Assembly: GCA_964035545.1 (NCBI GenBank)
Contig: OZ037768.1
Span: 24,647,319-24,711,318, forward strand
Source of the DNA: Bugula neritina
Lineage: Eukaryota > Animalia > Bryozoa
Reading direction: 5' to 3'
Length of the DNA stretch: 64,000 nucleotides
The position numbers and the translations under genes are program-made. Below the pieces are notes generated by a model that did not search any database, was not told the origin of the DNA, and saw only the letters and a program-made list of their open reading frames with translations. Within the stretch, counting starts at the first letter, position 1. The number at the start of each line of letters is the position of its first letter. This document shows positions 1-64,000 of this stretch, piece after piece.

Positions 1-1071
1 AGAGGCACTCACAATTTTGCGCCTGTAGGTGTTACTGTTAGCAGAGTGATCTAATTTTTACGAGGTGAGTTGTATAACTATAAGTCGATAATGAAATATC
101 AATATGAATATGCTCATCATCATGATGATGATATTGATATCAATAGGAATAATTAATATAACATCATGTTGAATATCAAATTCAATATTAATATGATAAT
201 CAATAGACATTGATAATTATATTATTACTAATAATATTATTCTAAGTCCAAGTCTACATTTGTGACCTTGACAAGTTTTAATTGATATTCTCAACGGCTG
301 CACGTAAAAATATTACGCGTGGCTGTAACTGTGAGTTGGTCGTTATACTCGCCTTTTTATACCAAATAAATACAAACCGGATATTGCAAGCCACTAATAT
401 ACATTCTGTAAATAATATTATCAATTGTACTTATACTTATAGCCTATAGGACAGTTAAACTTAATGTTATTTTCATGATTATGACTTATTAGGATGTGTA
501 AAACTATTGGGACTAATTACCACAAATACACTAAAGCCATTATGACTATACTGTATACATAATGATAATGATAATCGGTTAACTCAAACTGAAACTGAAA
601 GCATAATGATAATTCATAACATTTACATTGTGATTGTGATTCACTGATAGTGATAGTGATTGTCATCACCATCGTGATTATTATAACATTAACATAATGA
701 TGAACTTTAAGTGATAATGGTAACCATAATCATAATGTAAATATCAATTCTTATGAGACAGAGATAAACTTTGTGTTTTCACTATAACTATTGTATTGGA
801 CTTGGTTTTACTATTACTTGGTTACACTACTCACTACTGCCTACTTAGTCTTACCGTAACTATTACTGTTAGTGTTACTCGGACTCTTAGTTTTAGAGTT
901 AGTCTTACTCAGAGGTTCTACAAATACAGATAAGAATATTTTTTGGCAAGATTCAAGTTGAAATTAGTTGCAATTAGCTTTGATTCATATAAATTAGTTC
1001 TTAAAACTGTTAATTAATTGATTTCAGTGTCAACTCATGTTGTTGTAGATTGTTGTATGTAAGGTTAGCCC

Positions 1072-4000
1072 ATGATGGTAACTACAGTTGTTATATCAGC
1101 CAACTCAGAAATGATGATTACATTCGAACTGCTCGTCTATCCATCTCTGGCTCTCATATTTATGATGCTCATTTATGGAGCATTCGGACCTAGAGTGCAA
1201 TTAGAGAGAAACATCACTCATCATCTCAACATCAATGTAGATAAATGCGCCTCTGAAGATTGTGTCAGGTACTAGGCTCTTAGTCTTACGAACTTTCTTG
1301 TCGATTGCTATTCAACATAGGGGTGGATGTAGTAGTAATCAAAATAGGGGTGGATGTAGTGATAATCAACATAAGAGTGGATGTAGTAATATTCAACATA
1401 GGGGTGGATGTAGTAATATTCAACATAGGGGTGGATGTAGTAATATTCAACATAGGGGTGGATGTAGTAATATTCAACATAGGGGTGGATGTAGTAATAT
1501 TCAACATTCGGGTGGATGTAGTAATATTCAACATAAGAGTGGATGTAGTAATATTCAACATAGGGGTGGATGTAGTAATATTCAACATACGGGTGGATGT
1601 AGTAATATTCAACATTCGGGTGGATGTAGTAATATTCAACATAAGAGTGGATGTAGTAATATTCAACATAGGGGTGGATGTAGTAATATTCAACATACGG
1701 GTGGATGTAGTAATATTCAACATTCGGGTGGATGTAGTAATATTCAACATAAGAGTGGATGTAGTAATATTCAACATAGGGGTGGATGTAGTAATATTCA
1801 ACATAGGGGTGGATGTAGTAATATTCAACATTCGGGTGGATGTAGTAATATTCAACATAAGAGTGGATGTAGTAATATTCAACATAGGGGTGGATGTAGT
1901 AATATTCAACATACGGGTGGATGTAGTAATATTCAACATTCGGGTGGATGTAGTAATATTCAACATAAGAGTGGATGTAGTAATATTCAACATAGGGGTG
2001 GATGTAGTAATATTCAACATAGGGGTGGATGTAGTAATATTCAACATTCGGGTAGATGTAGTAATATTCAACGTACGGGTGGATGTAGTAATATTCAACA
2101 TTCGGGTGGATGTAGTAATATTCAACATAAGAGTGGATGTAGTAATATTCAACGTACGGGTGGATGTAGTAATATTCAACATAAGAGTGGATGTAGTAAT
2201 ATTCAACATAAGAGTGGATGTAGTAATATTCAACATAGGGGTGGATGTAGTAATATTCAACATAGGGGTGGATGTAGTAATATTCAACATTCGGGTGGAT
2301 GTAGTAATATTCAACATAGGGGTGGATGTAGTAATATTCAACATAGGGGTGGATGTAGTAATATTCAACATAGGGGTGGATGTAGTAATATTCAACATTC
2401 GGGTGGATGTAGTAATATTCAACATACGGGTGGATGTAGTAATATTCAACATAGGGGTGGATGTAGTAATATTCAACATAGGGGTGGATGTAGTAATATT
2501 CAACATACGGGTGGATGTAGTAATATTCAACATACGGGTGGATGTAGTAATATTCAACATAGGGGTGGATGTAGTAATATTCAACATTCGGGTGGATGTA
2601 GTAATATTCAACATAAGAGTGGATGTAGTAATATTCAACATAAGAGTGGATGTAGTAATATTCAACATAAGAGTGGATGTAGTAATATTCAACATAAGAG
2701 TGGATGTAGTAATATTCAACATACGGGTGGATGTAGTAATATTCAACATACGGGTGGATGTAGTAATATTCAACATTCGGGTGGATGTAGTAATATTCAA
2801 CATAAGAGTGGATGTAGTAATATTCAACATAAGAGTGGATGTAGTAATATTCAACATAGGGGTGGATGTAGTAATATTCAACATAGGGGTGGATGTAGTA
2901 ATATTCAACATTCGGGTGGATGTAGTAATATTCAACATTCGGGTGGATGTAGTAATATTCAACATACGGGTGGATGTAGTAATATTCAACATAGGGGTGG
3001 ATGTAGTAATATTCAACATAGGGGTGGATGTAGTAATATTCAACATACGGGTGGATGTAGTAATATTCAACATAAGAGTGGATGTAGTAATATTCAACAT
3101 AGGGGTGGATGTAGTAATATTCAACATAGGGGTGGATGTAGTAATATTCAACATTCGGGTAGATGTAGTAATATTCAACGTACGGGTGGATGTAGTAATA
3201 TTCAACATTCGGGTGGATGTAGTAATATTCAACATAAGAGTGGATGTAGTAATATTCAACGTACGGGTGGATGTAGTAATATTCAACATAAGAGTGGATG
3301 TAGTAATATTCAACATAAGAGTGGATGTAGTAATATTCAACATAGGGGTGGATGTAGTAATATTCAACATAGGGGTGGATGTAGTAATATTCAACATTCG
3401 GGTGGATGTAGTAATATTCAACATTCGGGTGGATGTAGTAATATTCAACATACGGGTGGATGTAGTAATATTCAACATTCGGGTGGATGTAGTAATATTC
3501 AACATAAGAGTGGATGTAGTAATATTCAACATAGGGGTGGATGTAGTAATATTCAACATAGGGGTGGATGTAGTAATATTCAACATACGGGTGGATGTAG
3601 TAATATTCAACATTCGGGTGGATGTAGTAATATTCAACATAAGAGTGGATGTAGTAATATTCAACATTCGGGTGGATGTAGTAATATTCAACATTCGGGT
3701 GGATGTAGTAATATTCAACATACGGGTGGATGTAGTAATATTCAACATTCGGGTGGATGTAGTAATATTCAACATAAGAGTGGATGTAGTAATATTCAAC
3801 ATAGGGGTGGATGTAGTAATATTCAACATAGGGGTGGATGTAGTAATATTCAACATACGGGTGGATGTAGTAATATTCAACATTCGGGTGGATGTAGTAA
3901 TATTCAACATAAGAGTGGATGTAGTAATATTCAACATAAGAGTGGATGTAGTAATATTCAACATAAGAGTGGATGTAGTAATATTCAACATACGGGTGGA

Positions 4001-7000
4001 TGTAGTAATATTCAACATACGGGTGGATGTAGTAATATTCAACATAAGAGTGGATGTAGTAATATTCAACATAGGGGTGGATGTAGTAATATTCAACATA
4101 CGGGTGGATGTAGTAATATTCAACATACGGGTGGATGTAGTAATATTCAACATACGGGTGGATGTAGTAATATTCAACATACGGGTGGATGTAGTAATAT
4201 TCAACATAAGAGTGGATGTAGTAATATTCAACATAGGGGTGGATGTAGTAATATTCAACATTCGGGTGGATGTAGTAATATTCAACATAAGAGTGGATGT
4301 AGTAATATTCAACATAAGAGTGGATGTAGTAATATTCAACATAAGAGTGGATGTAGTAATATTCAACATAAGAGTGGATGTAGTAATATTCAACATACGG
4401 GTGGATGTAGTAATATTCAACATACGGGTGGATGTAGTAATATTCAACATAAGAGTGGATGTAGTAATATTCAACATAAGAGTGGATGTAGTAATATTCA
4501 ACATAGGGGTGGATGTAGTAATATTCAACATACGGGTGGATGTAGTAATATTCAACATACGGGTGGATGTAGTAATATTCAACATAAGAGTGGATGTAGT
4601 AATATTCAACATACGGGTGGATGTAGTAATATTCAACATACGGGTGGATGTAGTAATATTCAACATAAGAGTGGATGTAGTAATATTCAACATTCGGGTG
4701 GATGTAGTAATATTCAACATAAGAGTGGATGTAGTAATATTCAACATAAGAGTGGATGTAGTAATATTCAACATAAGAGTGGATGTAGTAATATTCAACA
4801 TAAGAGTGGATGTAGTAATATTCAACATACGGGTGAATGTAGTAATATTCAACATAAGAGTGGATGTAGTAATATTCAACATAGGGGTGGATGTAGTAAT
4901 ATTCAACATACGGGTGGATGTAGTAATATTCAACATAAGAGTGGATGTAGTAATATTCAACATTCGGGTGGATGTAGTAATATTCAACATAAGAGTGGAT
5001 GTAGTAATATTCAACATAAGAGTGGATGTAGTAATATTCAACATAAGAGTGGATGTAGTAATATTCAACATAAGAGTGGATGTAGTAATATTCAACATAC
5101 GGGTGGATGTAGTAATATTCAACATACGGGTGGATGTAGTAATATTCAACATACGGGTGGATGTAGTAATATTCAACATAAGAGTGGATGTAGTAATATT
5201 CAACATAAGAGTGGATGTAGTAATATTCAACATAGGGGTGGATGTAGTAATATTCAACATAAGAGTGGATGTAGTAATATTCAACATAAGAGTGGATGTA
5301 GTAATATTCAACATAGGGGTGGATGTAGTAATATTCAACATAAGAGTGGATGTAGTAATATTCAACATAGGGGTGGATGTAGTAATATTCAACATAAGAG
5401 TGGATGTAGTAATATTCAACATAGGGGTGGATGTAGTAATATTCAACATAAGAGTGGATGTAGTAATATTCAACATAAGAGTGGATGTAGTAATATTCAA
5501 CATAGGGGTGGATGTAGTAATATTCAACATAAGAGTGGATGTAGTAATATTCAACATAGGGGTGGATGTAGTAATATTCAACATAAGAGTGGATGTAGTA
5601 ATATTCAACATAGGGGTGGATGTAGTAATATTCAACATACGGGTGGATGTAGTAATATTCAACATAGGGGTGGATGTAGTAATATTCAACATAAGAGTGG
5701 ATGTAGTAATATTCAACATAGGGGTGGATGTAGTAATATTCAACATAAGAGTGGATGTAGTAATATTCAACATAAGAGTGGATGTAGTAATATTCAACAT
5801 AAGAGTGGATGTAGTAATATTCAACATAGGGGTGGATGTAGTAATATTCAACATAAGAGTGGATGTAGTAATATTCAACATAAGAGTGGATGTAGTAATA
5901 TTCAACATAAGAGTGGATGTAGTAATATTCAACATAGGGGTGGATGTAGTAATATTCAACATTCGGGTAGATGTAGTAATATTCAACATTCGGGTGGATG
6001 TAGTAATATTCAACATACGGGTGGATGTAGTAATATTCAACATAGGGGTGGATGTAGTAATATTCAACATAGGGGTGGATGTAGTAATATTCAACATACG
6101 GGTGGATGTAGTAATATTCAACATACGGGTGGATGTAGTAATATTCAACATACGGGTGGATGTAGTAATATTCAACATAAGAGTGGATGTAGTAATATTC
6201 AACATTCGGGTGGATGTAGTAATATTCAACATAAGAGTGGATGTAGTAATATTCAACATAGGGGTGGATGTAGTAATATTCAACATTCGGGTGGATGTAG
6301 TAATATTCAACATAAGAGTGGATGTAGTAATATTCAACATAGGGGTGGATGTAGTAATATTCAACATAGGGGTGGATGTAGTAATATTCAACATTCGGGT
6401 GGATGTAGTAATATTCAACATAAGAGTGGATGTAGTAATATTCAACATAAGAGTGGATGTAGTAATATTCAACATAAGAGTGGATGTAGTAATATTCAAC
6501 ATACGGGTGGATGTAGTAATATTCAACATAAGAGTGGATGTAGTAATATTCAACATACGGGTGGATGTAGTAATATTCAACATACGGGTGGATGTAGTAA
6601 TATTCAACATAAGAGTGGATGTAGTAATATTCAACATACGGGTGGATGTAGTAATATTCAACATACGGGTGGATGTAGTAATATTCAACATAAGAGTGGA
6701 TGTAGTAATATTCAACATAGGGGTGGATGTAGTAATATTCAACATAAGAGTGGATGTAGTAATATTCAACATAGGGGTGGATGTAGTAATATTCAACATA
6801 AGAGTGGATGTAGTAATATTCAACATAGGGGTGGATGTAGTAATATTCAACATAAGAGTGGATGTAGTAATATTCAACATAGGGGTGGATGTAGTAATAT
6901 TCAACATAAGAGTGGATGTAGTAATATTCAACATAGGGGTGGATGTAGTAATATTCAACATAAGAGTGGATGTAGTAATATTCAACATAGGGGTGGATGT

Positions 7001-8375
7001 AGTAATATTCAACATAGGGGTGGATGTAGTAATATTCAACATAAGAGTGGATGTAGTAATATTCAACATAGGGGTGGATGTAGTAATATTCAACATAAGA
7101 GTGGATGTAGTAATATTCAACATAGGGGTGGATGTAGTAATATTCAACATAAGAGTGGATGTAGTAATATTCAACATAGGGGTGGATGTAGTAATATTCA
7201 ACATACGGGTGGATGTAGTAATATTCAACATAGGGGTGGATGTAGTAATATTCAACATAAGAGTGGATGTAGTAATATTCAACATAGGGGTGGATGTAGT
7301 AATATTCAACATAAGAGTGGATGTAGTAATATTCAACATAAGAGTGGAAGTAGTAATATTCAACATAAGAGTGGATGTAGTAATATTCAACATAGGGGTG
7401 GATGTAGTAATATTCAACATAAGAGTGGATGTAGTAATATTCAACATAAGAGTGGATGTAGTAATATTCAACATAAGAGTGGATGTAGTAATATTCAACA
7501 TAGGGGTGGATGTAGTAATATTCAACACGATATTTTCTGGTTACAGATGTACCAAATACAAAGTTATAATACAGAAGGTAGTCAAGCGTTACAAATCAGA
7601 CTCGGCAGTCAAACAGGAAGTTGTGAAATGCAGCAACAGAATGCACAGAGCCGTCACGTCTCTGGACCCAGACAGGAAGTATGGAGCGGCAGACGAGCAG
7701 CAGCCCAATGTCCTTTACATGGAGGAGTTGTCTGCCCGCCCCTTCTGGTCAGAGGCGGAGTTTGTGAGTGACATAGCTGTACTGGAGTCTCATGTGCAGG
7801 AGATCAGGGAGGAGTTTGAAAATGTGTACAACACGGTGTGGCCAGACGGCTGGCTGGTGAACAACACGTCAACTGGTGAGTGGGCCGTCTATCATCTCTT
7901 CAATCAAGGTGCGCCCATCCCCTCCAATTGTCAAAGATGTCCAAAGACATGCGCAGTTTTGAAAAACCTGGTTTCCTCTATGAGCAACAGTGGAAACCTG
8001 TTTGGTAACGTGAGCTTCTCAGTGGTGCAGTCCAGCACCCACATCAGTCCACACTATGGACCTACTAATGTTAGAATTCGCTGTCACCTGGGTCTCAGGA
8101 TCTCTGACCCCCGCACCTCGTATATGGTGGTAAATGGGGAGAGGTGTGGCTGGGAGTCGGGCAAGTGTCTGCTGTTTGACGATTCCTTCCTTCACGAGGT
8201 GCACCACAGAGATGTTGACGGAGCCGCCAGGGCTGTTCTCTTAATTGACTTGTGGCACCCAGAGACAACACAGCAGGAGAGACAACTCATAGATAATTTA
8301 TTTAAATTTGAGAAAGCTAGTTTTCCCAGTATTCCCACAATATCTATGCAGATCCCCGCCTCAAACGACCTGTGA
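1072..8375 (+). CDS. ASPHD2: Aspartate beta-hydroxylase domain-containing protein (ASPHD1/2-like, membrane-anchored 2OG-Fe(II) dioxygenase); exons 1072-1268 and 7547-8375
   Basis: Exon 1 has a hydrophobic anchor (LLVYPSLALIFMMLIYGAF) and ends AG|gtacta. Exon 2 follows ttacag|A. The phase-2 join gives CASEDCVRCTKY, matching the ASPHD CxSxxCVRC motif. Exon 2 has the Asp/Asn hydroxylase motifs ISPHYGPTNVRIRCHLGL, WESGKCLLFDDSFLHEVHH and RAVLLIDLWHP. Confidence 0.9.
1308..7527. repeat. 27-nt minisatellite (about 230 copies) filling the ASPHD intron; unit ATGTAGTAATATTCAACAT[AGGG/AAGA/ACGG/TCGG]GTGG
   Basis: Perfect 27-nt periodicity with four interspersed variants. It explains the three 2000+ aa repetitive ORFs. 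Confidence 0.98.
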
Positions 8376-9970
8376 CCCCACTTGTCTTCTCTTACGTTGT
8401 GATGTTACTACACTAAACCCTCCTGTCCTTGCTTCTGCAGAATCTAATTATTGTCAAGATTTTTTCATCTTCATGAAAGAATTGTATTTTCTAATGTTTA
8501 TTTCCTCATGTATGTATTTATGTCTTGGATAGTCAACACTAATTTCTGTTCTTTCAGGTAAAAGTTTTTTTTATGAAATATTTATAATGATGCCAGAGCT
8601 GCAAATTGGAATAAAGCTATTCTTTATATATATGTTTATTACATGTAATGGCAGCAATATACAAACTAGAATGTTTAACAAATATTGATTACACTTACAT
8701 GTGTGTTAGAATAAAATGATGTGCCTATTATTAAAAGTCAAAAAGAACAACTCATTTGCAGATGAATTGTGTTAAAAGTTGGTGGGATTTATGGACGGAT
8801 TAGTTTACAGCTGAGTGTTGATGGATGAAGCTGCAATAGACTAGAACTCTCAATTCCATGGAGTCAATTATGCATTCCAAGACTGCTTTTCTTAACAAAA
8901 TATATTGTCTCGTACAGCTTGCCTGCCGACTTTATCTGAAAGAGATAGACAATCAAGTACAAGTATATCATATATTAGGCATACATGACGCACAACATTG
9001 CTGGAAAAACTTTTCTATTTTTGGTACTATGGAAGCTTCAGTAGTCTGTACAGTATTCACTTATTTGTGGGGCTCACCTGTAGAAACCTGTTCTTAGTTG
9101 CTTTTATTTTATCTTCAACTTGTGCTTGATATTTCTGATAAATCACCTTAAAAAATACAACAAAAGAAGAGTACTACTAATATCACAGTACTATTAATAT
9201 AACAGTACTACTAGTAATACTGTTATATTAGTATAACAGTACTACTAGCAACAAAACATCAACAGTCAAGAAAGCTTATTGTAGGGAAGTGAAGGGCATT
9301 GAGCTCTTTACAGCACGTGCAAGAAAGCTAAGCAAGTGTGGAGTTTTACTGCAGAAGGTCATGCTGAGGTCAAAGCATGTCACCACTTTATACAGAAAAA
9401 GATCAAACAGATCATACAATAGAGCAGAGTGGGACATGACAGCTAGAGTTACACTATTACACTGCAATTACTGAAATATATTAGTAACTAAATAATAAAG
9501 AGCATGCTTGAAAAGAGAACAGAAACTAAACATCTACTTGATGCAGCATTACTAACTGTCCAGCAGCTTTAGATTGCTGATGGCAGACATCTTGTGGTCT
9601 GAAGGCAACTAACTTTAGGAAACAACTATTAGTAGGTTAAGCAAAATTCAGTTGGATGATTGAAAAGAAGTTGTTGATGAAGTAACATATTATGTACCAT
9701 TCTTTCAAAATGTAGCTAAAATTCTAAATTCAGTTGGGCAGAAATTCAAGCAATAAAAAGCTAGCTTTCCGTGTCTTGCATACAAACATATTGGATGATT
9801 TCATTGGTCTGATAAAAGTTTGTGAGTCTCTAGCCATTAGCTTGAGCCTCTGCTTACGGAAAAAATTTGCCTACTTAAATTTCACCCGTTGTGTAAGCGA
9901 GGTGCTTGTAAAATCTGCAATGCTGCTTAAAAGGTCTAAGAACACAACTCCAAGCAAAAACTAGTTAAAG

Positions 9971-10121
9971 GTGTGCAGCAGAGAGAGATAGGCTGAGTGT
10001 GCAGACAGAGAGAGATAGGCTGAGTGTGCAGACAGAGAGAGATAGACTGAGTGTGCAGACAGATAGAGATAGGCTGAGTGTGCAGACAGAGAGAGATAGG
10101 CTGAGTGTGCAGACAGATAGA
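9971..10121. repeat. 27-nt tandem repeat (about 5 copies) GTGTGCAGACAGAGAGAGATAGGCTGA
   Basis: Visible periodicity. Confidence 0.9.
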
Positions 10122-10435
10122 CATGCAGTTGTGCAGTTAGCCGAGGATCTATACTAGCCAGTTGAGCAACCAAGCAAACACTTACATTATCCAGAACTCT
10201 TTCCAACAGACACTCAGTGAAAGTAACAAACTGTTGGCAGTTGCTGTGTACATTTAATGGATGACAATGCTCATGACTTACAACTTATGCAGCCAATGAT
10301 GAAGTTTAAAAATAAATAACATAATTATTTAAGCAGTACACTAAACTGTAATAAGAAAATAAAACTCATCTGCACCAACTTTTGTAAAAAAAAAATCAAT
10401 TGTCAAAATAAAATGTGGGCGGTTATTGCTAGAAG

Positions 10436-13400
10436 TCACTTCCTGTCCGTATACTCATAGAAGCCGACACTCCTGCGGTTAGTCCTGGAGAGCACGGAGA
10501 AAACACGCCCACCAGGTCGCGCCTTGTGCTTCCTCAGTCTGACCTGCTTAGCGTAAGAACTGGTGAGGTCAGGGGGAGACAATATCTTGTTGTAACTTGT
10601 CTCTAGAAGGGAGGAAAGACGGTCACGTAAACCGCTGACTTTCTCTAAGAATTGTGAGCTACCCAGACCTTTGGGAGACGAGTTCAACTCGTACATACTC
10701 CGGCATAGCCCTGACGAGTTGAGATGAGATGGAGAGGATAACTCTAACATAGACTGGGAGTGTAGACTGTAAGTAGAGTGACTAGTTAGGGGAGGAGGTG
10801 TGTCGCTGCCATAGAGAGTGCTAGGAGCCGCGTGTTCACTGAGACTGCTGCTGAGAGAGCTCGAGTCTGAAGATGTGTTGAGGTTTGGTGAACTCTTGAA
10901 GAAGTCTGGCTTTGAGCTCAGACGACCAGCTTTAACTGAGCTTACGCGACTGAAGTCAGCAAACAGTTCTAAAAACATGTCAAGTGTTTGTTTGCTGTTT
11001 TCATCGAGTCTTACCTTCACCTTTGAGAGTTCCTCGTCTGACCTCATGAGTTCTTCCTGCAACCAATAGAAACCCTTGTGACATTGTGTGTGACATTGTG
11101 TGTAACATAGTGTGTGACATAGTGTGTGGCATTGGGTGTGACATAGTGTGTGACATAGTGTGTGACATAGTGTGTGGCATTGTGTGTGACATTGTGTGCG
11201 ACATAGTGTGTGACATTGAGTGTGACATAGTGTGTGGCATAGAGTGTGACATTGTGTGTGACATCGTGTGTGACATTGTGTGCGACATAGAGTGTGACCT
11301 TGTGTGTGACGCATACTCAGTAGGGAATACTACATGAACTGCAGTAACAACACGCTAGCCCACTGACCTCTAAAGAACAAACTCTAGCTGACAGATTCTC
11401 GACCTCTACACTCTTTTGTGTCACATCCTTCACTTTCTCTTCATAACTCTGTGCCAGCTCTTCCAGGGCAGTCAGAATGTCACGGATTTCATCCTGTAGT
11501 CAGAGTATGTAGCATAGTTACTAGTATGTAGTATAGTTACTAGTATGTAGCATAGTTACTTGTATATAGTGTAGTTACTAGTATGTAGTATAGTTACTAG
11601 TATGTAGTATAGTTACTAGTACATAGTATAGTTACTAGTACATAGTATAGTTACTAGTACATAGTATAGTTACTAGTACATAGTATAGTTACTAGTATGT
11701 AGTATAGTTACTAGTACATAGTATAGTTACTAGTATGTAGTATAGTTACTAGTATGTAGTGTAGTTACTAGTACATAGTATAGTTACTAGTATGTAGTGT
11801 AGCTACTTGTATGTAGTATAGTTACTTGTAATAATAGTATAGTTACTAGTACATAGTCATTAGTACACAGTCACTAGTACCTTTGACTCAGAGTGGGTCC
11901 TAGTCATCTCCCTGTACTCCGACAGCACCAAAGTGTTATTCTGCGTCAGCGTCTGATTCTCAAGTTTCAATTCTCTTATTTGACTTTCCAAGCTGAGAAT
12001 ATCTCTGCTTCTTTCTTCCAGTTCATCATCCTAGTCAGTGAAATATACAGTGTAGATATAGTGTAGATACTGTGTAGATATAGTGTAGATATATACAGTG
12101 TAGATACAGTGTGTAGATACTGTGTAGATATAGTGTAGATACAGTGTAAATGCTGTGTAGATACTGTGTAGTTAGCATATACTATCTACACAGTATCTAC
12201 ACTATATCTACACTGTATCTACACTGTATATATCTACACAGTATCTACACTGTATATTACAGCATGTATATTACAGCATGGATATTACAGCATGTATATT
12301 ACAGCATGTATATTACAGCACGTATATTACAGCACGTATATTACAGCACGTATATTACAGCACGTATATTACAGCACGTATATTACAGCACGTATATTAC
12401 AGCATGTATATTACAGCATGTATATTACAGCACGTATATTACAGCACGTATATTACAGCACGTATATTACAGCACGTATATTACAGCACGTATATTACAG
12501 CACGTATATTACAGCACGTATATTACAGCACGTATATTACAGCACGTATATTACAGCACGTATATTACAGCACGTATATTACAGCATGGATATTACAGCA
12601 TGTATATTACAGCATGTATATTACAGCACGTATATTACCTTGTCATCGAGCTGTTGACACAGACTGGAGATGTCTCGTTGGTACTGAAGACACTCATCAC
12701 AGCTCTCTGTAGCAGGAGGTAGAGAATGGCTACGCTCTGTTGATGGAGGTAGAATATGTGTGCTCTCATATGCTGGAGGGAGTAAAGAGGGCATAGACAC
12801 ACAGGAAGTGAGAGAAGGGGAGGCAGAGGTTGGCACCACGTCGGGAGAGTTTTCTGTAAACAGGATAGGTGAGTCATACCTGTGAGAGGTGAGTCATAAC
12901 TGTGAGAGGTGAGTCATAACTGTGAGAGGTGAGTCATACCTGTGATAGGTGAGTCGTACCTGTGAGAGGTGAGTCATACCTGTGAGAGGTGAGTCGTACC
13001 TGTGAAAGGTGAGTCGTACCTGTGAAAGGTGAGTCGTACCTGTGAGAGGTGAGTCATACCTGTGAAAGGTGAGGGAGAAACTCTCAACTCATATTTTGTC
13101 AGCCTGGCTCTAAGAACTGAATTCTTCTCCTTTTCCTTCTCATATCTTCTCTTCCACTCCTCAGCTGTCAGCTCTTCATTGACTCTGATTTCATTCTTTA
13201 TGGTCTTGGCTCTGCATAATACATACTAACTAACATGTAATATATACGTACTAACATGTAATATATACGTACTATCATGTAATATATACGTACTAACATG
13301 TAATATATACGTACTAACATGTAATATATACTAACATGTAATATATACGTACTAACATGTAATATATACGTACTAACATGTAATATATACGTACTATCAT

Positions 13401-16400
13401 GTAATATATACGTACTAACATGTAATATATACGTACTAACATGTAATATATACTAACTAACATGTAATATATACGTACTAACATGTAATATATACTAACT
13501 AACATGTAATATATACGTACTAACATGTAATATATACGTACTAACATGTCATATATACGTACTAACATGTAATATATACGTACTAACATGTAATATATAC
13601 GTACTAACATGTAATATATACGTACTAACATGTAATATATACTAACTAACATGTAATATATACGTACCAACATGTAATATATACGTACTAACATGTAATA
13701 TATACGTACTAACATGTCATATATACGTACTAACATGTAATATATACGTACTAACATGTAATATATACGTACTAACATGTAATATATACGTACTAACATG
13801 TAATATATACGTACTAACATGTAATATATACGTACTAACATGTAATATATACGTACTAACATGTAATATATACTAACATGTAATATATACGTACTAACAT
13901 GTAATATATACGTACTAACATGTAATATATACGTACTAACATGTAATATATACTAACTAACATGTAATATATACTAACTAACATGTAATATATACGTACT
14001 AACATGTAATATATACTAACTAACATGTAATATATACGTACTAACATGTAATATATACGTACCAACATGTAATATATACGTACTAACATGTAATATATAC
14101 CAACTAACACATGTAATATATACTAACATGTAATATATACGTACTAACATGTAATATATACGTACTAACATGTAATATATACGTACTAACATGTAATATA
14201 TACTAACTAACATGTAATATATACGTACCAACATGTAATATATACGTACTAACATGTAATATATACCAACTAACACATGTAATATATACGTACTAGTTTG
14301 CTACTACACTTCATACTAACCTCTGCCCAAACAACAAAGAAGATCTCGTCTCGGGTTCATTCAGAGAAGACGGAGAGCAGCAAATAAAGATGGAGGTGCG
14401 GGAGTTGCCTCCCAGACTCTCCTGCAGTATCCGGGTCAGCTTGCTGTCTCTGTACGGCACATGGTTCTTCTGTCAAACAGCCAATCAGAGCTTAGTAACT
14501 AACTTACTTGTGCTACTAACTTACTTGTGCTACTAACTTACTTCTACTATTAACTTACTCCTTCTAATAACTTACATTGCCGTCAGCTAAAGCTGATATT
14601 ACATTTCCTAAGGCAGAGAGAGATTTGTTTATTTTCGTAGCTTCTTTCAGAGTCATCCCCTCAGCACCAGTTTTGTTGACCTGGAAATATGTAAACATTC
14701 TGCAAGTTGAGCATAACTTGAATAAGTATGAATTACTTTGTTGTAAACTAGAAGTGCTCTTGAATGCACTGGACGGCACGAATAGAGCAGACAAATCTTA
14801 TTAACTTTGAAATCTTTTGGAGTTGTCTTTGTTTTAAGGGAAATGTCACATCACATGGACAGCAATACACAATAGATCACGTCACATCACATGGACAGCA
14901 ATACACAATAGATCACGTCACATCACATGGACAGCAATACACAATAGATCACATCACATCACATGGACAGCAATACACAATAGATCACGTCACATGACAT
15001 GGACAGCAATACACAATAGATCACGTCACATGACATGGACAGCAATACACAATAGATCACATCACATCACATGGACAGCAATACACAATAGATCACATCA
15101 CATCACATGGACAGCAATACACAATAGATCACATCACATCACATGGACAGCAATACACAATAGATCACGTCACATGACATGGACAGCAATACACAATAGA
15201 TCACATCACATCACATGGACAGCAATACACAATAGATCACATCACATCACATGGACAGCAATACACAATAGATCACGTCACATCACATGGACAGCAATAC
15301 ACAATAGATCACGTCACATCACATGGACAGCAATACACAATAGATCACATCACATCACATGGACAGCAATACACAATAGATCACGTCACATGACATGGAC
15401 AGCAATACACAATAGATCACGTCACATGACATGGACAGCAATACACAATAGATCACATCACATCACATGGACAGCAATACACAATAGATCACATCACATC
15501 ACATGGACAGCAATACACAATAGATCACATCACATCACATGGACAGCAATACACAATAGATCACGTCACATGACATGGACAGCAATACACAATAGATCAC
15601 ATCACATCACATGGACAGCAATACACAATAGATCACATCACATCACATGGACAGCAATACACAATAGATCACGTCACATCACATGGACAGCAATACACAA
15701 TAGATCACGTCACATCACATGGACAGCAATACACAATAGATCACATCACATCACATGGACAGCAATACACAATAGATCACGTCACATCACATGGACAGCA
15801 ATACACAATAGATCACGTCACATCACATGGACAGCAATACACAATAGATCACATCACATCACATGGACAGCAATACACAATAGATCACATCACATCACAT
15901 GGACAGCAATACACAATAGATCACATCACATCACATGGACAGCAATACACAATAGATCACGTCACATCACATGGACAGCAATACACAATAGATCACGTCA
16001 CATCACATGGACAGCAATACACAATAGATCACGTCACATGACATGGACAGCAATACACAATAGATCACGTCACATGACATGGACAGCAATACACAATAGA
16101 TCACGTCACATGACATGGACAGCAATACACAATAGATCACATCACATCACATGGACAGCAATACACAATAGATCACATCACATCACATGGACAGCAATAC
16201 ACAATAGATCACATCACATCACATGGACAGCAATACACAATAGATCACGTCACATGACATGGACAGCAATACACAATAGATCTAAAGGCTGGGCAAACAA
16301 ATTCTCATCTTCACTCCAAATTAGCAAAACTGAGTCTTTAAAATCGTTTAATTTTTTGCATCATTAAAGATGGTAAGTTGGGTAGTTTTGATTAGATATG

Positions 16401-19400
16401 CTATCTTACTGTCTGTATTCCTGAATAAAGGAAACAACTCCCATTTACTATTCCATAGAATTATTTTAGTATAACCTTAGTATCACAATGATGAGCGCCT
16501 CTACTGTTACACTAGCAGTATATACTATATCCTACATTGAGACTAACAGTATATACTATATCCTACATTGAGACTAACAGTATATACTATATCCTACATT
16601 GAGACGATAGAGAGAGAGAGAAAACAAGGAGGGGACAAACCTTCTCAGAACCAGCCAAATCCACAAGATATAATTTGCCGTGAAGGGTTTTCTGCAGCTG
16701 TTCATCCGTCTGTCTGATCTGCAGCAGAAAGACGCTGTGCGACCTTGAGCTGTGGACGTTCATGTTGGTGACGGCGACGTGACGATTTGACTTGCCAACT
16801 TCTAACACTTCAAACACCTCCTCCATATCCTCAACAAGCACTTCTGTTATTCCCTAGGGAGATTATTGCATGTGTTAGACATCAGTGTGAGTTGTATATA
16901 CGTATGATGTGTGACATCACCTGGCAGCGTGTAAATGCTGACTTACTGTTTGAATTATCTGACAAATATTTGTACAGCAAGTTTATCTACTGATGAATAA
17001 AACAAGGGATAACTGCAGTAATACACTGTGAGATACTGAGAGGTGATAACTGCAGTAACACACTGTGAGATACTGAGAGGTGGTTACTGCAGTAACACAC
17101 TGCGAGATACAGAGAGGTGGATAACACTAATATGCATATTAACTAGAAAGAAGAGATAATGGATATATTATTATACATGTTTATAGCTGTGTAACTCCCA
17201 CATTGTATATTGCACATGTTAATAGCTGTGTAACACACCCACCTTGACGTAGGGGAATTTATTCTTATCTTCATGAACTGGCAGATTGACTTTAGTGGCT
17301 GAAATAATTACCAAATAGAATTATACAGAACATCAGTATACTACATACTACAATACAATACAATTACACACTACAGTGTACAATACTTACTACAGTGTAC
17401 AATACTTACTACAGTGTACAGTACATACTACAGTACACTGTGTACAATACATACTACAGTACACTGTGTACAATACATACTACAGTACACTGTGTACAAT
17501 ACATACTACAGTACACTGTGTACAGTACATACTACAGTACACTGTGTACAGTACATACTACAGTACACTGTGTACAGTACATACTACAGTACACTGTGTA
17601 CAGTACATACTACAGTACACTGTGTACAGTACTTACTACAGTACACTGTGTACAATACTTACTACAGTACACTGTGTACAATACTTACTACAGTACACTG
17701 TGTACAATACTTACTACAGTACACTGTGTACAATACTTACTACAGTACACTGTGTACAATACTTACTACAGTACACTGTGTACAATACTTACTACAGTAC
17801 ACTGTGTACAATACTTACTACAGTACACTGTGTACAATACTTACTGTCCAGCAAGTCCTTTATCTTCTCCATGTACACCTCAAAGTAAGACACCTGCAAA
17901 ATATTGAGTCTTTATAAGTAGAAGTAGTGCCTCTCTCTCTCTCTACCTACTCACACACTACTATACTCAGTATACTCTCTACTCACACACTACTATACTC
18001 AGTATACTCTCTACTCACACACTACTATACTCAGTATACTCTCTACTCACACACTACTATACTCAGTATACTCTCTACTCACACACTACTATACTCAGTA
18101 TACTCTCTACTCACACACTACTATACTCAGTCTACTCTCTACTCACACACTACTATACTCAGTATACTCTCTACTCACACACTACTATACTCAGTATACT
18201 CTCTACTCACACACAGCTATAACATACACTGTGATTCTGTCATATGGAAATATTATTATTGTCAGGTATTTCAGGGCAGAAGGGATTAAATTCAACTCCT
18301 GTTAATACTGATTGATAGCTTCCCTGAGTGAGTAATCAGGACACTACACTATACACTACACTATACACACCACACTATACACTACACTATACACACTACA
18401 CTATATACACTACACTATACACACTACACTATACACACTACACTATATACACTACACTATATACACTACACTATACACACTACACTATATACACTACACT
18501 ATACACACTACACTATATACACTACACTATACACACTACACTACACTACACTATACACACTACACTATACACTACACTATACACACTACACTATACACTA
18601 CACTATATACACTACACTATACACACTACACTATATACACTACACTATACACACTACACTATATACACTACACTATACACTACACTATACACACTACACT
18701 ACACACTACACTATACACACTACACTATACACACCACACTATACACTACACTATACACACTACACTATATACACTACACTATACACACTACACTATACAC
18801 ACTACACTATATACACTACACTATACACACTACACTATACACTACACTATACACACTACACTATACACTACACTATATACACTACACTATATACACTACA
18901 CTATACTACCTTGACACTGGCTGCAATGTGTGCAGGTAACTGCTTTATGTGGTCAAATATATCTGCCACTATCCTAGGAGTTATCCCTCTTTCTGTCACG
19001 TCATCTAGACTATCAAAATCGCCCTGGAAAATGCAGACAAAACTAAACCTAGTACCGGATGACAAAACAGCACAATAATAGAATATGTATAGAAGTCATC
19101 ATTAACTTGAAATAGTATGTATAGTATATAACATAGCATAGATTACAGCATATAACTAGCATACACTAGAGTATAGTAGTGATATACTAGTATAACTACA
19201 CTAATGAGACATATAACTAGCATACACTAGAGTATAGTAGTGATATACTAGTATAACTACACTAATGAGACATATAACTAGCATACACTAGAGTATAGTA
19301 GTGATATACTAGTATAGCTACACTAATGAGACATATAACTAGCATACACTAGAGTATAGTAGTGATATACTAGTATAGCTACACTAATGAGACATATAAC

Positions 19401-21602
19401 TAGCATACACTAGAGTATAGTAGTGATATACTAGTATAGCTACACTAATGAGACATATAACTAGCATACACTAGAGTATAGTAGTGATATACTAGTATAG
19501 CTACACTAATGAGACATATAACTAGCATACACTAGAGTATAGTAGTGATATACTAGTATAGCTACACTAATGAGACATATAACTAGCATACACTAGAGTC
19601 TAGTAGTGATATACTAGTATAGCTACACTAATGAGACATATAACTAGCATACACTAGAGTATAGTAGTGATATACTAGTATAGCTACACTAATGAGACAT
19701 ATAACTAGCATACACTAGAGTCTAGTAGTGATATACTAGTATAGCTACACTAATGAGACATACTATACACTAGAGTATAGTAGTGATATACTAGTATAGC
19801 TACACTAATGAGACAGTTTATAGGAAGGTGGGCAGCTAAAGTATCAATAAACACATGTGAGATGATCACAAGAATAGATAAGATCTGGTGTTGCTATTGT
19901 TATTAGCTAATAAATGTCAGGCAATTATAGTCTTTGGCTGTTGACTTAATAATCAATGTTTGATGGCAAGTATACAGCTTACTATGGTGTACTATAGTGT
20001 ATGAGATAGTGTGATACAGTATGATGTAGTATGATATAGTATGATATAGTATGATATAGTATGATATAATATGATAAAGTATGATACAGTATAGTATAGT
20101 ATGATACAGTATGATACAGTGTGGTATAGTATGATATAGTATGGTACAGTATGATATAGTATGATACAGTGTGGTATAGTATGATATAGTGTGATACAGT
20201 ATGATATAGTATGATACAGTGTGGTATAGTATGATATAGTGTGATATAGTATAGTAAAGTATTACCTCCATTGTGTGAGTTTTGCCACTAGATGTCTGGC
20301 CATAAGCAAACACGGTGCCATTATATCCGCTGAGCACATCTATAAAATAAGAGAGAGTGTAGGTGTGAGGGGTACAGAAACAAGGGGTGTAGATGTGAGG
20401 GGTACAGAAGTAAAGAGTGTAGGTGTGAGGGTACAGAAGTAAGGAGTGTAGGTGTGAGGGGTACAGAAGTAAGGGGTGTAGGTGTGAGGGGTACAGAAGT
20501 AAGGAGTGTAGGTGTGAGGGGGTGCAGAAGTAAGGGGCGTAGGTGTGAGAGGGTGCAGAAGTAAGGAGTGTAGGTGTGAGGGGGTGCAGAAGTAAGGAGT
20601 GTAGGTGTGAGGGGGTGCAGAAGTAAGGGGTGTAGGTGTTACCTGATAAAGACTCAAGAAAACAACTTACCATCAACAATGGCTGAGACTCCATCTAAAT
20701 ACACTTCCTGTTGGCTAGACTCAGGACCAAACACTCGGTCGAATGTGTATTGACGGCCCTGTAAGGACAACCCAATAGAACTTATACCTGCATTACATAT
20801 TATTAGACTATACTTGGGGATTACAGCAAGAAACCTGCTAACCTGTAGCACTTAGATACTAGAGTTATGTCATATAGTAGTATACTGATGAGTCATATAG
20901 TAGTATACTGATGAGTCATACATTAGTATACTGATGGGTCATACAGTAGTATACTGATGAGTCATATAGTAGTATACTGATGAGTCATACATTAGTATAC
21001 TGATGGGTCATACAGTAGTATACTGATGAGTCATATAGTAGTATACTGATGAGTCATATAGTAGTATACTGATGAGTCATATAGCAGTATACTGATGAGT
21101 CATATAGTAGTATACTGATGGGTCATACAGTGGTATACTGATGAGTCATATAGTGGTATACTGATGAGTCATATAGCAGTATACTGATGAGTCATATAGT
21201 AGTATACTGATGGGTCATACAGTGGTATACTGATGAGTCATACAGTGGTATACTGATGAGTCATATAGCAGTATACTGATGAGTCATATAGTAGTATACT
21301 GATGGGTCATACAGTGGTATACTGATGAGTCATATAGTAGTATACTGATGAGTCATACAGTAGTATAATGATGAGTCATACATTAGTATAATGATGAGTC
21401 ATACAGTAGTATACTGATGAGTCATATAGCAGTATACTGATGAGTCATATTTTACGAAGAGTCCATAGAATACACTTACTGAGAACAACAAGGATACATC
21501 ATCACTATAGAGAACAGGTACAAACTGTGAATTGCTTTCTGCATTGTTTAGTGGACGAAATCGGCAAAGGACTTTAATGGGGACACTGTCACCGCTTTGC
21601 AT
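10436..21602 (-). CDS. Kinesin-1 (KIF5/KHC)-like heavy chain, shortened (744 aa). Coding exons 21602-21480, 20758-20671, 20339-20266, 19023-18910, 17893-17845, 17298-17243, 16853-16641, 14680-14576, 14469-14321, 13211-13060, 12853-12639, 12030-11881, 11493-11368, 11056-10436
   Basis: Motifs: [10 protein letters not shown]-loop [22 protein letters not shown], switch [11 protein letters not shown], switch [55 protein letters not shown], kinesin-1 neck [27 protein letters not shown], coil-1 QQLDDKDDE and [11 protein letters not shown]. All introns are GT-AG with consistent phases. Confidence 0.93.
11077..11310. repeat. 12-nt intronic repeat GTGTGACATAGT (kinesin last intron)
   Basis: Visible periodicity. 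Confidence 0.9.
11506..11860. repeat. 17-19-nt intronic repeat TAGTATAGTTACTAGTA(TG/CA)
   Basis: Visible periodicity; contains palindrome TACTAGTA. Confidence 0.9.
12045..12253. repeat. Inverted pair of (GTGTAGATA..)n and (TATCTACAC..)n tracts
   Basis: 12045-12170 and 12182-12253 are reverse-complementary repeat tracts. Confidence 0.8.
12253..12638. repeat. 14-nt repeat TATATTACAGCA(C/T)G starting at the kinesin splice donor
   Basis: On the minus strand the unit GTAATATACGTGCT begins with the donor at 12638. Confidence 0.92.
12866..13073. repeat. 20-nt repeat containing the kinesin exon end and donor (minus: ACAG|GTATGACTCACCTCTC)
   Basis: About 10 copies; the last overlaps the exon 13211-13060 junction. 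Confidence 0.9.
13229..14294. repeat. 21-nt intronic repeat ACTAACATGTAATATATACGT
   Basis: Visible periodicity; source of the MLVRIYY ORFs. Confidence 0.95.
14845..16282. repeat. 36-nt intronic repeat ACATGGACAGCAATACACAATAGATCAC(G/A)TCACAT(C/G), about 40 copies
   Basis: Visible periodicity. Confidence 0.95.
17365..17844. repeat. 26-nt repeat beginning with the kinesin donor (minus: GTAAGTATTGTACACAGTGTACTGTA)
   Basis: Visible periodicity; unit starts at donor 17844. Confidence 0.92.
17945..18908. repeat. Two intronic repeats: 32-nt CTACTCACACACTACTATACTCAGTATACTCT (17945-18212) and low-complexity (CTACACTATACA)n (18342-18908)
   Basis: Visible periodicity. Confidence 0.9.
19147..19815. repeat. 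61-nt intronic tandem repeat (about 11 copies)
   Basis: CTAATGAGAC recurs every 61 nt. Confidence 0.93.
20355..20640. repeat. About 30-nt G-rich intronic repeat GTGTAGGTGTGAGGGGTACAGAAGTAAGGA
   Basis: Visible periodicity. Confidence 0.88.
20868..21449. repeat. 23-nt repeat TATACTGATGAGTCATATAGTAG (about 25 copies) in the first coding intron of kinesin
   Basis: Visible periodicity; most units carry ATGAGTCAT. Confidence 0.93.
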
Positions 21603-22174
21603 ACCTACAAACTTGGCCTGCAACCAAGTAAACAAATAAAACAACAGTTACATTGGTGCATTATGGCTACAAAACAGTGACCACAAAAATATTTGCTAAT
21701 GCCTTGATTTAGTATATATATATATATATATATATTATTGAAAATATAATCAGTCTCACGATGATTATATTTTTTTCAACTAGTATTTTCCTAAGGTATT
21801 GCATCTTTACAATTTGCACACTAGTATTTCAACACAGATTTCTGTCTTTTGAGTCTGCATACTGTGTAGCATTGCTTTGATTTAATCATCTGTATAGATG
21901 TGTACAATCTCTGTGGCACTTTGTGAGTAATAAGTATTTTACATTGTAAAAGAAATGATAGTATTAAACATTTTTCTACTAAGATAAAGTGATCTTTGAG
22001 TGTATCTCAGTAACAAGGGAAAACAACTAATAATTAGAGTTTGATACTATATCTTACTGACAAAAATATTACATACGCAAAATATTATATTTACATAATA
22101 GAAGCAACTATCTAACAAAAACCTGATATTTAAAGATTGAGGCTGCCCGGAGCTAGATGGATGTCGTCCATACA

Positions 22175-22725
22175 TTGGGTGCAAGCTCATTCTCGTTGCT
22201 GACAACCACACCCTAAGCCGAATATTCCCTACAGAAAGAGGGCTCCTGCTATGACTACTGTGTGCATTCAAAGATGGGCTCTAAAGCTTTCAGGACATAA
22301 CTACACTGTTGAGTGGCAGATTCCATTTCCTGAAATCCTGGCCGAGTAATTTCAAGTGACTTGAGTGAAAAACCCCATACCTTTATTTTCAAGGTAGACA
22401 ATCTCAGGTTCCTATCACCCCCTTGCAGGTTGATAAGCACACTGCTAAAGACCCAACATTATGTAAGGTACATAAATTGGTGAGGGAAGGTTGGCCTCAA
22501 AATCTGAGAGAGGTAGATTAGAATTTGAACCCTTTTTACATCGAGAGATGCCTTATTTATATTTTGAAGGCCAATTATGTAGAGAAATGGAGCACTTTTT
22601 TAAAATGCCGGTTAAAAAGTGATGCAGTCAAGCATAGGGACATATTTAAAAAGGAACCTGTAGCAACGCTATTTATGTAGTAGCCAGGCATGGAGAAAAG
22701 TATTGAAGTGACTAGCAAATTTTGT
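22175..22725 (+). mobile_element. Degenerate Gypsy/Ty3 LTR-retrotransposon pol relic (RNase H C-terminus and integrase linker)
   Basis: Frameshifted peptides LGCKLILVADNHTLSRIF, IQRWALKLSGHNYTVEW and TAKDPTLCKVHKLVREGWP resemble the Gypsy consensus GRKFTLVTDHKPL / LQRWALxLSxY / TxKDPxLxxVxxxxxxGWP. Contains stops. Confidence 0.7.
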
Positions 22726-24072
22726 TATTTATGCCTAGTTTTATTATATTTATTCATATTGACTCAACTAAACGTTTGCAGGTCAATTCAAATTGATGCA
22801 AGTCAATCCAGATCTTTAGTCATTGGTTGACATGACTCAAATTTTTTATTCAAACTGGACTTGACTTGCTAGTTGTTTAGCCACTGACTTGGCTTGAATT
22901 ACAGTGCTTTTGATCCAATCCAGACGCTAGCGAAAAGTAATTTAGCAGTTTTTAGCTTTTGTCTTTTGAAGAAAATTTATAAGTAATACTGTTAGTGTTA
23001 GTGTACACTATAATAAGACTATAATGATTATAAACATAATTATTAAACTTAATTACACATGATAATCATTTACTTTTAGCATTATCACTATGCTTATTCA
23101 TAACCCGCTACCCAAACAGGACAAAGCGGAGATAGGTGAGAAAAAACTTATGATTATTCATATCATTATAATTATTATTAATAATTACAATAGTATTATT
23201 ATTATTAATATAAACTTAAATAAGTATAACTATAACTATAAGTATTACTATTTGTATAACTATAAGTTATCAAGTGAGTATAAGATTAAGTAGTATCAGA
23301 TCAAGATTAAGATCAACTTCAAGATGAAGATCAATGACAATAGGCATAGCCGCATAGGCATAGCCATAAAATAAGAATGTGATAAAACTTGATATGAAAA
23401 TATCAATATCATTAACTGTTACTTTGAGACTGACCATCAGTATAAGTAGAACTACTACTAGTACTACTACTACTAGACACTTATTAAGACAGTGGTTCTA
23501 CTACTAGTCGTAGATGCATACCCTTAGGCTTAGGCTTAGAGTTACACTTACAGATAAGTTAAGATGGTTAACAATTACCGAAATATACGACAATTAGCAC
23601 GATCACAACTGAGTTAAAATCAAAATACCCACGTAAATAATAATTTTGACAAACAATCAAATTCAATTCAATACATTATATATGACACTGACAGAGCCTG
23701 CCAACAGCTACCTCTGTGCCAGTCGATTACACGCGACTTTGTTTTGAGCTTTGGTGAAAGCAAATAATATATTATTGATATTGGGCACATTGCTTTGAGG
23801 CACATCATAGGAGCTTTCTCCTAATAGTAGAGGAGATAACTCGCCTCTCACTAAAACCACAGTTTGAAAATAGTCGATTGTACAAAACAATTGCATATTA
23901 TTGCAAACTCGAACTAATAACTGGTGATTACAATACACAATCTAGTATTTACCTTTGTTATTTATTATATATATGTATATATGTGCGTGCGTGTGTGTGT
24001 GTGTGTGCGTGTGTGTCAATTTATGTGTTAATTATTTATTATTATTATTTATTTATGTACTATTAATTAATT

Positions 24073-24219
24073 TTATAAGCAGCTCGGAGTCGAGGGTGTT
24101 TGAGTGCAATAGTTTGCAATTCTCGAGCTTCGAGTTGGGGTTTATTGAAACTTCCGAAACTGAACTCGAGAATTACAAACTACTGCACTCAGTTACCCCC
24201 AACGTGGAGCTGCTTATAA
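24073..24219. mobile_element. Small palindromic MITE, copy 1 (termini TTATAAGCAGCTC...GAGCTGCTTATAA)
   Basis: Terminal and internal inverted repeats (GAGTGCAATAGTTTGCAATTCTCGAG / CTCGAGAATTACAAACTACTGCACTC). Confidence 0.7.
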
Positions 24220-24432
24220 AACCATTTGAGAGCAGTAGTAGAGAAATTGGTATCGCCTAAGTTCTTTCATTTTGGTTTGGGCCGCGGGTTGAAAATCTTG
24301 CGAGAACATCACTGAACTAAAAATAGTTTCTCTTGCTACATTTCTAATCTAGAACACAGGCTTTCTCCATTTCTCCACTACTGCACCTACCTCCATCTTA
24401 CGATTCTAGAAAACTTGGGTTTTCCATTTACC

Positions 24433-26651
<2,219 letters not shown>

Positions 26652-26684
26652 CATTTACCTATTCCGTATATTATTTGAAGGTCG

Positions 26685-26889
26685 CTATAAGCAGCCTGAA
26701 GTTGAGAGTGATCAAGTGCAGTAGTTTGTAGTCTGAGTTGGAGTTTAGAGTTCGGGGCCACTGAGCTGGATTATTATTGAGTTCGATGTTGGGGGCTTAA
26801 AACTCCAACTTAAACCCCCAACTCCAAGCTTGAGAACTTTAAACTACTGGCACTCATTCGCCCCAACCTCAACCTGGGGCTGCTTGTAG
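26685..26889. mobile_element. Small palindromic MITE, copy 2 (CTATAAGCAGCC...GGCTGCTTGTAG), same family as 24073-24219
   Basis: Shared termini and shared internal AGTGCAGTAGTTTG / AAACTACTGGCACTC motifs. Confidence 0.6.
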
Positions 26890-27660
26890 TTATATTCACC
26901 TAATACATAATATTTTATACTGTAACGTTACTCGGGCTGAGTAAGCATATCTGCGACTTACGCATTAAACTTATTTTTAATTATAATCATTCTGACAAAT
27001 TGAAATTATAAGTTACAATACCATTATTAATATGTCTTTAAGTATAAGTAAAAGCAAAATAAAAACCCTTTTTATAATAACTACTTATAGTTTTTAAATT
27101 TAATAAGATTAAGTATTGTTCTACTAGTATAAGTAGTAGTACTTAGTAGTAGTACTAGTAGTCTACTCTCAACTGTCTCAAGTACTAGTAGTACTGCTAC
27201 TGGCACTGTACTGGTAGTACTAGTAGTAATAGTATTGGTAACCGTAGTGGTAGTGGTAGTACTAGAGTTTAGAATATATTTATTTTAATTTTCAACTCAT
27301 AAATTGTTATGATACATCATTAAAAATTAATGCAATCCTCAACTCGAAGTTATATTTATATTAGTACTTGACTACATCTGCTTCACTTAGTACTACTTCG
27401 TGTTCTAGTTCTAGTTTAACTTTAACTTTTTATTTTTAATTTTAGGTTTAAGTTAAACTTAGTGTAATAAGTTTAACTTGCAGTTTTCATTCTGGTTGTA
27501 CTTATTGCAAGCACACCAATGGACACTCGCACTGAAATATAAATTCATTTTTCAGGGGGTAAAACCCTCTACCACTAGCAGTAGCTCTAGGCCTTAGATA
27601 ACAATAGTTCAATAGATAATGACTCACTGTGGTTTTAATCGCTTTTTAGTGGAATCAAGA

Positions 27661-30600
27661 ATGGCAAATCAGAATTTTATGTATGGAGACTCTTGGTTTC
27701 TGGCAAGGGCTATGGATTCATTGAGTCAGAGTGGAGTTAGCAGCATGAGGTGAGCTGTTTTAAGCTGCCGACCTTTTCACAGTATATCAATGTATATGAA
27801 CAATATGTCAATGTATATAAACAATATATCAATGTATATGAACGATATATCAATGTATATGAACGATATATCAGTGTATATGAAGTGAATAAATATATAA
27901 AGGGTCAGATGCATTGGATGCAAGAGTGTTGGTCCTTTACAAAGCTTCTTTCATTATTATAGTTGATATATTGTTTGTTTTGCAGCAGCAGCAGCAGCAG
28001 TTTTCGGCCAGTGAGGTTGCACAACAGTTGTGAGTATTGCTATAATATATAAATAACTGCAACTCTTGTAATATATTGCTATAATTACTCTTACATAAGA
28101 ATATAATTGCTAACATTTTGTAGCATTGTCATACCATGATGAGGAATTATCACTTGACCCGGATCTGCATAGTATCCCATCAGTCCCATCAGGTCAGTCT
28201 AAAAGCACAAGTTATATTATAATGCAGGCAGCATTTCGTTGTAGATTTTACACTTCATTATAATGTACGGTGAATTCAATTTGAACTGAGTACTTCAACA
28301 AGTACAAAGAAGGGGAGGCTACGCCACTGTATAGCATGTATAGCAAGGCTATGACACTGTATAGCATGTGTAACAAGGCTATGACACTGTATAACATGTG
28401 TAACAAGGCTATGACACTGTATAACATGTGTAACAAGGCTATGACACTGTATAGCATGTATAGCAAGGCTATGACACTGTATAACATGTGTAACAAGGCT
28501 ATGACACTGTACAACATGTGTAACAAGGCTATGACACTGTATAACATGTGTAACAAGGCTATGACACTGTATAACATGTGTAACAAGGCTATGACACTGT
28601 ACAACATGTGTAACAAGGCTATGACACTGTATAACATGTGTAACAAGGCTATGACACTGTATAACATGTGTAACAAGGCTATGACACTGTATAACATGTG
28701 TAACAAGGCTATGACACTGTTTAACATGCAGGCAAACTTTAAATTCACCTGTTTTGCTGATGAGATAATACGTTGCGTTTTTTAATTGCAGATAAATTGT
28801 CGTCTAGATTGGAAAAGCTAGAAGGTATTCTCATTCTTTTACCCACACTTCTGGTATGATCTATTTCAAATGTTGGCATATTATTTTTATCCGATATAAA
28901 TGAAACTGTGAAGTTGTAATAAAACTAAAGGCACATGGGTTATAATTAAATTTTACGTAATATATTTAACTTGGCCTTTCATGTTTCTTTTAGCCGCAGT
29001 TGATCAGCTGCAAAAGGGTAAGTAATTCCCGTTTCCAATTAATTAGCAGCATTTACATGTGATGTAATATGTTGTACAGTGATACTGCTTTCTACTATGT
29101 AATGTGTAAGTATATTCATGTTTATATCTGAGTATTATGTAATGTGTAAGTATATTCATGTTTATGTTTTTAGGGAGAGCCTGCGACAAGTTAGAAATAC
29201 AAAACCTGAAAGGTGACTTTCTACTTTGAAAATTGGTTCATTTAATTTTAATATTATTAGTTATGGGGGTAATGTACTAAGTTATGGGGGTAATGTACTA
29301 GGTTTAGGGGGTAATGTACTAGGTTTAGGGGATAATGTACTAGGTTTAGGGGATAATGTACTAGGTTTAGGGGGTAATGTACTAGGTTTAGGCAATTTTC
29401 ATGTTTTATATCATGGTTATAAATACTACATTTGATGTAAAAAACTATGTCAACAATGTAATGTTCTATTTTGTAATATTTTAGATGAAATTGAGTCACT
29501 GAGAGAAGAGAAGTCAAGGAGTATGTCCATACATCTGATAATATAAATTACACGAAACCCAGGGCTTTGTACTCCGGTCTATAGATTGTATATTTAATAA
29601 GTTAATGTTTTAAAAGAGGCAACTCTAGTAGAGTATATTTATATTCGGCTTCATTCATAATGTTAATTGACTGGACTTGAAGTGTTTTATTAGTTTGTGG
29701 ATATGCTTTATTTATTATGTTGCTCTTTAATTTCAGATGGCAATGATGGACATGTGGAGGGTGCAGGGCTGAATAAACAGTTGGAGAAGTTCAAGGATTC
29801 TTTTCAAGGTATGTTATTGGAATTTGTGTATAGTGTCTGTGTGTATATTACTAGCTACTGTGTATATATTACTAGCTACTGTGTATATATTACTAGCTAC
29901 TGTGTGTATTACTAGCTACTGTGTGTATATTACTAGCTACTGTGTACATTACTAGCTACTGTGTATATTACTAGCTACTGTGTGTATTACTAGCTACTGT
30001 GTATATTACTAGCTACTGTGTATATTACTAGCTACTGTGTATATTACTAGCTACTGTGTATATTACTAGCTACTGTGTGTATATTACTAGCTACTGTGTA
30101 TATTACTAGCTACTGTGTATATATTACTAGCTACTGTGTATATATTACTAGCTACTGTGTATACATTACTAGCTACTGTGTGTATATTACTAGCTACTGT
30201 GTATATATTACTAGCTACTGTGTGTATATTACTAGCTACTGTGTACATTACTAGCTACTGTGTACATTACTAGCTACTGTGTGTATTACTAGCTACTGTG
30301 TGTATATTACTAGCTACTGTGTATATTACTAGCTACTGTGTATATTACTAGCTACTGTGTATATATTACTAGCTACTGTGTGTATTACTAGCTACTGTGT
30401 GTATATTACTAGCTACTGTGTATATTACTAGCTACTGTGTGTATACTACATGTCCAAATGTATTTGTTTTTCAGGTGTCTTTGATCAAGTGGCTCAGAAT
30501 CCTCAGATGGACATAATAAAAAGTTTGTATTACTATACTGTATATTACTATACTGTGTATTACTATACTGTATATTACTATACTGTATATTACTATACTG

Positions 30601-33594
30601 TGTATTACTATACTGTGTATTACTATACTGTGTATTACTATACTGTGTATTACTATACTGTATACTATACTGTATATTACTATACTGTATATTACTATAC
30701 TGTATATTACTATACTGTATATTACTATACTGTGAATTACTATACTGTGTATTACTATACTGTATACTATACTGTATATTACTATACTGTATATTACTAT
30801 ACTGTGAATTACTATACTGTGTATTACTATACTGTGTATTACTATACTGTGTATTACTATACTGTGTATTACTATACTGTATACTATACTGTATATTACT
30901 ATACTGTATATTACTATACTGTATATTACTATACTGTATATTACTATACTGTGAATTACTATACTGTGTATTACTATACTGTATACTATACTGTATATTA
31001 CTATACTGTATATTACTATACTGTGAATTACTATACTGTGTATTACTATACTGTGTATTACTATACTGTGTATTACTATACTGTGTATTACTATACTGTG
31101 TATTACTATACTGTGTATACTATACTGTGTATTACTATACTGCGTATTACTATATTATATTCATAATGCAGGTCACATGGCTAAGCTATTCAATGATATG
31201 GGTGCTGAAATAAGGGGTGAGTTAGTAACATTATATTAAGTAAATATATAAAGTGTTGCCTGGTAAACCCATAGCTCTGTATTTCTAGTAGAGTTGTTTA
31301 TTCATGTAAGACATCTACTTGATTCAATAGTCAACTAAAGACTAACTTTGTATGTGATGATTGTTTCACAGCCCATGAGATCAGATGTGAGCAGTCTATG
31401 AGGACCATGCAATCTCAACTTCTTCAAATGGATGCAAGTATGAGAGGTGAGAGATTTCTTACCTCAGTTCACTGAAGATACTCAACTTAGTTCTCTGTTT
31501 GTTTGGAAAGTGATATTCTAGTCATGTGTGAAGACATGAGTTGAGTGTACAAACTGCTTGTTGTAGGTATGGTGGACAACGTGAAGCGTTGCGTGCTGGA
31601 GAACAATCAGAGAGATCAGTTCAACACTACGCAGCTATCAAAGCATCGAGGTGATATGTCTTAGCTCATTGCTATAGTATGCTATATGATATATATTATG
31701 TATTATATACAGTATAGTATATTATATACAATATAGTATATTATATACAGTGTGGTATATTATATACAGTATAGTATATTATATACAGTATAGTATATTA
31801 TATACAATATAGTATATTATATACAGTGTGGTATATTATATACAGTATAGTATATTATATACAATATAGTATATTATACACAGTGTAGTATATTATGTAC
31901 AGCACTGTATTTAATGTAGGGGTAACGGGGGCACAATGGTCATAGGGGTACAAAAAGCCAGCCAAATTGTGAGAGAACTTATTGACTTAGAGTTGTGATT
32001 TTATTAATAAAAAGGTATTGACATAATTATTCAGCCATTGTAGTTTCAACACTTGCGGAACATAACTGTTGAAAAGGCGAGTAAAAAACTGTTTTCACCC
32101 ACTTTTTGTAAACTTTTTAAGATGTCGTTACAGCTTTATAACTTTTTTACACTCAAAGGCAACAAGCCTAGATTTTACTGATATTGTTGCCATTGCTTGT
32201 CTCTACATTGCTCAACTAGTATAACAGCAAACTCTAAAATAAATTTTTCTTGAGGCACCTTTATTTTCAATTTGGCCACACGGAGCACAATGGGCCACAC
32301 TGACCGGGACACAATGGGCCACCTGATTATTGCACCTCGATCACTGTTATTAGTTTGTTTGCCCAAAGAGTTGGATGAAATGTTACTAAAATCTATAGAT
32401 ATAGCCATTTCTGACCTTTTTGTAAAATATCAGACATCATGGTAATATTACAAAACTACAAGGTGAAGCTCCCCTAATATATACATCTGGTGAGGTTAAA
32501 GCTTTGCCATTTTATACATAATACAAAACACTCTGCTGTTACTACTAATGGATAGTCATGATATTCATTATACATTATATCATTGAGGGAATATACATGC
32601 ATTTGACTAAAATAAATTGTGATTTGCTCATTTGCTCCCCCTCTCCCTTCCGTACTCCAGTCACAAACCGAAGTCATGCACCTTAGCTACAGTTCATAGA
32701 AAAAGTTCACTCGGAATTTTGTAGTGCATGTTACTAAAGTTTTTTTCTGATAAAAGTTCCTCTGAAGTGAAAATAAAAAAACATTTTTAGTTCTAAACAG
32801 TAATGATAATGGCACCGTAAAACCGAGTGATATGCGTTTGATTTTGCCTTCCCTCTGCTATCCGTGGTGGCACAAACTGTGCAGCTAAAACATGAATTTT
32901 GCTGTAGATCTGAAAGAATATGTTTATTTTATTTGTAATATTAAATAAATAAAGATCAGATGCAGAAAAATCTGCAAAGTTTTAATATATTTGTTGTGTC
33001 CCACCCAGTGGCCCATAGTACCCCGGTACCGGGCACAATGGGCCGATTTTTTCGTCATGAAAATTTCATTATTCTGAAATTTGTGAGAGAGATAGAAACA
33101 ACCAACTGATACCTGTAATAGACAACAGATGCAGCATTAAGACTAGAGATTATTGAACTAGTGACTTGAAAAACAGACGAATGAGAGCAAAAAATTCAAA
33201 ATTCGGCCCGTTGTGCCCCCTCTCCTTACCCCTTACCCTTACTATACTGTATATAATATACTATATAGTATATAATATACAGCACTGTATATAATATACT
33301 ATACTGTATATAATATACAGTATAGTATATTATATACAGTGTAATATATTGTATGCAGTATAGTATATTATATACAGTACACTATACTAGGAATGCTCAA
33401 CCAACACGATGCTCAGTTACAAGACGCTGCCGTTAGACAGTCAGCAGCAGACGAGTCTCTCTCTAGTCTGAGCAGAGATCTGGAGCAGACGAAGGTTGAC
33501 CTCACCGAGAGAGTTGACCAGACGGACCAGGTTGTCAACAGACTCGCTGATGATGTCAGCACTGACCGCAGCACCAGCTACCACAACTTCCGAG

Positions 33595-33625
<31 letters not shown>

Positions 33626-34839
33626 CCACCTACTATATGTTTTACAGTGTAATACTGTATTATGTTATACCGTATTATGTTATACTGTATTATGTTATAC
33701 TGTATTATGTTATACTGTATTATGTTATACTGTATTATGTTATACTGTGTAATACTGTATTATGTTATACAGTGTAATACTGTATTATGTTATACAGTGT
33801 AATACTGTATTATGTTATACAGTGTAATACTGTATTATGTTATACTGTATTATGTTATACAGTGTAATACTGTATTATGTTATACTGTATTATGTTATAC
33901 TGTATTATGTTATACTGTATTATGTTTTACTGTGTAATACTGTATTATGTTATACAGTGTAATACTGTATTATGTTATACAGTGTAATACTGTATTATGT
34001 TATACAGTGTAATACTGTATTATGTTATACAGTGTAATACTGTATTATGTTATACTGTATTATGTTATACAGTATTATGTTATACTGTATTATGTTTTAC
34101 AGTGTAATACTGTATTATGTTATACTGTATTATGTTATACGGTATTATGTTATACTGTATTATGTTTTACAGTGTAATACCGTATTATGTTATACTGTAT
34201 TATGTTATACTGTATTATGTAATACTGTATTATGTTATACTGTATTATGTTATACTGTATTATGTTATACAGTGTAAAACTGTATTATGTTATACAGTGT
34301 AATACTGTATTATGTTATACTGTATTATGTTATACAGTGTAATACTGTATTATGTTATACTGTATTATGTAATACTGTATTATGTTATACTGTATTATGT
34401 TATACTGTATTATGTTTTACAGTGTAATACTGTATTATGTAATACTGTATTATGTTATACTGTATTATGTTATACTGTATTATGTTTTACAGTGTAATAC
34501 TGTATTATGTTATACTGTATTATGTTATCCTGTATCTCCTGTCTGATTGTAGAACTCCGTGAGAATGGATATCTGACTAGTTATGGTAAGAGTTGTCTAC
34601 CCACTGTATACTAGCATAGCCCTAGTACCTAGCTAGTATCAACATAGCCCTAGTACCTAGCTAGTGTCAACATAGCCCTAGTACCTAGCTAGTGTCAGCA
34701 TAGCCCTAGTACCTAGCTAGCATCAGCATAGCCCTAGTACCTAGCTAGTATCAACATAGCCCTAGTACCTAGCTAGTGTCAACATAGCCTCTTGTTCCTA
34801 TTTCTAGCCGCTGGCCACCCTGAAGATGCTGGTGGATAA
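27661..34839 (+). CDS. Uncharacterised 308-aa coiled-coil protein. Exons 27661-27749, 27986-28029, 28124-28192, 28792-28824, 28994-29017, 29174-29212, 29485-29520, 29737-29808, 30475-30522, 31172-31216, 31372-31446, 31567-31650, 33391-33594, 34553-34585, 34808-34839
   Basis: All exons are flanked by YAG/GT sites, and their sum (927 nt) gives one stop-free ORF: MANQNFMYGDSW...DKLSSRLEKLEAAVDQLQKGRACDKLEIQNLKDEIESLREEK...SLSSLSRDLEQTKVDLTERVDQTDQVVNRLADD...AAGHPEDAGG*. Heptad-like L/E/K content; no family recognised. Confidence 0.8.
28322..28728. repeat. 30-nt intronic repeat ATGACACTGTATAACATGTGTAACAAGGCT
   Basis: Visible periodicity. Confidence 0.93.
29838..31152. repeat. Two related intronic repeats flanking exon 30475-30522: about 20-nt TATTACTAGCTACTGTGTA(TA) and 15-nt TATTACTATACTGTG
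   Basis: Visible periodicity. Confidence 0.9.
31919..33232. mobile_element. Non-autonomous DNA transposon relic (Tc1/mariner-pogo-like) in an intron of the coiled-coil gene
   Basis: Left end TA|GGGGTAACGGGGGCACAATGG; right end CCCGTTGTGCCCCCTCTCCTTACCCC. Internal repeats of the terminal motif CACAATGGGCC near 32286, 32310 and 33034. No ORF. Confidence 0.6.
33645..34528. repeat. 15/25-nt intronic repeat TACTGTATTATGTTA (with or without an extra CAGTGTAATA block)
   Basis: Visible periodicity. Confidence 0.92.
34610..34789. repeat. 28-nt intronic repeat AGCCCTAGTACCTAGCTAGT(A/G)TCAACAT
   Basis: Visible periodicity. Confidence 0.9.
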
Positions 34840-35605
34840 CAGTCATACTGAAGTCAAGAATGCGGGTGGTGTTCATACTCCCCGCTAGTTAGCTGGACTA
34901 CAGTTACATGACCTCCACCCTATCACTATACAATGTAATCTACATTTCCTATCCACTATGCACCGACTTCTATTCCAATTATAGACTGTTTAGAGGTCTG
35001 TGTGTAACACAAGTCCCGGTTGCATGTCTACCACAACTGTTTACATTCTCTTAGAGTCCTGTAGTTAACTGTCTCTTTAGTTCTTCTGTTTAACTTGAAT
35101 ATTCTCTTCAACCAAGTAATTTCATATTGATGTGAAGCTACCCAATTGTTTCTACTGTACATGTTGACCAATAAGAACAAGGGATCAGTTCAACCAATTA
35201 GCTTTGTTAGCAAATTCATATCTCACTATTAGAACCTTTGCTGAAGTATTAATAGGTAATTGAAACGGCAGGAATTTATGTGTTGTGGTGCAATTTTATT
35301 GACTTTTCTAATACTGATATTATAATTTTATATTTATTCAATATATACAGTGAATGTACAAGTATATAATATATCTTGTTTTCTAATATTTTATATGTAG
35401 ATTATTTAACATTTGTATAACCTAGTTCTATTGTATTTCATGTTAAGGGATGGAAATTTACACTAATTTTCAGGTCATGGACTCAGCATTGCATGTTTTT
35501 CATCACTTTTATGCTTTGCTCACTTTTTATAGTTTTATATCTGATTATTTTTCATACCTCAATTAAAGGATATAATAAATATATTCTTACAGTATATTCC
35601 TGTTG

Positions 35606-36737
35606 TGTGTATATAGTGTGCAGGGGGTGTGTATAGTGTGCAGGGGGTGTATATAGTGTGCAGGGGGTGTATATAGTGTGCAGGGGGTGTGTATAGTGTG
35701 CAGGGGGTGTATATAGTGTGCAGGGGGTGTATATAGTGTGCAGGGGGTGTATATAGTGTGCAGGGGGTGTATATAGTGTGCAGGGGGTGTATATAGTGTG
35801 CAGGGGGTGTATATAGTGTGCAGGGGGTGTATATAGTGTGCAGGGGGGGTATATAGTGTGCAGGGGGTGTATATAGTGTGCAGGGGGTGTATATAGTGTG
35901 CAGGGGGTGTATATAGTGTGCAGGGGGTGTATATAGTGTGCAGGGGGTGTATATACTGGTAGACTGAAGATGCAGTGCCAGGGGTGTATAATGGTACAGT
36001 GCCAGGGGTGTATAAAGGTACAGTGCCAGGGGTGTATAATGGTACAGTGCCAGGGGTGTATAAAGGTACAGTGCCAGGGGTGTATAAAGGTGCAGTGCTG
36101 GGGGTGTATAAAGGTGCAGAGCTAGGAGTGTATAAAGGTGCAGTGCTGGGGGTGTATAAAGGTGCAGTGCTGGGGGTGTATAAAGGTGCAGTTCTGGGGG
36201 TGTATAAAGGTGCAGTGCTGGGGGTGTATAAAGGTGCAGTGCTGGGGGTGTATAAAGGTGCAGTGCTGGGGGTGTATAAAGGTGCAGTGCTGGGGGTGTA
36301 TAAAGGTGCAGAGCTAGGAGTGTATAAAGGTGCAGTGCTGGGGGTGTATAAAGGTGCAGTTCTGGGGGTGTATAAAGGTGCAGTGCTGGGGGTGTATAAA
36401 GGTGCAGTGCTGGGGGTGTATAAAGGTGCAGTGCTGGGGGTGTATAAAGGTGCAGTGCTGGGGGTGTATAAAGGTGCAGTGCTGGGGGTGTATAAAGGTG
36501 CAGTGCTGGGGGTGTATAAAGGTGCAGTGCTGGGGGTGTATAAAGGTGCAGTGCTGGGGGTGTATAAAGGTGCAGTGCTGGGGGTGTATAAAGGTGCAGT
36601 GCTGGGGGTGTATAAAGGTGCAGTGCTGGGGGTGTATAAAGGTGCAGTGCTGGGGGTGTATAAAGGTGCAGTGCTGGGGGTGTATAAAGGTGCAGTGCTG
36701 GGGGTGTATAAAGATACAGTGCTAGGGGTGTATAAGG
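35606..36737. repeat. Adjacent related G-rich intergenic repeats: 20-nt CAGGGGGTGTATATAGTGTG (35606-35955) and 24-nt GTGTATAAAGGTGCAGTGCTGGGG (35970-36737)
   Basis: Visible periodicity. Confidence 0.95.
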
Positions 36738-37110
36738 CTGATGCCTCCAACACGCTGTTTGTTATGCAACCAATTAGTGATGTATAAATACTACTAGACT
36801 GTTAGACTGAGCTCTTTACTGTATGCTACACATCATAGGAAGGTACTCACATCACACCCCCTCACCTCTCTATAGAATGTGATCATTGAAACTGTAAATA
36901 CTAAACTGATTATTAGCAATAGCAGCAGCAGTAACATTTAATATACAAGCTATACATTAACCAACATTTATAATGCTCCTTATTTATAGCTTGCCTCAGC
37001 ATTGAGTACAACAAGCAGTAAATATCTAGTCTGCTGCACCTAACATTGTGAGAGAGAGAGACTGGAGTGTCCTTACTGCCATGTGCTGATAACTAACTAC
37101 AAGTGTCAAC

Positions 37111-38564
<1,454 letters not shown>

Positions 38565-39748
38565 TTTGATGCTGAAGTGATTTACTAAAGTATAATAATA
38601 TATTTTTACTAAAATGCTATCATATTATAGTTTCAATAAGATAATAAAATAGTACCTACATAGAATAAAATATTATAATGCAGTTTATATGTATCTCCTT
38701 CAATGTTTCATGTAGCATACTAGAATATAAACAGAATATGAAACAGTAAACTGGCACAATAAACACCTGCTACTATACATACATAATACGGTACAGCTTA
38801 CACTTCAACTTGTTAGACTGACTAACTTGTAGTCTCGATGCCTCTACATGTTTCTAAAATATCTTTGAATAGCAGGAAACCCCAAACCCCTAAGCTCTTG
38901 CAACCCCGGCAATGCCAGGCTAATAAAAAACTTAAAACTATCAAAATTTGAAGAATTACACATGGTTTGTTGTTATTTAGAAAGCTTCATTATTGATCAT
39001 TATTGATGCACTGAATTCTGGGGATAAATTACACCAAGCACACGCAGTGGTACTAGCCTTAATTACCCTATAAGTTTTGTATAAGTAGAATTGCAGGGAA
39101 AACCGTGACAGCACAGTCCAATTTATTTTAAATTTTTCATCTTATTTCAGACATACTCCAGCTTCCATCCTTCTTAGGGTAAAATCAACTAGAACAAATA
39201 AATATTGGATGAACTGCCAATTTTAAAACGAAGCATAACTATAATTAATTGTGTGCTTTATTCATTATAGGAAAAAAATATATCTGCATGCAGGTAACTG
39301 TTGAGATTTTCACAAAGAAAGAGACTTATGTTGATGAGAAAAGTGCTCAGTTTTAAAGCTATTCAGATAAACAAAAACAATGGCTACCAAAAACTCTTTG
39401 CTTTGGCTTTTAACATTTGATGAAGCTTTATCACCACCTTTATGTTAAACCATTCACCATTCAATCACCAATTTCTCATATGCTTGAGAATTTACAATGG
39501 ATACACCAAAAATATGGTGGGGTACAGCTCACTCTATACTAAGTTCTCACTCTATACTAAGTTCTCACTCTATACTATAGGTTCTCACTCTATACTATAG
39601 GTTCTCACTCTATACTATAGGTTCTCACTCTATACTAGGTTCTCACTCTATACTAGGTTCTCATTCTATACTAGGTTCTCACTCTATACTAGGTTCTCAT
39701 TCTATGCTAAGGTTACATGCATGTCACAGTGTCACATATACTCTGTAG

Positions 39749-41670
39749 CCGCTACTATCTGTAACAGTAACATGGTGAGAAGCACTACTGAGGTGAAGGA
39801 CAGAATAATACACGGTTCACGGTTCACGACCCAACAGCTCTGATGACAGGGTGGACCACTGTGAGTGCTATATATGACATGATATCGTACGATATATCAC
39901 TGTATGATACATCATATGATACAGTATAGTACATAACTCTTACAGTAAGCACTACCAACTCAACAATTCGCTGCTCGGACATCAAAAAGATGATTTCCCA
40001 GTCAGTGCATCCTTTGGCAGCCAGCCACTAGACATCAGGAGAGAGTTTCATTTTGGACTCAACGCAGAGTTTGGAAACTGTTTCACTTTCAACTCGGAAG
40101 GTTAAAGGTCAATGAGAGGGTCATTATTTCCTGTTCTATACCTCTCTAGTATACTACAGTACTATGTGTAGTATATTACAATATACTACATATAGTATAC
40201 TACAGTACTATGTGTAGTATATTACAATATATTACATATAGTATACTACAGTACTATATATATAGTATATTACAATATATTACATATAGTATACTACAGT
40301 ACTATATATAGTATATTACAATATATTACATATAGTATACTACAGTACTATATATATAGTATATTACAATAGATTACATATAGTATACTACAGTACTGTA
40401 TATAGTATATTACAATATATTACATATAGTATACTACAGTACTATACATAGTATATTACAATATATTACATATAGTATACTACAGTACTATATATATAGT
40501 ATATTACAATATATTACATATAGTATACTACACTACTATATATATAGTATATTACAATATATTACATTTAGTATACTACAGTATTATATATAGTATATTA
40601 CAATATATTACATATAGTATACTACAGTACTATATATATAGTATATTACAATATATTACATATAGTATACTACAATATATTACATATAGTATACTACAGT
40701 ACTATATATAGTATATTACAATATATTACATATAGTATACTACAGTACTATATATAGTATATTACAATATATTACATATAGTATACTACAGTACTATATA
40801 TAGTATATTACAATATATTACATATATTATACTACAGTACTATATATAGTATATTACAATATATTACATATAGTATACTACAGTACTGTATATAGTATAT
40901 TACAATATATTACATATAGTATACTACAGTACTATATATAGTATATTACAATATATTACATATAGTATACTACAGTACTATACATAGTATATTACAATAT
41001 ATTACATATAGTATACTACAGTACTATATATAGTATATTACAATATATTACATATAGTATACTACAGTACTATATATAGTATATTACAATATATTACATA
41101 TAGTATACTACAGTACTATATATAGTATATTACAATATATTACATATAGTATACTACAGTACTATATATAGTATATTACAATATATTACATATAGTATAC
41201 TACAGTACTATATATAGTATATTACAATATATTACATATAGTATACTACAGTACTATATATAATATATTACAATATATTACATATAGTATACTACAGTAC
41301 TATATATAATATATTACAATATATTACATATAGTATACTACAGTACTATATATAATATATTACAATATATTACATATATAGTATAGTGAGAATATGCGGG
41401 AGTGTATGATCAACATAATATTATCTTGTATGCAGCCATGGCTAGCTAAGGCTCTACGAACAAGATACTGTAAGAACAACTTCACAACCCGTTACATTCG
41501 GGGAAAACCTCCTTTAAGTACAGATTTACTTCACCAGTTTGACGACCACTATCATAAAGAAGATTCCTGCCACTGAGGATGGGGAGTTTGTGTCAGAGCT
41601 GGGTGAGTGTATATATATTACATAATACAATATACATATTATATAATACAATATATATATATTACATAAT

Positions 41671-41701
<31 letters not shown>

Positions 41702-42054
41702 TACATAATACAATATATATATTATATAATACAACATAAATATTCTATAACACAATATACATATTTTATAATACAACATAAATATTCTATAACACAATAT
41801 ACAGTATATATATTTATTAAATAACACAATATTTAGTTTGTATATTATATTATGCAATATACATATTCTGTAACGCAATATACAATACATATAACAGAGC
41901 AAAGTCATGTGTATTATTGATTGCAGGAGGAACATTTGGCCTTTGGATAGGATGGACTGTGCTCACAGTGTTTGAGTTTGTTGAACTCATCCGCGACTTG
42001 GTAGCTGTGCATTTGGTGAAGAGAAAGAGTCTGTTTAATACTCAGATGTACTAA
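39749..42054 (+). pseudogene. DEG/ENaC (ASIC/FaNaC superfamily) channel pseudogene fragment; exon remnants 39749-39860, 39946-40100, 41436-41602, 41927-42054
   Basis: Motifs ATICNSNMVR (cf. FPAVTICNxN), GHQKDDF...FGNCFTFNS, YIR/ENLL*VQIYFTSL and TM2 VSELGGTFGLWIGWTVLTVFEFVELI. In-frame TGA TGA near 39841, a frameshift plus TAA near 41500-41518, and no TM1 or most of the ectodomain. Confidence 0.82.
40146..41378. repeat. About 41-nt AT-rich repeat TAGTATACTACAGTACTATATATAGTATATTACAATATATTACATA
   Basis: Visible periodicity. Confidence 0.93.
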
Positions 42055-42132
42055 CACACAGTAAACAGCGCAACTCAAACATTATGTATGGTAATTCATT
42101 TGTAGAGCAGCAATGGGAGTAAAGTACACAGC

Positions 42133-43572
42133 ACACTAATATGTAGTTTAGTTGTAGAACAGTAGTGGGGGTAGAGTACACTAATATGTAGTTTAGTTGC
42201 ATGACAGTAGTGGGGGTAGAGTACACTAATATGTAGTTTAGTTGCATGACAGTAGTGGGGGTAAAGTACACTAATATGTAGTTTAGTTGTAGAGCAGTAG
42301 TGGGGGTAGAGTACACTAATATGTAGTTTAGTTGCATGACAGTAGTGGGGGTAGAGTACACTAATATGTAGTTTAGTTGCATGACAGTAGTGGGGGTAAA
42401 GTACACTAATATGTAGTTTAGTTGTAGAGCAGTAGTGGGGGTAGAGTACACTAATATGTAGTTTAGTTGTAGAACAGTAGTGGGGGTAGAGTACACCAAT
42501 ATGTAGTTTAGTTGTATGACAGTAGTGGGGGTGAAGTACACTAATATGTAGTTTAGTTGCATGACAGTAGTGGGGGTGAAGTACACTAATATGTAATTTA
42601 GTTGTAGTGCAGTAGTGGGGTAGAGTACACTAATATGTAGTTTAGTTGTAGAACAGTAGTGGGGGTAGAGTACAATACTATGTTTTGTAGTTTTAGAACC
42701 CTATTGGGAGTGAATTACACCAATATGTAGTTTAGTTGTAGAGCAGTAGTGGGGGTAGAGTACACTAATATGTAGTTTAGTTGTATGACCGTAGTGGGGG
42801 TAGAGTACACTAATAGGTAGTTTAGTTGCATGACAGTAGTGGGGGTAAAGTACACTGCTATGTATTGTAGTTGTAGAACCCAATTGGGGGTGAATTACAC
42901 TAAAATGTAGTTTAGTTGTAGAGCAGTAGTGGGGTCAGAGTACACTAATATGTAGTTTAGTTGTAGAGCAGTAGTGGGGTCAGAGTACACTAATATGTAG
43001 TTTAGTTGTAGAGCAGTTGTGGGGGTAGAGTACACTAACAAGTAGTTTAATTGTAGAGCAGTAGTGGGGGTAGAGTACACTAATATGTAGTTTAGTTGTA
43101 GAACAGTAGTGGGGGTAGAGTACACTAATATGTAGTTTAGTTGTAGAACAGTAGTGGGGGTAGAGTACACTAATATGTAGTTAAGTTGTAGAACAGTAGT
43201 GGGGGTAGGGTACACTAATATGTAGCTCAGTTGTAGAGCAGTAGTGGGGGTAGAGTAACCTAATATGTAGTTCAGTTGTAGGGCAGTAGTGGGGGTAGAG
43301 TACACTAATATGTAGTTTAGTTGTAGAGCAGTAGTGGGGGTAGAGTACACTAATATGTAATTTAGTTGTAGTGCAGTAGTGGGGGTAGAGTACACTAATA
43401 TGTAGTTTAGTTGTAGAACAGTAGTGGGGGTAGAGTACACTAATATGTAGTTTAGTTGTAGAACAGTAGTGGGGGTAGAGTACACTAATGTGTAGTTTAG
43501 TTGTAGAGCAGTAGTGGGGGTAGAGTACACTAATGTGTAGTTTAGTTGTAGAACAGTAGTGGGGGTAAAGTA
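42133..43572. repeat. 42-nt intergenic repeat ACACTAATATGTAGTTTAGTTGTAGA(A/G)CAGTAGTGGGGGTAGAGT
   Basis: Visible periodicity. Confidence 0.93.
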
Positions 43573-44402
43573 AAGCCAACAGCACAACTCATGCATAGTG
43601 TAGTTGTAGGATAGTAGTGGGGAGAAAGTACACTGACAGAAACCGTAAGACATGAGTTAACTTATTTATTAGAAACTGACTTTGCTGAATCAAAATAGCA
43701 ACTTTAATCTTCATATTATAGCCAGTATTTTAATGTGTAACAAATGAGTGCTTAGAACAATAGTACATGTAGCTATTACTACATTATAGTACATGTAATT
43801 ATAGTATATAATTATATATTATACCACATGTAAATATATATTATATTAGAATATTTCAGTCAAAATACAATATTGATAATTATCTGAAGACAAAAGTAAA
43901 TAAACTACAAGAATACAAAGATGTCCAAATAGTACTTCATAGCTGAAAAATATACAATATTACACAACAGAGAGAAAATAAACACAATAATGAAGGCCTT
44001 TGAATTAGTCTATGAATGTACACAGAATGACATGGACCCCAGTCTATGAATGTACACAGAATGGCATGAACCCCAGTCTATGAATGTACACAGAATGGCA
44101 TGGCTTTTAGTCTATGAATGTACACAGAATGACATGGACCCCAGTCTATAACAGGGCAGTGAGGAATTAATTGTAGTACAAGAAAAATAAAACACAAAAT
44201 CACAGTAGCAGTTACTATAGCAGTGACTATCATCAAGTTTATTAGAGGACAAAGTGTGAAGGTCACTTGTGTCAGCGTATGGTCTGTCATTATGTCAGCA
44301 GATTCCTCAAACAGTCCTGCAGCCAGTGTACCTCTCAGATGCACTGACACAGCAGACAAACATGCTCAGAATAAATAAATAGGAGTTGTGGCCGCTGTTG
44401 AA

Positions 44403-47400
44403 CTAGAGAGACGGGGCCGACCGATCGTTGACATTTACTGTCTTCTTTAGCCTCACCCCGCTGTGTATCTGTGAGAGTAAGGTGTTGCGGGGGGCAGAGG
44501 TGCCGACCCGACTGTTCTTCAAACTGTCCACAGCTGCTGGGAGTGGTCGCTGTGAGGAGGGCGGGGCAGGGGGACCCTCAGAGGTGCCACCCAGAGTCGA
44601 GTTGAGTTGAGCTAAGAAGTTTGTGTTTATTTTACTCCCTTTCTTAGAAAGAGTAGGCGGCGGGACGACTCCCTTAGAATTTAGTTTTGGTGACCGGGAG
44701 CCGGGCTGCCAGGGGGCAGCGGGATTCGTGTGCTGTTGGTGGTGCGGCACTGGAGTTGGGTGGAGAGTTGAAGCTGTGTGGGAGGGGGGCGGGAGGGGAG
44801 CCCCGTGATGAGAGACAGAGTAGGGTGGTGCTGGGGAGAGCTGACTGGTGAGATAGGGAGGGGCCGGAGAGTGCGGCAGAGGGGGTGGAAGATCACTGAT
44901 ATTGAATGGTAAGCTGCTGTCTGGCCTGGTGTCGGCTCCAAACTCCTCAGGGGGAGGTGGCAAAACGGCCGGATCAACTGGATGACAGGGTAAAGGCACA
45001 GCATAAGGATCTACAAACATGATATATTATATGATATGATATAATGTATCTATACTGAATATATGATGTATAGTGTATATTATACTGAATATATATGATA
45101 TATAGTGTATATATACTGAATATATATGATATATAGTGTATATTATACTGAATATATATGATATATAGTATATATTATACTGAATATATATGATATATAG
45201 TATATATTATACTGAGTATATATGATATATAGTATATATTATACTGAATATATATGATATATAGTGTATATTATACTGAATATATATGATATATAGTATA
45301 TATTATACTGAATATATATGATATATAGTATATATTATACTGAATATATATGATATATAGTATATATTATACTGAATATATATGATATATAGTATATATT
45401 ATACTGAGAATATGATATAGACTGAGTACCCTCATCATCGTGGTGGAGAATAGCCGGGGGAGGGGGAGAAGGGAAGGGCACACTGGAGCGACCATTATTC
45501 TTGCCATCAACAGCAGAGAGTCTAGGCTTAGGACTGAGTAGAGGAGGTTTAGAAGAGCGTTGGCTGGTGGGTCTGTCCACGGCACCGTTTATACTGGAGG
45601 ATACGGAGGAGGAACGGCGTACAGGAGGAGGTGGTTTGGTGTGTCCAGGTGGGTGTCTCATCAGTGCTTTACCTGCCCAGTTGACTACTTCTACACCTGC
45701 AGTGTGTTATAATATACAGAGTGTAGTATAATATACAGAGTATAATATACAGAGTATAGTATACAGAGTATAATATACAGAGTATAATATACAGAGTATA
45801 ATATACAGAGTATAGTATACAGAGTATAGTATACAGAGTATAATATACAGAGTATAATATACAGAGTATAATATACAGAGTATAATATACAGAGTGTAGT
45901 ATAATATACAGAGTATAATATACAGAGTATAGTATACAGAGTGTAGTATAATATACAGAGTATAATATACAGAGTATACAGAGTATAGTATACAGAGTAT
46001 AGTATACAGAGTATAATATACAGAGTATAATATACAGAGTATAGTATAATATACAGAGTATAGTATACAGAGTATAGTATACAGAGTATAATATACAGAG
46101 TATAATATACAGAGTATAGTATAATATACAGAGTATAGTATACAGAGTATAGTATACAGAGTATAATATACAGAGTATAATATACAGAGTATACAGAGTA
46201 TACAGAGTATAGTATACAGAGTATAATATACAGAGTATAATATACAGAGTATAATATACAGAGTATAATATACAGAGTATAGTATAATATACAGAGTATA
46301 GTATACAGAGTATAGTATACAGAGTATAGTATACAGAGTATAATATACAGAGTATAATATACAGAGTATAATATACAGAGTATAGTATAATATACAGAGT
46401 ATAGTATACAGAGTATAGTATACAGAGTATAGTATACAGAGTATAATATACAGAGTATAATATACAGAGTATAATATACAGAGTGTAGTATACAGAGTAT
46501 AGTACACAAATACCCGTTGCCTCTCTCTCCAACTCATTCACATGTTTGCCAGAAGCAGATTGGTGCGCTGGCTGCTGAAAGACAGGTGAGGGAGGAATAT
46601 GCTGATGCAATGACGGAGGTTTCCCCGTCTGTGACGTGTGGAGGGAGGCAGACTTAGCTGCGTGTACTTGCTTTGTGTGTATAGAATATGGTGTGTCTAC
46701 AAGAGGGAGAGGCATGAACAGTGGAATATGGAGCAATGCGTCTAGGAAATGGCGGTGTGGAGAAAACAAAAATAACAACAGAGAGAAGAACTACATAACA
46801 GACTAGCGACTCATCAACACACTGCAAAGTGATGACAACGTGGAAATCAAGTCGACTGAATAAGTAACTGATGGAGACGATGCAGTGAAATAAACAGCTG
46901 ACTAGTTGACTAACAGAATTCCCCTTACCTACGAGGATGAGAAGGAACTGAGTCTAGGCCTTGGAACTGGCCGAACTCTCACCACTACATGTACATGTAT
47001 ACACTATATACTGAGAGTATACCGAGAGTAACTAGAGAGTAACTAGAGAGTACACTGAGAGAGTAACTAGAGAGTATACTGAGAGTAACTAGAGAGTATA
47101 CTGAGAGAGTAACTAGAGAGTATACTGAGAGTACACTGAGAGAGTAACTAGAGAGTATACTGAGAGTAACTAGAGAGTATACTGAGTGGAGCTCATACCG
47201 TGTGTGACCAGCTGAACTTCCTCTGAGGCAGAAGAGTTGCTGGTAGTCGTGCCGTAGCCGCTAGAGCTAACTACAGATCGCCGACCGCTAGGCTCTCCCA
47301 GACAGTCATTGAGTGCTGCCGTACTCGCTTCCAACTCCTTGATGGCATCAGCCAGGGCATCGTTCTGTGCCTACAAATAGGGTGAAACCGACTTACAGAT

Positions 47401-50400
47401 GGTGAGAGATGACACGGTGACATTGGAGACGGGAGTCTAGATAGACTACTCAACAGCAAGATAACGACAACAGAGACTCCAGCATTCCAACTCAAACTGT
47501 ACTTCTCTGAAACAGGCCGAAACATTCTGAAGGTATTTGAGTGGAAATTTTCGACTGGAAAAAAAAGGTTATTCGGGCACCAAAATACAAATATATTATA
47601 AGATACATAGAACAATAACAAAAGATTGAAATAAATGAGAAATGAATTGAGCATGCAAGAGTGTGGAGTGCGGAGAGATGAGATGAGGAGAGATGAGGAG
47701 AGATGAGGAGAGATGAAATGAGGAGAGATGAGATGAGGAGAGATGAGATGAGGAGAGATGAGACGAGATGAGGAGAGATGAGATGAGATGAGACGAGGAG
47801 AGATGAGACGAGGAGAGATGAGATGAGAAGAGATGAGACGAGGAGAGATGAGGAGAGACGAGATGAGGAGAGATGAGGAGAGACGAGGAGAGATGAGATG
47901 AGGAGAGATGAGATGAGGAGAGACGAGGAGAGATGAGATGAGAAGAGATGAGATGAGGAGAGATGAGATGAGGAGAGATGAGATGAGGAGAGACGAGGAG
48001 AGATGAGATGAGGAGAGATGAGATGAGACGAGGAGAGATGAGAAGAGATGAGATGAGGAGAGATGAGATGAGAAGAGATGAGATGAGGAGAGATGAGATG
48101 AGGAGAGAGATGAGATGAGGAGAGATGAGATGAGATGAGGAGAGATGAGGAGAGATGAGATGAGGAGAGATGAGGAGAGATGAGATGAGGAGAGATGAGA
48201 TGAGGAGAGATGAGACGAGATGAGAAGAGATGAGATGAGGAGAGATGAGACGAGATGAGATGAGGAGAGAGATGAGATGAGGAGAGATGAGACGAGATGA
48301 GATGAGGAGAGAGATGAGATGAGGAGAGATGAGATGAGGAGAGATGAGATGAGATGAGGAGAGATGAGATGAGGAGAGATGAGATGAGGAGAGACGAGAT
48401 GAGGAGAGACGAGGAGAGATGAGACGAGGAGAGATGAGATGAGAAGAGATGAGATGAGGAGAGATGAGATGAGGAGAGACGAGGAGAGATGAGATGAGGA
48501 GAGATGAGGAGAGATGAGATGAGGAGAGATGAGGAGAGATGAGATGAGGAGAGATGAGATGAGAAGAGATGAGATGAGGAGAGATGAGATGAGAAGAGAT
48601 GAGACGAGGAGAGATGAGACGAGATGAGATGAGGAGAGACGAGGAGAGATGAGGAGAGATGAGATGAGGAGAGATGAGATGAGGAGAGACGAGATGAGGA
48701 GAGATGAGATGAGGAGAGATGAGATGAGGAGAGATGAGGAGAGATGAGATGAGGAGAGACGAGGAGAGATGAGACGAGGAGAGATGAGATGAGAAGAGAT
48801 GAGACGAGATGAGGAGAGATGAGGAGAGACGAGGAGAGATGAGATGAGGAGAGATGAGATGAGGAGAGATGAGATGAGAAGAGACGAGACGAGGAGAGAC
48901 GAGATGAGGAGAGAGTATAAAATAAGTAGATCTGCCAACTGCAAACATCGGCAATACATGCAGTAAGTTGCACATGAGATGAGAGACACGAATCAGTAAA
49001 GTAGTACGAGAACACCGGAGCTGTAGATGTGGTAGCAACTGTAAGGAGAAAGGGAGAGGGGAGAGGTTGTACTAAACTAACTGAACCAAGTTTGTCTACT
49101 GACTACACACAATACCCAACACCTTGCCTTTCTAACTAAGATATCACTGTCTGTGAGGCATTCTAGTGCTGCTGTCGATGCCTCCATTTCCTTGACAGCG
49201 GCAGCAATATTACTCCCCGTAGAGTAACGTCTGCACCTGGCCTGTAATGACTGCATAGTCAGCATTTCACTGAGTACTACTGAGTACTACTATCACACTG
49301 AGTACTACTATCACACTGAGTACTACTATCACACTGAGTACTACTGAGTACTACTATCACACTGAGTACTACTATCACACTGAGTACTACTACCACACTG
49401 AGTACTACTGAGTACTACTATCACACTGAGTACTACTGAGTACTACTATCACACTGAGTACTACTATCACACTGAGTACTACTATCACACTGAGTACTAC
49501 TGAGTACTACTATCACACTGAGTACTACTGAGTACTACTATCACACTGAGTACTACTATCACACTGAGTACTACTATCACACTGAGTACTACTGAGTACT
49601 ACTATCACACTGAGTACTACTGAGTACTACTATCACACTGAGTACTAGTATCACACTGAGTACTACTATCACACTGAGTACTACTTACTCTGATCTCTTC
49701 ATCTTTCGTGGTTGGAGGACGCATATTTGCAGCAGCTTGCTCCGAGACAGAGTCAGTCACCTTCACAGAGAGAGTCCCTCCTGCTTCTTCTTTTCGCTTG
49801 GCAGCAATTTTAGCAGCCAGTTCGTGTGTGTTCATATAGATAGGTTCAGCTGTAATATACAGAGAGTATATATAGATAGGTTCAGCTGTAATATACAGAG
49901 AGTATATATAGATAGGTTCAGCTGTAATATACAGAGAGTTCATATAGATAGGTTCAGCTGTAATATACAGAGAGTTCATATAGATAGGTTCAGCTGTAAT
50001 ATACAGACAGTATATATAGATAGGTTCAGCTGTAATATACAGACAGTACATATAGATAGGTTCAGCTGTAATATACAGAGAGTTCATATAGATAGGTTCA
50101 GCTGTAATATACAGACAGTATATATAGATAGGTTCAGCTGTAATATACAGACAGTACATATAGATAGGTTCAGCTGTAATATACAGAGAGTACATATAGA
50201 TAGGTTCAGCTGTAATATACAGAGAGTACATATAGATAGGTTCAGCTGTAATATACAGAGAGTACATATAGATAGGTTCAGCTGTAATATACAGACAGTA
50301 CATATAGATAGGTTCAGCTGTAATATACAGACAGTACATATAGATAGGTTCAGCTGTAATATACAGAGAGTACATATAGATAGGTTCAGCTGTAATATAC

Positions 50401-53400
50401 AGAGAGTTCATATAGATAGGTTCAGCTGTAATATACAGAGAGTATATATAGATAGGTTCAGCTGTAATATACAGAGAGTACATATAGATAGGTTCAGCTG
50501 TAATATACAGAGAGTACATATAGATAGGTTCAGCTGTAATATACAGACAGTTCATATAGATAGGTTCAGCTGTAATATACAGAGAGTACATATAGATAGG
50601 TTCAGCTGTAATATACAGAGAGTACATATAGATAGGTTCAGCTGTAATATACAGAGAGTTCATATAGATAGGTTCAGCTGTAATATACAGACAGTTCATA
50701 TAGATAGGTTCAGCTGTAATATACAGACAGTACATATAGATAGGTTCAGCTGTAATATACAGAGAGTACATATAGATAGGTTCAGCTGTAATATACAGAG
50801 AGTTCATATAGATAGGTTCAGCTGTAATATACAGAGAGTACATATAGATAGGTTCAGCTGTAATATACAGACAGTTCATATAGATAGGTTCAGCTGTAAT
50901 ATACAGAGAGTTCATATAGATAGGTTCAGCTGTAATATACAGAGAGTTCATATAGATAGGTTCAGCTGTAATATACAGAGAGTACATATAGATAGGTTCA
51001 GCTGTAATATACAGAGAGTACATATAGATAGGTTCAGCTGTAATATACAGAGAGTATATATAGATAGGTTCAGCTGTAATATACAGACAGTACATATAGA
51101 TAGGTTCAGCTGTAATATACAGAGAGTACATATAGATAGGTTCAGCTGTAATATACAGAGAGTACATATAGATAGGTTCAGCTGTAATATACAGAGAGTA
51201 CATATAGATAGGTTCAGCTGTAATATACAGAGAGTTCATATAGATAGGTTCAGCTGTAATATACAGAGAGTATATATAGATAGGTTCAGCTGTAATATAC
51301 AGACAGTATATATAGATAGGTTCAGCTGTAATATACAGAGAGTACATATAGATAGGTTCAGCTGTAATATACAGAGAGTATATATAGATAGGTTCAGCTG
51401 TAATATACAGACAGTACATATAGATAGGTTCAGCTGTAATATACAGACAGTACATATAGATAGGTTCAGCTGTAATATACAGACAGTACATATAGATAGG
51501 TTCAGCTGTAATATACAGACAGTACATATAGATAGGTTCAGCTGTAATATACAGAGAGTATATATAGATAGGTTCAGCTGTAATATACAGAGAGTATATA
51601 TAGATAGGTTCAGCTGTAATATACAGAGAGTACATATAGATAGGTTCAGCTGTAATATACAGAGAGTACATATAGATAGGTTCAGCTGTAATATACAGAG
51701 AGTATATATAGATAGGTTCAGCTGTAATATACAGACAGTACATATAGATAGGTTCAGCTGTAATATACAGACAGTTCATATAGATAGGTTCAGCTGTAAT
51801 ATACAGAGAGTACATATAGATAGGTTCAGCTGTAATATACAGAGAGTATATATAGATAGGTTCAGCTGTAATATACAGACAGTACATATAGATAGGTTCA
51901 GCTGTAATATACAGACAGTACATATAGATAGGTTCAGCTGTAATATACAGACAGTACATATAGATAGGTTCAGCTGTAATATACAGAGAGTACATATAGA
52001 TAGGTTCAGCTGTAATATACAGAGAGTATATATAGATAGGTTCAGCTGTAATATACAGACAGTTCATATAGATAGGTTCAGCTGTAATATACAGAGAGTA
52101 TATATAGATAGGTTCAGCTGTAATATACAGACAGTACATATAGATAGGTTCAGCTGTAATATACAGAGAGTATATATAGATAGGTTCAGCTGTAATATAC
52201 AGACAGTATATATAGATAGGTTCAGCTGTAATATACAGACAGTACATATAGATAGGTTCAGCTGTAATATACAGACAGTTCATATAGATAGGTTCAGCTG
52301 TAATATACAGAGAGTTCATATAGATAGGTTCAGCTGTAATATACAGAGAGTACATATAGATAGGTTCAGCTGTAATATACAGACAGTACATATAGATAGG
52401 TTCAGCTGTAATATACAGAGAGTACATATAGATAGGTTCAGCTGTAATATACAGAGAGTACATATGTACATATAGATAGGTTCAGCTGTAATATACAGAG
52501 AGTTCATATAGATAGGTTCAGCTGTAATATACAGAGAGTACATATAGATAGGTTCAGCTGTAATATACAGAGAGTACATATAGATAGGTTCAGCTGTAAT
52601 ATACAGAGAGTACATATGTACATATAGATAGGTCACTTACTTTCCATGAAAGGAACAGACGGCATGGCAACAGGTTTGGGCTTGGCGCGGGTTCTGGGAG
52701 GCGCAGAGCTTCTGGTGTTGGTGGTGCTGTTACGTCTGAGACTCTGGGAGGTGGTTGAGGAGGCGGAGCTGTCAATACTACTCAGTCTCTGGGGACGGGG
52801 TGGAGGACCCATGATCTCTCCTGCGAACAGAAGATATCAGTGTAGAATATACTAGTGTTAGATGTAGAATATACTAGTGTTAGATGTAGAGTATACTAGT
52901 GTTAGATGTAGAGTATACTAGTGTTAGATGTAGAATATACTACTGTTAGATGTAGAGTATACTAGTGTTAGATGTAGAATATACTAGTGTTAGATGTAGA
53001 ATATAGTAGTGGTAGATGTAGAATATACTAGTGTTAGATGTAGAATATACTAGTGTTAGATGTAGAATATACTAGTGTAAGATGTAGAACATACTAGTGT
53101 TAGATGTAGAATATACTAGTGTTAGATGTAGAATATACTAGTGTTAGATGTAGAGTATACTACTGTTAGATGTAGAATATACTAGTGTTAGATGTAGAAT
53201 ATACTAGTGTTAGATGTAGAGTAGACTAGTGTTAGATGTAGAGTAGACTAGTGTTAGATGTAGAATATACTAGTGTTAGATGTAGAACATACTAGTGTTA
53301 GATGTAGAACATGTCTTACCAGAGGCTCTACTAACGAGAGAGTTGGATCTATCGAGATGCTGACGCTGTAGACTGTTGGTGGGGAGAGAATGAGCGCTGC

Positions 53401-56400
53401 CAGAGTCGAAGTCATTGCTGCCTCTGCTGCCCTGACTGATACTGGAGTAAACACTGAGAGAGTCTGACTTTTCTTCCTCCAGACTGCCATGACCTCTCTG
53501 CTGCTGCTGCGACACAGTATATACAGTAACTATACACTGTATATACTAACTATACAGTGTATACTAACTATACAGTGTATACTAACTATACAGTGTATAC
53601 TAACTATACAGTATATACTAACTATACAGTATATACTAACTATACAGTGTATACTAACTATACAGTGTATACTAACTATACAGTATATACTAACTATACA
53701 GTATATACTAAGTATACAGTATATACTAACTATACAGTGTATACTAACTATACAGTGTATACTAACTATACAGTGTATACTAACTATACAGTGTATACTA
53801 ACTATACAGTATATACTAACTATACAGTATATACTAACTATACAGTATATACTAACTATACAGTGTATACTAACTATACAGTGTATACTAACTATACAGT
53901 ATATACTAACTATACAGTGTATACTAACTATACAGTGTATACTAACTATACAGTGTATACTAACTATACAGTATATACTAACTATACAGTGTATACTAAC
54001 TATACAGTATATACTAACTATACAGTACATACTAAGTATACAGTATATACTAACTATACAGTATATACTAACTATACAGTATATACTAACTATACAGTAC
54101 ATACTAACTATACAGTATATACTAACTATACAGTATATACTAACTATACAGTGTATACTAACTATACAGTATATACTAACTATACAGTATATACTAAGTA
54201 TACAGTATATACTAACTATACGGTGTTAATACGCAGTTAGAGGGGAAGCAGGTATAATAACACACCTTAGTGGAATCACTACGGCTGCCAATATGGCTGC
54301 CGGTATGCACAGCAGATCTACCAAACAAAGCGTCTTGTGAAGTGAAGCCAGAATCATGAGATGCAGCACTGAGTGAGCAGTTAATATTGGATGACTAAAA
54401 CATACGGTATACAGTATATGTGTATAGAGTATACAGTATATATGTATAGAGTATACAGTATATGTGTATAGAGTATAGAGTATATGTGTATAGAGTATAG
54501 AGTATATGTGTATAGAGTATAGAGTATATGTGTATAGAGTATACAGTATATGTGTATAAAGTATACAGTATATGTGTATGGAGTATACAGTATATGTGTA
54601 TAGAGTATACAGTATATGTGTATAAAGTATACAGTATATGTGTATAGAGTATACAGTATATATGTATAGAGTATACAGTATATGTGTATAGAGTATACAG
54701 TATGTGTGTATAGAGTATATAGTATATGTGTATAGAGTATACAGTATATGTGTATAGAGTAAACAGTATACACATATACTGTATATACTCTATACACATG
54801 CCTGGTGGTGCAAGGTTCATGCTGTACAGTAACATATAATACAAATAATAATAATAATAGTATAAAATAATAAAATATAATAATATAAAACACAAATACA
54901 TCTCAAATTCAGTGATATAAACGGAGTTCATGCAGGCTACTAGCTACTGTGCAAGGAAGTTTGGACTGTAAAGTATTGGGTTACTAGCTAATAGTCACTA
55001 GTCACTGGCTAATAGTTACTAGTTACTAGCAAGTAGTTACTAGCTAATATTTACTAGTTACTAGCAAATAGTCACTAGCTAATAGTTACTAGCTAATGGT
55101 TACTAGTTACTAGCAGCTAGTACGACTCACCTTCTGAGCTTGCAGCCGAGTGGCTGGCGAGGAGCTGCGCTGTGACGTAACGTCACTCTCAGTGGCGCTG
55201 ACCAGAGAGTTGATGCTGGAGGAGAGGCTGTGACGGTCTGACGTTGGTGAGTCAGGAGGCGTCTAGAAAATAAGAGGAGTCTAGAGAATAAGAGGAGGAG
55301 TCTAGAGAATAAGAGGAGGAGTCTAGAGAATAAGAGGAGGAGTCTAGAGAATAAGAGAAGGAGTCTAGAGAATAAGAGGAGGAGTCTAGAGAATAAGAGG
55401 AGGAGTCTAGAGAATAAAAGGAGGAGTCTAGAGAATAAGAGGAGGAGTCTAGAGAATAAGAGGAGGAGTCTAGAGAATAAGAGGAGGAGTCTAGAGAATA
55501 AGAGAAGGAGTCTAGAGAATAAGAGGAGGAGTCTAGAGAATAAGAGGAGGAGTCTAGAGAATAAGAGGAGGAGTCTAGAGAATAAAAGGAGGAGTCTAGA
55601 GAATAAGAGGAGGAGTCTAGAGAATAAGAGGAGGAGTGTAGAGAATAAGAGGGGGAGTGTAGAGAATAAGAGGGGGAGTCTAGATAATAAGAGGGAATGA
55701 AGCAGCGAGTCATGCGCTGAGATAGACAGGAAGTGAGAGGGTTCAAGCTGTGAATTGAAAATACACTTTCAGTTAAATATAAGAGGCAAATACAGCATGA
55801 CTTGTGGTATAAATCTGCACTCATTTCTGTGGCTTATTAAGGAAGATTCCAAATGTTAATTATAGGCTGTGGATTGCATACAGTGAAAGCATTACCAACT
55901 TATAAACGTGTGTTGAGAGCAAGTATTTGCACAATGCAGCAGCAGAGGCAGTAGTAATAGTAGTAGTGGTCGTCATAGTAGTAGTAGCAGGGTTGGGGTC
56001 AATTACATGTAAATGTAATTAATTACAATTACATGAAGATTTGTCAATTACAATTACAGTTAAAAAGTAATGTAATTAATTACAATTACAATTGCATGGT
56101 AACGTAATTAATTACAATTGCAATTACTTCTGTTCTCACAAGGGATAACTAAAAGTTATACAATATCACTTCTAGGGTCCAACTACCAGGGGCAATGTTG
56201 ACAGTGGTGAACCTCCTTTGTTCCCAACAGTGACACTACAGGGTCAATCCATGCCAAATCAACTAAATTTTAAGGGGTCCCACGTCTTTGCTTCTCAGAC
56301 TTTGCTCATATTTACACCAAATGGACCTACACATGTCCGAAGTACTATTCGTGAATATTTCTGACATGACACATAAACTTTTTGAGAAATGACTACTTTT

Positions 56401-57163
56401 GTGGACAAAGGCTGGGAAAAATGTTGAGGGAAATTTGTGATTTCTACTTTTAGACCTACTTATAAATGTCTATATCTGAACCATTTTTCTAGACTGAGCC
56501 TTAAAATTTGATGTGGGGAATATTTGAAATTTTTTTCAAAATTTACAAAAATTTGCCCATATTCAATGGCTTAGCATATATGCACACAAGGTATTCTGTA
56601 GTATGTGTTGCTACTAGTGCAAGTTGATAGGTATTATCAAATCGCACAGCAAATTTTAAGACTCAGTCTAAAAAAATGGTTGAGACATAGCTGGGTTTAT
56701 AAATTGGTCTAAAAGTAGAAATCACAAATTTTCCTTTAAGTTTTTTCCAACCTTTGTCCACAAATGTAGTCATTTCTCAAAAAGTTTTTTGTTGGGCCAA
56801 AAATATTTAAGAAGAGTAATCAAGACACATGTAGGTCTATTTGGTGTAATATGAACAAACTCTGAGACACAAAGGCACAGGTCCATTTGGTGAGTTAGCA
56901 TGGAATGACCCTATACGATATTGACTTAATCTGAACTTGTTATTTAACAGTAGATATGGTAGGAAAAGAATGATTTTTTCAAGATTTAAAAGTTTGAAGT
57001 AATTGACATGTAATTATAAAGTAATTGTAAAATTCAATTACATTAGCAATGTAATTAATTACAATTACATTTTTATACATCAATTACAAATTACATTCAA
57101 TTACTTGAAAAAATGTAATTAATTACAACCAATTACAATTACAAATTACAATTACTCCAACCC

Positions 57164-57244
<81 letters not shown>

Positions 57245-60200
57245 CTAGTAGTAGTAGTAATAGTAGTAACAGTCGCAGTAGTACTAGTAGTAGTAGTAGT
57301 AGTAGTAGTAGCAGTAGTAGTAGTAGTAGTAGTAGTAGTAGCCTCAGTACCTTAGGTTTGTACGAGTATGCTGAACTCTTGAGGTCATTGATGACCTGTT
57401 CACTGGACTCAGGCAGCGTGTCAGGGTCGGCAGCCAAGGCAGACAGGTGGTCTACTATCTCCTGCAGGTGTGCCACCTCATTCACCATGGCCATCTCGGA
57501 GTCCTGCAGGCAGATAATCAGAGTGTTTATAGAGACGGAGAAATAGACAAAGAGAGGGGGGCAACTTTACACTCACACAGTACACACTGACAGAGTGACA
57601 CAGTACACACTGACAGAGTGACACAGTACACACTGACAGAGTGACACAGTACACACTGACAGAGTGACACAGTACACACTGACAGAGTCACACAGTACAT
57701 ACTGACAGAGTCACACAGTACACACTGACAGAGTCACACAGCACACACTGACAGAGTCACACAGTACACACTGACAGAGTCACACAGTACACACTGACAG
57801 AGTCACACAGTACACACTGACAGAGTCACACAGTACACACTGACAGAGTCACAGAGTACACACTGACAGAGTCACAGAGTACACACTGACAGAGTCACAG
57901 AGTGCACACTGACAGAGTCACACAGTACACACTGACAGAGTCACACAGTACACACTGACAGAGTCACACAGTACACAACTGACAGAGTCACACAGTACAC
58001 ACTGACAGAGTCACACAGTACGCACTGACAGAGTCACACAGTACACGGAATAATGGATTGATTAGGAGATAGTTTGACACGGATATCTTGGTAGAAAAGT
58101 GTTGTGAAGAGAGATGTGCAGACACACAGACAGACACACATATGGACACACAGACAGAGACAGGAACTCACCACAACAGGTCTTAGGAAGCAGATGAAGT
58201 CACAGAAATGTTTCCTTTCTTCAACTAAGGCTTTCCTTACATAACTTTTCTCCATGTTTTCTAATGCTTTATATTTGTCAGTGACACCCAGCATAGCTGA
58301 TTCAAGCTGTTCACGTGTATCACCTTTACCTACAGTCAACACCCATAGAGTATGTAACACATGATAATACAGTCAACACCCATAGAGTATGTAGCATATA
58401 AAAATAATTGATTGAAAACTGGAAATGAAGTTGTCATCCCCATTTATTAGGCTAATGAAAGCATTGGATTAGGAGAAGCTGTTAGCACCCACAAGGAGGT
58501 GGGATGGAGCTGGCCACCTGAGAGTTAATAGTAAATGTGTCTGGGAAATCTGTTAGTATAATGAGCCAACGGCATTGGGTATAGCAGAGTGGGTATAGCA
58601 GAGTGAGTATAGCAGAGTGGGTATAGCAGAGTGAGTATAGCAGAGTGAGTATAGCAGGGTGAGTATAGCAGGGTGAGTATAGCAGAGTGAGTATAGCAGA
58701 GTGAGTATAGCAGGGTGAGTATAGCAGAGTGAGTATAGCAGAGTGAGTATAGCAGAGTGAGTATAGCAGAGTGAGTATAGCAGAGTGAGTATAGCAGAGT
58801 GAGTATAGCAGAGTGAGTATAGCAGAGTGAGTATAGCAGAGTGAGTATAGCAGAGTGAGTATAGCAGAGTGAGTATAGCAGAGTGGGTATAGCAGAGTGG
58901 GTATAGCAGAGTGGGTATAGCAGAGTGGGTATAGCAGAGTGGGTATAGCAGAGTGAGTATAGCAGAGTGAGTATAGCAGAGTGAGTATAGCAGAGTGAGT
59001 ATAGCAGAGTGAGTATAGCAGAGTGGGTATAGCAGAGTGGGTATAGCAGAGTGAGTATAGCAGAGTGAGTATAGCAGAGTGAGTATAGCAGAGTGAGTAT
59101 AGCAGAGTGAGTATAGCAGAGTGAGTATAGCAGAGAGGACATGGGCGAGAGAGAGAGCTGGAGAGTAGCTCACAGCAAGCAGAGGCGTGAATTGTATTAC
59201 TTACACTGACTGATGACTATCACTAGCAGGTACTATTAGTTAGAAGTAGTAGCAGAGCAGCAACTTACAGTATGTTGTTTTACCTTTGCGGCTTTTCTTC
59301 TGCAGTTTGAGGGTGTCAGAAGACGCCCTTTTGATATCACCTCTAACTTTCTTGTAGTCTACAGAAATAGACGGTATGCGTCAGTATGTAGTATGTGTCA
59401 GTATATAGTATGTGTCAGTATACAGTATGTGTCAGTATATAGTATGAGTCAGTATACAGTATGTGTTAGTATATAGTATGCGTCGGTATACAGTATGTGT
59501 CAGTATATAGTATGCGTCAGTATACAGTATGTGTCAGTATACAGTATGTGTCAGTATATAGTATGTGTCAGTATACAGTATGTGTCAGTATATAGTATGT
59601 GTCAGTATATAGTATGTGTCGGTATATAGTATGTGTCGGTATACAGTATGTGTCAGTATATAGTATGCGTCAGTATACAGTATGTGTCAGTATACAGTAT
59701 GTGTCAGTATATAGTATGTGTTAGTATATAGTATGCGTCAGTATGTAGTATGTGTCAGTATATAGTATGTGTCAGTATATAGTATGTGTCAGTATACAGT
59801 ATGTGTCAGTATATAGTATGTGTCAGTATATATTATGTGTCAGTATATAGTATGTGTCAGTATATAATATGTGTCAGTATATAGTATGTATCAAACATAT
59901 AGTCACACTAAGAGTGAAAGCATGAAGACCTGCAACCAAATGCTAACCATTGCTATATTAACCAATGCTATACTAATCATTGCTATTCTAATCATTGCTA
60001 TGCTAACCAATGCTATGCTAACTAATGTTATGCTAACCATTGCTATGCTAACTAATGTTGAGCTAACCATTCTAGAGTTGTGTGTATTACACACACACAA
60101 GGTATTACTAGTTATTGGTAGCTCTGATAAATTAATAACAAACCTATTGTATTGTTTAATTGTACCGCTCATTAGCAAAATAATGGAGCACACAGCTGGC

Positions 60201-63200
60201 TGGCTTCAGGCAGGCGGGTGTATAATTATACAGGGTATACTTATACACATATACTATTATACAGAGTATACTTATACACATATATTACTATAGAGAGTAT
60301 ACTTATACACATATATTACTATACAGAGTATACTTATACACATATATTATTATACAGAGTATACTTATACACATATATTATCATACAGAGTATACTTATA
60401 CACATATATTATTATACAGAGTATACTTATACACATATATTACTATACAGAGCATATGCATATATTATGTAGGGACACCTTTAGCATGGTCTTTATCTAT
60501 TGTCACAGTGTTTCTTTTCCAATCTTCTAACTTTTCTTGCAGAGGAACAGCTAATTCTTCTAGCAAAGAACTACAAACCAACCATATATATATAACGATA
60601 GAGTAGTTAGAGAGAGAGAGAGAGTTGATATAGTATATATAATGATAGAGTAGTTAGGCTGCTAGCTCAGGTGGACATGAAATGAAGATGTAAGAAATAA
60701 TTGAGAGGAGAGAATGAGAGAGGAAATAGTTGAGTGACACGGCATTTAGCAGGCACGTATGCTGGTATATATACTGTGTATTGTAGTAGATATATACTGT
60801 GTATTGTAGTAGATGTATACTGTGTATTGTAGTAGATATATACTGTGTATTGTAGTAGATATATACTGTGTATTGTAGTAGATGTATACTGTGTATTGTA
60901 GTAGATGTATACTGTGTATTGTAGTAGATATATACTGTGTATTGTAGTAGATATATACTGTGTATTGTAGTAGATATATACTGTGTATTGTAGTAGATAT
61001 ATACTGTGTATTGTAGTAGATATATACTGTGTATTGTAGTAGATATATACTGTGTATTGTAGTAGATGTATACTATGTATTGTAGTAGATATATACTGTG
61101 TATTGTAGTAGATGTATACTGTGTATTGTAGTAGTAGATGTATACTGTGTATTGTAGTAGATATATACTGTGTATTGTAGTAGATATATACTGTGTATTG
61201 TAGTAGATATATACTGTGTATTGTAGTAGATATATACTGTGTATTGTAGTAGATATATACTGTGTATTGTAGTAGATATATACTATGTATTGTAGTAGAT
61301 ATATACTGTGTATTGTAGTAGATATATACTATGTATTGTAGTAGATGTAGTATATTGATATGGGTGGAGAGAAAAGCAAGGGGAGTATGTTAAAGGGGGA
61401 GTGTAGTACACAGGGGGAGTGTAGTACACAGGGGGGAGTGCAGTACACAGGGGGGAGTGTAGTACACAGGGGGAATGTAGTACACAGGGGGGAGTGTAGT
61501 ACACAGGGGAGAGTGTAGTACACAGGGGGGAGTGTAGTACACAGGGGAGAGTGTAGTACACAGGGGAGAGTGTAGTACACAGGGGGAGGGGAGTGTAGTA
61601 CACAGGGGGGAGTGTAGTACACAGGGGGGGGGGGAGTGTAGTACACAGGGGGGAGTGTAGTACGCAGGGGGGGGGGGAGAGTGTAGTACACGGGGGGGGG
61701 GGAGGGATATAGAGAAAGTGAGTGGCTTTTATTGATCTGATTTTAACTTTGATTTGACATCAGCTATAGACGGTATGAAATCTGGTGTGATTGAGATGAG
61801 ATTAATTAGGTGTGGAGCTGGGAGAGAGGAGTGGAGCTGGGAGAAAGGTGTGGAGCTGGGAGACAGGTGTGGAGTTAGGAGAGAGAGGTGTGGAGCTGGG
61901 AGAGAGGTGTGGAGCTGGGAGAGAGGTGTGGAGCTGGGAGACAGGTGTGGAGATGGGAGAGAGGTGTGGAGCTGGGAGAGAGATGTGTGGAGCTGGGAGA
62001 GAGATGTGGAGATGGGAGAGAGGTGTGGAGCTAGGAGAGAGGTGTGGAGCTGGGAGAGAGGTGTGGAGCTGGGAGACAGGTGTGGAGTTAGGAGAGAGAG
62101 GTGTGGAGCTAGGAGAGGTGTGGAGCTAGGAGAGAGGTGTGGAGCTGGGAGAGAGGTGTGGAGCTGGGAGAGAGGTGTGGAGCTGGGAGAGAGGTGTGGA
62201 GCTGGGAGAGAGAGGTGTGGAGCTGGGAGAGAGGTGTGGAGCTAGGAGAGAGATGTGGAAGGTATACTAAACAGACTTCCCCAGACCTACTGGTGAGATT
62301 ATCTGGTGACCAGAAGAGAGCCATCATAATGCGACTAAAAGGAAGATTAGTGAATGAGCTTAACAGAGATGTACTTAGTATATGGTAGTTAGTATCTAGT
62401 AGTTAGTATGTAGTAGTTAGTATGTAGTAGTTAGTATGTAGTAGTTAGTATGTAGTAGTTAGTATATAGTAGCTAGTATGTAGTAGTTAGTATGCAGTAG
62501 TTAGTATGTAGTAGTTAGTATATAGTAGTTAGTATGTAGTAGTTAGTATATAGTAGTTAGTATATAGTAGTTAGTATGTAGTAGTTAGTATGTAGTAGTT
62601 AGTATGTAGTAGTTAGTATGTAGTAGTTAGTATGTAGTAGTTAGTATGTAGTAGTTAGTATGTAGTAGTTAGTATGTAGTAGTTAGTATGTAGTAGTTAG
62701 TATGTAGTAGTTAGTATATAGTAGTTAGTATGTAGTAGTTAGTATGTAGTAGTTAGTATGTAGTAGTTAGTATGTAGTAGTTAGTATGTAGTAGTTAGTA
62801 TGTAGTAGTTAGTATATAGTAGTTAGTATATAGTAGTTAGTATGTAGTAGCTAGTATGTAGTAGTTAGTATGTAGTAGTTAGTATATAGTAGTTAGTATG
62901 TAGTAGTTAGTATGTAGTAGTTAGTATATAGTAGTTAGTATGTAGTAGTTAGTATGTAGTAGTTAGTATGTAGTAGTTAGTATGTAGTAGTTAGTATGTA
63001 GTAGTTAGTATGTAGTAGTTAGTATGTAGTAGTTAGTATGTAGTAGTTAGTATGTAGTAGGTGGTGCGGAAAGGGTGGAGGTGAAGGGGAGGGGGAGGGG
63101 GAGGGGGAGGGGGAGGGGGAGGGAGAGGTGAAGGGGGAGGTGGAGGGGGAGGTGAAGGGGGAGGGGGAGGGGGAGGGAGAGGTGAAGGGAGAGGGGAGGG

Positions 63201-63854
63201 GAGGGGGAGGGGGAGGTGGAGGTGGTGATGGAGTACAAGTATGAATGGTAGGATAAACAGTGTAAACAGAAGAGTAGAACTCAGTAATTACTCTGTCAAG
63301 CGTGTAAACTATGCATTCACAGTATCATCAATATTATTATTATACAATAAACAGTGTGACAGGTGTCAGGGCATAGCACCTGTGGGCTGTGACCCCACTG
63401 TTATCTCAAGGTCACTTGTATTGCAGGTAAAGGAATGTTGACCTCAGGTTCTGTGAAACATCATGATACAGCAACATAGACAGTGTAGATATATAGGTGT
63501 AGATATATAGGTGTAGATATATAGATGTAGATATATAAGTGTAGATATATAGGTGTAGATATATAGGTGTAGATATATAGGTGTAGATATATAGGTGTAG
63601 ATATATAGGTGTAGATATATAGGTGTAGATATATAGGTGTAGATATATAGGTGTAGATATATAGGTGTAGATATGTAAGTGTAGATATATAGGTGTAGAT
63701 ATATAGATGTAGATATATAGGTGTAGATATATAGGTGTAGATATATAGGTGTAGATATAAAAGACTTACTTGGCATACACCTTCATCTTGCTTTCAATAC
63801 TTCTGTGCCTTAAGCAGAGCCTTGTGAGAGATTTACCGATTTCTTTGGTAGCAC
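44403..63854 (-). CDS. MTSS1: MTSS1/MIM-like I-BAR (IMD) + WH2 protein, 5'-partial. Exons 63854-63770, 60570-60479, 59358-59284, 58329-58172, 57503-57351, 55262-55131, 53506-53320, 52820-52641, 49849-49689, 47370-47199, 46696-46514, 45696-45430, 45010-44403
   Basis: IMD: GATKEIGKSLTRLCLRHRSIESKMK, LQEKLEDWKR..IDKDHAKDYKKVR..SSDTLKLQKK, VRKALVEERKHFCDFICFLRPVV, ADPDTLPESSEQVINDLK. Also TPPDSP, SSSGYGTTT, KPPPPVRRSSS and the C-terminal WH2 LLSQIHSGVRLKKTVNVNDRSAP. Phases are consistent. Confidence 0.92.
45050..46505. repeat. MTSS1 intronic repeats: 27-nt ATATTATACTGAATATATATGATATATAGT-type (45050-45415) and 13-nt TATAATATACAGAG-type (45710-46505)
   Basis: Visible periodicity. Confidence 0.9.
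47676..48915. repeat. 1.2-kb purine-rich repeat (GAGAT)m GAG; pyrimidine-rich on the MTSS1 sense strand
   Basis: Almost only G/A on the plus strand; source of the ISSLL/SSHL ORFs. Confidence 0.95.
49123..49241 (-). CDS. Putative alternative (duplicated) MTSS1 exon ARCRRYSTGSNIAAAVKEMEASTAALECLTDSD...
   Basis: Phase-0 acceptor ttacag|GCC; the peptide parallels exon 47370-47199 (ADAIKELEASTAALNDCL). The 3' boundary is uncertain. Confidence 0.55.
49268..49683. repeat. Intronic repeat CACTGAGTACTACTATCA (with or without CTGAGTACTA)
   Basis: Visible periodicity; palindromic AGTACT core. Confidence 0.92.
49831..52632. repeat. 36-nt repeat (about 77 copies) made of the MTSS1 3' splice site plus the first exon codons (minus: TCTCTGTATATTACAG|CTGAACCTATCTATATG[T/A]AC)
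   Basis: Visible periodicity; the terminal copy is the acceptor of exon 49849-49689. Confidence 0.96.
52840..54770. repeat. MTSS1 intronic repeats: 22-nt TAGAATATACTAGTGTTAGATG (52840-53310), 18-nt TATACTAACTATACAGT(G/A) (53535-54225), 20-nt TATAGAGTATACAGTATATG-type (54408-54770)
   Basis: Visible periodicity. Confidence 0.9.
55263..55690. repeat. 21-nt repeat (about 20 copies) copying the acceptor of MTSS1 exon 55262-55131 (minus: TATTCTCTAG|ACTCCTCCTCT)
   Basis: The real junction is TATTTTCTAG|ACGCCTCCTGA. Confidence 0.9.
55988..57165. mobile_element. Non-autonomous hAT-type element (ends CAGGGTTGGGGTCAATT / AATTACTCCAACCCTG; 8-bp flank AGTAGTAG) inserted in a (TAG)n tract
   Basis: Terminal inverted repeats, subterminal AATTAC arrays at both ends and matching 8-bp flanks. 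The TSD is ambiguous because the target is a microsatellite. Confidence 0.8.
56239..56913. mobile_element. Nested foldback MITE (Tc1/mariner-like, TA-flanked) with about 280-bp inverted arms
   Basis: TA|CAGGGTCAATCCATGCCAAATCA ... TGAGTTAGCATGGAATGACCCTA|TA; long internal arms are reverse-complementary. Confidence 0.75.
57166..57341. repeat. (TAG)n microsatellite
   Basis: Direct observation; source of the poly-Leu ORF extension. Confidence 0.95.
57575..59890. repeat. MTSS1 intronic repeats: 22-nt ACAGTACACACTGACAGAGTCAC-type (57575-58045), 15-nt GAGTATAGCAGAGT-type (58568-59135), 18-nt CAGTATATAGTATGTGT-type (59380-59890)
   Basis: Visible periodicity. Confidence 0.9.
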
Positions 63855-64000
63855 CTGCATGCAATAGAGTAATATAGTAAGTAATGTATGTGTTATATAG
63901 TAAGTATGTATGTGTTATATAGTAAGTATTGTATGTGTTATATAGTAAGTATGTATGTGTTATATAGTAAGTAATGTATGTGTTATATAGTAAGTAATGT
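60226..64000. repeat. MTSS1 intronic repeat mosaic: 30-nt (60226-60450), 23-nt (60765-61345), G-rich 18-nt (61395-61690), GGTGTGGAGCTGGGAGAGA (61810-62255), 14-nt TAGTAGTTAGTATG (62385-63060), G/A tract (63060-63230), 14-nt GTGTAGATATATAG (63483-63758), about 24-nt (63875-64000)
   Basis: Visible periodicities. Confidence 0.88.

Follow-up and report, generated by a model that had tools for sequence, protein, structure and literature searches.

The window analyzed here, a stretch of 64,000 nt on contig C4, ~84 kb short of the contig end, carries on its minus strand most of a gene that is, on domain and ortholog matches, the bryozoan MTSS1/MIM (I-BAR/IMD and WH2). Exon 7 matches Pfam IMD (E 3.8e-10), and the nearest full-length relative is the Watersipora subatra protein P0001, which has both IMD and WH2 and matches the last exon at its C-terminus; the MTSS1 identity proposed in a first-pass annotation of the sequence is thus supported by both domains. 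We mapped 18 exons, with exons 1-3 located 2-3 kb past the window end. The exons were searched separately and joined only computationally for the frame and stop check, in which the frame stayed open over 930 aa, or over 968 aa when a cassette exon was included. This in-frame cassette exon (49128-49241, minus strand, 114 nt, GC donor) resembles the beginning of the exon that follows (E[ML]EASTAAL) and has 79-82% protein identity to stretches of the matching introns in L024, a genomic contig from a second relative, and in Watersipora, where the stretch (L022 40998-41111) likewise has a GC donor. The Watersipora RefSeq protein P0001 lacks the corresponding residues; the exon is conserved and apparently an unannotated alternative one. 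The features on which the analysis turns are given below, where X5 and X9 are RNA runs from two studies and X14 is a DNA run from a sample other than that of the assembly.

44403-63854, minus strand: part of MTSS1/MIM inside the window, exons 4-18 (tblastn with P0001, exon table, Pfam IMD).
55254-55694, minus strand: second acceptor-copying array, in intron 8, with a 21-nt unit and 17 upstream acceptor-like copies (repeat and frame scan).
52641-52820, minus strand: MTSS1 exon 12, 180 nt, ending in phase 1 (covered entirely by X5 and X9 RNA contigs, joined to exon 11).
52634-52640, minus strand: 5' splice site, the sole 7 intron nucleotides without array origin (the same 7 letters open the L024 intron; the RNA departs here).
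52594-52633, minus strand: truncated first unit, equal to the last 40 nt of the 44-nt unit and ending in the first acceptor copy (sequence identity).
52461-52468, minus strand: 8-nt insertion that puts four donor-proximal acceptors out of frame (acceptor and frame scan).
49833-52633, minus strand: 36-nt minisatellite with 77 acceptor copies and three variable sites (repeat and acceptor scan; units also in X14 DNA).
49850-49868, minus strand: the acceptor in use, which is the last copy (RNA loose ends run from exon 12 into unique exon-13 sequence).
49689-49849, minus strand: MTSS1 exon 13, 161 nt, with a single conserved EPIYMN (RNA contigs, ortholog alignment).

Intron 12 spans 52640-49850 on the minus strand (2791 nt), and a 36-nt tandem repeat fills 99% of it (TRF: period 36, 77.1 copies, 96% matches). 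Each unit comprises 19 nt of intron end and 17 nt of exon-13 start, so that the acceptor copy, ATTACAG followed by the start of exon 13, recurs 77 times on the minus strand, with first exon bases running from 52593 to 49849; the YAG and its upstream tract are kept in 77/77 units. The 73 acceptors from 52441 to 49849 form one stop-free frame with exon 13, a potential addition of up to 864 aa, and the four donor-proximal acceptors lie beyond a single 44-nt unit, from where reading runs into a stop. The distance from the donor to the first acceptor is 47 nt, made up of the 7-nt donor and a 40-nt piece found unchanged in the 44-nt unit. These counts, the spacing of the first acceptor, and the 8-nt insertion with its four out-of-frame acceptors had all been reported in the first-pass annotation and were confirmed by our acceptor and frame scan; its acceptor sites were also correct, with positions numbered one base high (the G of AG had been counted). 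In composition, the array is an ordered mosaic of six 36-nt unit types, defined by the three variable sites, and one 44-nt unit. A search of the 216-Mb assembly with the 36-nt unit returned 77 matches, all in the array, and none outside intron 12. Short contigs of the array unit, in several variants, were present in the X14 DNA, and since this is another sample, the array is real and no assembly artifact.

The acceptor used in mRNA was determined from Logan contigs, which drop rare variants, and not from raw reads, with four runs mapped onto exon 12 and the first 81 nt of the intron (a 281-nt stretch). One of them, X20, from a related species, gave no aligned contig and carries no weight either way. 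X5 and X9 each yielded one mRNA contig that covers exon 12 and departs from it at the donor; the X5 contig is 1956 nt long, unbroken and at depth 364, and the X9 contig has 443 nt at depth 91. In both runs, the 30 loose letters past exon 12 continue through the shared 17 nt and then into sequence unique to exon 13, which corresponds to the junction 52641>49849. Neither a joint from exon 12 to an array unit nor a contig that was part exon and part array was found among the X5 or X9 contigs, from which rare forms drop out, and at its mRNA depth of 91, X9 contained no array contigs at all. The X5 RNA and the X14 DNA come from the same sample, and X14 carries array units; the last acceptor was therefore chosen in an animal possessing the decoys. 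The RNA contigs show the last acceptor to be the main form in mRNA, encoding a protein with one EPIYMN, and, together with the orthologs, they bear out the proposal that the spliceosome picks the last of the 77 sites. Between the RNA alleles and the assembled sequence, 3-5% of exon-12 sites (52641-52820) are different, which suggests high polymorphism or cryptic species. The array itself is common to alleles across this 3-5% exon divergence.

Two other modes of splicing were considered for the array. Tandem alternative acceptors producing a coding VNTR ladder would give junctions into several copies, and only the last acceptor was present in the contigs, from which rare variants drop out. Recursive (ratchet) splicing, for which an AG is followed by GT, was rejected, as every AG in the array is followed by CT and regenerates no donor.

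We compared intron 12 with the orthologous introns of the two relatives. The Watersipora ortholog, with 66% identity to exon 12, has an intron of 802 nt at the same position and phase, non-repetitive and with one acceptor, and L024 has an intron of 345 nt, again at the same position and phase and with the same seven donor letters. On these alignments, intron 12 is ancestral and not created by duplication, and intron gain by tandem duplication was rejected because the intron is present in both Watersipora and L024. The first-pass annotation had inferred expansion of a tiny ancestral intron from a 13-nt match between intron start and exon start; the match is real, but the exon-like 13-mer is absent from both orthologous introns, whose ordinary lengths argue against a tiny ancestor, and nothing supports a tiny intron specific to this lineage. 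The first 47 nt of intron 12 read best as the truncated edge of the array. In L024 (660-763), a small degenerate 27-nt repeat lies just 5' of the acceptor of the orthologous intron, with the acceptor excluded.

A single copy of the tyrosine motif was identified in three orthologs (P0001, P0005, and P0155). The pattern [PH]-[IV]-Y-x-N (49833-49847, minus strand) also recurs once in the distant MIM proteins P0063, P0081, P0083, P0116, P0128, P0132, P0142, and P0151, where the surrounding region is poorly conserved. The single P-[IV]-Y-x-N of invertebrate MIM is probably an old and functional tyrosine-phosphorylation/SH2 site, whereas its multiplication is probably neither old nor functional. Protein searches, which were length-limited and therefore give a weak blank, returned no full-length protein of this species and none with repeated units.

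The array of intron 12 lies in a repeat-rich setting. Tandem repeats were identified in 17/17 MTSS1 introns, making up 33-99% of their length, compared with 4% of the Watersipora gene. Over 248 kb (the window and 184 kb of flank), 43% is tandem repeat, and 79 of the 206 arrays with a period of at least 10 have a period divisible by three; nearly every intron in this region has its own unrelated minisatellite. The repeat load rises toward the contig end, from roughly 0.25-0.38 at the left extreme to as much as 0.65 closer to that end, and its elevation is possibly subtelomeric. In the intron-8 array, each copy is in phase and meets an in-frame TAG after 5-6 codons, so that only the last copy can be productive, and the ortholog junction corresponds to that last copy. 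Further candidate AG-bearing arrays adjoin exon-like frames beyond the window at +94394-94876, +80487-80674, and -97339-98081 (window-extended coordinates), with more to the left of the window, ~20 kb and 55 kb from its start; next to these putative exons, some arrays are open and some contain stops or frameshifts. A 20-nt array at 12867-13073 has a plus-strand unit with a donor-like AG/GTGAGT. A targeted literature search returned no bryozoan report of minisatellites across all introns, including junction-seeded ones. Private minisatellites in every intron, some of them junction-seeded, are more unusual than the intron-12 locus itself and are a property of the genome.

We consider it likely that the array is a neutral or nearly neutral minisatellite grown from the intron-12/exon-13 junction, with normal splicing to the last copy. 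Growth would have started when 19 nt from the end of the intron and 17 nt from the start of the exon were duplicated locally in tandem; the short match ATATG[T/A]AC, which occurs on either side of the AG, is the probable seed of this duplication. Slippage or unequal exchange may then have enlarged and homogenized the array, which, judging from the outgroups, would have replaced the older intron body except for the 7-nt donor. Since the AG and the pyrimidine tract are alike in all copies, the spliceosome most likely chooses by downstream context. Exon definition probably provides this context, as only the last AG precedes a purine-rich exon body (59% purines vs 39%) and a strong donor 161 nt away. 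Because splicing proceeds to the last copy, mRNA and protein are normal. One point against this account is that the first-AG scanning model predicts use of the proximal copy; last-copy use is unexpected under that rule and expected under exon definition. Intron 12, with 76 locally identical decoys 5' of the used site, is thereby a natural substrate for 3' splice-site choice.

Leaky splicing, with low-level use (a few per cent) of the one to three upstream acceptors nearest the true site and hence minor in-frame isoforms that lack regulation or function, appears unlikely, although several observations fit it. Locally, the array copies cannot be told apart from the true acceptor; use of the next few upstream copies would make exon 13 197-269 nt long, in keeping with the exon sizes of a gene whose internal exons reach 267 nt; minor forms would be hidden in contigs; and array-unit contigs are present at low depth in X5. 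By rough estimates, this X5 signal would represent ~1.4% of transcripts if it were all spliced in and spread over the array, and could reach ~1/4 if two-unit isoforms were its source, in which case a junction contig would be expected to be visible. However, neither X5 nor X9 has a contig leading from exon 12 to a unit, the mRNA contig is unbroken, and the array contigs of X5 have no parallel in X9. The X5 library is metagenomic and random-primed, and its array contigs are more simply read as pre-mRNA or carried-over DNA.

Regulated choice among the 73 in-frame acceptors, adding n tyrosine motifs to MIM and tuning SH2 recruitment, was the other option raised in the first-pass annotation, and we regard it as highly unlikely. 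The 73 acceptors do lie in a single open frame, and extra copies of a P-[IV]-Y-x-N conserved across invertebrate MIM could in principle signal. An open frame, however, is most likely the product of a period divisible by three and chance, with 22% of the junction duplications simulated at the gene's own acceptors being in frame and open, and the sister array in the same gene is full of stops. The units fit the described EPIY(M/I)(Y/N) motif, but the Grb2-type pY-x-N attributed to them is kept in few: the 72 extra units read EPIYMY (39), EPIYIY (17), and EPIYMN (16), so that 56/72 lack the Y-x-N consensus. The array shows no sign of coding constraint, although its three variable sites are too few for a test; all three are non-synonymous, synonymous variation is nil, and the sole indel breaks the frame. 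With a GRAVY of +0.61 and 23% aromatic residues, the peptide encoded by the repeat is hydrophobic and rich in aromatics, in contrast to the disordered, polar host region (GRAVY -0.74, 3% aromatic), where it would probably make a poor SH2 scaffold. The array is absent in the relatives, the length-limited searches found no repeated-unit protein, and the single junction 52641>49849 in the RNA contigs, where rare forms drop out, is the result that the first-pass annotation had itself set against tunable isoforms. Use of upstream acceptors under regulation in an unsampled stage or zooid type, or at levels below contig detection, giving MIM a variable number of 12-aa tyrosine units, has equally little probability in our estimation. 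If real, such a dial would be a new route to variation in protein length, but the evidence speaks against it. That the array arose in assembly, a reservation of the first-pass annotation, is the least probable reading of all, since short contigs cannot confirm the array length but its ordered mosaic of six unit types and the several-variant unit contigs in the independent DNA run X14 contradict it.

The EPIYA repeats of CagA are translated and vary between strains. The MTSS1 motif has the four letters EPIY in common with them, whereas the extra MTSS1 copies are intronic by the RNA contigs, have EPIYMY or EPIYIY as their usual reading, and belong to a hydrophobic unit. The likeness to CagA drawn in the first-pass annotation is superficial, as the motif is the single conserved P-[IV]-Y-x-N of invertebrate MIM and most units lose the N.

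Closer parallels were identified among boundary-spanning duplications. The human F7 IVS7 37-bp VNTR spans a boundary, and its identical pseudo-sites are functional yet silent, with the exon-adjacent copy used (PMC1557585); the MTSS1 array is likewise a boundary-spanning minisatellite with the exon-adjacent copy in use, on the acceptor side rather than the donor side. In human CBS 844ins68, an intron/exon acceptor junction is duplicated, and the distal copy is strongly favored, giving normal mRNA (PMC2630376). The MTSS1 array shares the duplicated acceptor junction and the favored distal copy, and differs in having 77 copies where the CBS polymorphism, a single one, has two of 68 bp. The amphioxus "mirages" are minisatellites across exon-intron boundaries in Adh3 and the globins BflGb6 and BflGb9, with units of 10-72 bp in Adh3 (PMC3087553). 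Mirage units are homogenized and keep their AG signals, and BflGb6 repeats the 3' end of an intron with the 5' part of an exon, with RT-PCR suggesting normal splicing (PMC3087553). The MTSS1 array, like BflGb6, copies intron end and exon start, and its 36-nt unit falls inside the 10-72 bp range given for Adh3. It differs from the amphioxus cases in phylum, in copy number (77 vs 3-6 in BflGb6), in making up 99% of its intron, and in its open frame. Every mirage feature tested was found at intron 12: a boundary-containing, head-to-tail unit that is private to the locus and homogenized, a splice signal that is kept, and regular splicing that is undisturbed, with the true-exon copy used in the X5 and X9 contigs, which drop rare forms. 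Among boundary-spanning minisatellites, the intron-12 array belongs to the known mirage type, of which it is a large representative.
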